NCBI GenBank assembly: GCA_004764695.1
Contig: SMSO01000014.1
Span: forward strand, 4,784,845 to 4,848,844
DNA from: Schizochytrium sp. TIO01
Lineage: Eukaryota; Protista; Bigyra: Labyrinthulomycetes
DNA: 64,000 nt
Direction: 5' to 3'
The notes beneath the pieces are model-generated. The model was not told the DNA's origin and ran no database searches. It worked only from the letters and a program-made list of their open reading frames with translations. The position numbers and the translations under genes are program-made. Positions 1 to 64,000 of this stretch are shown in pieces. Within the stretch, counting starts at the first letter, position 1, and the number at the start of each line of letters is the position of its first letter.

Positions 1-1553
1 GTATTTGACTACTGCTGATAAGCTAGCTCATGGGATTTATTTGCCACTGCTTGTGTAGAGAGTGACCATTTTTATGTAGCGGTAGGGAGTATCTATTCGA
101 TTGTCAAATCTTTGAAATAGAAGAATAAGAAGAAGTGTCGTCAAGCATACATGACGCAATGCCGTCATGTAAACTAAATATGAAAGGCTGTCTCACGAGT
201 GAAAGTGTTTTGTGAAGGACAGGAATCACTATTAAAAAATAGTACGCTTGTGCCCCTGCACGCGCGGGCTTTTGTTTGGCATTGTAGATCGAGTGTTATA
301 CCATGAGAATCCTGGTGGTCATGTAAAACTACTCACGGCGTTCTAAACTTACTTTTCTATAACAAATGATAGACTTTGGCCCATGGAATCTACTCAGAAA
401 TATGTTGAGGTCTTTATCATGTTCAAGTAAATTCGTAGAAAGATCGATGAAGTAAATAGATTATGCAAAGATCAACAGATACTCTGAAGATCCCGCTTTT
501 ATGAAGATGAGGAGGCCGCATCAAGTGTCTCCGAAAGCAGAAATGAAATTGTTTCTTTCAAGTTTGTAGTCTGTTATTACTATCCTGCGACCGTGTATTC
601 TATGACTGCATTCCTCATAAACAGAAACCTGCATATAGTATGTGGCACACACTGCAAAGTTATTTACATATAAGGGGTCTACTAACCCAAAGTACTTTCT
701 TAGCCTTTTATCAAATGGGTCCAAGACTACTGATGAAGGAGTGCATGTTTTAAGTATGATCCATACACAATTAAAGTCCTAGTACAATGCGCTTCATGAT
801 AAGAAGGTTTTCATGCTCATCCCTCCCTCTATAGATAGATAGCACAAAGGAGTCAAACGCGACTTTGGGCACGAATCCTCTTTGACATCTAATGTGTGCT
901 ACATAGGCCAAGCTTCCTCTTTGAACAGACTCGCACTCTCCCCACAAGTATGATATCCTGCAGCTTGCATCATCTAAAATGAGCTGTGCTGGCTTAGTTT
1001 TCATCTTAACCTGCCATCTGCATGACCTACCTAGCTAGCCTCATCCAATGTCAACTTAGAGTGATCTTATCTCATGGGTTTACCTCTAGATTTTTATTGA
1101 AGAATGAATACCAGAGAGAATAAAAATCATCCCGGACTTTTGCTTTCGCCTTTTACATGGACGCAGAAGCCAAACTACATGAAAGAAGCTTCGGCACTAG
1201 ACCACAAAGACCTTTAACGTGGGCATCACGTATCGTCCACATTGAGCTCCTGCGCCTTGTCCGCACTTAGGAGACGTGACCTGCGTTGTTTTGCGCAAGC
1301 TCTAGCTCAGTTTTCGTTGAAGAAGTCGAGAACAATACAGTTCTTAGTAGCAACACCTCCGACGCCGAACTGGAGAAACTATGGGCCTAGCTCAGGCTAG
1401 ATGACTGCTACTCAGAGAACGTGCGATGAATGAATAGACCCCTTTATAGCCCACTTAAGATTGTGCTGCAATGTAATGTAATAGGTGCGAAAGCAAATCA
1501 GCAACCAGTAGTTGACGAGAACTTAGCTCCTCGCGTCCCCAAAGTCAAGCAAC

Positions 1554-2018
1554 ATGTCTGACGCCGCCCCCGCCACTGACGACAAGCCAAAGCCGGTAAG
1601 TTTTTAGAGATATGATCAAGTGGGCCAGCCACAATACCCTTGAGAAGATGCCATGGACGCAGTTGGCATGATGACGATGGTCTCGGAGAAACTAAAGGAG
1701 TGCCGCGAAACCACTTTGGGTTCCGCGTTCCACGATTATGATCGAGTCATGGGGCATGATTGAGACTGCAAAGGCCCTAGAGTATGAATGAGAAGACTAA
1801 TTGTGATAAGTTGCGCTTCGAACGATATTTACTTCTGTTGTTGGTTATTCATGTATATTAATTAGGTTCTCGGCAAGTCTGGCAAGAAGATCTGCTGCTC
1901 CTGCCCTGAGACTCGTAAGGTCCGCGACAACTGCGTTGTCATCAACGGCGAGAGTGAGTGCAAGGAGGCTATTGAGGCCCACAACGCCTGCCTCCGTGCT
2001 GAGGGCTTCAAGGTGTAA
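1554..2018 (+). CDS. COX17: Mitochondrial copper chaperone COX17, 2 exons (1554-1595, 1866-2018), 64 aa
   Basis: Missed by the ORF track. Exon 1 MSDAAPATDDKPKP is followed by a GTAAG donor at 1596. After the TTAG acceptor ending at 1865, exon 2 reads VLGKSGKKICCSCPETRKVRDNCVVINGESECKEAIEAHNACLRAEGFKV*. It has the CCxC Cu-binding motif, twin CX9C and the typical GF[K]V end. Phase-0 join. Confidence 0.95.
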
Positions 2019-2706
2019 GCAATAAAGAGAACAAGAATAGCATTCATTCATCTGGTCAGTTTTTCTCTGTTTTGTTTTTTATCTTCTACTCTTACTTCAA
2101 CCACTTTTTCGAATTACGGCTCGTTCTACACACAAAAAAGTCCATATTTCCCATTCCATGACTTTGCGGCCCCATGCAACCTTGGCAACTGGAAAGGCAA
2201 AATGTTTTGCTTTGCAGCAGAACTCTCGCCTCTTAATCGCCATTTGCTTCAAAGATGCACCCGGACGCTAGTCACTTTATCCCTTTGATGAGTGTTCGTG
2301 TACATCTCCTTTCTTCATTTACTTACTCTTCTGTTTCTAGACTGCGTTTTTCTTGGCATGCACCACGTAAACTTCTCGATCTAAACATGGATACGTTGAT
2401 CTCTTATAGAATGAATACGTTTGACGGCATCGAGTAACGTCAAAGTGAGCCCCTAAAACGTCAAAGTCCATCATTTCTTCAAAGTTGAATCTGCGAGAAG
2501 ACCGACTGATCAGCACTAGCATCTTACATCATACAAAGGCATTTTCTATTTTCACTTTTGAATTTTTGTTTATTCTAATAAATTTGTTGTTGAGGCAACT
2601 GCTAGTTTGAGTCAAGCATAATCTTATTTCATGCTACACAAATTGGTGCGGAAATAAACAGCTTGCGTTTTCCCACGTCGCTATCTCTCTATAATCAACA
2701 TCTAGT

Positions 2707-4611
2707 TTAAAGCTCGTCACGATCTAGGAAAATCTCTTCATCATTGTCATCTTCGTCGTCAAAGTCTTCATCCTCCTCTTCATCTTGATCTTCATCCTCG
2801 TCGTCTTGGGTATCCGCATCCCCATCATCATCATCATTTCCATCGCCCTCCTCGTCGCCATTATATGAGATTGAACTATCTTGGTCGTTTCTGTCACTGT
2901 CATCATCAAACTCAGAATCTTCCTCGTCTTCCTCTACCACTGCCGTGGCACCAAAAGCTTTTGCTTCTTCTTCCATTTGCTGACGGCGACGACGTTCCCA
3001 GTCCCGATCAGAAACGCTTGACTTGGACTTCTTCTGGCGCTTGTTGTACTTGGTTGACGAAGTGTAAGGTGTGGGAGAATATGTCCTCGACTTCTTGCTC
3101 ACAATCTTGGAGAGGGACGGACGGTGCTGGTAAGGCAAAAACGTTCCGGAGTTAGAGTCCTGCACGAATTGACGGACCTCTTGCAATAGTCTATCACTAT
3201 CCTTCAGCAGTCGCGGCGGGTGTACTACTAAATATGATCCCTTGGATTTCTTCGACGTGCTCTTCGATTTAGAAGAAGATCGCGAATCCCCGCGTTTGGC
3301 TCTCATGAGTGTTGCGTACTGGAGCTCGGCAAGGTCTGCAGCTGGGGGGTGTGGTGCTACGTCTGATGCACCAAAAACGGCGCGCTCCATCAGAAGGCCA
3401 CGAGCTGCAGCCCAGTCAAGCAGATATCCATCTTGACTTGATTCACTGTGGAAGAGAAACACAAGTTTGGATTGCTGCTTTTCTTCCAGATTCATACGTC
3501 TGGCAAGAGCTTGGCTTTGCACGGCACCCTTTCGAAATGCAAGCATTCGGTCCGAGGCGGTCTCCGCTTGGCCTATTTCTTTCATTCCCAAAGAAAGAGC
3601 AATGCCACTAGAAAATCTATCTGTGTCAGCCACCTTGTGTGGGCTTCGCAGCGCCTCTGCCTCTGCTTCCTTTGCTGCTTCCGCCTCTGCATCGCGGGGT
3701 GGGGCAAATTCCGGCGATCCACTGTATATGAATTCGCTTCTACGCACCAAAACAAGAGACTCGTCAGCCAGTTGCGAAGCACTAAAATCACCACCAAACG
3801 TAAGAGCAAACTCTTTGGTATCTAAAGTAAAAACCCGCATGAACCTGTGCTTCTTGGCAATTGCTGAGAGTAAAGCCACCTTGTTCGAGGCCAGGCGCTC
3901 CGAGCCACCTTCCTTGAGCATAATTGCACACGTTTGATACTTCAAGTCCAGGCATTCTTTAGCCAGAGCACTGTTACTCTTGAGCGGATAAAGCTTAACC
4001 TTCTCCGATCGATCGAGGCCTTTAGCAAGTTTCCCGGCGTCTAGTTGTACGAGATTCTTTTGATTTGGTTGATTTGAGTTTTGGCTCTGTTTCTTGGTAG
4101 ACCCTGTAGCCGAGCTTGTGTAGTATTTTGCTGGGAGCTGCTTCGCTGGACGCCCATGAGCTGTCCACATAAGAACTGGAATTCCGTTGCCTTCACGACG
4201 TAACTTTGCGAATTTCTGCAATGAGTTTCCACTGGCCCCAAATTTTTCGCCACACGGGGCACGAACAACTTGGACCTGGGATTTCTTTGCCTCAAGCTCT
4301 CGTCGCAGGGACTCTGCAAATGCCTGAGCTCGATTCTCAGCATCCTCGATTTTCTCTCTACAAATTGTCACGAATGGCTCGCCTCCGAACAGTATACGCC
4401 TCAACAGACCTCCATCGCGACCAGGAGATAGCTCGTGGACTTCACTTTCACTGTTCTTTGTATTTCTGGTGCTCCTAAGATTGTCAGATGAAGTCGACGA
4501 TGCGCAGGACACTTCGCGAAAAGACACAACCGCAAGTACTGCAAGCGTTGCTAAAGACACCAAAAGTCTGAAGGGTCGCGCAGAGCGTCTGAGGCGTCTT
4601 CGAGATGCCAT
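2707..4611 (-). CDS. ER-lumen protein of unknown function with a very acidic tail and C-terminal RDEL
   Basis: Long ORF (the track starts at a GTG at 4737). The ATG at 4611 gives MASRRRLRRSARPFRLLVSLATLAVLAVVSF, a basic n-region plus hydrophobic core. It has a ~70-residue D/E-rich tail and ends IFLDRDEL, a KDEL-type retention signal. Confidence 0.8.
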   Translation of the reverse strand: MASRRRLRRSARPFRLLVSLATLAVLAVVSFREVSCASSTSSDNLRSTRNTKNSESEVHELSPGRDGGLLRRILFGGEPFVTICREKIEDAENRAQAFAESLRRELEAKKSQVQVVRAPCGEKFGASGNSLQKFAKLRREGNGIPVLMWTAHGRPAKQLPAKYYTSSATGSTKKQSQNSNQPNQKNLVQLDAGKLAKGLDRSEKVKLYPLKSNSALAKECLDLKYQTCAIMLKEGGSERLASNKVALLSAIAKKHRFMRVFTLDTKEFALTFGGDFSASQLADESLVLVRRSEFIYSGSPEFAPPRDAEAEAAKEAEAEALRSPHKVADTDRFSSGIALSLGMKEIGQAETASDRMLAFRKGAVQSQALARRMNLEEKQQSKLVFLFHSESSQDGYLLDWAAARGLLMERAVFGASDVAPHPPAADLAELQYATLMRAKRGDSRSSSKSKSTSKKSKGSYLVVHPPRLLKDSDRLLQEVRQFVQDSNSGTFLPYQHRPSLSKIVSKKSRTYSPTPYTSSTKYNKRQKKSKSSVSDRDWERRRRQQMEEEAKAFGATAVVEEDEEDSEFDDDSDRNDQDSSISYNGDEEGDGNDDDDGDADTQDDEDEDQDEEEDEDFDDEDDNDEEIFLDRDEL

Positions 4612-5678
4612 GATGCCTAAATTTTGTGCAAAGTTGCGAGTTTGCCGTAGAGGACAGGTTGTCAACAACGTTAAACGCCATGGCAACATTTTTTTTTCCT
4701 CCAAATTCAATCGCAGAAAGAGACATAATGTGCACACTAGAATAAGCCAATGCTCATAATAACACTCTCCCTCTCACTCATTCTGTGGAAGAAGTCGAGA
4801 ATGTTAGCGGGATCACGTCTGTGGCAGACAGAGGAAAACCATGGCTTTGGGTCGCTTAAGCATGACTTAAGTTCGCAAAATGCACACTTAATGATGATAC
4901 GAAGCATTCTATGGCAACCTTTATATTTTTATTTTTTTCTACTTCCTTCCGAGCAAAGCCTCGAGTACGAAGTAAAGCTTTCATTTGCACAGCGACGATT
5001 TCCTAACAACTCTTGTTGCACTTGTATGAACTCAAAACGTACATAGGATGATCGAAAAGGTAGCATCACCGTTCTCTACTTTAGAGTATGTTTCTTGGGA
5101 TGCTGGAAATAAAAACAAAAGTAACATCAGTAAGGGCGCGTTGCCAAAGATCAAAGTGGTGAACAAGAGAAAACAAGAGAAAACAAGAGACTCAAAGCAA
5201 AGAATAGGGGTGTCTCATATGCTAATTTTCAAGATATTTAGTATTGTCATGAAACTTCAAGAGTGATAATGCTTCACATCAATTTTTAGCGTCAAGATTC
5301 AGGTAAAGCAAGCACCATAGGACTTTAAATATAGAGAAAATGTTATATGCACAAGGTTCATTTCTTGCTAAGGATTGAAGTCAACTTAAAATCAAAAGCT
5401 CGACATGCGGTGGAGGATCTTATGAATTCCTCTTAGCAAAACGATAGATATCCACCTCTACTCAAATTGTCAGAGTCCGATTTATTTTAAAATATATTAG
5501 ATAGATTAATGATATACGTAAAGTCTCCATTTGGAATATCATCTTTGCAAGCCATGCGATAGAACACCCTTCGAAGTCATCATCACTCATCCTCACCTTG
5601 CTTAAGCAGGACTGTCTGATGCCAAGTTTACCATCACAGTAGCATCGTTCTGACATAATTTCTAACTATAAGCCCAGT

Positions 5679-6434
5679 CTATTCTTGCTTTTCCGCCTCA
5701 GGTGCAACATATTTCTGCCACTGGCGCTCCGTGTGGCCCTGTTTCATAGCCATGTATCGTGCGGTGACAAAGAGGTAGTCGCTGAGGCGGTTCAAAAATT
5801 TGCCGACCTCCGGGTCGACCTGGCCAGAGCGCACAAGAGGCACAACGCGACGTTCCGCGCGCCTGGCGAGGGTTCTTGCAACATGAAGGTGTGCCGAGCA
5901 GTGGCCTCCAGAAGGCAAAATGAAGTTCCGGAGCGGAGGCAACTCAGCGTCCATGGCATCGATGGCATTCTCGAGAGCTACGACATGGACATCCGCGAAG
6001 GAGGAGCGTTTAATCTTAGCCTGTGAAGACTTATCCTGAGGGGTGGCGACGCTGGCGCCAACATCAAACATGCGGGACATAATCTCACCCAGCTGGTCCG
6101 CGATCTTGGAGTTTTCGGCGTCAACAAACTCACAGGCGAGACCGATGAAGGCATTGCACTCATCAACAGCACCAAGGGCCTCAAAGACATCGTCATCTTT
6201 GTTGCGGCGCTCGCCGTTGAAGAGCTGCGAAGTGCCCTTGTCGCCGGTTTTGGTATAAACCTTCATGCCGCGAAGACCTTGGTAACAGGGGGCTTCGATG
6301 CGATCCTGACCGATGAAGAAGACCTTTGAGAGCGGCGCGGAAGAAGACACAAGGGGACCACCAACTACGCGGGGAGAGAGTCTGCGAGCGAGGAGTCCGC
6401 CACGAGCCAAAAAGTTTGCGGCAGCGAGAGACAT
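5679..6434 (-). CDS. MMAB: ATP:cob(I)alamin adenosyltransferase, PduO/MMAB type, with mitochondrial presequence
   Basis: Signature KVYTKTGDKGTSQLFNGERRNKDD, ALGAVDECN, FILPSG, HVARTLARRAERR and FLNRLSDYLF. The N-terminus is Arg/Ala/Leu/Ser-rich and acid-free. Confidence 0.95.
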   Translation of the reverse strand: MSLAAANFLARGGLLARRLSPRVVGGPLVSSSAPLSKVFFIGQDRIEAPCYQGLRGMKVYTKTGDKGTSQLFNGERRNKDDDVFEALGAVDECNAFIGLACEFVDAENSKIADQLGEIMSRMFDVGASVATPQDKSSQAKIKRSSFADVHVVALENAIDAMDAELPPLRNFILPSGGHCSAHLHVARTLARRAERRVVPLVRSGQVDPEVGKFLNRLSDYLFVTARYMAMKQGHTERQWQKYVAPEAEKQE

Positions 6435-7063
6435 TAAGCTCGTTGGAGTTTTGCTTTAAAGCTGACTTTGCTTTGTTTTGCTTTTTGCTCTGGGTTTGAT
6501 GTTTTTATCCAATTCTTAGTTCGCAACTTTTACCATTAACAGCTTCTACTCACGAACTGAGCTCTCCTGATGGCCAAATAAGACCTTTCAAACCTACAAG
6601 CTTTCAGCTTCTCGTTGGTGTCGTTCTTTACAACACGTGACCGAGCGAGCTGAAGTTGGGCGGCTGACTGATGTAAAGACCGCTTACTCTTAAAAGCTTC
6701 CCTTGGATCGAAGTCCACAACGGCGACGTCACAAAGCCGGAGTGCGCAAGAAACTTAGCGATGATTGAGGTTTGTTTGCAGCTGCCGGAGAAGCTGGTAT
6801 GCCGTGCAGAATGCCATTCAGAACAAGATGTCGTATTCGCGATCTTATTCGTGATCGTAATTGTATAATCCCATCTGGGGCCGCGAAGATTGCAATAGTC
6901 GTACTCGTAGTAGTGGTTGGTAGGAAGCTACCTTTTCTTTAGAGCAATAGTAGTATCCTCTGTGAGCGGAATTGCAAAATTTCCGGGTATTCGTAAGTTC
7001 GCGCTTCATATTATTGTGGCTTTGCTCCTCTGCTCGCTCTGCAAATTAATCAATCAATTAGTT

Positions 7064-7111
<48 letters not shown>
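7064..7111. repeat. (AATC)12 microsatellite
   Basis: Directly visible perfect tetranucleotide run. Confidence 0.95.
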
Positions 7112-7112
<1 letters not shown>

Positions 7113-9499
7113 GCTAATTTGCCGGCCAACCCATCAGGTCCCTTTGCGACGAAGCAGGGCACTGCCTCCTCAAGATGGATGGATGGATGTCCGTGTGGCC
7201 TCTAGCTCCAATCGTTTTAGTTTGCCATTGGAGCAGATTTCGATTTTGGGACCCTTTTTGATTGACTATTATGATATGATTCCTCTTTTCTTTTTCTTTC
7301 TTTTAGTTTCGCTCTCATTTCCACTTAGAACTTCGCAATGAATGAATGAATTAAGTAAGTACTTTAATGCGCATTACTTTTTGGGCCTCGATTTCGTGGG
7401 ACTCCTCGACTGCCGAGGCCTGGAGCGCGAAGGAAGAGCCTGGCTACGACGACATGGAGACAGAAACTGACAGCAGCTTCACGGATCGGGTGGCGGAAGG
7501 AGCCGCTGTCCCGTACTTCGTTCTTGAAGACGAGATCCCGGGTCCAGTGGAATAAATGGTGGATTCAGGGAGAATCGGCGAACCTGTAAGAAGCAAATGC
7601 GAATGAAGATGAGGGACTCGCGTGAATTACAATGCAGCAGCCACGAATCGATTGATTGTGAAATGAAGAAGCATGCGACTCGAGGAATCGTGCACTCGAA
7701 GAGAGGAGAAGCTAAGAACTCTGCTTACGGAGGGAAGAGATCTAGCGAAAGCCCAAACTCCGTGCATTTCATTGCGTTATTTGGTGAAGATGCTCGTTCG
7801 TGAAGAGGGAGTGCGGGAAAGAAGTCTCCGAGCTATGGTGGCGCAGCCAAAGAGCACATGGAAGCGGCCCCTGTCACGAAAGGTACAAGGTTGCTCAATG
7901 CAAGGAAGGTTCAGCCATTCTAGCGAAATGCTGTGATGGCTTCATATCGAATAGATGCAAAAAAGGGCTGTATTGGAATAGAGCTACAGTTTATGGGAGT
8001 ATGCATGTAGGCTATAAATGAATGGGGCGATAGCTCACAAATAAAATAGAATAAAGTAAAATAAGAATGTGCAAAGATGACTTGGTGCTTCGGATATGAG
8101 CTTGCATTATAGCCAGCATATGTTTTTGCTTGGGTGAATGTCTTTTGGCAATTAGAAGCTGATATATCGAAAGAATCAACCCAGCAGGATTTCCAAGAAG
8201 TATTCCTCTTTCTATTTTCGTCTATCCCCTCCAAGGGTTTGGTGAAGCTAGCCTGCCGAGACTGCAATCAACTGAAGCCAAACCACGCAATAGAAAACCT
8301 GATTGACTTGCATGCACGTTAGGTTTTTAATCCCACTCCTCAACGCTTTTGCATGAGCCAGTCAACAAGCCCATTCGTAAATTGCAATATACGCGCTGCC
8401 ACTGGCACAGCGACATGGCCTTTGTCACCCGAGCTCCAGGAATCCCAAAGTGCAGAAAGGCTTCCCGCCACCAGAGACAAGTTTAACTTTACCCCGTTTC
8501 CATTGCTGCCTCTGGTATATAAAAACCTCCACAGCCTACCATCGTGAAGATGATTCTCTCCGCTTGGCGCTTCCCAGATGCTGCACTACCACACACGCAC
8601 AGCCCATTCCAATCTCAGATCCTGTCGAGATGAGGCACGTGAATCACTTGCATTTCCAACCTTCGGTACAGAAAACCGTAGCAGGATTACCCCCAAACCC
8701 TCACAGGAGCCAGCTTCTCCAAACAGCCAGCCGCAAAACGGCGCTGGTTTCCCGGCACGCTCTTGATTAAGGATGAGGTTTCGCGCTGCATCCAAATTAA
8801 TCTCGCCTTGAATTGAAGTTCGTGTAATGCAGCAGCTGTACTCTAGAGAACCAGCACTCTACACTCATTTGGCAGTCTCACGCTCTTGTTAATTCCCAAG
8901 CGATTGCTCGATAGCAGTAACAGCAGAGGTAGAAGCACCTAATTGGGCATACTGGTCTTCATTTGTTTGTTTATTCATGAAAGAGTGCGAAGGCGAAGGA
9001 AGCCGCCACATGAACCAAGAAGTCGTCGGAAACCATGTCGCAAAGACCTCCGAGGCATAGCCCTAGTGCTGCTCGCAAGATTGCAGAAATGGTCTCGATC
9101 ACCTCGAGGAGGTGGGGCAGAAAGAGATGAAGACCCAGAGAGACCAGTTGGGTTTAATTCGAGGATAATACGTGGCTCTTTGGAGGTAAAACCGAACGAT
9201 TTGGCCAAAAAGAGAAAAAAAGAAAGAGAAAAGAATAAGGGGTATAATATGAATAATAGTAATGAATAATGATTTTAATTGGAGGATTCAATGAATAATA
9301 TCAATAGTGGTTTCTTCAATCCTCAAAGCGGGCGCGACGCCACTTCGCGCTTGATTCGCTGCAGCCCGAGGGAGGCAACCTGGGGCGTAGTGGTACTTTG
9401 GCCAATTCCTTCTCCTGTGGAGGTTTTCTCGGAGGCTCGTATTTCGTGCGCTCCGAGTCCTTGGAGTAGGCGTCGATCAACAACACAAACCTCATAAAC

Positions 9500-10390
9500 A
9501 TGGAGGGCGGCGTACACGAGGAGCAGCTGCCGCTTGTGCCCAAGGTGCCGAAGAGCGCAGGAAAGGATAAGTCCGGGAAGGACAAGGACAAGAAAAAGAA
9601 GAAGAAGAAGAACGGCCAGCTCAATCTCAACCCAGACGCTTCTCAGACCTCAAGTCAAGACGGTGTCAAGGAAAAGAGTTCTAAACAGAATCAGCGCAGC
9701 GACAAAAAGAAACGTGTGAATGTGGATATCGACCTTGAGAATGAGAAACAGCAGCAGAGGGAGCAACTTCAAAGGTTCAGGCCTCACGAGATGCTGATTG
9801 ACCACGTGCAACCTGTGTCAAGGTTCCTGTGCTGTCCCGTAAGAACTGCAGTGCAGTGGGCAGCTTACCTCTTCGCTTGCGTGTGCTGCCCGTTGACATT
9901 TTGCTGCGAAGTTGCGATCATTTCCTTTTTGCAGTGCTGCTGCGACCCTTCACTTGAGACTATGGAGACTATTTTGGGAAGGCCTCTGTGGGAACTGGTG
10001 CTTGCGAGGGCAGACAAGATGAATGCGAATGTGCACGAGGTATGCGTTTCCATTTTCAGCAGGCCAGACTTTGACGAGGCAGCAATGCGACTCTTTTACG
10101 AGGTTGATCGCGACCAAAGCGGGCACGTTGATGCCGACGAGCTTGACCAGCTTATCGAGCGGATTCCAGCGAATGTTGCACTCACAAAACGTGATGTCGC
10201 GGACATATCGTCTATATATAAGGATTATACTGGAGCCAAAACTAAACTTACGCCACGAGACTGGCCCATCTTTATCAGAGCTGTGCTAGCACTCATCGTT
10301 GCAAATGGAGTTTTGATCCACCGCATGGACAAGTCTGAAATCATCATCATTGGCTTTGCAGGAGACGACGACGAACTTCTGTTGGCCTAG
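9500..10390 (+). CDS. EF-hand protein with Lys-rich N-terminus and Cys-rich hydrophobic segment
   Basis: 296-aa ORF with a good start context (AAACATGG). Canonical EF loop DRDQSGHVDADE, poly-Lys tract, and clustered CC/CCC motifs (FLCCP, CVCCP, FCCE, QCCCD). Confidence 0.8.
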   Translation: MEGGVHEEQLPLVPKVPKSAGKDKSGKDKDKKKKKKKNGQLNLNPDASQTSSQDGVKEKSSKQNQRSDKKKRVNVDIDLENEKQQQREQLQRFRPHEMLIDHVQPVSRFLCCPVRTAVQWAAYLFACVCCPLTFCCEVAIISFLQCCCDPSLETMETILGRPLWELVLARADKMNANVHEVCVSIFSRPDFDEAAMRLFYEVDRDQSGHVDADELDQLIERIPANVALTKRDVADISSIYKDYTGAKTKLTPRDWPIFIRAVLALIVANGVLIHRMDKSEIIIIGFAGDDDELLLA

Positions 10391-11203
10391 AGTATTGCAA
10401 GTCACTCGTTAACCCGCACAACCTTGCACCAGGCGACTGCAGCCTTTTTCTTTACTGAGCCACACACACATTTAAACAGTTTGCTCGCTGCTATCATATC
10501 ATCTCTCTTTCGTTCCAACTTCTCTCTGTGACCAATGTTTATCCGGGTGCAAATGCCACCCCGATCTTCGAACCGGGTGATGCCGCCAAACCATCAATGT
10601 AGAATTTCGTTGGCGCTCTTGCTTGCATTGTCTCAACGCAACAGCACCGCTCGCGAAACCAAACCATCGAATTACAATTGACCGTACTTACCACACTTAC
10701 AAATATAAGAAAAAATAAAAAAGAGAAAAGGACTCATGCTCTAAGCATGTTGCTGTATCTCCTGCATAAACACGATCTTGCACCCCCACCCTCCTCCACT
10801 TCTTCATAATTTTCAGTTCTAGACTGCCTTGTTAGGATGAGATTTATTTGTTAGTCTCCATAGTAGGTGCTGGAGTTCTTCTGCCGCCAGAGTTTTTGGT
10901 TTTTTTTTAGCAAAGATAATGATAAGGATCAACGTAAATCATAGCGCATGTTTTGTAAACCCTTCAGTTAAAACCTTATTTTGCACTCTAGTCTAGAAAC
11001 AAACGGCTAACTATATTCACATTTTACTAGGATTGCTTGAATAATCTAGCCTGATCTACATGCTTCTATAGATAATGTCCCACGCATGTGAAATGTGAAA
11101 ATTTGACTTGTGTTGTATAGTAAAGTGTAGCAATTGCTATTAGTACTTTCTTTGAATCAATTCCTATTTATCGTGGAGTTCATGCTGACCCAGAGAGAGA
11201 GCC

Positions 11204-12616
11204 ATGAAAACCTGTGACGACTCTGAAGATGTCGAAACTCTGCACTCTGAGGTCCTAAATGGTTGGAGCGGGCGTTTGCCCAGAGTGCTGGCGTGGGCCA
11301 GTCTTGGAGATGCCGTCTCAGTTCCAATGCATTGGTACTATGACCTCGCACAACTTTGGCTGGACTACCCTCTTACGGCAAGGGAAAGACGCGGAGAGAT
11401 AGAGATACAATCTGTGCGTCAAGACATTTCACACCCGGACTCGTGGGACTACTTTAGAACTACCGAACCACATGATGCTTGGGCGCACCCGGTAGACCTG
11501 TTTCATGACCGAGCCCGTTTTTACGGACTTGAGGGCAGCCATTACCATGGTTGCCTTCGCCCAGGGGAAGTGACATTGACCATGAGGCTCTCTTGTGAAC
11601 TTTTTCGGAGCATCCAATCCCAAAACCAGGCGTATAATACTCTAGATTATCTGAGGCGATACCAGCGAATATTACTGGAACCAGGACAGCATCATGATAC
11701 GTACATTGAGTCCGCCCACAGAGCTTTCATGCGAGCAAGAGCACATGCGATAGATCCTGCCGTGATCCCGAGAGGAGACCGAGATGGGGATTGTTTGGCT
11801 GGTCTTGTGCTTGCCTTGCCTCTTCTTGTCAGAGGGAGCATAAAGGGGGCATCACATGAGCAAAAAGGCAGCAAGGAACCTAGGGTCTATACAGCAAAGC
11901 AATGGATTGCACGAACAACCAAAGAACCAGCACCACAATTATCGTTTTTGTCAAATTCAAATCGTGATCAACAATCAATAATACCCTCAGACGAAGATCT
12001 ATCGTCCAAACTGGTACTCAAAGGACAACCAGATTCAATAACTTGGAATAATTTTGAGAGTGAAGAAAGTCGAGCTTTCACAGGAGATGCATGGACAATC
12101 CGTCGATGTCCAGAGTTATGGTACCCTCTTCTCCAGCACATAAGTCTCACACACTCTAACTGGCGGGTTCTTACGGCTGCACATCTCCTTGCCCAGTTGT
12201 TTGGACACTCACTCAACAAAGAAGGAGTCATTAATGCAATCGTTGAGCTTGAGCGGGTTTGCCATAGCGAACAATGCTTGACAGCAACTGTCATAAGAAA
12301 ACAAATACGAAGGGATGTTCAATGCTGTGCTTTATCGATGCGAACCATGGATATCGCAGGTGTGGACGAGTGCCTTCGGTCATCGCTATTGGGAGGGCCC
12401 AGGTGGAACAGATGATATATACGCATGGGTGCTCTAACTAGCACCTTGATTCTGTTTCTTGCATGGCTCGAGGCAGAGCTCCCTCCGCAGACTCTACTTG
12501 TAATCAATGCACACTTAGGTGGAGATTGCACACATCGAGGTGCCATCTTGGGCGCCTTTATTGCCACCTTGGACATTCAATTTTGGCAAGTTTCAAAATC
12601 CGCAAGTTGGCTTTAG
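11204..12616 (+). CDS. ADP-ribosylglycohydrolase / J1-crystallin / SelJ-like protein, about 470 aa, probable selenoprotein (UGA=Sec at 12413-12415)
   Basis: ORFs 11204-12415 and 12425-12616 are in the same frame. The junction reads AGG TGG AAC AGA TGA TAT ATA CGC ATG = RWNR*YIRM. Family motifs lie on both sides: LGDAVSVPMHWYYD, HYHGCLRPGEVTL, HHDTYIESAHR and LTH before the TGA, and NAHLGGDCTHRGAILGA after it. Confidence 0.8.
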
Positions 12617-12762
12617 CAAAGACAAGTTTAAAGCAGTTAGTTTTCCTTAGCATATATTTTAAAGTCTGCTAAGTAACAACTTTATTGTCGACGCAAAGTT
12701 GTACATACTAAACACATCTCGATTGCACATTTCGCTAAACTTTTTTAACCCTCTCTCTCTCT

Positions 12763-12855
12763 CATGGGAAACCTGCTAACGATAACATAATGACGGCGCC
12801 GCTGTAAACAGAACTTCAATCAATGCAGCCTGCAAGCGTCCGCCCGACACCCATG
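12763..12855 (+). promoter_or_regulatory. Candidate SECIS element in the 3' UTR of the ARH-family gene
   Basis: AUGAC (12790-12794), an 11-nt arm GGCGCCGCUGU, AAA (12806-12808), a 3' arm UGCAAGCGUCCGCC and then C-GA-C (12845-12848). Distal CAUGGG (12763-12768) can pair with CCCAUG (12850-12855). Folded by eye only. The apical region is rather long and helix II is imperfect. Confidence 0.6.
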
Positions 12856-13080
12856 CGGTATATCGGAGGCACCCTCAACAATAAACAAAGGTCACTGAAG
12901 GTCTTGCATTTGAAAACTATATAAAATTTAACTTTCCTATTCTTTTTTACGTTCTTTGTTTTAAGGAACCCCCCCGCCCCCAATCAAGTCAAGCCCCATT
13001 CACATGACAAATCCCACTCTTACCTACTAAACCTGAAGATACCTAGCTTGTTAACGAGGTTGTCATCAACGCAGCATTCT

Positions 13081-13828
13081 ATAACTTTGGTATTCCAGAA
13101 CCGCATTACGCGTGTCCCAAATGGAAAATCTCATTAGGTAAACACGCTATTACGCATTGGAGAGAAGGGTAGTCTATTTTAATTGAGTCTTTACGTTGGA
13201 TTTCCATGGGTTATACAGTGTGGCTAGTGGTTTCCACGGAAATCGAGCATCTCAAACTACACGGTGACAACGCAGTGACGAAGCGTGACGGCACGCAAGA
13301 CAATCAAGAAAGAGTGCAATTTAGCTCGTACTAGGAACATACGTGTCTATCCAACGAAAGACCACGCACTCAACTCAAAAAATGGGTTCGCATTACTAAA
13401 AGACCTTACAATGTTGGTGTTACCTTTCATTATGATTTATTCAAAGTATAGAGACAAGACCACGGCCCTGCATCAAGATGCATGCATCATGAAGAATCCT
13501 AAGACGACGCAAGTCCTGAAAGACAAAGAAGACAATCCTAAAATGTTCAGCGATAGCTATGGAGAAAAAGAAGCAGCGCGCCTTAAAGAAAGCACGGATG
13601 CGCCTGATTGGGTCTTCGAAGTACCACAACTTGTGCGCGATTCAGAAATCAATAATTTCTTCAAAGCTTTGTACGTTGGTGGGGCCAAAAACTGAGAAAT
13701 TTGCCGGCAAAAAGGAACTTGGAATTCGCTCTTTCTACAAGTTACGTATAAAATGTGATAAAGCCCAAATATCGAGGTTGGGTGACGCGACTGGAGCAGA
13801 AGGAAACATTTACATATTGAAAAGATAA
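13081..13828 (+). mobile_element. Degenerate TnpB/Fanzor-like (IS607-type) element relic, N-terminal half only
   Basis: Restoring one base near 13364 gives RTRNIRVYPTKDQRTQLKKWVRITKRPYNVGV, matching the TnpB/Fanzor N-terminal pattern IRxYPTxxQxxxLxxWxxxxRxxYN. It is followed later by PDWVFEVPQLVRDSEINNFFKA. There are multiple frameshifts and stops, and no RuvC motifs are seen downstream. Confidence 0.6.
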
Positions 13829-14371
13829 AATTTATTATCAATCTAGTCACACTTAATAAAATGTGGTTATAATTACATAGAGCTGATTGAAGAAATGTCA
13901 TAAATATCTGTGGTTAGTAGTTATAATTGAAGCTAAGGTTGATAATTGTCTAGAGTAGCTGTTGCCGAGTTGAACCCTTTTCAGTCACAGTGGCATTCCT
14001 CTAAGCCTGGGGAAATCGTGTCGTAATGCTGTTTCAATTTCCTTCTCAGTAGCGCCCGTGACGTTTCATATTACGATAATAATCTTCGCTTATATCAGGG
14101 TGGCGGTTGCTACATTTATCATAGTCGTAGGTTGTAGAGCAATCCGGTTGGCGATCTTGCTGGAATTTCCCGCCCTCGCCAGGTGGGCGCTTCTCAAAGG
14201 AGTAGCTTAGACCGGAGAACCAACGCCATAGAGAGTATCAAGAAATATGTCCTTATCAAGGTGAGGTCAGCAGGCCGCACACGTTGTCGTTTCGCGAGCG
14301 TGTAGCCATTATGCGCTTCGTGGGTCCTCTTCCCAGACTAGGAACTCTTCTGTAGTTAGGTAACTAGGTGC

Positions 14372-14511
14372 GCACTCTCACTATTCAGAGGCTGTTAGTA
14401 AGTTAAACTCTTTGAGCTCGATTACTATCTCAAGCACGCCAAAGCAATCTCTAAGTATGATATGCCACCTGCACTCTCACTATTCAGAGGCTGTTAGTAA
14501 GTTAAACTCTT
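14372..14511. repeat. 41-bp exact direct repeat, 2 copies (14372-14412, 14471-14511), 58-bp spacer
   Basis: GCACTCTCACTATTCAGAGGCTGTTAGTAAGTTAAACTCTT occurs twice. Confidence 0.9.
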
Positions 14512-15447
14512 CAACAGACATTTAAGTAGTTACGCTCTCCTTGCTTGCGCTGGCTCCTTCGGAGGTCCATGTCCTACAATCTGGGACCTGGACGTCCTTC
14601 CTTCCTTCCTTCCCGCTCTTTGATGATCCGCCCAAAACTAAACTCGAACGGAGGGCTCCCTTTGCAGGAACTCTTGGAAAGGCCCGTGCCGGTTCCGGGG
14701 CGTCTTGGAGGGCTCGGATCTGGCTTGAAGGAGCTCCGGCTCGAGTGTGCTTCGATCTCCCAAGACCCTCTACTCTGAGTTTGTGCACTTCACTTCCCAA
14801 GTGACTCGGTCAATCAATCGATGAATGAATTTGCCGCAATTTGGGGTCCCCAAACTTACAAACTTACGATGCGGTGGAAACGGCGCTCCGTCTTTTTTCT
14901 TTCGGGCCAGCTATGGGTAACTCTAGCAGCAGCTAGCGTGGGAGATACGAAAGAACCTCTGCGGAGAACGCGGCGGTAGGAGTGGCTATTGGCGGTTAGC
15001 AGTGCCTGCTTTGCAAAATAAACGGAACGGAACTTCGAACTATGATAGGAAAAAACAAACAAATAAACAAAAACAAAAACTTCGGAGATCGCAACAACTG
15101 CGAACTGAGCTGCGTTGATGACACCGCTTGTGCATGATAGGCAATGGCGTCCGAACTCGGCTCAGCTATCTTCACCAAGTTGGTAGCTAGCTAGGCCGCA
15201 ACGATCGACGATCTTCGACAACCCATCCATGATCTAACTCAATACTACGTGCATACATACATTCATACATTCATACATCATGATACAAAGCAGCAGTCGC
15301 TAGAGCCCTTAGTGTTTCAACTAGCACTGCAGCTCTACGAGTCCATAGTAAGCACGTACGTGGCTGGCTAGCTCTTGCGCGGATAGGCGAAACGATAGCA
15401 GTGCTTAGCACCCGTGGGGCTGTAATTGTAATGCACTGCAGCACTGC

Positions 15448-15533
15448 ATAAGTAAGTAAGTGACTAAATAAGAAAGTAAGTGACTAAATAAGTAAGTGAA
15501 TAAGTAAGTAAGTGAGTGAATAAGTAAGTAAGT
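15448..15533. repeat. Degenerate (TAAG/TGAG/TAAA)n tetranucleotide array
   Basis: Visible imperfect run taagtaagtaagtgactaaataag... Confidence 0.8.
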
Positions 15534-17177
15534 AGAACAACGGTGTTGGATAAGTGGTGAGCCGTATTCTTTTTGTTTACGAATGCCGCTTCGGCGCCGC
15601 AGCAGAGTTAGGAACTCCTGAAAGTGCCAAAGCGCCTGCCGTGCCATGGGACAGGGCGTGTGATAGAAAGCTTTGCACGCCTTCGACCACGCGCAGTGTG
15701 TGCTCGGGCCGAGCTGGGATCTTGGCAGAGAGAGCTCACTCCAAGATGGGGCAACTTTGTTGCGGCGTGTTTGTAGTTGATTCTGTCGAAGTAGAACGAA
15801 TTCCGCTGATTGAGTGCAAGAACCGGCGGGGCGCTATGCAATACTAGCGTTTACGTTAGGAGGCCGGCCGGCTCGAGGGAAATCCAATTGCAGGAGTCCA
15901 AGTGAAGAAAGCAATGAAGGGAGTGAGTGGTTGAGCAGTTCTCGAGAAACCTCAACGAGGTAGAATAACGTGCGTAGTCAGCCGTGCTCAACTTTAGCCT
16001 GTGCGAGGCTGATTTGATTCCAGTAGATCTGACTCGGTTTGATTTGTTTTGATTGTAGGTTTTAATAAAAGTTTATCGTGTGCTTTGATTTAGAAACAGA
16101 ATGTAATTCGATATTCAGACTGCTGAAGGCATTGAACTATAAGTCATTTGGCATCGCCTAGTGGCCATCTTCATGCCTCAAGGAAAGGTACAAATAAGGA
16201 TCTTTAATAGAGAGAAACTCTCAAGTGACAAGTTCTGCTCTTTGTAGTACTTGGGAGGCAGCATGTTAACTTTTAAGAATCATTGAGTTGGTGCATTTGC
16301 GACTTCAAGCTGTTGCCGGTTTTCTTGAAGAAGTTCTCCCAAAGTAGTTTGGTTGCCCATCACCTCAGAGCAAGCGCTTGTGAGTTTCATTTCATCACAC
16401 AGCATGAGGCCATCCACCCATTGCCAAGGCTCATCTCGAGCTTATTTCGACAGCCAGAAAAGGAATCGAAGCACAACTATCACGAGTAGTTGGTAGGATG
16501 TATCGCGGAATGGTCAATGAATCAATTAATGACTGTCGTGCTGCTGCTATTTTCAGCGCACACGCCTATAGTTAAATGTAGGAGAGTCCTACAGTGGGGA
16601 TGGAGTCCGAGTCTACTTTCTATCTTACGCTGGCACTTTAGTAATTTGGTTAGTAAGAAAAGATAAACAAAGAGGAGGTCTCCGCTTTATTTATAATTAT
16701 TTATAACAGTGGAAGAAGGGCAAAAGGCTAAGTAGAGCTAGTGGCATTCTATAGATGATCCTTTATGTAAAGAAAAACCAAAAAAACATGGATACTCTGT
16801 GGTCCTATGGATTAGGGTAGATGGATTCTTAATCGGAAGCCGTCGAGGATTAATAAAGAGTTCATAACTTAGTTGGTGTGAGTCTGTGACCCTTGCAAAC
16901 CAAAAACCAATTTGGGCTCTTTAAAGAGTGCCATCCGTTTGAAGAAGAGCAACAACAGCAGAGCAACAAAACTCGTAGCTGCTGGGGAAACTAGGTGATC
17001 TGGGGACACATAAAGTCGTCTGACTCGGTTGGAGAGTCCACTTGAAAAAGACTAGCGAGTTTCAGGGCGGGGCTCGGTTCTCCCGGTGTTACGGTTGTTG
17101 AGGCAAAGCGAGGCCTCGTTTCGCGTGTTTATTGAGAAACCAGAAACAGCAGCAGCAACCAACACTAGACGAAGAAC

Positions 17178-18182
17178 ATGAGATCCTTTGTAGGCGCACT
17201 CCGCGCAAAACAAACAAAGAAGAAGGAGGAGAAAGAAGCCAAGAAGACCCAGGCTGTGCAACACAATGCTCTCTATGAAAAGAATCAGGTCGAAACGACT
17301 ACACATCGCCTCAAGATGCGTATTGAATACCTTGAAGGCCAAGAAGCGCAGCTGGTGAAGCAAGCCAAAATTCTTGCCAAGCGAGGTGACAAGAATGGAG
17401 CTCTTGGCAAGCTGCGCAAGAAGAAGATGATTGTCAAGGAAAAGGAGAAACTCTACACCGCGATCTTTAATCTGGAGCAGCAAGCATTTGCTGTGGAGAA
17501 TGCCATCACAACACAGGATATCGTCAGTGGTATGCGCGTAGGAAAGAATGCCATGCAGGGTATTCAGAAGACTATTGACGTGGATGATGTGCAAGACCTC
17601 AGGGATGACATTACAGAGCAGATGCAGACCATGGACGAGGTTGATCAACTCTTGTCCGAGCCTTTGGATGGCATTGGCTTCGATGATGATGATCTTGCCG
17701 CAGAACTCGATGAGCTTGACGAGCTTAACCTCGTGGAAAGCCTCGATGAACTACCAGAAGTGCCTAGCGTGCCGGTTCCTCGTAAACCTGTTATGCACGC
17801 TGCACCGAACACTCCGGCATCACCCGTACCTATGTCTCCGCCAGCGGCGCCCCGCCAGCCCGTGGCTGTTGGCGCACAGTCAACACATCTGCGCCAAGCT
17901 GTCCCAACTGTATCTTCTTTACCTAAGCCGGCGCCTCCAATTGCATCTCGACCAGTCTTGCCTCCTCGTAATACAACAACATCATCGTATGTGGATAACC
18001 ACATCCAGAATTTGCCTGAGGCACCCCGCACAGAATTCGTGAAACCTGCACCGGCATCAAGTGTCCCTATGTACAGTTTTGACTCCACTTCTGATCCCTC
18101 AAGACCTCGTGTGCCTCCTCGCCCAGGTGCTGTGCGTGTATTACCGCCTCGGCCGGTACGTGCTACTGCGGATCTGGCTTAA
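17178..18182 (+). CDS. ESCRT-III subunit of the SNF7/Vps32/CHMP4 family with a long Pro-rich tail
   Basis: Basic helical hairpin (AKRGDKNGALGKLRKKK, LEQQAFAVENA), IDVDDVQDLRDDITEQ, acidic FDDDDLAAELDELDE and LPEVPS, followed by about 135 aa rich in Pro. Confidence 0.88.
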   Translation: MRSFVGALRAKQTKKKEEKEAKKTQAVQHNALYEKNQVETTTHRLKMRIEYLEGQEAQLVKQAKILAKRGDKNGALGKLRKKKMIVKEKEKLYTAIFNLEQQAFAVENAITTQDIVSGMRVGKNAMQGIQKTIDVDDVQDLRDDITEQMQTMDEVDQLLSEPLDGIGFDDDDLAAELDELDELNLVESLDELPEVPSVPVPRKPVMHAAPNTPASPVPMSPPAAPRQPVAVGAQSTHLRQAVPTVSSLPKPAPPIASRPVLPPRNTTTSSYVDNHIQNLPEAPRTEFVKPAPASSVPMYSFDSTSDPSRPRVPPRPGAVRVLPPRPVRATADLA

Positions 18183-19559
18183 ATTTAAAGTGATTGTGGT
18201 CTAAACCCCATGATCCGCTTTTGTCGTTGTTTGATTGTGGCCTGGCTGCGGCAACATAGATTCGCTTTCGCTAGGCAGGTCTAAGCTACTACTGTCAACT
18301 CCGCTTCGATCTGTTCAATTAGTATGTCATCATTATCTAATCAATTCATTATGTAACATGTCTTTCAAGCTTTCACAATTGATGTTTGCAATATTATATC
18401 ATCTTGCACCTGGCTCTCTACTACCAAATACATTTCTCATCACGTCCCTGATTTATGATGGCAAGGCACCTGGATATCTCGGAGTTTCAAGGGCTGCTGA
18501 GTTGCCAACATGTATGCCAGTTTTTGTTGAAAGCAAACCTTGTTCACGACGCACGAGCTCAACAGAGGTCACGTTTACATTTCTATATGAGAAGAGAACT
18601 CTATCTCCAAGCTGTCATGTAATCACCACGCTTATAAAGTCTTGAGTATATTCTTTTTATTCATTCATTCATTCATTTAAGTTGCACAAACCAAACCAAA
18701 TCAAATCAAATGTAATATCCGAACAAGCAACGCCGACTCTAGACAAACTGAGCCTAAGTTCATTTATCCTGTCAATGAGTCTACCAGTTCTTGCGAGCGT
18801 AAAACCCCGAAGGAGTAACTTTAATAGCTAGGTATTAATTAGCATAGCAAGCTAAGGTATTAAGTTGCTGTGCTACGAGTATCGTCAGGAGTCATGATGG
18901 ACCTTCGTATCATCTCTTGCTCAGTTCCTGTAATAAAACTATCTTTCTTCTGTTCCCTCGTTAAGCAGAAACTGCTAGCTAGCTAGTTGTGTCGTCTTAG
19001 GAAAGAGACTAAGCTCGTTGTGTACTCAGTCATAGACCTGCTTGCCCCGTGATCACGATGTAAGCGTCCAGCTTGAGCACGGTCTGAGGTGTGTCGAGAT
19101 TCTCTGAAAGTGCTCGAGAGGAGAAAAGAGAAAGATCCACTTGTGTAAAAATATTGTGAAAAGTCATTTTATTAGTTTTTTTGTTTTTTTTTAATTTGTT
19201 TTTCTCTGTTCTACTTTCTTAAACCTTTAACTCCGAACGGCCAATTAAGGAAATCGACTCGATCGAACGTCAAGCTGCAGTTTCCCTCTTTGAGTGTTTT
19301 CTACAATCAAGCATGTGAGTTAACCGAACTCATTTTACCTGTTTGAAGAAGTCTTAATGTCTGTCGGATGTCAGTGAAAGGCAGATTCCTCATGTGACAA
19401 CAGGATGGAGGTTTCGCAGCAGTATTAGTAAAAGCCAAGTTGTAGTTGTGAATTACAATTACCTTTTATTGCACGATTTGTCAATCGGGTATTCTGCGAT
19501 GTCTCTGCGTGAACCCAGAGTTTTGCTTGAGCTGATGACAACGGCGATGATGGTGCTGG

Positions 19560-19560
<1 letters not shown>

Positions 19561-19596
<36 letters not shown>
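19561..19596. repeat. (GAT)12 microsatellite
   Basis: Directly visible. Confidence 0.95.
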
Positions 19597-19599
<3 letters not shown>

Positions 19600-20801
19600 T
19601 AACTTAAAAGAGTAGGGACAGGTGTATGAATTTGTTCGGCACTTTCCTTCTTTGATTGTTGCCTCCAAGTCCCAGAACAATAAGCCGTTCCTACTAGTAG
19701 CGCAGATCTTTGTCTTCCTCAACAAAAATCTTGGCCTCAGTTTTGTAAAATTTTCCACCACAATAGAGGTTGGTTCATTTGTTGCTCGCAATGTGCTGGC
19801 TGTGCACAAGTAAACATTTCTGCGTCTTACCGTATGAAAAATCATTAAACAATATAACGCACCACAACAAAGAATCGAGCCTGATATATAATGTGGCAAC
19901 TTCGGACATTCTCGCATGCGTATGCGAATGCGAATGTAATTCCTAATGCAAATGCAAATGCAAATGTCAAGACAAGCACAAAATGACCATGGCTCTATGC
20001 ATAAATATCTTGAGTGCGTCAAGGTCTGAGTGATGGACGTCATTCAGAAAACCTTTAAAAGAACTTGCGGCCAGCGGGAGTTCCGCTCGTATCTCTTCAA
20101 AGGCCAACATGCTCTCGTAGTATGCATGCTGCACAGCTTAATTTCCAGAGCATCATAACGACCTCCCTGCCGTGACAGAACTCGTGACGCAGAAGAACCT
20201 GATCCACGCTCTGTTGGTTGCTGCAGGCAGCTAGCTAGCTAGGTATCAGTAGCTAGCTCCGTAGCCATCTGCGACTGTCTTTGCGGTTCTCTCATGCGGC
20301 TAGATTATGGCGAGGTCGCATCCTGAGATGTGATTTGCAACGAATTACAGTTTGCTTACAAGGTCAGCCAGCCCGCATCTGAAGGAGAATCTGGCGGGAC
20401 GAGCGAGCGAGTGTCAGCCGTGTCGAAGATGTCAGCGACTGCCAGCTGTCTGTCTGTGGCGCGACTGATCGTAAAAAATCCTTGGGATGCAGAAGGAAGG
20501 AAGCCCTCTTCCACGCTGTGGATGAGTGCGCGAACCAAAGGAGAGAAGACCACCATCGTCATCTCCGGCATTGCACGAGAGCCGCACAATCTACCCTGAA
20601 TTAATCACGGCTACCTGCCGCCAAATGCCCCTCCGGGGAGGTCAAAAGCACGGAAACAGGGGGCACACATGGAGTTCCCGGGAGGAAGGATTCGATGACG
20701 TTGAAGAGGATCCTCCACTTATAGCAGTAATAGGAGTTTTAAGACTATAAATAATCTCAGAGTGTGCATATCATACATAACAGAGCGAAGAAAGAAAGAA
20801 G

Positions 20802-20905
20802 GAAAGAATGAAAGAATGAAAGAATGAAAGAATGAAAGAATGAAAGAATGAAAGAATGAAAGAATGAAAGAATGAAAGAATGAAAGAATGAAAGAATGAA
20901 AGAAT
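20802..20905. repeat. (GAAAGAAT)13 octanucleotide tandem repeat
   Basis: Directly visible perfect array. Confidence 0.95.
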
Positions 20906-21941
20906 GAATGTGCTGTGGAAATCAAGCATCGATGAAAATGCCTTTCGCTGGTGGTGCGCGGGTGAGCAGGCGCAGAGGGAGGAAAGGCAGTCTGGGCAGG
21001 CACGAGCTCTGTGCACTATGGCAGTCGGTTCTCCGATTTGTTGCGACACCACCACAAATGAGATGAATGTTGAAGCAGTGATTGATTTTTTTTCGTTTTC
21101 TTTCGGAATTAATAATTAATTAATTGATTACAATTGCTGGAAAGAAACATTAATTGATTATGTTGAGGAACAAGAACGGCGCTGTAAAATGATGCAGCAT
21201 CGCCAAGAAAGCAGCGGAAAACCTGCAGCGAGCTGAGCGAGGCGTACCGGGAGGCCTCTGCGCTGCGCAGGCCAAGGCAGGGCATGAGCTTGCTCGGGTC
21301 TGCGCGAAGAAGAAGCCCCATCCATTCCTTCGCATTCGAGCTCGCATTTATTCATCACGCCTCGCCTTCTTCCCATTGTAATGTAAACGACCGTCTCATT
21401 CATTATCGATTGATTTGATGATTATGAAACTGATGATACAACGATAAATAATAAGAATAAAAAGAAGAAGAAGAAGAAGAAAAGAAGAAGAGCTCACAGA
21501 ATGGCTTGGCTGTCCTTGCTCGGCGCCTCTTCAGCCTGCCTGAAGTGGGGAAACTGCCACGCCTCCTCGTATCGCTACGCCTTCGCTCGTGCATGCTCGT
21601 GCCTCTTTGGGTTGAAGCCGATCTATCGAAGGGCTGATTGATCGTACAGAAGGAAGGAGAGAAGGAAATCCAAGTTTTACCTCGAACGATCGTAAGCAAG
21701 GGCGCTAGGGGTATCCTTAAGGGTCGTTAGAGATTGAAGCATCCATCGCAGTCGAATCATTGTTGGAGAGAGAAGAAACAGAGTTTGATTGTTTGATTGT
21801 TTGGCTATTTATTTGGTTGTTTGTTGGGGTTTGTTGGGGTTTGTTTGTTTGTGTATGGTATTACACGAAAGGAGAAGAAACGATCATTGCTTAGAGTCGC
21901 TCGTTTCAAAGAATAGGTTTTGGATCTAGAGCAGAAGATGA

Positions 21942-22118
21942 TTTATTTGTTTATGTATTTATGTATTTATTTATTTATTTGTTTATTTAATTGTTTGTTG
22001 TTTCTTTGTTTCTTTGTTTCTTTATTATTGATTTATCTATTTATCCTTATAAATGAATCGATTAGTTAAAAGTTAAAAGTTAAAAGTTAAAAAGTTAAAA
22101 AGTTAGTTAGTTAGTTAG
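21942..22118. repeat. Compound low-complexity tract (TTTA/TTTG, then GTTAAAA and GTTA units) just upstream of ATP sulfurylase
   Basis: Directly visible. Confidence 0.8.
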
Positions 22119-22236
22119 ATGTTTTGCTAGTGCCCTGTAGAGAAAAGAATAGATAGATGTGTGATGATCGATCGTGGAGCAGGAGCAGCAAATCCGCATT
22201 GCAAGTCGAAGTCTCCGCCTTCGCCCCCTCGCCAAG

Positions 22237-23508
22237 ATGCAAGCGCTCCGCACTCTCGGCGGCGCCGCCACCCGCGTGGTGGTGTCCAGCGCCCGCAAGT
22301 CTGCCCTCCCGCAGCTCTCTCTGCGCCTCTCTACCCGTGCCATGAGCACCGGCATCCCCGCCCACGGTGGTGACCTCGTGGACCTCATGGTGAAGGACGA
22401 GGCCGAGAAGCAGGCCCTCAAGAGCTCTGTTGACACTGTCATGGAGCTCTCTGACCGTAACGCCTGTGACGTCGAGCTCCTCGTGAACGGTGGATTCTCC
22501 CCTCTCACCTCCTTCATGAACTCCCGCGACTACAACTCCGTCGTGGAGAACCACCGCCTTGCCAACGGCGTCCTCTTCGGTCTTCCCGTCGTTCTCGACA
22601 CTGACCGTGAGGACCTCACTGTCGGCAAGAAGGTTCTTCTTCAGTACAAGGGTGAGGACCTCGCTGTCATGGACATCGAGGAGCGCTACACCCCCGATAA
22701 GGTCAAGGAGACCCACAACTGCTACAAGACCACCGAGCTCGCCCACCCCGGTACCATGATGGTTGCCCTTGAGCGTGGCAACACCTACCTCTCTGGTGCC
22801 CTCAAGGGTCTCCAGCTCCCCACCCGTGACATTCCCTGCATGACCCCCCGCCAGCTCCGCGAGATGCTCCCCAAGGACAAGAACGTCGTCGTCTTCCAGT
22901 GCCGTAACCCCCTTCACCGTGCCCACGTTGAGCTCTTCCTCAGATCCGCCTCCGTTGTCGATAACAACATCGTTCTCGTGCACCCCACCGTTGGCCCTAC
23001 CCAGCAGGATGATATCTCTGGTGCTGTCCGCTACAAGACCTACTTGACCCTCCAGGAGAACGAGCTCAAGGGCAACAACCAGATCGCCTTCGCCTACCTC
23101 CCGTACTCTATGCAGATGGCCGGACCCCGTGAAGCCCTCCAGCACATGATCATTCGCAAGAACTACTGCCAGCAGGATAACGGCCACGGTGTCTACTTCA
23201 TTGTCGGCCGCGACATGGCTGGCTCCAAGAGCTCCATCACCGGTGAGGACTACTACGGCGCCTACGACGCTCAGGAGTTCGCTGGCGAGGTCGCCAAGGA
23301 GCTTCACATGGGAACCGTCCCCTCCCTCAACCTCGTCTACTGTGGTGAGGAGCACGGATACCTTACCGCTGACCTTGCTGAGGAGCTTGCCCTCAAGCCC
23401 CTCAAGCTCTCCGGCACTGAGTTCCGCCGCCGCCTCCGTGGTGGTGAGGACATCCCTGAGTGGTTTGCCTACCCCAGTGTTGTCAAGGTTCTCCGTGAGA
23501 ACCTTTAA
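22237..23508 (+). CDS. sat: ATP sulfurylase (sulfate adenylyltransferase) with N-terminal mitochondrial-type presequence
   Basis: First ATG at 22237 (the track starts at a GTG). Motifs PAHGGDLVDL, GGFSPL, FQCRNPLHRAH, MAGPREALQHMIIRKNY, GRDMAG, LSGTEFRRRL and IPEWF. Strong C-ending codon bias suggests high expression. No APS kinase domain. Confidence 0.96.
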   Translation: MQALRTLGGAATRVVVSSARKSALPQLSLRLSTRAMSTGIPAHGGDLVDLMVKDEAEKQALKSSVDTVMELSDRNACDVELLVNGGFSPLTSFMNSRDYNSVVENHRLANGVLFGLPVVLDTDREDLTVGKKVLLQYKGEDLAVMDIEERYTPDKVKETHNCYKTTELAHPGTMMVALERGNTYLSGALKGLQLPTRDIPCMTPRQLREMLPKDKNVVVFQCRNPLHRAHVELFLRSASVVDNNIVLVHPTVGPTQQDDISGAVRYKTYLTLQENELKGNNQIAFAYLPYSMQMAGPREALQHMIIRKNYCQQDNGHGVYFIVGRDMAGSKSSITGEDYYGAYDAQEFAGEVAKELHMGTVPSLNLVYCGEEHGYLTADLAEELALKPLKLSGTEFRRRLRGGEDIPEWFAYPSVVKVLRENL

Positions 23509-24538
23509 GTGCGAGACTGAGAATTACTCAATCACAACCTACCAATCTACCAACCAATCATCATCAATGTTTTCTTACATTGCATAATTGCCACAACCTA
23601 CCTACCAACACTTACTTCACTAGCCCAAAAAACTTCATCCATAAATGAGATAGATCTCTAGTGTGTTAAATTTTACAATCATTACGTTCCTTGCTCATAA
23701 TCGAGGTGCTCTAATCTTTCTCAGAGTTCTCCATGCAATTCTGGTGTCCCGCTCTTCATCACACATGAGGTCTCAAAATATCTTTTCGCGTCACATGGTC
23801 TTAACCATACGCTAGTCTCAAAATCTGGTTTATCCTAATCGAGCAAAGCTCTGATGAAATTGATTTTGGTATCATGAGATCATTTCTTGTTCATGTGTTG
23901 TTGCTATTGATATAAACCTATCCTTGATTGCTACAACTGACACACGCAGCACAACAAAGTTGATACTAGGCCACTAGTGTATGAATGTATGTATGCATAC
24001 GTCTTAATGCCCTTTGCTTCTTGTTTGGTCTTTCATCGGTATTTTTCACACAGAATTGCATAACCCTATCATTGCCAACCCACAAAAAATTGGGGCAACC
24101 TTGGTTTTTAAAATGTGGAGTTGGGTATTATCTACCCATATCTCAACAACAAAATTATAAACACGAAAAATCAGGAAAATAGAAAACATAAAACTAAGAA
24201 TAACAGCAATCTAAACTAATGTTCAAAAGGGGAGACTCAGTAACTAAACCTTGTTCAGCAAGCGGCAAGTTGGAATTTCAACCCTTCAAAAAAAATGATA
24301 AACAACCAGCATCATTTTACAGCAGCATGAGATGACAAAAGTGACCAATGGCCACTACTGTTGCTAGGTGCGAGGGGAAAGATTGAGCAGCTGCTAGTTA
24401 TGTTGCAACCCGAGCAACATATGGAATTCTTCCCTCCTTCTAATGATGAAGGTGCTTTGGCAATTGCAAGACATGCTCCCAGGTAGGCTGATGGACAGAC
24501 AGCAAGCAGGCGATAACGAAGTAGCGATTCCTTTGTAT

Positions 24539-25684
24539 TCATGAACTGGAATGAGTGCGACCATCATCAACAGAAAAGTTGTCTGTAGTATAGAGGGCAT
24601 TGTGTGTTGAATCTGACACTTTATTTGCGTTCTGGTGTACCACAACAGCGCCTGTAGAAGCTGCTGATGAAGTCCGAGCTATACTTTCATTTTCTCGATC
24701 TGAAATTGAGGTACGGGCCACGCGAAGGCCAACAATTGGCATTACCAGCCAGCTAATTGGTAAATAGTAATCATGCTTGGTCCAAAAGAATGGCCAAATA
24801 ATCTGGATCAAAAATGTCAAAGCTAAAAGTGCCCCTTGTCGAATTGCAGAATTTTGCATAGATACCAACTTGGCTTTCATAACCTTTGTTTTAGGCAGTG
24901 CTGCAATTTGTTGCGACCGATCTAACGTGTGAATTACTCGAGCTTTGATGAATAGCGCTTGACCAGAGATCCATGTAGAAACGTAGAGCATTAGAAACAA
25001 ATATCCAATGTAAATATTCTGTTGTTTGAATGGTTTCATAATGGCCGCAATTGCTAGCAATCCAGAGACAAACTGCCCGAGAAACATGAAACCTGTCATG
25101 TAATCGTTCAGACTTACGTACTTGGATCCTCGAGCAAACTCATGCAAGACCGCGCGGAGCAGGGTTGGTTGCATGAGCACTACACAAATGTAAAAGAGAA
25201 CCTTGACAATGATAAAGAGCATCGTCAAAAGCCATGTGACGCCAACACGCTCGTCATTCATTGACCATTTGATGATGCAATAAAGGAAAAGAAACGGGCC
25301 GCCAACCGCATACCAAATAGCCATTGCGAGCACGCCATTGTTTTGGAAAATTGTGTAATGTTCTCCCCGTCGAATATGAGATTCACGGATCTGCAGAAAG
25401 GCAACGTAACGTGACTTCAAATATGGGATAGCAAAATAGTAGCCAATGATTTGAGCTAGGGCAAGAACTCCATACAACGCTTTCACTGTTGGCATATGAA
25501 TCTGACAATCAAAGCCCTCAGCATTCATCCAATCACTTCGACCTGTCCATCCTGCATCACAAAGACAAGTGCCGTTTACGCAGGTGCCGTGGCCAGAACA
25601 TGGGCCGAGAGGGTTTGGCCCGAAAGACCAGGCGAGGTCTGGAAAGATCAGTTCGCAGTTCAATTGCTCCGCTGTCAGAGACAT
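24539..25684 (-). CDS. Seven-transmembrane (GPCR-like) protein with an N-terminal EGF-like domain
   Basis: CSGHGTCVNGTCLCDAGWTG...DC EGF motif, then seven hydrophobic segments by eye, a basic loop between TM5 and TM6, and a Ser/Thr-rich C-tail. First ATG at 25684. Confidence 0.8.
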   Translation of the reverse strand: MSLTAEQLNCELIFPDLAWSFGPNPLGPCSGHGTCVNGTCLCDAGWTGRSDWMNAEGFDCQIHMPTVKALYGVLALAQIIGYYFAIPYLKSRYVAFLQIRESHIRRGEHYTIFQNNGVLAMAIWYAVGGPFLFLYCIIKWSMNDERVGVTWLLTMLFIIVKVLFYICVVLMQPTLLRAVLHEFARGSKYVSLNDYMTGFMFLGQFVSGLLAIAAIMKPFKQQNIYIGYLFLMLYVSTWISGQALFIKARVIHTLDRSQQIAALPKTKVMKAKLVSMQNSAIRQGALLALTFLIQIIWPFFWTKHDYYLPISWLVMPIVGLRVARTSISDRENESIARTSSAASTGAVVVHQNANKVSDSTHNALYTTDNFSVDDGRTHSSS

Positions 25685-28600
25685 GATGACAAGGGCTTTA
25701 TTTGTGGAGACACGAACAACTTTAAGTTCTAGTGGCTTCACTCGTTGCAGATCGTGGTATCGCTGTCAAAACCCAATACCACGGCAAGCCTGCAGGGTGT
25801 TGACCAAAACTCCAACGCTTTGCGCTATTTTGTCCACAAATCAAGATTGAGCGAATATCAACCTAAGCAGTTTTGTCTTTTCCGACAAAGGCAGCGTTGA
25901 GCTTCCCGGCCTCTCCGTCGGTCCCCGTTAGACCCTTCTTCTAAAGAACCTCTGCCCCTCCTGCTTCACTTGTCTTGTATATCAAGCAAATAATAGAGAA
26001 GTCCGTATTGAAGCATGCAATCAAACTTGCTTGCTTGCACCAAGGCGAGCGAGCGAGTGAGCAATCGAACAAGCAACCAGAAGCTTCAATGTTTGCCGTA
26101 GTTCTCACCCAAAGCTTTTCGCCATCCTCTTAGCGTAACGGGGCTTAAGACTAGTGCTAGGGGGCACACAAATGTTATCAAGGTAGTTCTACCAATGGTG
26201 TCACTTAGTCCCTGATGATCTGCACGCGCCGAGCTGCGATCCTGCACGTGCAGAGCACTACTTTCTGGCTAGAAGATAATTCAATATCTCGCTGTGTGAA
26301 AGCACTCATGGAATTCGAGAGAAGTCGATAAGCTGGGGGAGGCTGAATTGTTGACCAGCGGATGACTTACGATCCAATAACGTGGATGAGTGACTCGAGG
26401 CCACATGACTGGAGCGAAAGAGGTGGCTTGAGGGTTTTATGGCTGGATATTTACGGACCGCAGGTCGGGTACTTTGAAGGTGAAAGCTTGTTAGTTTTCT
26501 TTTGGGTTGCTCGACCTCGTTGGAACAGTAGAGCCCTATTAGTGAATTGAGTAGCAGTGGCGTTGGCAAGCGGGGCCGACGCAGCTCAATTGTATATGGT
26601 GTGCAGTCATCATCATGACCATCGCCAAGATTGCTCTTGAAGTGAGATGGAATGATTCTGCATATTTACTACAATGCTTGTTTTGCAGCCACAGGTAGCT
26701 GGGATATCAAAGCTCGTCTAGCCATACAACGCGCTTCACTTCACATTATAATAAATGTCGCGGAGCTATACTATGAATCACGGTAAAGGAAGCAGGAAAA
26801 ATGCAAGAGGGGAACACGTCCGTAGACCTCACACCAAAGCTGCCTGTAGGAATTTTAGATACCTTCTCGATAAAGTGGGTCCGGACACGGTGCGAGACAA
26901 AACAAGATTTCGATGACCAGACAAGGTTCAGTTATTTGAAGTAGCTTGAAGGAACGTAAAAACAGTGCCTGACTACTCAAAGTCATGTATTGTTATGACT
27001 TCTCCTCACCGTATTCGACTAATCGCTGATTGACCAAACTCCTTAGAGCACTGAGTTTCGCCACTTTCATCGTGGCTTTGATGGGTCCAAAGCGCACACC
27101 TGTGTGCAAAGAATCACCACACGAGACAAGGTTCTTTGGCTGGAACTATGACCAAAGGTTGCCTCCACGGTCGGTAACCGCGAAGTAGAACGCCAGGGCC
27201 AGCTTTAACGGGGGTAGTAGATCCAGCTTGCATGTCTCAGAACATTGCGTTAGATGGAGTACAGGGTAGTAGTAGAAAGGTATGAAGATGTTCTGCAGAA
27301 TTGTGGTAATCATTTCGTTGGGTTTCATGACTACTTAGATTGTTCATCTGAAGTACACCTCTCTCCATGACAAAGACTGTATGCGCACGGAAGGATATGT
27401 ACTTCAAAGTTTCACATGGGTAGCATTCTCCGCAAGAATTTGCGTCTATTTCTTCTTCTCAATAAGAATACAATACTAAAGGGCAAGCAAATACTTTGAG
27501 ATGTATTAATTGTGCAAATACTGTTTACCAAGCAACAATGGTATATCCCCTTATTATGGTTTTTCAAAAACTGGCTGCATCTTGTTTAAGGAAGAAATTT
27601 TGCTTCCAGAGAGGTTGCAATTGCACACATGAAAATCACGGCAGCGTTAGACCACGTACTTTTGCGGCAAGTATTCTAGTTTGCAAACTGGTAAAAGTCT
27701 TGGTACGATTTGCTATTGCGTATATTGCTATTCTACACCGTAACCACTAAACGATTTAGATCATTTGCAAATGGCGGTTTACCCAGTAGTAGGTGCAAAT
27801 AACCCTTTGCTACCAGAGGTTAGGGCTATTATATAAATTTAAGCTGTATGTATGCAGGTCTCTCGCCTACACCTTAATCATGACAACTTAATTGAATGTG
27901 CTGTAGCTTGCATATTGTCACTCAGCATGCGTTCAATAGTAAACAAGTTTAGTAAACACTATTGATTTTGATGACGTAGATGGTTTAACGAGCTTATACA
28001 GATCTGGATCAGAATAACCAGACAAAAGGCAGATGTTTAGAAGCACTCACAATCAGAATGCTATCAGAAAGAAGTAAAATACCACATACTGCGAACTTGG
28101 TATGGCTTATCGATCCTGCATATCATGTGGCCAAAGAGGCTTGCCCAATTTTGAAAGCTTGATTTCCTAAAAAATCCTCACCTCCGCTTCGTGCTGGCCT
28201 GAACAATCTAGCCCATGTACATCTTCAAATTATTACTTGTCTGACATAAGTAACACATATAGGAACGTATTAATGATAGAGTCGAGTTTACAATATGCAC
28301 AAGGATCCCATTTCTATCATGATGAAATCGACATTGTGTGGTGTATTGTTCAGACAAAAGGTGCACCCAAAGGCACCACAAACTTGCATGGCAATATTCT
28401 TTTGGTACGAAGATTTACTATTTTACAAATACCCATGTTTATGGATAAAGTAAAAGTAATTCATAGCGGGAAATTGTAATCAAAGAATCAATTCAACATA
28501 ATCGCTTGATACAATTTGAGCATAAAAAATGCACCCCTAAAAAAAGAAGAAATGCACGGCAAGAATTTGAGTTTAACTCTTTGTGTTTTCTTCCGACAGT

Positions 28601-31600
28601 CTATAATATAGTAGACAATCTAAAAGCCATATATTTAGGTTCTTCATCATGAGAAAGCATATTTTGGGATTCTTCATGGTATGCTATCGCAAGAACTTTT
28701 CTGAACAAGCTCAGGCAAATAGTTGATACTTCCATGCAGGATTATGTTATCAAAATGTGCTACCATTTTAATTTATTTAATTAAATAAGTGTTTTATACA
28801 ATAAAAAGCAGTCCTTCAAAATGTTTAATTTCTCGTACCATGGTATAGTTGCATCGTCGTGCATTTCTTATGATATGCACGTAGCTGTGTCCCTTTACGT
28901 TTCACTCTTACATTAAATCTCGTTGTTTTCTCTCTTCATTTCTATGATTGACTTGAGTCAACATGCAATGAAAAATTTCTGTTTAGATATAGAAACCTAA
29001 AGGCCGGCTCCTCCGAGTTCTCCCAACCTTTTAGAACCATGCTAAGATACCAGGATGCCAAGATACAGCTTGTCAATTGGATTAAACAAGCTCTTAGAGA
29101 AGTTTAAAATTGCTCGTATCATAGTTGCACTAAAGTACCCTTAAGACTTTGATCAGCACCCAATGTGGGAGGTTTTATCAGACCGTTTGTATTCAAGACA
29201 ATCGTCAAGCGCACAGAATAATCTCCTCATCGTACTCCCAGCGTAAGCAAGCCATCATTCAATAACCTTCGCAGAATACCCTGAATGAGCACAACAAGGT
29301 TTGCTGACTTTAACGCAACCATCCAGCGCTTAGATACAGGCACACATATACCCAACTCACTAATGGCAAACACTTTAGAGAGTACATATTCCATAGTTGA
29401 GTATGCTATTAAGGTAAGCCATTTGTTCTAATAGACTATCTTTATGATCTTTACTTTATTTCCAAGCTCTCAAAGTCTTCTTTTTTCTTTTAAAACTTCT
29501 TTAACTTGATGAGTAAAAATCGTCTGTAAAGTTAAATCATGCATGCTTTAATAGCTTTACTGACTCACGAGACTGCTACACAGAGTGCTCTTGCCTGTGT
29601 GCAGGAAGAGTCATTGTAGTGCGGACTTCATGAAAAACCTCGTTATATAATACGGCGTCCCCGATATCCTGTGGAGTCATAAGAACCTATGCGTGTAGTT
29701 GTAAAAGCTTAATTAATTTTTTTTCGATTTAAAAGTTTCCCATATTCTTTAATTTGAAAAATATTCTTTCTTTTCTTGGTAAGGTGCTAGTACTACACAT
29801 GTTACGAATTTAGTAAGATCATTATACATACCTATATTTATAAATAAATTAAAACTAAAGTCCTGATAGCAGAGGAGTTCGGCCACTACGATGCACATGA
29901 AACGAAGTAGGCAAATGCGTATAGCCTCACGATACAAGTCTGGTCGCCGATCTTTGTTCAAAATACATCTCTTAAGCCTTTTCACCTTATCCACTGCAAA
30001 TGTGATGCAATTCTTTACGGGTTAGGCCACATGTTCAGTCGTTTACATTTCAATACTTCATTTTGCCCAAGGGCGACAGTTTTAGTATTTAATGGCGAAA
30101 GAGTGGGGCACCATACAGTGCTTTGATGTGGGATATAAAATGCGGGCGAAAGCACCACTGGCGCAGTTACTTGCGATTCACATTTCACATTAAACAAGTT
30201 ACTATATACCTAGTGGGCACCCCGTCACTGCTGCGTCGACTCTCACCAGTCAAAGGCAATTTGCTTGAGGCCGAAATCAATAAAGCCATACAATGTAGCG
30301 CGTATTTGCTGCCACTACCTTCAAACTCTAACAAGGGTATAAACACACACCCTGCGACGAAAAAAACGAGTGTCCATTAGTTTACACTTTATAAAGGGAA
30401 GTGTGTGGGCTTTGCTAAGTAAGTCGAACAAGCGAAGTGATCACGCACAGATTTAGGGGGTAAGGAATCCAAACTACACTAGAGCAAGTAAACAATACGA
30501 CCAACGCATATGCTTCTGGCAACGCCGTCAAATATGCCAACAATCCAGGCCCCAAGCGACGGGGTTTCAGAGCGCAGTTTTCATTTTTAATCATTAATAT
30601 AATATAGACAGGTTTTACTGAGAACCATGAAACTGTCCCCATTCTATGTTACTTTAATTTAAAAAACAAAAGAAAAAAGAGTCTCAAGTAGCAAGCGGAG
30701 ACAAACTTAATGAAGCAGACCACTTGGGGGGATTTTCCAAGTTTGTTAGATGTGTCTGAGGAAATATCAAAGTTGTAGAATTTGAGACTCTGAGTTTTGA
30801 AAATGAACAGGGGGCTGGAGAGCAGGTAGTACCTAGCTACCATCCCACTATTCATTTCCCAAGCATCCCGGAGAAACATTTCATTCGCAGAAAATCTCAA
30901 AGTTGTTAGTATTATCTCTAAAGCTTGGGAGGTGTCACTTAAGTATACACTTATTGATATTAATTGAAAGAAATGGAAAAATGTGCCCCATCTCTAAATC
31001 CACAAATAGAGTTGTGTATCTTGATGTTTATATGTCAATAACTCGGCTGAGATCGAGTGCAATCTTTTCTCATTTCCGCCAAAATATCCAATCCTGAGCA
31101 AATATCGGCATCCTCTTGTATCTGAATTATAAAACAAAACAAAAAACAGTTCGAACTTTATTTTCTTTATTTCAAATCATTCTCTTTTCTTATTCTTCTT
31201 ATTTCAATTTTTAATTTTTTAATTCAAGGGTATGTTATTTTGAGACGTGCTTAAAGTCAACATACGCTTGGGAACGTAACCTATACTTAAAATGTCGGCC
31301 TGTTATATATAAGGAACTGAGCTGAAAATAAGCTAGAATTTCAGCGGGAAGTAACAAAAAGAACGGGGCTCCATTCTTAAAATTTATTTTCCAAAACTAA
31401 AAGAGAAAATACCTCTTCAATAAATTAAGTTTAACCTAAATGAGCTATAGGAGATCTGCTTACGTGACGACATCTTATGGTTTGATGGCCATAGGCTTGG
31501 GAGAATTTGATGTCATTGACCTCTAATTAACTCAAACACGGGCACTAGGCCTACAGAAGTCGCTTACATCATCTCCTTCTTAACTTTTAAATATCCCCTT

Positions 31601-33844
31601 TTTTGTTACTCTAGACAAAGGAAAAACAAAAAAATAAAAAACTATCGAGGAGCATTTTCTACTTGGTTAATTTGACAATGACAAGCACTGTCAAAACAAA
31701 GGCCCTTTTTAGCATCTATTTAAATTTCTCTGCAGCTTTGGAGTAAACGATTTAGTCGATGCTTCGATCCTCTTTCTTATACAACTTCATTCGCAAATTT
31801 GCTTTAACTATGAAAGGCACCAAAACTCGCACAGAGCAAAACATGTCACTATGAGCTGCGAAGAAGCAACACCCAGAATCAGTCTTCAGATAGAGTTCCA
31901 AGCTCCCTGCCGCCTTCGTATCATTTTGGATTCTCATGTCCTTAGACTGGTTTTCTCCTTTTCTTTTGTATTTCTTATTCTTCCATTATCAATGGTATGT
32001 TGTAAAACTGTATTCGCTACTCTACTGACCAACAGAAAAGGGTGTAATGAAGGCTGTGGGTGCATAAGCATAGCACTCGATTTTCCATCATCATCGTCAT
32101 CATCATCCCATGTCCTGAAGGGATGTCAGGATTGATTTTAAAATTGGTTTCTAACTACTACTACATGGCGCTTATAATCTCCATGCCTAACTACTTAAGT
32201 ACTTTGCACATTCAGCATGCTGCCTACGTACTAGGTGAACAATCTATGAAATATTATATCTAGTTCTGCAGTAAAGTGAGCGAGGACCCCAACTTCTACC
32301 AAGCTCGTTTCGGAAGAAGAGAATAATCAAATCAAATAGATATTGAAATAAACATCCAAAATGAACTTTTTAAATCTAAAAAAAGGCACGCGACCAATTT
32401 AGATAAATAATAAATGAATGTTTTCTGTAATAATTGATTACTTTGGTTAATAAGCTGGTTGCAAAACTAAGCACACAAAGGCCTCCTGACAAGCTTTTCC
32501 AATCGACGATGTGGTGATGCTGTGACTAATGAATTAGATTCGTGGCATTTTGCTGCATATGCCGCGGGCTTCTTGCAAGGCCAAATAGTTAAGTTGGCAG
32601 TAGTATATACGAAAAGGAGCACAAAACCACTCCCTCCGTATACTAACATGCTTACCCCAAGTGCAAAATGCCTATGCGATCTAATCGTCTATAAACAAGG
32701 TGTCTGGGCTTGAGAAATAGTTAAAGAAGATAAAACTCCAGGCTTCCAAGTTGTAAGCTGGAATGGCAGACTAAGCTGGTGTAAGCATTTGGTCAGTCCA
32801 CCCATTTTAGATCCTACATTTTGTTGCAGCGATGGTTCTTCTACAACGCGCTGCGGTATTACCGCTGTCATAAAACAGCAGAGTATCAAGTGATTGTTTT
32901 GACTTGACTTTTGTTTTTGTTTTGTTTTTAAAGTTAATTTTTTAAAACTTAGTACCTGACTACAGCAGGGATATGTATAGCTTCTATCAGCCTGACCACT
33001 TAGCTAAATAAGTGGCTGCCTCAAGTTGGCCATTAAGTTCACTCGCTCACCCATTCATTGCTGTTCATTCCTTTCCAGCCATCCTACCCGTATGGCCGAA
33101 ATACAGTAAACCTGTAGGGGTAGGTACCTGCCTAGGGTTTAGCATTGGGGTGCGAAAACGCCCAAAAAGATTTCAAGTCATCGTAAATATCTTCTTTGTC
33201 TTTCAGAGTCTTTCATCTTTGATTTGCATGGACAACCGACCAGGATCCTAAGGCTTAAATAAAAATAAACAAAAGTAGAAAATGTATTTTAAGATTTTAA
33301 AAATATGTAAAAATGTTCCTTTACATTTAGTTGGTGGGAGTACCTGGGTAGTAGAGTAGGTACCTACCTAAATGCATATTTGGGCGATGCATTTTCAGCA
33401 CAAGAAAATATCATTGGACTAGACGCCGAGAACAAACGATTGAGAGATCATACACTACTATTCAAATTTTCACATCGACTGTCCTGCTTTGAGTGATCTA
33501 TCTACTAGTAGTAGATATACTAATTCCTATTGCGTGCCACGAGACGAAAGGGAAGCAATGTATACTTTCTTCTGTAAAGTGTAAAGAAAAACTTCATTAA
33601 AAGAGAGGAAAGCTTTCAGTGTGAATGGACAGAATCCGAGGCTCCTACGGCTCGCTAAATACGCACTACAGGTTTGAATGTTTGTCTCACAGCTAGCAAT
33701 TTGCACTGAGACAAATTCATAACTATATGTCGGCCTTGCGGCCTCACGAAATCATCACCCTGAAGGTTGCTGCTCTACGTGGTCGGTCTTCTTGCTGATA
33801 GCAGCGAAGTGAGAGAAGGTCACTACATCTTACCCTTGTGCAGA

Positions 33845-36800
33845 ATGCGTAGCATTCGTGGATATCTGATTTCCATTGCCATCATTTCAACCTTGACATG
33901 GTTGGACAAAACCCCAAAAGCTTTTGCCAAATCAGAGCTGAGGCGTCGAAGGCTTGCAGAGAGCAGACTTGATTCGTGCGTAGCAGTTGAAGACCAACTT
34001 ATTCTTCCGGCGGGAATAGTCTGCCAAGAAAATGTAGTAGCAGACGCAGGCGGAGGTGAAGCCTCTACTGATGCCTGCTGCGGCGACCTTGGCGTAGCTC
34101 AAAGAACAGATTTACGACGTTTTCTTCAGGATATCTCTTTAGGAGAGCAGTGCAGAACGCAATATTTTGATAAACCTTTCTGCCCCCAATCGCAAAATTG
34201 CGTCCCAGCAAGAACAAACATTTCCATTGAGTTTAGTTTCATATCCGCGAGCGAAGGAACATCTTGCTGCTCTACTTGCCAATGCTGGGGTGATCCATAT
34301 TGTGTAGACTTCGTTGGAGAAAAGGATGAATGGGTTATTTGTGACTCGCGTAATAAAGAAACATGCGAACAACAGCGCAGTCGTTGCAACAAGCGCACCT
34401 ATGATCATCTAGGTGAACATTGTGAATTTGTCCGAACAAGTGGATTGGTTGGAGTATCGGGAGAGCCATGGAGGTCGTGGGATCTTGATGGCAGTCCGTG
34501 TCAAAGTGTCTCTATTTGGACAGGTAATACCAGTGTCCCTAGGCCGCAAATGGAGATGTATGGTCGCAATGGATACCATGTAGAGCTGATCCTTGGAGAG
34601 CGTGGAGTTATCACCGATACCCAAATTACGAATTCTGACAATTACGTTTATGTTTTGAATGCGCAAGAGTGTCTTGAAAATCCAGATGTATCTGCATGGT
34701 CGATTCTTAACGATACTGTTACAGCCATACCTGATGGCTGGACCGTGCACGTACTATCACAGTACGAAGTCCAATGGCGTGTATTCTCGGCAAATGAGCG
34801 TGTTTTCGCCAATATCACATGTGTTAAACTTGCGGAGCGTGCTCGTCAAGATATCACAATTATTGATACGCAAGACACAAACACTACAAGCAATTCTTTG
34901 TCTGGTTACTGCCCCAGCGGTATCATTGATGAACGTGTAGCTGCAGAGGAACGTGGGCAAAAAAATACTTTGGAAATTGCACACAGCGATCACTGTATTA
35001 CTCAGGAAATTGGCGAGTGCGGAGCCGCCTGTAAGTCCTTTGTTACACAAGAATGCATCGTTGACTATAACCTTGATCGCAATGTTGAATACTGGTGCTC
35101 CAACACAGACTTTTCTATGTTACAGGTACCCCTTACTGCTGATGAGTGTGTAGATATGATTCTCCCTTCAGGTAACTCGGAATCTTGTAATTCAACAGCT
35201 TGGGCAGACATTATCTGCAGAGTCGACGCCAAACTTCTCGGCAATAATGAACAGTATGAAAAATGTTACTCTACAATTGCAGAGTTCGGTTTTATGCAAT
35301 ACTATCGGGAACGACTTGCTCTTAATTTGACTTCTCACTTGCCAACTGCACCTTATGAACCGGTATCATGTGCCTCTAGCACAAACAATTATGGTTTGCA
35401 AGTGTCAGAATGTGAGCGTGGCGTTTCTGTTGACTATTATGACTCAGAATCAGAAACCTGGATACAAGCTTTTTTTATTCCAGAAAACTTCCCGCCTTGC
35501 AATGGCGAAATTAATATCGATGGTTCAGTTTACCCAGAACTCCTACAAAATCAATTCAGACTATCGCAATGTTCTATTCTTGAATCCAAGTGTCAGATTC
35601 AAAACTCATGCCAGCCTGTTGTAGGTTTTTCTGCATCCTATCAATTTACGGCTCAAGGAGACCCTTGCCCACCGACGCAATCCCCAACTAATGCTCCCAC
35701 AGATGCTCCCACTGGGGTACCTACAGTTGCACCAACTAACACTCCTACAAATCCACCTACTGATGTTCCCACAAATGCTCCTACTGATGCTCCCACGGAT
35801 GCACCAACTGATGCACCTACCAATGCTCCTACTGATGCACCAACCGATGCTCCTACTGACGCTCCCACGGATGCGCCAACTGATGCTCCTACTGACGCTC
35901 CCACGGATGCACCAACTAATGCTCCTACTGACGCTCCCACGGATGCACCAACTGATGCTCCTACTGATGCGCCAACTGATGCTCCTACTGACGCTCCCAC
36001 GGATGCACCAACTGATGCTCCCACGGATTCGCCAACTAATGCTCCCACGGATGCACCAACTGATGCACCTACCAATGCTCCTACTGATGCACCAACCGAT
36101 GCTCCTACTGACGCTCCCACGGATGCGCCAACTGATGCTCCTACTGACGCTCCCACGGATGCACCAACTAATGCTCCTACTGACGCTCCCACGGATGCAC
36201 CAACTGATGCTCCTACTGATGCGCCAACTGATGCTCCTACTGACGCTCCCACGGATGCACCAACTGATGCTCCCACGGATTCGCCAACTGATGCTCCCAC
36301 GGATGCACCAACTGATGCTCCCACGGATTCGCCAACTAATGCTCCCACGGATGCACCAACTGATGCTCCTACTGACGCTCCCACGGATGCACCAACTAAT
36401 GCTCCTACTGACGCTCCCACGGATGTACCAACTGATGCTCCTACTGATGCGCCAACTGATGCTCCTACTGACGCTCCCACGGATGCACCAACTGATGCTC
36501 CCACGGATTCGCCAACTAATGCTCCCACGGATGCACCAACTGATGCTCCTACTGACGCTCCCACGGATGCACCAACTAATGCTCCTACTGACGCTCCCAC
36601 GGATGCTCCTACTGACGCTCCCACGGATGCACCAACTAATGCTCCTACTGACGCCCCCACGAATGCACCAACTAATGCTCCTACTGACGCTCCCACGGAT
36701 GCACCAACTAATGCGCCAACTAATGCTCCTACTGTTGCTCCCACCGAAAGCCCGACGACGGATTCTCCTCCGGTGACAGCTGGTCCAACTGTTCCTCCAA

Positions 36801-37796
36801 ATAACCCACCAGCTACTTGTCCTGAACGGGAACTCGATATTTTTTGGATCGTTGACAACAGTGGGTCGATTGAAAGTAATGGAGCTGAAAGTCTTCAGAG
36901 TTTGTTACCTCAAATCGCCAGAGCTTATAATCTCAGTCAAAGCATGACCCGATTTGGAGGTCTTCTTTTCTCAGAGACAGTTTTGTTTATTAATGGTGAA
37001 GTAGAGGTGACATCACCTCTGGGAGACGGTCCTGACTTGTAAGTTTCTTGCTTTCATACTTTGAAGGTTGTGGATCTTCCTTCAATTCCAAAGTCCAGTT
37101 TAGAGTCGAAATTAAAGCACTCACAAACATACTAACACACACCTTCCTTTCCTTGTAATATTGAGTGTCAACAGGAGCAAAGCTGGGCGTCCATTCTACT
37201 TTGATGAAGACGAATCGATAAATACAGATGCTGCGTTTGACAACTTTTCTTCTGCTATCTCATCTGACTCTTACACAAATACTCCCCAAGCAATACAAGC
37301 GGCATACTATATGATGAATAGCTCAGAGGCAGAAGGAGGAGTACGCCGTTCAACCGACGTTGTTCGAATTGTAGTTCTCCTGACAGATGGTAACCCAAAT
37401 CAACGTTGGGAGACTGATTGCGGTGACATCAAAGTTAAAACTAAACATGGCACGGGTACTGCCTTTGATCCAAAAGACATTGCGTGCACAGAATATCAAG
37501 CAGCTCGCCTGATCAATGACTTCAATGCATATTTGGTGTACGTGAGGATTGGCAGTGAAATTGACGAAAACTTCCTTAGCTATTGCGTAGATGAAAACGA
37601 GCCGTTGAAGGAAGGTGGACCATCGGCCATCCGATCGATTAATTCGACTTTTGATCAACTACAATATACTATTGACGAGATTGTTAATGCAACATGTATT
37701 GATGAGGTTTTCGCAGTTTCACCCGGAGTAACTTTTAGATTCGACTTGGTTGATGAATGCCGAGCTTATATCCGAAAGGAGAATAAAAATAACTAG
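33845..37796 (+). CDS. Large secreted adhesin/mucin-like protein: Cys-rich VWD-like region, (APTD/N)n stalk and VWA domain; 2 exons (33845-37038, 37175-37796)
   Basis: Signal-like MRSIRGYLISIAIISTLTWL and VWD-like CQCWGDPYCVDF. The VWA MIDAS is split across exons (IVDNSGS ... YTNT ... VVLLTDGNP). Intron 37039-37174 has a GTAAGT donor, TACTAAC branch point (37130-37136) and CAG acceptor. The phase-2 join restores the frame (TT+G=Leu, then SKAGRPF). Confidence 0.88.
35683..36746 (+). repeat. Coding 12-bp minisatellite encoding roughly 88 PT(D/N)A tetrapeptides, with higher-order duplications
   Basis: Units such as GCTCCCACGGAT, GCACCAACTGAT and GCTCCTACTGAC. A 252-bp period (35789 vs 36041) and a 180-bp period (36301 vs 36481) are visible. 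Confidence 0.95.
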
Positions 37797-38005
37797 CCAG
37801 ATCTTTAGGCTTTTGGATAACGTCATCCGATTTGGGAGGCTTCTAGCTGAATCTCAGAATAACATAACTAGATTACATAATCATTCTGCTTTGTGTCTTT
37901 TTACCCTAGATTCATAGAATACAGAACATCTTGACATTATGTCCATTGATGCATGCATTCGCTTATTGCTTGCACGTAGCTGGAAGCAAATAGCCACGGC
38001 CCTGC

Positions 38006-39259
38006 TCAGTTTGGGACCCGATGATCGATCATTCTGTCTAAGCTAGCGTCTAGGTTTTTAATTAATGTGCTCTGAGACTCAATTGTTGCATCTCGGCGTT
38101 TGATACGACCTTCTAAAGCACGGATTCGAGAACGGAGCTGTTCAATGAGAACATCCTTATGCGCTAGGTCCTGTTCGCCTTGTTTTGATTTGGATGCCCA
38201 TTTCTCTTCTATTGTTGCTGCAGTATTAATCCTGACTTCGTGAACTTGTTGTTTCAACTCACCAACTTGCTTTTTAAATGCTTCTGCGCGATCCTTAGCC
38301 AGCTGCAAATCTCGACGCTGTGCTGTCCGTTCTTGGTCCAATTGATTTTGCAAGTTGCGGTCCCTTGCTTCCACCTGTCGCGTCTTCTGCTCTCGAATAG
38401 TTGCTTTGCGACGAAACTCTTCTATTTCACGTTCGTAGTACTCCATCTTCGCTCGTAACTGGGCTTCACACGCATGGTATCCTTGCGATCGTTGAGTATT
38501 TTCCCGTTCTCGTGCCTCAAGTTGTGCTACCCTCGTGGTTTGATCCTTGAGACGAGCAAGTGAAAGTGACAATGCCGCTGCTTGTGATTTGCGTTCTGCT
38601 GCTGCTCTTTTGCGTTCTTCCCTAAGAGCCTTTTGTTCGTCCTTCAAACGTTCTTCCAGTGCTTTCACCTTCGCCTTCACGGACTCCCAATGTGACTCTT
38701 TAACCTTTTCACCAGCTTTGCGACTTCGTTCCAGCGCCTCCAAAAGCTCTTCACTACGATCTTGTTCTCGTTGAAGTGCCTCTCCAAGCTTCTCTTGATT
38801 CCTTTCAAGTTCAAAGATTTGGTCTTGGCGGTCTGTCAGCTCCTGTGAAAGCCCTTCCACCTCTATCCGGGATTCTCCCAAATCTCGCATGTTCTCTTGA
38901 AGCCTGTTAGTTAGCTGACCGACCTGTGCACGGAGGTCTTCAATTTCGGTCTCAAGTTCGTTTCTTGTCGCACGCTCACGTTCCCGGACCTCATCGAGCT
39001 CACGAGCAAGGAGCTCACGAGCCTCGCTCAGTGCCTCTTGCGAGTTTCTGCGGCCCTCACGACGCTTCTTGTGTGCATCCTCAAGGCTGCGGAGGCTATC
39101 CTCGACAAAGTCACTACCACCCAAATTGTCGGGGCGCCTCAAGAACACTTCAGACGGATCCTCTGGCACGCTATGACGAGCTTTAGGGCCATTACGAGCT
39201 GACGTCGTTGCGTATGTGTTGAAGCGACCACCCTCGTTGGGCCGCTCCAAAGCCATCAT
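38006..39259 (-). CDS. Long coiled-coil protein of unknown function
   Basis: ~417-aa ORF from the first ATG, with an E/R/K/L/Q-rich heptad pattern over most of its length and no recognisable enzyme motif. Confidence 0.78.
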   Translation of the reverse strand: MMALERPNEGGRFNTYATTSARNGPKARHSVPEDPSEVFLRRPDNLGGSDFVEDSLRSLEDAHKKRREGRRNSQEALSEARELLARELDEVRERERATRNELETEIEDLRAQVGQLTNRLQENMRDLGESRIEVEGLSQELTDRQDQIFELERNQEKLGEALQREQDRSEELLEALERSRKAGEKVKESHWESVKAKVKALEERLKDEQKALREERKRAAAERKSQAAALSLSLARLKDQTTRVAQLEARERENTQRSQGYHACEAQLRAKMEYYEREIEEFRRKATIREQKTRQVEARDRNLQNQLDQERTAQRRDLQLAKDRAEAFKKQVGELKQQVHEVRINTAATIEEKWASKSKQGEQDLAHKDVLIEQLRSRIRALEGRIKRRDATIESQSTLIKNLDASLDRMIDHRVPN

Positions 39260-41778
39260 GGGTAGCCTCGCGTACAATAACAGTACAATAGCTCTCCCAA
39301 GAACCGCAGGGAGACCCGTGCTGAAAGTAGGGGCCTAAATTCTTTCTGGACGCTGCAAAAGTGCCTTCGCGCTCCTGGCGATTTGCAGGGAAGAGGTTCG
39401 AGTTTCTGTAGAATACCTCCAAAGAAAAGAGAACATTTTTAGAGGTCTATATAATTCACTATATGGCGAGTCCTTTGGAGGAACAGATCAAAGATGGGAA
39501 AAAGGGAATTAGAGTTTAGTGTAACACAGCTGTACGACTGCCCATGGCACTACCAACGGCTCGATGGTCACAAAGGACAGATTTGTTTCAAGAAATATCT
39601 GGTGAGATTGGTTAGAACGAAATTGAAAGCTAAATCTTGCAGACCATGGGTCAAGTTGCAAATGGATCCATTGTTGAACACTGTTGCATTCTTAATCTAG
39701 AAAAAACGATAGTAACAAATAAGTCAGGCATTTAATTTACTGTGGCATACACTATGTCGCATCTTTTGTGAAGGTAAGCAAATATGCGCTAACACTGTAT
39801 AGTTGGGAGCAATTGAGAGCGGTTATATCTGGTATCAACATTCATTTGGTGGATAATATGTTGGGATAGAGCTACTCCCGACAATTTGATGGTGCAAATA
39901 GTTCTTGTCTCTATTGCGATCAGTTAAATTACATTGCCGTGAGAGATCCCTCCTCACACTAATCAAACTGGGGCTTCATTGGATTTTAAGTTAAATGTTC
40001 GATTTCATATAAAAATTTAACTTTGCAGACAGAAAACCATCGTCATCCTCAGAATGTTGGTATATGATCCAAATTTGCAAAGAAAAAAAGCCTAGAATAG
40101 CATCAAAATCCCGATCATACCAACACTTCCACCCACAAACTCTCACTTTGTTTACGCATACCCACACGATCAAGCCACTTCGATGAGCTCTGCGCATTTC
40201 CCATTACCATACTACCTCATCGTGTACGACCTAATATATCTTTATGCGCCTCCTTGCAACATTTCTTTGAACATAGACCTGTAAGACGCTACACATTCTT
40301 CGCCCTTGAGGAACGAATTCATCCTCCTCAACAGTTGGACTCTCGATGCATTATCACATCCACTCATCCCTATTATCTTATCCATCTCCACTTCTTCCCC
40401 ACCTGAGCTCTGCCTTTGTCCACTGTGCCTAAAACCTCCTCAATTCTAGTTTCGATCCCCTCATTCATCCTACGTTTACTCTCCCAATTCATGCCGCCTT
40501 CCCCTTTCTAAGACCCCGCTACCCTCACCTATCATTCCTTACCAGTCACATAACCTTTCTTAGGGACTTTCGATAGATATCCCAGGTCCCGCGCCTTGTG
40601 CTGACCCTAAGGAGTGGGTACCGTACACAACATCAGCATTACTAGTATTAAAATAAATAGTGTATAGTCCAGGTTTGGTAACATATTGGTTAATTTAAAA
40701 CAAGACCCCGTATAAACTTATCGAAAATATATACGACTGACGTGGGGTCTTAAGAGGTAGTGTATTGTGCACACAAAGATAGCTTTCCTTCCCTCGTTGA
40801 GGAGGGGCTTACTATGAGACCTTAAGTACTCGTAATGAGTAGAAAGAAAGAATATTGAACAATAGTGGACCAGTTTGATCGAGCCGAGTTCTCTGCAGAA
40901 AGAGAGAGAGGAAGAGAGAGAGGGGTGTATAGGACCTGCTTGGAGGCCTCTCTGGAGTGTGCTCCTCTGATGTGAAGCGGGTCGAGCGAGCAATTTTTGG
41001 CTGATTGAGTGCGCTTTTCGCTATTATGCTTTGTTAAACATTTTTCACCCTTCGTGTTTCTTTCCTCAGCTTTCTTTTGTCTCTGCTGAGAAAAGGTTTC
41101 TTTTCATTCTTTTCCTTTTCAAGAGGAAAAGGTGTTGATTGATTATCTATTGATAAGGTGACGAAATATGGAGTTTACTATCTTTCAATGGAATAAAAAA
41201 CAAGAAAGAATGATATTTTATGGTATTCTTTGCTTTCTTTTGGCTTTTGCTTTTCTTTCTCATTTGACCGCCCTCGAAGACGCAGTCGTCTCGGATCAGA
41301 CAGACTACGAATCAATCCTCCACTCCGGCGAGCTACCGAGCTGGTCGCCGGTCGCACGCGAACCTCGTACTGATTCTGCAGCGCTGGAAGCTTGCCCTAG
41401 GCTGCGGAGCGGTAAGCCGAAAGAGCGACGGCGAGACAGCTCATCGGTCTATCTAAATATCAATTTGTCACTATCTACGTATCCATCCATCCATCTCCAG
41501 AGATAGACAGCCGGCTCTCGAGCGTGCGCACACAGAGGACGTTCTTGTGGAGGGTATAGACCTAGCGACCTTCATCTCCTTCGCGGGTATTATCCACATC
41601 CACTGAGACCTGGCCGAATAAATTGTGTACGGGTAGTATATACATAATCTCCTGTGAATAGATCGCAGAAAGATATCGATTGTGACATTTGCACAACACA
41701 GTACATCGACAAGGAGATTCGCAAGGGAACGCTATCGTTAACAGGTACTTCAGATCTTCAAAGTAATCAACAACGAAA

Positions 41779-42942
41779 ATGTCGGACGTTGTAGTTTGTG
41801 ATAATGGTACTGGATTTGTGAAGGTCGGCTATGCCGGCACGAACTTCCCCGAGGGCGTTTTCCCTAGTATGGTGGGTCGTCCTCAGCTTCGCGCTGAGAT
41901 GGAGTCCATCGAAGGCACTGAGCTCAAGGACGTCATGTGCGGAGATGAAGCCGCTGCTGTACGCTTTGCTCTTCGAATTGGCTACCCCGTGGAGAACGGT
42001 ATTGTGCAGAACTGGGAGGATATGAACTACTTGTGGGACTACACCTTCCACGACAAGCTCAAGCTTGACCCTGCTGGCAAGAAGATTATGCTTACGGAGG
42101 CTCCCCTTAACCCGACTGCCAACCGTAAGATCACCATTGAGACTATGTTCGAACGCTATGGGTTTGAGGGCGCTCACATGGCTATTCAGGCTATGCTCGT
42201 GCTCTACGCTCAAGGTCTCCTGACCGGTGTTGTCGTTGACAGTGGTGATGGTGTTACCCACGTCGTCCCTGTGTACGAAGGATTTGTCCCCGGCCACCTC
42301 ATTCGCCGTCTCAACGTCGCTGGTCGCCACATCACTCGCTACATGATCAAGCTTCTGCTCTTGCGCGGCTACTCTTTCAACCGCACTGCAGACTTTGAAA
42401 CTGTTCGCGAGATCAAGGAGAAGCTCGCTTATGTTGCACTCGACATCAACAAGGAGCGTGCCCTTGCGCAGGAGACTACCGTTCTCGTTGAGTCTTTTCA
42501 GCTTCCCGACGGCACTGTGATCAAGGCTGGTCGCGAGCGCTTCGAGGCCCCTGAGGCTCTCTTCCAGCCCAGCCTCGTGGATTGTGATGGTGAGGGTATC
42601 CCAGAGATGGTCTTCAACATGATCCAGGCCTCTGACATGGACTGTCGCGCTGATTATTACAAGCACATCGTCCTTTCTGGAGGATCCTCAATGTACCCCG
42701 GTCTTCCATCGCGTCTTGAGAAGGATATCCGCGAGCTTTACCTGAAGCACGTGCTCAAGGGTGATGTAAGCCGCATCAACCGCCTTAAGCTCCGTATTGA
42801 AGATCCCCCTCGGCGTAAGCACATGGTCTACCTTGGTGCCTCTGTGCTCGGTGACCTTATGCGTGACCGCGAGGAGTTCTGGATCATGCGCAGCGAGTAT
42901 GAGGAGAACGGCATTAGTAGATGCCTCGAAAAGCTCAAGTAA
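41779..42942 (+). CDS. ARP2: Actin-related protein 2 (Arp2/3 complex)
   Basis: [51 protein letters not shown] and the ARP2-specific [11 protein letters not shown]. Confidence 0.96.
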
Positions 42943-43788
42943 GCTGCTGCACACACTACACTTTTTCTAATTGCTTGTCTTGCCTCTTACTCTGCGTTTA
43001 TACCTATCTGCACGATGCGTCTGCTACTACGATGGCAGCCATTTGACAAGAAGCTACAATCCAAATTTCACGAGAGAGGACTACGTTCCTTTACTTTTAT
43101 GTTGCATGTATGCACGCAACGCTAGTTTGTTTGAAACGACCCGATTGACAATCCATTTTGCCATCTTTACTTTTTTCATTCTCTGTAATGTTTTTGCACC
43201 TCTGATGTTTTGGTCTCGTGATGTGCAGCTGTGAAGTCTTTCTTCGCTGCCAACCTTGCAATCTTATATCATAAGTCACCTGACTCTTATTTAATATAGT
43301 GAAATACTTCTTACAAGAGGTTTGCACTTCCCCCCGCCTCACTGCCACTTCTCAAAACAAGCTAACCATGGGAGATTTGAAGAAACAATATGTTATCACC
43401 GAGACCAATGGTGCCTACTACTACCTTCTCTCAGTTTTGAAATACACGTAGTGAAAACCCAGTGCGATGCCTATGAATCAAAATTAAGATAGCCATAGCA
43501 AAATCTTTACTTTCCAAACAATCATTTGTGACTCCCTATTCGCATTAGTAAAGAGTTATGATGCTCAATTGCTTTATTGCGATGCTTTTGAGTGAATTGA
43601 CCGTTCCAAAATATTGAGGCTTTGGATTAAAACGCAACCTACTGTGAGTTTTTGTTTGTTTGCATATAAAAAGATCAATAGGCATAAAGATAGATAGGTA
43701 TGGTTGTTTCGTCTTTTACACTAGCTAATGAATTGGCTGCATCACTGCCTGCGTTTAAGCACGACAGAGTACTGGACGGCCATCCTGA

Positions 43789-44529
43789 TCACAAGGACTC
43801 TTCGATGGCCTGGGACTTCTCCAGGAATGCGTTGTGGGAGCGTTTGATAAGCTCGTAGGTTTCCTCGGTGCCGTGCCACTCTCCAACCTTGGCCCACTTG
43901 TTGCGCTCAAGAGCCTTGTAGGTCTCAAAAAAGTGGCTGATCTCGCGGAGCTTGTGGCTGGGCAGATCTTCCAGTGTGTGGACATCAGAGAACATGGCAT
44001 CGTTGGCGAGCACAGCGAGGACCTTCTCGTCCATACCCTTCTCGTCTTCCATGACCATGTACGCGATGGGGCGAGCCTTGCAAATGCATCCTGGCACAAG
44101 CGGCTGGGTTCCCATGACAAGGATATCGAGAGGATCTCCGTCATCGCAGAGGGTGCTGGGAATGAATCCATAGTCGTTAGGGTAGTGCATACTCGAGTGA
44201 ATGACACGGTCGAGCATAAGAACTCCGGCATCCTGGTCCCACTCGAACTTGTTGCGGCTTCCCATGGCGACCTCGATGAAGACAGGGAGTTCTTCGGGCC
44301 ACTTGGTGCCGAGGTCGAAGGTGTACGGGTCAAAGGGCGTCAGACGCTTGCCGTGCGTAAGATTCTCCATGCTCATCTTGCGGGCGACGGACTTCTCCAG
44401 CCATGTCTCCTCATCGGAGGCTGCGGCGGCGGCAGCGGCCGCGGCCTTCTTGCTGTTCTTCTTCTTGAACATCTCTTCCGACTCCTCGGTCTCCTCGGTC
44501 TTGGCCTTCTTCAATTCTTGGTCTGCCAT
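43789..44529 (-). CDS. ppa: Soluble inorganic pyrophosphatase (family I, prokaryote/plant-cytosolic type) with a charged N-terminal extension
   Basis: NKFEWD, LDRV, YPNDYGFIPSTLCDDGDPLDILV, DEKGMDEKVLAV and HFFETYKALE. Confidence 0.95.
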   Translation of the reverse strand: MADQELKKAKTEETEESEEMFKKKNSKKAAAAAAAAASDEETWLEKSVARKMSMENLTHGKRLTPFDPYTFDLGTKWPEELPVFIEVAMGSRNKFEWDQDAGVLMLDRVIHSSMHYPNDYGFIPSTLCDDGDPLDILVMGTQPLVPGCICKARPIAYMVMEDEKGMDEKVLAVLANDAMFSDVHTLEDLPSHKLREISHFFETYKALERNKWAKVGEWHGTEETYELIKRSHNAFLEKSQAIEESL

Positions 44530-44562
44530 CGTAAATTTAATGCTCTACGATCAAATTCACGA

Positions 44563-44563
<1 letters not shown>

Positions 44564-44603
<40 letters not shown>
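44564..44603. repeat. (TTTC)10 microsatellite upstream of the pyrophosphatase start
   Basis: Directly visible. Confidence 0.9.
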
Positions 44604-44604
<1 letters not shown>

Positions 44605-47600
44605 ATTCCGGACCTCCTACTGGTAAGTCCTAAGTGAGAATAGGAACGGTACGTACTGTAATTTGTTTTGTTTTTGTTAATTGACGGATTTCCATTGTTT
44701 CATTTCACAATTCCGCAGTTTAGCGATGAGTTAGTTAGTGTACTTCTTTCCGCACTTCTCTCTCCCAATCTCAATCTCTGCCACCCCGTGTGCGTCCTCT
44801 CTCGCGTCCCAAGCTCCCTCCCAGACACCCCCGACGGAGCTGCGCGGAGGCCTCTCCCTTTCCACGCAAGCAGGCAAGCAGGCAGGCAGGATGGAGCGAG
44901 GCTCTTCTTTCTTCAGTGTTTCATTCCCATTTCTTCTTTCTTTCTTTCTCTTTCCCTTTTTCTTTTTCTGTTTTGTTTTTGTTTCTTCTTTCTTGTTCAA
45001 AGTTAAAAGGAAGAGAGGGAAAGATTAGGTACTTACTCACACGAGCTTCGAAATCCTGATCTGCCGCCGCCGTGCTTGGGGACAAGGTGTCAACGCGCGG
45101 GTCTGCTCGTGATCTTGGGCAACGAGAGCCGTGAAAAGGGCATTCATTCATTGCAGCTCAAGACGGTCAACATGACATGACATGACATGACAAGGCCGCA
45201 ACGAGGAGGCATCGAGACGCGAAATGAACGCGAGGCAGTGCATCGATTGCCGCGCTTTGATGTTTTGTATGGCTGTCGAAGGACGTCTTTGAGACTGCAC
45301 TTAAGCTTTGGTAAAGAGGCTGAAGGAATGTAATGCAAGGAATGTAATGCCGTGTAAGGCGATGTAGAGCAGTCTTAGGGAGGCACACCATGATGAAGTA
45401 CAAAGGTGTTCGAGGTGGCGCTGGAGAAGTACGGCTTGCTTGCTTTGGCGCTTGCTGAAGGAGTGCAATCGGGCACGGTTTGTGCGAGAGAGCACACCAG
45501 AAAGCAATGCAAGTCGGTTTCCTCGTCCTCTTGTGCACCCTGATGCTCAACTCGAACAAGGCCAGATGCCTGCCTGATGTTGCCACGAGCTGAGTTAAGG
45601 GCAGGATGTAGCGATGAGCAGTGCGCAATTTGTAGTGATTGCGATGCAATGGCAAGCTGCGATCAAACGACTCGCGATATTATCGCTGTTCGTTCGTTCC
45701 CCAGCCTACCTGGGGCCGGCCTGCAGGCTACCAGGACTTCCAGCAATGCATGCTCGCTACCTAAATGAGCACAAGGATGCAGACGGACACGACAGATATG
45801 GATATTTGTCCGTGGCATGGATGCGAAATCAATTGAGATCGCAAGATCTTACACCGGCACTCCTGGTCGCTTTGCACTCCATAATAGTGTTGGTGACGAC
45901 TCATCGAAGCGGACCAAAATGAAGAGACCTTGGACCGTGAAGTAACTTTCTCAATCTATCGATTCCGTGAGCAAACTCGTGCGAATTTGCATCTGGAAAT
46001 CTAAGCATTTGCTACGAACGAACCGACGAACACACGGATGAACTGGGGTCGCTCTGTCGTTGTCCATTGCCATCGCCAACCTCTTCATCTACGTTTACAT
46101 TCATTCCCAAAATCAAGGTCGTGAATTTGACAACTTCACATTTTCACAGATCAAATTGATTGATACCTTGAGCCATTTGAGCCTCCCTCACACAAAATGG
46201 TTCTATGCCCATTCCTCTCCAAGCCTACCTTCAATCAATCAACCATTCACTCACTCACTCACTCACTCTTCTGTCTTCATCTTTGTGGTTTATTCATTCA
46301 GAGTCATTCTTGAACACGAGGTGTAGGCACACATGCAAAACGAATGAGGAAACAAATCAAGAACCAGACGATGAGTCCGTACGTCCTTTCACAATCTTGC
46401 GAGTGAGGGCGGATTTAAGCTCAGTTCAAGTATAACTCTCGATCAAGGTTGTATTTATTTCGTTCGCACGAAGCCACAAGCTATCGATTCACTCAGGCTT
46501 ATGCGACGAAATAATGCCATAATCGAACGATAAAAATGATCGAAGAAATCGTTGAGTGAATTTCCGAATGAATTGAGATGAGTGAGTGAGTACCTTCTTG
46601 CGTACGTACCTTGAGTCTTGAGTAATGCAGAGTGCGTTGCTCTAAAGCGAGGTCTACGCACTGCTGAGCGTGCCTGGTTGTCCAAGCGCCGACAGTTCGT
46701 CTCCTCCAGGTCCCGGTCTCTCTTGGGTTGCAGCTCTGCTGACCGAAGACCGCCTCATGGCGAGCGTGAGCGTAGGCAGAGATGGCGAGAAAAAAGAAAC
46801 AAAGAAACAAAGAAAGAAAACTAACCAACTTTATAAAGAAAATAATTAAAAGGCGAAGAAGAAGATACACTTAGGAGCAAGGGACAGAGGTTGCACAAGG
46901 ATACTGCGAAGGACAACTCTATCACAGCGCCTCAGGCTCCCCGGTTCCTCGCAGAGGTGCGTAGACAGCAGCAGTCTCATCCATCCTACAGCAAAAGCGC
47001 TGCTCGAGACCCTATATTCTGAAGCATTGCATTACAATTGTAGTCTTTGCGAAGAAAGAAAGAACTGTTAGATTGCAATTTTTTTTAACTTTAAAAAAAA
47101 AAAGATCAAGCTTTTTCTTATCGTCCTTAGTCCTCCAAATAAAAAAGATAAACTCAGCAGTAAAGCGATCGACTTTGATCCTGCTAGCTAGATAGAGTCG
47201 TACCTAAAGTGGTAGCTCGTTGTTATTTAATCGAAAGGGCGTGGGAAAGCTGCTGCTGAGAGGTCTCTGCGAGCTTGAAATACGCAGGTCAGACCCTTGA
47301 AACCGAAGATCCACCGCTTACAATACCTTGAATATGGCCAAGTCTCTGCAATAGGCGATCAATAACTACTAAAAATAAACTAAGAAGAGCCTTTCCCCTC
47401 TCATGTATATTTCTTACTTTCTAATTAATAATACTAAATATAACTAAACCCCTATAAAAAAGATACGGAAGGAAGGGAAAGAGAGAAGAAAGATACGGAA
47501 ACCGAAGAAGAAAGAAGGAAAGAAAAAGAAGATACAGATTGATCCTCAACAATGATAGCGAATACCTCATTATAGAAAGAACGGCTGATTTTTATTTATT

Positions 47601-48130
47601 TTATTTTACTAATAAAAACAAAAATGAGAAAAATGAGAAAAGGTGGAAATTCTCTGTTTTTGCTGTCGGATCGAACCAAAGCCACAAGCGGCCATCACCA
47701 TAGCACTCGTGGCTCTCCTCATTCTCCTTCTTATTGAACAGAGCGCCTTTCATCAAGCGGGGATATTGAGGGCGGCCTTTCAGCCGTCCAAACTCTCTCC
47801 CACTTCATCTCCTTCTTCTTTCCTCCTTCTCTCAAACATGGCTCAAAGGGGAAAGGATAAAAGATATTTATTATTCTGGGAGCAGTATCCGCGAATTCTT
47901 CTTCTGTGTCTTTCTTCTCCTAGGGGTCGCTAGCGCCTGCTTAGGCTCTCGCTGGTGACGGAAATTTTTTATTTTACTTTACTTTACTTTACTTTACTTT
48001 ACTTTACTTTCCTCAAGTTTCAATCATCTCTCCGACTGACTAAAAGCCATGAGTAGTGCTGGCCTATGTAAAGGCTACTATGGGCACTAAGACTGACTTG
48101 TAAAGCGAAGAGCAGATATTCGTTTGATTC

Positions 48131-48422
48131 TTTGTTTGTTTGTTTGTTTGTTTGTTTGTTTGTTTGTTTGTTTGTTTGTTTGTTTGTTTGTTTGTTTGTT
48201 TGTTTGTTTGTTTGTTTGTTTGTTTGTTTGTTTGTTTGTTTGTTTGTTTGTTTGTTTGTTTGTTTGTTTGTTTGTTTGTTTGTTTGTTTGTTTGTTTGTT
48301 TGTTTGTTTGTTTGTTTGTTTGTTTGTTTGTTTGTTTGTTTGTTTGTTTGTTTGTTTGTTTGTTTGTTTGTTTGTTTGTTTGTTTGTTTGTTTGTTTGTT
48401 TGTTTGTTTGTTTGTTTGTTTG
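48131..48422. repeat. (TTTG)73 perfect microsatellite, 292 bp
   Basis: Uninterrupted run that generates the spurious CLFV/KQTN ORFs. Confidence 0.97.
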
Positions 48423-48822
48423 TTCGTTTGCGAGTAAGTTGCTGACTACGTATTCATTGCAGACTAACCTGAGGAACATCAACCATGAGGGACGATTGCG
48501 GGCAATCAACTGCGCTGTGTCCGTCTAACAGAATCAGAGAAATGGGTGCTCCATCATCGGCGCTCTTTCCTCATGGACACGGAGGAGACCAGCACACCAC
48601 CGGAATCGTTGCCAATTGCAAGCAACTGAGTGAGTGACCTCTACTTGGCAACTGATCGACTGACTGACTGACAAACTGAATGAATGAATGAATGAATGAT
48701 TAACCAACCTTCGGCAGCCTTCTCGTCCACGAGTGAGTGACTTGCTTACCTACTTCCTCGAGCACGAGATGCCTGCCACGCAGTATCTTCTGCATCGCGA
48801 GTTATCCTCCATCAGTCAGTCT

Positions 48823-48860
48823 GACTGACTGACTGACTGACTGACTGACTGACTGACTGA
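48823..48860. repeat. (GACT)n microsatellite
   Basis: Directly visible. Confidence 0.9.
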
Positions 48861-51478
48861 GTAGTAGTTGTGACAGACATGTCATGCATGGCACGTCTCG
48901 ATTTACATCTCCCTCTCCTCGATCGAATCGATAGATACCTCGATGACTCGAGGCTCGTGCCGCACGATTCGTGGCTCGACACGATCAGGAGCACGGGCAA
49001 GCATCGATCGCGACGCGGAAGCACGAACCCACGCAGCAGGCCAACCAAGCCCAGCTAGCTCGAGCTCCAGGGAGCAGAGCATAGACGATGCGAGAGAAGC
49101 CGCCTACCACAGAAGAGCACCTCGAGAGCTGCGACGGTATCGATGGACTCTGATGACGCAAGCTTTGGTTGGCCTTAGTTACAGTCAGTCAGTCAGTCAG
49201 TTCTTGATCCTGGAGAAAGATATTGAAGCCGCCGCAGGCAGATCCAGTTGTCGCAGGTCGCGGGTGACCAGAGAGCACACACACGCACGCACGCACGCAC
49301 GTACATCCACACTCGCAGACGAATAGAGATACCGACTGATCCATGCAAACGTAGGGACGTATGTAGCGGATACAGGCAAAGGCTGTAGATGGATTGTTTC
49401 TTTCAGTTTCCGCAGGGCGATTCGATAGAAGTCGATTGGAGTGCTCCGCCGTTTGCGGAGCTATCTATAGCTGCGTGCGTGAACTTGGGCAACTAAATGG
49501 AGGGTGTTTAGATGGCTGGCGAGCATGCGATAGGGTCACACAGAAGAACCGTTGGGAGTCGAGGTTTATTTATATCGTAGGGCTCGTGGATGAGACTTCG
49601 TTCGGTCTGTGTTGCAATTGCTGCCTTGTGGAGGCTGGCCAGGAAACAAAAGACGCTCGACGAAGCGGTGCGAGTTTAAGATAGGTGCTGTAGATTTGTC
49701 TGCCGACTTATGGATGAGCGGAAGCGGAGCGTGGCGGCGGACGCCGTCCTGGTGCGAATTGGAAGGCTGAGATATCTAGCCGTTGCTGAGTAGTAAGAAC
49801 GGCGCTTCACGTTCTGAATCTGCAGGATGGAAGGATAAAGACATGGCCATGAGATTGTTCATGTTCACTGTTGTTTGTTTGATTGTTTTTATTACAAAGT
49901 TATCACAATGCGAGCAGAAGGATACTGGTCTGGATGGACGGAGAGATAGCGATTCTCCTTGGCGGTTCGGGATGTAGTCACGGATGACTCCAGAGCAGAG
50001 CCTGAGCTGTGAGGAAGGGAGGGCTCGCACGCGATTTATAGCTGAGATCAAGATGTTAAATTTAGCATGCAGGGTTTGGCTTGGCTTGGCTTGTTTTTTG
50101 GTCTTTACGTTTTATTATTATTGTTATTATTAGAAGCAGTAGTAGTAGTATTTTTTCAATAGCAATGGAAGCTGTCTTTTATTGAGCACTTGACTTAAGG
50201 TAGATGTTGGTGTAATTTCTCGTTACATTTATCTATATCTGCTGGAATCGTGAGATTGCTGTAGATCTTGTTACAAATAACAAAGTACATGTGCTCTGTC
50301 TTGCACGGTCTTCTTCAAAGGAACCCAGTGTTTATAATAAATAAATAAATAAATAAATAAAAACCCTCATACGGGCCTACCCGACCCGAGAAATAGGTGT
50401 TTCTGTGCTTTTTATACTTTAGTCTGAACATGTATTCTCCAAGCAAATGAGACCTGAAATGTGTAAAACTTTCTGTCTGCATGAGCTTTGAGCTTTCACA
50501 GCTGCCAGCGTCGGACCATGCGTTGAAATCATTGAGACAGTAGCTGTATCTCCAGCTGCTAACATAGCCAGGAGGAGGTTGACGACAGACTCCCTTCACC
50601 TATTATTAGCAATAGCGGTGCAGGCCCAATTGCAGCACCCGGGAAGAGTACAGTATCTTTTGAAGGGCTTAAACCTCAGGTAATGAAGTTCCGTCAAAGA
50701 CACGACATGTTGAGCAGTGGTGAATCCTTTGTATATATCTCATATGGTCTCTTTTTAGACCGGTTCAATGACTGATCAATTCAACTAAACTTACTACTAT
50801 TCTCATAATTGTATTTGGGCCTCAGGATCAGATGTACACCCTGGTACAACACGCTCATGAGAGCTTAAGCCCTCCCTCCAAATATGAATCCGTAGGGCGC
50901 CTAATAGCCTTGCTCTCAAAAAATTAGGTAAGTAGAGTTTTAAATTTTTAAGATTCTGCAAACCTGGATGGCCAACTTGGTCTTGTGAGTGCCTGGGAAA
51001 TCTTCCCCAGCCGTGCTTAGCTTTTATATGTTACTGCCATTGAGAATGCGACCCCATATTGCGCCAATGTTATTTACATTTTGATTGCACTCACTCATTG
51101 GCCCAGTCTTCTCTAGCTAGGTAATAGTTATTAAAACTTGTACTAGGAATATTGTCTATCTATCATTGAACGGCAAAAACACGTAACAGCAGTAACGAGA
51201 AGGTTAATCGATAACTCTCGCGCAGCAAAGTTGTGTTGAGCTTGCGGACGTCTTCTTTGGGTCTGATATACTTCGAGGTTCGCCTATCCGCTCTCCACGG
51301 CAATCCCAACGAAAATCCTCGCGTTGGGCATACGAGCGAAGCTGAAGAAGTTTTCTATCTATTCCAGCTATTCCAGCTCCTTCATCTATTCTCACTAGAA
51401 TTCATCACTCCGTTGCTGCTTCAACACCTCAAATAAAGGCGGGAGATATATAAACGGGACCTTTACCTGTGTAAAGAT

Positions 51479-53630
51479 ATGCCGGCTCTGGGACGGGCCT
51501 CGGGCGATGGCCCTGCAGCAGGAGTTTTGACGGTGCAATTTCGAGGTCGAAGGGAGAAAATTCGTGTCGCCACAATTGCTACAACTCTGCAAGCAGTTAT
51601 CCAAGATGCTTGCGAAACTTTTGGCAGCAAAATGGGCCTCATCATTGACCCTTCGAGCTCTCATCTTGAGCACAGGGGCAAGAAACTGGACTCTACCTTG
51701 CCCTTCAGATTCACAGGGCTTGTGAATAACGCCCTTGTGGACCTCCATACAACAAAGGTACGCGACTCTGGGGAACCTCCGGCGACTGAAGACGCAGCTC
51801 CTACGCCAGCACCCGCTGCTGCGCCAAAGAAAAGCATGGCCAGTAGTGTTCATATCCAGATTCGTTTTCCGAACGGCAAAGCGTTTAGGGGCAAATTCGA
51901 ACCAGAAACTACATTTGCAGAAATCATCGACATGATAGCGGACGATAAAAATGTTGGCAGCGATCTTGCACAAAATATCACAGAACTTGTGTTCATGCAG
52001 ACCAAGATTGAGAAAGATGTGTTTGCAGGCACGACACTCAAAATGCTAGGAATCAGCTCTGGATCTGCGGCCTTTCGGGCTCATGTACGCGCTTTACAAA
52101 CGGACGAGCCTTCACAGACATCACGCGAGTCATCTTTGTCAACACCGCGAGAGGAAAAGGAAGCAGCGTCTGAAGAGACCCCTCATCAACAAGAAGTCGG
52201 TAGCGAGGATGCTGAAATGCTTTCCCCCGCTAAGAAGGTGGCAGATTCTAACGCAAGCGAGACGAAAATGAAGGACTCCATGGAGGAAGACAGAGATGAC
52301 GAAGGTGCTTCATCAGGTCCAAAGGAAGAAAAGTCTCAAACCGCAGGCAACAAACAACAGCGCCGAGAGATTGCAGACGCCATCAAGGGTATCCGGATGG
52401 CATACTTTGATGAAGATACACGCACAATTGCCCAAACACTATTAAAGATCGTGTCAGCTGTTGTACGTAAACCTGGCGATGAACGTGTTCGCAAAATTAA
52501 CCAAAACAACTCTGCATTTCACGAAAAGGTGGGAAAGTACCCTGCAGCTGTACAGCTCCTTTTAGCGGTGGGATTTCAATCCCAAGCAGGGTCATTAGTT
52601 CTTTTACCAGATCAGGAGGATGAATCGTGCTCAAGGTTTGCTATCGATCGACTCGGCAAACTTGCACTTGAAGTGGGTTGTTCCCCCTTTGACATAGGCA
52701 CTCTTATGCAACAAGTGCCTCGGCCGAAAACAGAACAAGGAAAAAGCCGATGAAGCTGCCATGATGGCAGACTTTGATCCATACAAGACCAACCTCACAC
52801 GCATGGCCCCTGGTCTTCCCGTCAAGCACGTCGAATCTTCTGTGGAACGTGAACTTGCTGATTTACGAGCTTCGCGTGACAAAATTCTATCTGAAGCTGG
52901 TATTCCAGAACGTAAACTACGCATATTTAAGCCCGAAGGGGGGTTCAACGCTCGCAACTTTTCCGCAGATGTGGAATCCAGTGGAGATAGTGGAGAAGGT
53001 AGAAGTGATATTGGTCTTCTTGCAGCGGCAGCAAAGGCTCAACAACAGCAGCGCGCGGCAGGAGAAAAGTTTAGTACGCGTGCTATGCGTGAACTTGAAA
53101 CACTTCGCAAAACCAAAATCTACACGAGCACACTCTTGCGGGTGCAGTTCCCAGACCGTGTTATCCTTCAAGCCTATTTTTCTCCTCAGGAAAAGATATC
53201 TGAAATGTATAAACTTTTGTCTGAGCTATTGATCGAGTCGCTTCGCAGCAAATTTGAACTGTACGTGACACCTCCTTTGCAGACACTCTCGCCCTCCGCT
53301 AAATTTGAAGATTCTGGACTGGTGCCCGCTGCTCTGGTGCACCTTCGCTGGACCCACGATGATGACGTCCAGAACTATTTGCTTGACCCCTCATGCTTGA
53401 CTCAAAAAGACAAAGCTGAAGCGAGCACACATATGGAAATTGATACTCCAGCGTTCCCCACTTCCACGCCTATCGTTGTTGCTTCTCGGGAAGGAAAAGA
53501 ATCCAAAACCGCAGCTAGTGATGCTGATTTTGGTGCTGTTGGGGCAAGTGCGGCATCTTCCTCGTCATCTTCAAGCAATCAAGACCGTTCCAAAGCTCCA
53601 AACAAGCCTAAATGGATGAAGTTAAAATAA
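51479..53630 (+). CDS. TUG/ASPSCR1 (UBXD9/Ubx4/PUX1-like) p97/Cdc48 cofactor with an internal PUB domain, split in the track by a frame break at about 52673-52760
   Basis: N-terminal TUG-UBL1 (KKLDSTLPFRFTGLVNNALVDL), a second UBL (IQIRFPNG), PUB (LLKIVSAVVRKPGDERVRKINQNNSAFHEKV...LLAVGF), then UBX in the second ORF (LRVQFPDRVILQAYF, LYVTPP, LVPAALV) and a KPKWMKL terminus typical of the family. Confidence 0.85.
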
Positions 53631-53954
53631 TTTTGTCAATATTTTATTTTTTTTGCAAAAAGTCATATGCACAGCTAGCAGCTGTGCGACTCAATCGCAA
53701 GCGGATGTGAAAAAAAGTAACAAATAAGATCGTTCACGATGAGAAATTAAATCAGGACTCTGAGGAAAAATGTCTCTATTGTGTTCCTTTAAGTTTTAAA
53801 CAATTCATTCATGCACGAGCCTTGACGTCCATGAAAAGGCGAATGATATATTGTAGAGGTTCTGGCGTACGCAGAGAACCCAAGTGTCATAGTCCCCGTG
53901 AATCTTGCTACCGTGGCTATCATTGAGAATTCACTGTTTGCTAAATCAATAGTT

Positions 53955-54590
53955 CTAATTCAGGGCAAGTGTTGCAGAGTTTGTGCTCTCCGCTTCAGCA
54001 CGTTCAGCTTCCTCAGCTCGCTCAGACTCGATCTTGGCAAGCTTAGTATCCGCGTGATCTAGAAAAAAGTACAACCCGCCGGAGTAGCAGGAGTATGTGA
54101 GCGCAGCGTTCAGAAGTCCCCAGAGTTGCATAGATTGGCTAGCCTCAAAGGCGAATAGAGAGACGGCGTATTGTACAGTTCCCGCAGTCATGAATGTGAA
54201 GCCTGCACCAAGCATCAGCATGCATGGCCAAAGATCGCGTTTGTCCTGCACATCAATCGAGGAATACAAGGCGAGACCGCTTACGCTGCCAATGATGGCA
54301 TTGCGAGTGTAGTTTAACCAAGAGGTCTCAATGGAAAGGCGCTTGAGATGTGCCTTTTCCATCTGATTCACGTCCAAAGGACGGCTGTGCAGGTTTACAT
54401 TCGGGTGGGTCTTGTGCAGAGTGCTCGTTTTGCCTGCTGCAGAGTTCTCGCTCAGGAACCTTCTGTGCTGCCAGAAACTATCTTTCTTCACAGTTCTTCT
54501 CCAAACACTTGTTGTCGTTGATGCAGTTGCTGACGTCGTGGTCGCCTGAGCGTTTGCAACGTGCCAACAAACTCGCCTCGCAGCCAACAT
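53955..54590 (-). CDS. Mitochondrial membrane protein, TMEM160/DUF202-like, about 3 TM
   Basis: Presequence-like MLAARRVCW...RRFLS from the ATG at 54590. ETSWLNYTRNAIIGSVSGLAL resembles the DUF202/TMEM160 LSWxRxxL motif. Three hydrophobic segments. Confidence 0.6.
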   Translation of the reverse strand: MLAARRVCWHVANAQATTTSATASTTTSVWRRTVKKDSFWQHRRFLSENSAAGKTSTLHKTHPNVNLHSRPLDVNQMEKAHLKRLSIETSWLNYTRNAIIGSVSGLALYSSIDVQDKRDLWPCMLMLGAGFTFMTAGTVQYAVSLFAFEASQSMQLWGLLNAALTYSCYSGGLYFFLDHADTKLAKIESERAEEAERAEAESTNSATLALN

Positions 54591-55346
54591 CTTGGTGTCA
54601 AAACCTTTCCACACCTCTAGAAAGTCACCACTGCCAGTCTACCTCAAGCCCTACAGGCCTGCGCAAGATGTCTGATGGCGAGTGAAGAATTAGTGCAAGC
54701 GAGTCGCGACGTTGTTGAGGGTCTGCAGCTGCTAGAATTTCTCGTGAAATCAAAAATACCAGACAAGGGAACGACATCCCTTTTTATTATTCAGTGATTT
54801 TCTTGCGTCACCTTTGGTGAGAAGTAGCACGGAAATCAATCCAAGAAAGATCAATGCGACATTACAGACTTCGTCGAACGACACGGACGCTTGTCATGGC
54901 GCTTCTCCACGGACACGCACTTTGGTAGAACAGAGTGTGGGCCTCACAGCGGTCGACTCCCCAAAACTGCAAACAAATTAGCCAGATTACGAGATCTCCA
55001 TTCTTTGATCATGATATCTAGGTATAAGGGAGATTACCTTCGTAGCACATAGTACCTAGGGTGATAAATCAATCAATATATAGATGTGAGCTCAAGGGTG
55101 TGGCTCGACGCTGCACATGAAGAAGCTGGGAGAACGAGGAGGAAAGTACCTGCGCCTTTGAACAGCGCTCGAGTCTCTCTTAGTTATTCAGTCGGAACTG
55201 CGACATTCACGCATTCCTTTCCATTCTTGATTCGAGCTACTACGCATCTCCTTAATATCTCTCTATATATCCTTACTTTGTCAAAGAGTTATCTACTAAT
55301 GGGGGAGATAAGGTGTATAATGAAAAATGAAAGAAGTAAGTAGATT

Positions 55347-57494
55347 ATGGCATCCACAAGTAGAACATTTCCCACGGATCGACAACGAAGAGAGTCAAAC
55401 AACACTCAAACCAGAATCTTAAAAGTTTGCTCCGCGAGCTTTGGCGGCTTCAGTGGGAAAATGTCCGCGATGGTAAACTCTGATGAAGCTGCGTCACTAG
55501 TTTCTCGTGCAGCAGAGGCCTTCGGACGCAAAGACTATGCAAAGGCTGAGAATCTGTATGGCCAGGCAATAACAGCTCATGGCTTCGACCTCACGACTGG
55601 TGATTCTAGCAAGTGCAATAAACTTGAAGCTGCAACAAGTTTCTCTAATCGAGCAGCAGCTCGGATTCGATTGAGGAAATACAAAGATGCGATTGAGGAT
55701 GCTCGTACATGCGTCAAACTGAGACCTGAGTGGGCAAAAGGCTATTACCGATTAGCAGTGGCCCTTGTGGAACTTGGCGAGATCTCCAAGAGCTATAAAG
55801 CTATCAGCGTAGGGCATGTCCTGGAGCCACAAGTCCAGCTATATCGTGATATGAAGGCAAGTGTGCGAGAGCTTTTGGTGGAGACTGGCATCGATTTGGA
55901 GCCATTGGAAGCAGAGGTTGAGAAGCTATTGCCAAAAAAAGCGGCTATGCTCACAAAAGACTCGCCTCTTCAGCCTGCACCTGAGAAGCGCATGCCAGTT
56001 GTGGTTTTATCAGGTTTTCTTGGGGCCGGGAAAACTACATTAATGCAACATGTGCTGAGCAATCGGAAAGGATTACGCGTGGCTCTAATTGTCAATGATA
56101 TGAGTGAAGTTAATGTGGATGCTGCTCTGCTTGATGCTCATAGTGATATTGAGGTCACAAAGCGCTCAGAAGAAATGGTCGAGCTTTCCAATGGCTGCAT
56201 TTGCTGTACTTTACGGGATGATCTTTTGCAAGAAGTTGCACGTATTGCCACTGAAGGTGTCGATAAATACGATTATATCTTGGTGGAGAGCACAGGTATT
56301 TCTGAACCCATTCCAGTGGCCCAAACCTTTCTCTTTGAGGATGCCGCAGGGCGCTCGCTAAATCATGTGGCTAAATTGGATGCAATGGTCACCGTGGTTG
56401 ATGCAGAGGCCTTTTTAGATAACTTAGGATCGCTCGACCTCTTGCAAGATCGTAATTGGGAAGCCTCAAACTCAGACAAACGGACAATCGCTCAGCTCTT
56501 GATTGACCAGGTTGAGTTTGCCAATGTAGTTATCCTTAATAAGGTCGACCGAGTTGATGAAGACGTTCTCAAACGCGTAAAGGGTGTTATTCTTTCGCTC
56601 AATCCCAATGCAAAGCTCATTCTAACAAGTTATGCGCAGGTTCCGTTAGAGGAAATTATGAACACAAACTTATTCGATATGGATAATGCCGCTCAAGCAC
56701 CTGGGTGGTTGCGTGAACTCCGTGGTCAGCACACCCCTGAAACTGAAGAATATGGCATTTCATCCTGGGTGTTCCGCTCAGATCGGCCCTTTGATGGGCA
56801 AGCTTTGGCAAATTTGGTTGATAACGCATCGTCAATCTTATTTGGCGAATGCAATATCGTGCGTGCCAAAGGCTTGTGCTGGATCTCTCAGGAGCCCCGA
56901 ATGGTTCTCGATTGGTCATGTGCAGGCCGGATTGCACGCGTGAGTGCGCGAGCTTTCTGGAAAGTCAGTGTATGCGAGACAAAGCAGAATAAACCAAATG
57001 AAAATGATCGTAAAACTGAAGTTGTTTTCATCGGTGTAGGACTAAACGTGGGTAAATTAAAGCACCTACTAGAGGATGCCCTGAGTCCTGTTGGCCAAGA
57101 TCCGAAACATCTGACGTTTGCTGAAGCAGCCAATAAGAATCATTTTGGAATGATTCGCGATTTGCTTGGTGCATTGCATCAGCTAGGTTTAGATGATTTG
57201 CCCATTCTACCCTCAAAAGCTGCTTCCGCAGCCGTTCAAATTGCCTCTGAGGCTAGATCCCGAGTGTCCAGGCTTGCACAAGTTCGTGCACGACTTGAAA
57301 TGCTTCAAGATAAACCAGACGAGCTTACAGATGAGGAGCTTGAGGAGATCAATGTTCTAGCCACTGAGTTTGTCGAACTATCTCAAGAAATGATGCAAAA
57401 TGTAGAAGACGGGCAGGCATTACATGAATGCCATGAACATGTTAAAAGCACAATTAAGTCAACGATGCATGAGCTCCACGGCCATCAACATTAA
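55347..57494 (+). CDS. TPR-domain fused to a COG0523/CobW (ZNG1-type) G3E metallochaperone GTPase with a His-rich C-terminus
   Basis: TPRs (AENLYGQAI, FSNRAAARIRL, PEWAKGYYRLAVAL), Walker A LSGFLGAGKTT, IVNDMSEVNVD, ELSNGCICCTL, VESTGISEP, NKVD, CobW_C (ETEEYGISSWVFRSDRPF, RAKG, VFIG) and tail HECHEH...HELHGHQH. An alternative start is at 55461. Confidence 0.92.
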   Translation: MASTSRTFPTDRQRRESNNTQTRILKVCSASFGGFSGKMSAMVNSDEAASLVSRAAEAFGRKDYAKAENLYGQAITAHGFDLTTGDSSKCNKLEAATSFSNRAAARIRLRKYKDAIEDARTCVKLRPEWAKGYYRLAVALVELGEISKSYKAISVGHVLEPQVQLYRDMKASVRELLVETGIDLEPLEAEVEKLLPKKAAMLTKDSPLQPAPEKRMPVVVLSGFLGAGKTTLMQHVLSNRKGLRVALIVNDMSEVNVDAALLDAHSDIEVTKRSEEMVELSNGCICCTLRDDLLQEVARIATEGVDKYDYILVESTGISEPIPVAQTFLFEDAAGRSLNHVAKLDAMVTVVDAEAFLDNLGSLDLLQDRNWEASNSDKRTIAQLLIDQVEFANVVILNKVDRVDEDVLKRVKGVILSLNPNAKLILTSYAQVPLEEIMNTNLFDMDNAAQAPGWLRELRGQHTPETEEYGISSWVFRSDRPFDGQALANLVDNASSILFGECNIVRAKGLCWISQEPRMVLDWSCAGRIARVSARAFWKVSVCETKQNKPNENDRKTEVVFIGVGLNVGKLKHLLEDALSPVGQDPKHLTFAEAANKNHFGMIRDLLGALHQLGLDDLPILPSKAASAAVQIASEARSRVSRLAQVRARLEMLQDKPDELTDEELEEINVLATEFVELSQEMMQNVEDGQALHECHEHVKSTIKSTMHELHGHQH

Positions 57495-57652
57495 TTTTTG
57501 CACTAAGGAGATTGAGAACGAAACGATGATATTTTTGTATCCTTTGGAACCATGGATTGGTTCTCATCGTGTTTAATATAGGTATAAATCAAATTTATTT
57601 CTGGTTTTTAGACAGCCACACTGATCAAGGAGGGAGGATTCATTTTCTTTAA

Positions 57653-58828
57653 TTATGAGTTGTTTGTCTCTGGGAAAGCAAGTCCTGCAAATAAAGTCCT
57701 CGCAGTGCGTACCATTCCAGCAGCTTTAGCGTCCCAGCTTCCATCGGCACGCTGGAGTACAGTGGCGGACACGCCTAAAGTGCCTGCCGGGTGACCAACC
57801 CGAATTTCACGATTTGACTCTTGCTTGGAACCAATGGCTTGATATGGAATTGTACCTGGAATGGAGGCAGCCATGCCAAGGTTCAGAGCGCCTGTTGCTG
57901 TATGGGCATGGTGGACCCTACCTTCCGTAGTGATTCGGCTTAAAATATCAACTTGCTTTGCGCTCACCTTATCCCCGTTAGTACAAATGTAGTCTTTCGG
58001 AGGACTTACCCAACATACACGCATTGCAGCAGACACTTGCATATTCATTCGTGGTGCAGCAGTTTCCATAATGTCTAAAAGTTTAGGGTACAAACCTTGG
58101 TAATCAATATCATCTGGCAGTTCATGACCTTGCAATCCCAAAGATGCCGGCTTGACAAAAATGGTCGGATTCGCGCCAAATACCAAGGTTGCCTCTAAAG
58201 TGCTTCCGTCGCTGAGACGCAGCTCTTCACTGGGCTTGCCTGTTGGGAGGAAATCGTCTTTCCCATCACATGGATCTACGACCTCCACAAGAATGCTAGG
58301 AGCTGATCCTGGAACACCCGAGACGGTCACGAAGTCTGACTCGGCAATCGGAGCGTCAGACCTGGGCACATGAATGTTCATTCTATATCTGGCATTGGCC
58401 TGCCACATTGGCACAACTACATGATGCTTAGAAAAATCTGATTGAACATATGCATCATCCGGGAGGACCTTCTGTTCATACGCGAAGAGACCTGCAGCTG
58501 CAGCCAAATTCCCACAAGAACCCTCCCAATCGACTTTGGGGTCACGCAAAGCAACTTGTCCAAAGAGATATTCCGCAAGGCCATCCGAGCGAGCGCGAAT
58601 GATACCAACCTTACTAGTGCTACTGATACCTCCCCCGAGTCCGTTGAGCTGCTTTCCAGTCGGATCTGGACTTCCCAAGAGTTTGAGTAGAGTTTGGTCA
58701 CGTTCCTCGCCAGCTTCGGGCAGATCCTCACTCAACATGAAGAGCCCCTTCGACGTGCCTCCCCTCATGAGGCAGGCAGGAACCGCCTTGGACGCTGAGG
58801 AGGGCACTTGTCGGAAAGCTGCAAGCAT
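57653..58828 (-). CDS. prpF: PrpF-family (2-methyl)aconitate isomerase, diaminopimelate-epimerase fold
   Basis: MRGGTSKGLF, LGSPDPTGKQLNGLGGGISSTSKV, YLFGQV, GSCGNL, HHAHTATG, GHPAG and RTARTLF. The short N-terminus MLAAFRQV may be mitochondrial. Confidence 0.93.
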   Translation of the reverse strand: MLAAFRQVPSSASKAVPACLMRGGTSKGLFMLSEDLPEAGEERDQTLLKLLGSPDPTGKQLNGLGGGISSTSKVGIIRARSDGLAEYLFGQVALRDPKVDWEGSCGNLAAAAGLFAYEQKVLPDDAYVQSDFSKHHVVVPMWQANARYRMNIHVPRSDAPIAESDFVTVSGVPGSAPSILVEVVDPCDGKDDFLPTGKPSEELRLSDGSTLEATLVFGANPTIFVKPASLGLQGHELPDDIDYQGLYPKLLDIMETAAPRMNMQVSAAMRVCWVSPPKDYICTNGDKVSAKQVDILSRITTEGRVHHAHTATGALNLGMAASIPGTIPYQAIGSKQESNREIRVGHPAGTLGVSATVLQRADGSWDAKAAGMVRTARTLFAGLAFPETNNS

Positions 58829-59165
58829 TGTCTACGAAGCTTGATACGATTTAATGCCTCGCTTGAGAGAAATTGCGGATCTCTGACTTTGATTTGCGTT
58901 TTGGTGGGAAAGCGAAATTGCAATGTAAAGAATTTGTAACTGGTCACTAATTACCCATGTATTTACTATAGGAGGCTTAATCTTGGAACACGGACCATAA
59001 CATTGTTTCCTGATCATGTTTGGCTGAATTTCGGTATTTTCAATCGTAAGAACACTCACTGAAACATACCATTTGTTGCGATATGATTATTCTCATGGTA
59101 CGGTGCAAGTAAAGGTAAGAGGGCAGCAGAAGTTTGTTTTTACAAAAGATATGGGGTAGATCAAA

Positions 59166-60959
59166 TTATTTTTTGTTGTTTGTAGAGGTTGCCTGTTTGT
59201 TGAGGCGGCGCGTGGTCTTGTTGGATATGAGAGATGCAGATGAAGGCATCGAAGTGGTGCCATGATTAGATTTACGCTGCTGTTTTCGTTTGGCCTTCTT
59301 TTCGTGTGTAGAAATGATAGTCTGAGAAGCCTTTTTGATGCGATCACGCGTGAGTTCTTCTTCACCGTCGTCGTCAAGAGGCACATCGATGGAATCAGTC
59401 TCAGAATCTGCGTCAGCATTTTTCGATTCGATCATGTTGCTACCGCCGCGTGTGAAATTCTCGTCACTATGGTCTGGGAGCATAACACGCTGGTTGAATG
59501 GACGACTTGCCACTACCTCCTGATCATCCAAAGCATCGAAGAGTGCAGCTCGCATTTGCATTTGAGTCTCTGTATCACTGTCCTGATTGATGCGGTTCAA
59601 AATACCACACAATGTGTTCTCACATGAAACAAGAACGTCTACTACAGTGTCATCATTAAGAACGATATGCTTGTTGTCTTGCTGGACGCCTTCAAGTTTG
59701 TCTGAGAGGTGGCTGATGCCTGCCTTGACAGAAATGAGAATTTTAGCAAGACGCTCGTAGCGAACACGTGCTCGCTCAAGTTTTGCTACTGCATGAGCTA
59801 ATCGCTCTTCATGCTCATCCACAAACTTTCGACGGTTACCTCCGCTAGCTCCACTGTATTTAATCTCCTCAACCCGTGCCAGAAGCTTTGCCTTTTCTGC
59901 CTGAAGGGCCTCTAGACGTTGCTGGTTCTCGCGAGTAAGGTCATTTAGATTACGGGTAGTTGACTCCTGAGAAATCAGCTTTTGGATTACTTCATTCACG
60001 TCACTAACGCCGGTTGAAGCCTTAATCTTCTGAAAGGCTTCCTCATAAATGCTAATCTTCTCCTTTTGATGCCTTGAGTCTTCGACAACACGACCCTGTG
60101 TTAGGGAGTTCAATGCAACTGCAGCCTTAAGATTCTTTTCTTCTTGCTCAGAGAGATCGCCATTGACTTTGGCGATTATATCATTACGCATTTGCTCGCG
60201 TTTTTCCAGCCTCGAAACAACATCACTCTTTACGTTAACGAGTTCTTGCTTAGATTTAAGTTCGCGCTCGCGGGCCTTTCGTGCGTCCGTAATGTTTGTA
60301 CGCGAGACATCAAGGTCCTGGGTAGCCACATCTCTTGCATGGTTGGCGTCGCCAGCAAGAAGAATAAGCTCTTCGTAGTCATGCTCCTTTGCTTTGAGAG
60401 TGCGTTCGATAGCCTGAAGCTGCACATCGAAAGAGACACGCTCCTCGCGAAGCCGCTTCACAATTTGCTCATAGGTTGTACGGATGCTCTGTGCTTCATT
60501 GTATTTGATAATGCTCTTATCAAGTCTGTTTTCCAGAGCGCGAATCTTACGTGTTTCGGGGCTTTCCTCCTCGGTAGGACGTTTTGATTCAAGTTCAAGT
60601 GACGAAGCCTGATCCCGAAGCTTCCGAAGGTCATGGCGCCTCTTTTCTACGGTATCCTTAAGCGTATCATGGTTTTTTCGCAGTGTCATAACATGTTTCT
60701 CGAGTGTGCGAATTTCCTTGTCGGTCGCAAGCTCCCCATTTGCACGCGAGTTGGATCTCGCTTGCTTTTGGAGAGATGCGAGCTTCTTCCGTAGACCTTT
60801 ATTGCCATCGCGAAGGCTGGCAATGAGCTTTTTGTTTTCCTTCATAGTAACCATAGACATCTCATAGTATGCCTGGCGATCCCCTGAAAGGAGCTGGAAC
60901 TTGCTGCGCAGGTCATTCAGCTCGCCCTCGCTCACGGTAGAATCCATAGCCATCATCAT
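59166..60959 (-). CDS. Outer dynein arm docking complex coiled-coil subunit (CCDC151/ODAD3/DC1-like)
   Basis: KFQLLSGDRQAYYE, IRALENRLDKSIIKYNEAQSIRTTYEQIVKRL and YEEAFQKIKASTGVSDVNEVIQK are characteristic of the ODA docking coiled-coil proteins. Confidence 0.85.
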   Translation of the reverse strand: MMMAMDSTVSEGELNDLRSKFQLLSGDRQAYYEMSMVTMKENKKLIASLRDGNKGLRKKLASLQKQARSNSRANGELATDKEIRTLEKHVMTLRKNHDTLKDTVEKRRHDLRKLRDQASSLELESKRPTEEESPETRKIRALENRLDKSIIKYNEAQSIRTTYEQIVKRLREERVSFDVQLQAIERTLKAKEHDYEELILLAGDANHARDVATQDLDVSRTNITDARKARERELKSKQELVNVKSDVVSRLEKREQMRNDIIAKVNGDLSEQEEKNLKAAVALNSLTQGRVVEDSRHQKEKISIYEEAFQKIKASTGVSDVNEVIQKLISQESTTRNLNDLTRENQQRLEALQAEKAKLLARVEEIKYSGASGGNRRKFVDEHEERLAHAVAKLERARVRYERLAKILISVKAGISHLSDKLEGVQQDNKHIVLNDDTVVDVLVSCENTLCGILNRINQDSDTETQMQMRAALFDALDDQEVVASRPFNQRVMLPDHSDENFTRGGSNMIESKNADADSETDSIDVPLDDDGEEELTRDRIKKASQTIISTHEKKAKRKQQRKSNHGTTSMPSSASLISNKTTRRLNKQATSTNNKK

Positions 60960-62525
60960 GTCTGCTTCTAACGCAGTTGATCACTCCTGCAGGCTCAGCT
61001 CAGCGCTTTGCACGATCAATGAAGTGAGGATTAATCTGATAATTTTACCCTCGTCGTCCCTACTTCGTCCTCAAAACCCCCCACGTCTTTCGACCCTGCC
61101 AATACTCGTCTTGATTAAACAAGCACTCCCGTAGCGTCGACAAAACTAGGCCTCTGTCTAAAGACCAACAAAGAGTTTTCGCCTTGCTTCGCGGCACGAG
61201 TGGCTCGCTGGCCACGTGCGTGAGACGGTTGGCTTTGCAATTGTTGACAATTACAACCTTATGTGCCGCTTTGTCACATTCGCAAGGTTAATCGTCCCTG
61301 CATTACATGGAGGAACCTGCATGTCGCACGGAGCCGCCTAACGGATAGCATGACATGGTCCTTTTCATAAGATCAAGCACTCCTATTGTATATTACTAGT
61401 GTAATGCTTCGTTAGTCTCTTAGTACTACTAGACCTTTTTTTTCCTTTAAAAAAAAAATCAAATTATAAAAAAGTTCATTTTGGAAATTACTCTCAATAG
61501 CTAATGATTTATTTGATAGACTTATTACACTACTAGACAGTCAAGTGAGATGAAAAAATAGAATGAAAACATATAACTTCTTTTCCTAGTGAATGAACCA
61601 AATTACACTCGGGTGTATAGATTTTGCAGATGAATAGGGTTACCTAAATTTAAATAGATTAAATGAGATGGCTGATGCTTTTATAAAAAAAAGATCTGAG
61701 TCAAATGTAAGACCCAGCATTTGGTACTGAGTGCTTGCTCCAAGTCAGTATTCAATGAAATGTCTATCTCTGTGCCACGTTTGCTTTGTTTCATTTTTAG
61801 TATTATTAAAAACCGATATGAGGTTTTTGAACATCAAGTCAACAACATGCTTTTTATTTCACTGATGCAATTGATGGACTAAAAACGTAAGCCCATTGTA
61901 TGGATGGCAAGAGACAGAGTCAGCAGTTGAAACGTACTCTCGCTTGGTCAAGGTTTGGAAACTTCAGACTCATTCTCACTGCTTCACTGAATTAGCACTA
62001 TTTTGCATGGAGATTTGTTGCTGTAATGCTCGTGGTGTATGAATTTCACAAAGAAGAACAACCAAGTTTCATAATCAAGAGAATGGAAGGGAAGTCAAAA
62101 TTAAAGACATCTTTTTTAAAGATCATTGTACATAACTAGGAAAAAAGTGAATGGTTTTGCTAAGCCAGCGAAAACCACAATCTACTTTTGTGAATACCTC
62201 ACGCTTTAGCGTTGCAGGTTTTTCACATACCGCGTTTCGCGTATGCGTGCATCAGCTGGGATTTATGGTTACTAGAGTAACTCCGATAATTATCATTCCT
62301 TCGACCACGTCTTAAAGATCTTGAAATCTAGTCTAAACGAACCAGGAATTATGAGAAAGCCTTGCCGGCGCGTGAAAAGAAACTAAATGGCTATTGCTAT
62401 ATTCACATAAGCACGAATGGCTCTGGTCTATATAATGCAGGTTTTCGATGTCCAATATAGTAGTTTCATCACAAAGCAAGATGGTCATTTGAACAAGCAA
62501 AGCACCTCGAGAAGTTAATATCAAA

Positions 62526-62768
62526 TCATGATGATGCCTGCACAGGGTTAAGCGCTTTAAGGTAAAGTTTGGCGTTGAGGCAGCGGTCCCAAGTATCACG
62601 CTCCGAGAAGGTCTCCTTGTCACAGCCCATCTGGTTATACAAAGTATACGCAGACTTGACAGCATCAGTGGATGGCACGTGTTCCGGGTCCTGCGCCAGC
62701 GAGACGCGCTCCTTCTTGTAAATGGCGCTCAGCTCCGCCATGACGGCTTCGACGTTGTTGGTGGCCAT
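62526..62768 (-). CDS. Small 80-aa protein of unknown function
   Basis: ATG in AGAATGG context. The GC3-rich codon usage resembles the real genes and stands out from AT-richer flanks. Helical-looking sequence. Confidence 0.6.
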   Translation of the reverse strand: MATNNVEAVMAELSAIYKKERVSLAQDPEHVPSTDAVKSAYTLYNQMGCDKETFSERDTWDRCLNAKLYLKALNPVQASS

Positions 62769-64000
62769 TCTGATTCTCCTAAACTACCTAACTCGCAAGT
62801 TTCGCTTTTGCTTTCCACAGCCGCAAAGTCGTCCAATTCCTTCACTTGCTGGCAGTTTTGAGGCAGGGAGTTTTCCTCACCTCGAGTTGAGAGTTTGCTG
62901 GTCGCTCGGGCTCTTTGCTTTTTGGTGTCAACAATTGTCTCTTCCATCGTCAATTTTTTTTCAAAATTGACAAAACTCTTTTTGTTCTTGCGCTCCCGCC
63001 GTGGTCCAATAAGACTTATATAGCGCCTCCATAGGAGCTATTTTCTATGAACCATGGGTTCTCAGTGAATAGAGTATGCACGAGATTGACGTTTCTCCGG
63101 GGACACTCAAAACTACCTCCACTGCCTCTCTTGCGTTTGTCCCGTGAATTGGCCAACATTAGTGACATTCTTCCAAAAGGGGATACTATAGGATAAAGTG
63201 ACAATATAGTTTTTCCGGCCTAAGTATGACGTTTTGAGAAGAGTACTCTCTCACTTCCTACTATACCATAAGCAGAGGGGACAAATGAGAGGATTACCGA
63301 TTAGATTTATGTACCTAACTACATAAACCGTGCCTACCTAGTACCTATTAAGTATGGGTATTTGGACCGTTAAATGTAAAATAGACCCTTTAAATGGGTT
63401 GCGGCAGTGATGATTGTAGGAGGTAGGGAAACACCTCTCGGCAAATGCTGACTTCGTTTGCGTGGCATACGCTTGGTGCTACTGTTGAGCAACTCGAAGT
63501 CATCGTGTCAATGTTCTGAGGACGTTGCTTTCTAGAGCCCCGGAATTTAGTGTCGAACGCCAAAATAAGCACTTGCCGAAGATGAGCTGCTGTAGAAGAA
63601 CTGAGGAACCTGAGATCAGTTGATTATTTTCGTAACCTAAAAGAGAATAAGTATACACAAGATTACCTATCAAATGGCGGTATTAGCTAGATAGAGCTCC
63701 CCATGAAAATAACTTTATGAACTTTGAAAAGCCGCAATATGTTCCTTTCACAGGAAATGTGAGATAGTGCTAGGCGAGATGCTAAGAACTCCTCTCACGC
63801 CTAATGTTCTTCAAGTTGCCGTACCTCGAGACTGATCCATGAAAGAACTCTTTTACTAGATGATGTTGAATACGATAAGGTGGGAAAGCTTGTAGTTATT
63901 GAAGAATTGTGACACAATGGATCATTGTGTGCAAATTAACGTTGCACAAAGTATCAGGGAGAGTTATTTTTCGACAATCGATTGATTTGCCGTGTGCTTG

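Follow-up and report, generated by a model that had tools for sequence, protein, structure and literature searches.

SELENOJ is a relative of the jellyfish J1-crystallins in a family of ADP-ribosylation enzymes and has no known function (PMC13134290; PMC3473315). The protein has been reported in ray-finned fishes, sea urchin and amphioxus (PMC13134290, PMC3473315), with both selenocysteine (Sec) and Cys forms also reported from algae, including a form with two Sec residues in Alexandrium (PMC7539508). Because these reports include algae, Sec in the ADP-ribosylglycohydrolase (ARH) superfamily and outside animals was already known, and the novelty of the gene described here is lower than the initial annotation of this DNA had assumed (PMC7539508). 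The literature search retrieved no paper on thraustochytrid selenoproteins and none linking the terms 'ADP-ribosylglycohydrolase' and 'selenoprotein' in this sense. The database names of the relatives are only 'ADP-ribosylglycohydrolase' or 'hypothetical', never SelJ.

Two further groups of proteins are close enough for comparison. The Cys-form 'HWYYD' ARH-like proteins of Chlamydomonas, Chlorella, Gonium, Cymbomonas and a Pirellulaceae metagenome-assembled genome, which are annotated as ADP-ribosylglycohydrolase, share the motifs GDA..P.HWYYD, HYH, NDTY.E, C..D.H, A-C-Y-I and GGDNCH-RG..LGA. These proteins have Cys where the gene studied here has UGA, and they fall into a separate clade with a support of 99. 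The canonical ADP-ribosylhydrolases MJ1187 (1T5J), DraG (2WOC/3G9D) and ARH3 (2FOZ) have the same fold, as judged from the model of the Cys homologue P0120, at an identity of 12-17%, and their Glu and GGD-T-D-S are changed to His and GGD-N-C-H in the subfamily.

The window, which is the whole stretch of 64,000 nucleotides of Schizochytrium sp. TIO01 DNA analysed here, carries at 11204-12616 of its forward strand a gene whose probable product is like the SELENOJ/J1-crystallin subfamily in being a Sec-containing protein of the ARH superfamily with Cys homologues. It differs from the described members in its host, a heterotrophic stramenopile, and in its closest named homologue, which is from the thraustochytrid Mucochytrium. 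The protein is also divergent, with an insert of ~45 residues compared with the Mucochytrium protein, GGD-C-T-H in place of GGD-N-C-H in the loop and a C-terminus shorter than those of the homologues. The name 'SelJ' is used for the window protein as a family-level label.

An ATG at 11204 starts an ORF of 403 codons (11204-12412) that is closed by a TGA at 12413-12415. After the TGA, the same frame is open for 66 more codons (Y-I-R-M-G-A-L..., 12416-12616 with the stop) up to a TAG at 12614-12616, so that the single stop between two ORFs of one frame, which the initial annotation had described, is confirmed. Read through, the product has 470 residues with the TGA as codon 404. The first piece corresponds to the N-terminal two thirds of an ARH-fold protein, contains the motifs GDA..P.HWYYD, HYH, HDTYIE and DC-L-G-L, and scores 127-132 bits against the profile of the Cys forms. 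The second piece holds the helix after the putative Sec and the GGD-C-T-H-RGAILGA motif. The two pieces were searched separately and were joined with an X at the break for profile searches and alignments; the U was written as C for one alignment display. In Pfam, residues 67-207 of the first piece match positions 32-132 of PF03747 (ADP_ribosyl_GH) with an E-value of 3e-5, and residues 10-50 of the second piece match positions 236-276 with an E-value of 2.7e-3. Each piece alone is under the Pfam cut-off of 26.2 bits (24.3 and 17.8 bits, respectively). Since both match the profile in colinear order, they represent one ARH domain broken by a single stop. The gene ends with a 3' UTR of 333 nt (12617-12949), whose end is set by the ends of transcript-like contigs at 12948/12949 and within which a candidate SECIS lies at 12790-12847. 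Standard gene callers had been expected to truncate such a gene, and they do, calling 403 of the ~470 residues, also in the ORF of the MMETSP transcript.

The closest named homologue, A0A7S2RNV1 of Mucochytrium quahogii, is 35% identical and ends at the same place with the tail ..G-P-K-W-N-R. An exhaustive HMMER search with a two-sequence profile retrieved 368 relatives, 87 of which were aligned with MAFFT to the first piece, X and the second piece in one sequence. In this alignment, the X column is the Cys of [F/Y]-S-[P/T]-A-C-Y-[I/L] in the full-length homologues, and the second piece aligns with their ..N-x-N-x-G-G-D-N-C-H-R-G-A-x-L-G-A.. segment. The Cys is at least 90% conserved among the Cys forms in an alignment of 23 sequences (A4). 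Against the Cys-form profile, the second piece alone scores 26 bits (E 2.6e-10), compared with at most 1.6 bits in 200 shuffles, and the joined sequence scores 154 bits with the X on the consensus Cys. Thus, in the alignment as in the profile, the TGA falls on the Cys of C-Y-I, which is nearly invariant and is the place where the TGA had been proposed to lie. Among the 152 listed representatives at the 50% identity level, ~33 have no C-terminal motif and stop precisely at the Sec column, with tails of ..F-S-[L/S/I/V]-[R/S] or ..W-N-R. The entries concerned, such as P0002, P0005, P0006, P0010 and P0013, include the Mucochytrium protein and Clim_evm6s150 of Corallochytrium limacisporum in EukProt, which ends in ..G-P-E-W-N-R.

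The DNA of such cut homologues was available in four JGI metagenome loci (L012-L015) that share 41-88% identity with the query P0013. In each of the four, a TGA directly follows ..F-S-L-R, and 3' of the TGA the frame continues into Y-[G/N]-A-x-A-G-V-x-L-L-A-Y-K-Y and then G-G-D-x-C-H-R-G-x-L-L-G-A. Homologues that keep the TGA together with conserved coding sequence downstream, which the initial annotation had named as a check, are therefore present. A FastTree phylogeny built from the residues that precede the Sec/Cys column placed the truncated forms in one clade with an SH-like support of 99 and the Cys forms in the other, also with 99. The window protein lies inside the clade of the truncated forms, hereafter the Sec clade, on a long branch (1.6), which leaves its exact place within the clade unsure. 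P0097, which is in the Sec clade, is no Cys form and has the tail ..L-F-S-K-R.

A second in-frame TGA is present three codons before the final TAG in three of the metagenome loci (L012:1469-1483, L013:1198-1212 and L014:1325-1339). The tails read ..C-S-S-TGA-H-K-K-TAG in L012 and ..C-S-T-TGA-Q-K-K-TAG in L013, giving a C-terminal C-x-x-U motif that is absent from the window protein. With these C-x-x-U tails, the products of L012, L013 and L014 are probable two-Sec proteins, and the second TGA may be related to the 2-Sec SELENOJ of Alexandrium (PMC7539508).

The conservation on both sides of the TGA is difficult to reconcile with a reading in which the TGA is a true stop, the product is a C-terminally truncated ARH-like protein of 403 residues and the 66 codons downstream are a relic. 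Such a relic would fit the weak and atypical SECIS described below, the short and divergent C-terminal piece with its GGD-C-T-H, the long branch of the window gene and the 403 residues given by the gene callers and MMETSP. However, the stop is located at the exact column where four distant homologues keep a TGA followed by conserved coding sequence and where Cys is otherwise nearly invariant, and the downstream frame is open for all 66 codons and matches the family profile with the E-value given above. In addition, loss of the GGD loop and of the last helices would take away part of the fold core. We consider termination at this TGA unlikely.

Recoding of the TGA as Sec would require a dedicated machinery, and the genome of 64 Mb in 37 contigs (G000) was found to contain four components of it, a check that the initial annotation had asked for. 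A tRNA-Sec gene was detected with 70.4 bits and was classified by ARAGORN as SeC with the anticodon TCA. SepSecS and SelD were found with 279 and 278 bits, respectively, and eEFSec is present with the eukaryote-specific domains PF21208 and PF21131. The SelD match (L006, G000:C36:4255747-4256697) lies within an open frame of 647 residues, about twice the 311 positions of the SelD model, which suggests a fusion protein. The tRNA-Sec gene is ~31 kb from this SelD on the same contig. TGA ends 11 of the 33 ordinary long ORFs inspected, and it is thus not reassigned in the genome.

Four other selenoprotein genes were found. The GPx gene has its TGA at the catalytic site (N-V-A-T-T-U-G-T) and the SelT-like gene has C-T-S-U; each is followed by a textbook SECIS (L008:2284-2344 and L011:2224-2293, respectively). 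The SelK-like gene, which probably has an intron, ends in ..C-G-G-G-G-U-G-R-stop and also has a SECIS (L039:2873-2920), the elements of these three genes being clear and of the AUGA-C type. The fourth, a SelU-like gene on the minus strand (L040), contains a U-x-x-C motif (U-N-M-C), and our own pattern scan found no SECIS for it. The Sep15/SelM and MsrA genes of the genome are Cys forms and so supply no further SECIS for comparison.

The pattern used to scan for SECIS elements consisted of [A/G]UGA, an N.N pair, a helix II in which small loops are tolerated, an AA left unpaired 10-15 nt past the core, and a 3' GA. With this pattern, the elements of GPx, SelT, SelK and L012 are recovered; the element of L013 was recovered by a pair-count scan together with a constrained fold. 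The only match of the scan within the 3' UTR of the window gene is 12790-12847, where the AUGA (12790-12793) is located 174 nt 3' of the TAG, the unpaired AAA is at 12806-12808 and the GA at 12846-12847. The motif of AUGA, AAA and GA that had been noticed about 175 nt after the TAG is thus present; the distance between the AUGA and the AAA is 12 nt, which is the spacing expected of a SECIS. The fold starts with the AUGA and a C.C pair, continues through G-G-C-G/C-G-C-C, a 1x2 loop and C-G-C-U/A-G-C-G, opens into the apical region with G-U-A-A-A, and is closed by C-GA (12845-12847). Helix II therefore has only 8 bp (4 bp, the 1x2 loop and 4 bp). No helix I adjoins the core, and a lower stem forms only beyond a displaced bulge.

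Comparison with the other elements showed that the core AUGA-C...C-GA is common to the window candidate, GPx and SelT, whereas SelK has a U before the GA. MAFFT misaligned the SECIS cores. The inner fold of the candidate has an energy of -10.6 kcal/mol, compared with -11.7 for SelK, -16.0 for GPx and -26.8 for SelT (reference range, -11.7 to -30). The SECIS-type fold is 1.4 kcal/mol above the minimum free energy fold in the candidate, compared with 0.2-2.5 kcal/mol for five reference SECIS. Both strands of the window, 128 kb in total, contain 12 elements that are at least as good, corresponding to ~0.03 expected per UTR of 333 nt. The element at 12790-12847 is weak and short, and its function as a SECIS is plausible but unproven. 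The SECIS models of Rfam gave no match in the 3' UTR and none genome-wide. Rfam also misses the evident SECIS of GPx, SelT, SelK, L012 and L013, even at E<=10, and is blind to SECIS in these lineages; thus its negative result carries no weight. The 3' UTRs of L012 and L013 carry strong SECIS of the GUGA type, which makes the family as such SECIS-dependent.

Other SECIS-like signals were followed and set aside. A 5' SECIS word common to GPx and SelT (ACTGATGACG..AAA) has 14 matches in the genome compared with 11 for a control and is probably due to chance. SECIS-like matches elsewhere in the window (20904, 26296 and others) have no selenoprotein-like ORF upstream and were considered background. 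The match at 20904 is caused by a short tandem repeat at ~20860-20920, with units of GAAAGAATGAA that read K-N-E-R-M-K-E in one frame.

A weak SECIS would also count for a read-through in which the residue inserted is not Sec, with a near-cognate tRNA delivering Trp, Cys or Arg, or with programmed read-through, and UGA read-through exists in eukaryotes. However, the UGA coincides with a conserved Cys, the defining sign of Sec/Cys pairs, and the genome has both the Sec machinery and other selenoproteins. The strong 3' UTR SECIS of the homologues L012 and L013 argue in the same direction, and read-through of this kind appears very unlikely.

The integrity of the TGA was analysed by placing the Logan contigs of four runs, which bear at least three strain labels, on 10900-13300. 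The gene is covered by two long DNA-like contigs and two transcript-sized contigs, all of them colinear and without a joint. The transcript-sized contigs have 2004 nt (X8, 10952-12949) and 1766 nt (X9, 11184-12948) and derive from runs that are only tentatively presumed to be RNA; their sizes and common 3' end at 12948/9 agree with the MMETSP transcript. The ORF of this transcript (P0001) is 99% identical and also ends with ..G-G-P-R-W-N-R at the TGA. In three of the runs, 11 coding sites deviate from the window sequence, including 12417 and 12454, and 12413-12415 is identical in all four. Unchanged in the four-run contigs and ending the MMETSP ORF, the TGA is no assembly error, and no splice crosses it in the transcript-like contigs. 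The variants within the species comprise 6 nonsynonymous and 5 synonymous changes, which are too few to show constraint 3' of the TGA. At 12417, the assemblies of three other strains have TGT for TAT directly after the TGA (Y405C), reading U-C-I and not U-Y-I. This variant places a Cys next to the putative Sec, where nearly every homologue has Tyr. An artefact is so improbable as to be negligible, be it a wrong base at the TGA from sequencing or assembly or a small intron that removes the codon. An in-frame GT..AG pair 39 nt apart (12403-12441) does bracket the TGA, but the codon is the same in the MMETSP ORF and all four independent assemblies, the contigs of 1766 and 2004 nt run through it without a joint, and with the 39 nt gone the protein would lose W-N-R-U-Y-I, a conserved motif that can be aligned with the homologues.

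The proposal that the TGA is decoded as Sec to yield a protein of ~470 residues is supported by the Sec/Cys alignment, the loci L012-L015, the cut homologues, the unspliced transcript, the Sec machinery and the other selenoproteins. On these grounds, 11204-12616 is very probably a real hidden selenoprotein gene that encodes one ARH-fold protein of ~470 residues with UGA 404 as Sec. The UGA would be recoded by the eukaryotic pathway of tRNA-Sec, eEFSec and a 3' UTR SECIS, and the element at 12790-12847 is most likely the working SECIS. What was observed directly is the context of recoding and the match between Sec and Cys; from these we infer the insertion of Sec itself. The Sec would take the place of a nearly invariant Cys where the helix running into the GGDxCH loop begins; in this family, that loop is the counterpart of the metal-binding GGDTDT loop of the ARHs. 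The gene belongs to a Sec clade that is widespread in marine protists, is sister to a large Cys clade and probably corresponds to the SELENOJ-like proteins of the literature.

The AlphaFold2 model of the Cys homologue P0120 (pLDDT 92.4) has the ARH fold, with Foldseek E-values of 1e-11 to 1e-8 against 1t5j, 3o5t, DraG and ARH3 at the identities given above. The closest solved relatives in the profile search are MJ1187, Lmo0067 and DraG. An ESM Atlas search returned generic ARH clusters only. The genome also contains five canonical ARH paralogues, none of them with an internal stop. Three of these PF03747 paralogues are arranged in tandem within 11 kb (G000:C31:2423738-2434283), and two more are on C3 and C13.

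In ARH3 and DraG, two Mg/Mn ions are held by an acidic ligand set, namely the N-terminal Glu and the two Asp and the Thr of GGDTDT. The subfamily lacks this complete set. HMM alignment to MJ1187 showed that a His replaces the N-terminal Glu (P-x-H-W-Y-Y vs. P-T-E-N-L) and that G-G-D-N-C-H, or D-C-T-H in the window protein, corresponds to G-G-D-T-D-[S/T]. Since the acidic metal ligands are partly replaced, classical hydrolase activity is doubtful. The nearly invariant residues of the subfamily, in P0120 numbering, are H35, H101, H103, D158, C181, H187 and C300, the last being the Sec column. In what is the least supported part of our interpretation, we infer from these sequence changes that the Sec/Cys may act in a thiol/selenol redox or soft-metal site and not in classical ADP-ribose hydrolysis. 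A wider form of this idea is tentative and, in our judgement, rather doubtful: the ancient protist Sec clade would have kept the ARH fold, lost some of the acidic ligands for Mg/Mn and acquired a His/Cys/Sec site, the C-x-x-U tail present in some members could shuttle electrons, and the proteins would be Se-dependent redox or soft-metal enzymes rather than ADP-ribose hydrolases. A coupling of redox chemistry to the handling of ADP-ribose is speculation.

The gene belongs to a known, SELENOJ-like family, and the result is a sound correction of an annotation rather than the discovery of a novel type of system. All automatic annotations seen cut the gene short, among them the MMETSP ORF, the Mucochytrium entry in UniRef and that of Corallochytrium in EukProt, and the whole Sec clade is systematically mis-annotated in the protein databases. 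Since a fifth of the representatives are cut at this same UGA, marine protists have SELENOJ-type proteins much more often than existing records indicate. The corrected model adds a member to the small and undescribed selenoproteome of this thraustochytrid-like protist, which comprises GPx, SelT, SelK, a SelU-like protein and the product of this gene. Where the ARHs have their metal ligands, this family has conserved His, Cys and Sec; this pattern, combined with the C-x-x-U tails, provides a testable lead on the function of SELENOJ and, if the redox or soft-metal reading is true, would give the first mechanistic hypothesis for this protein.
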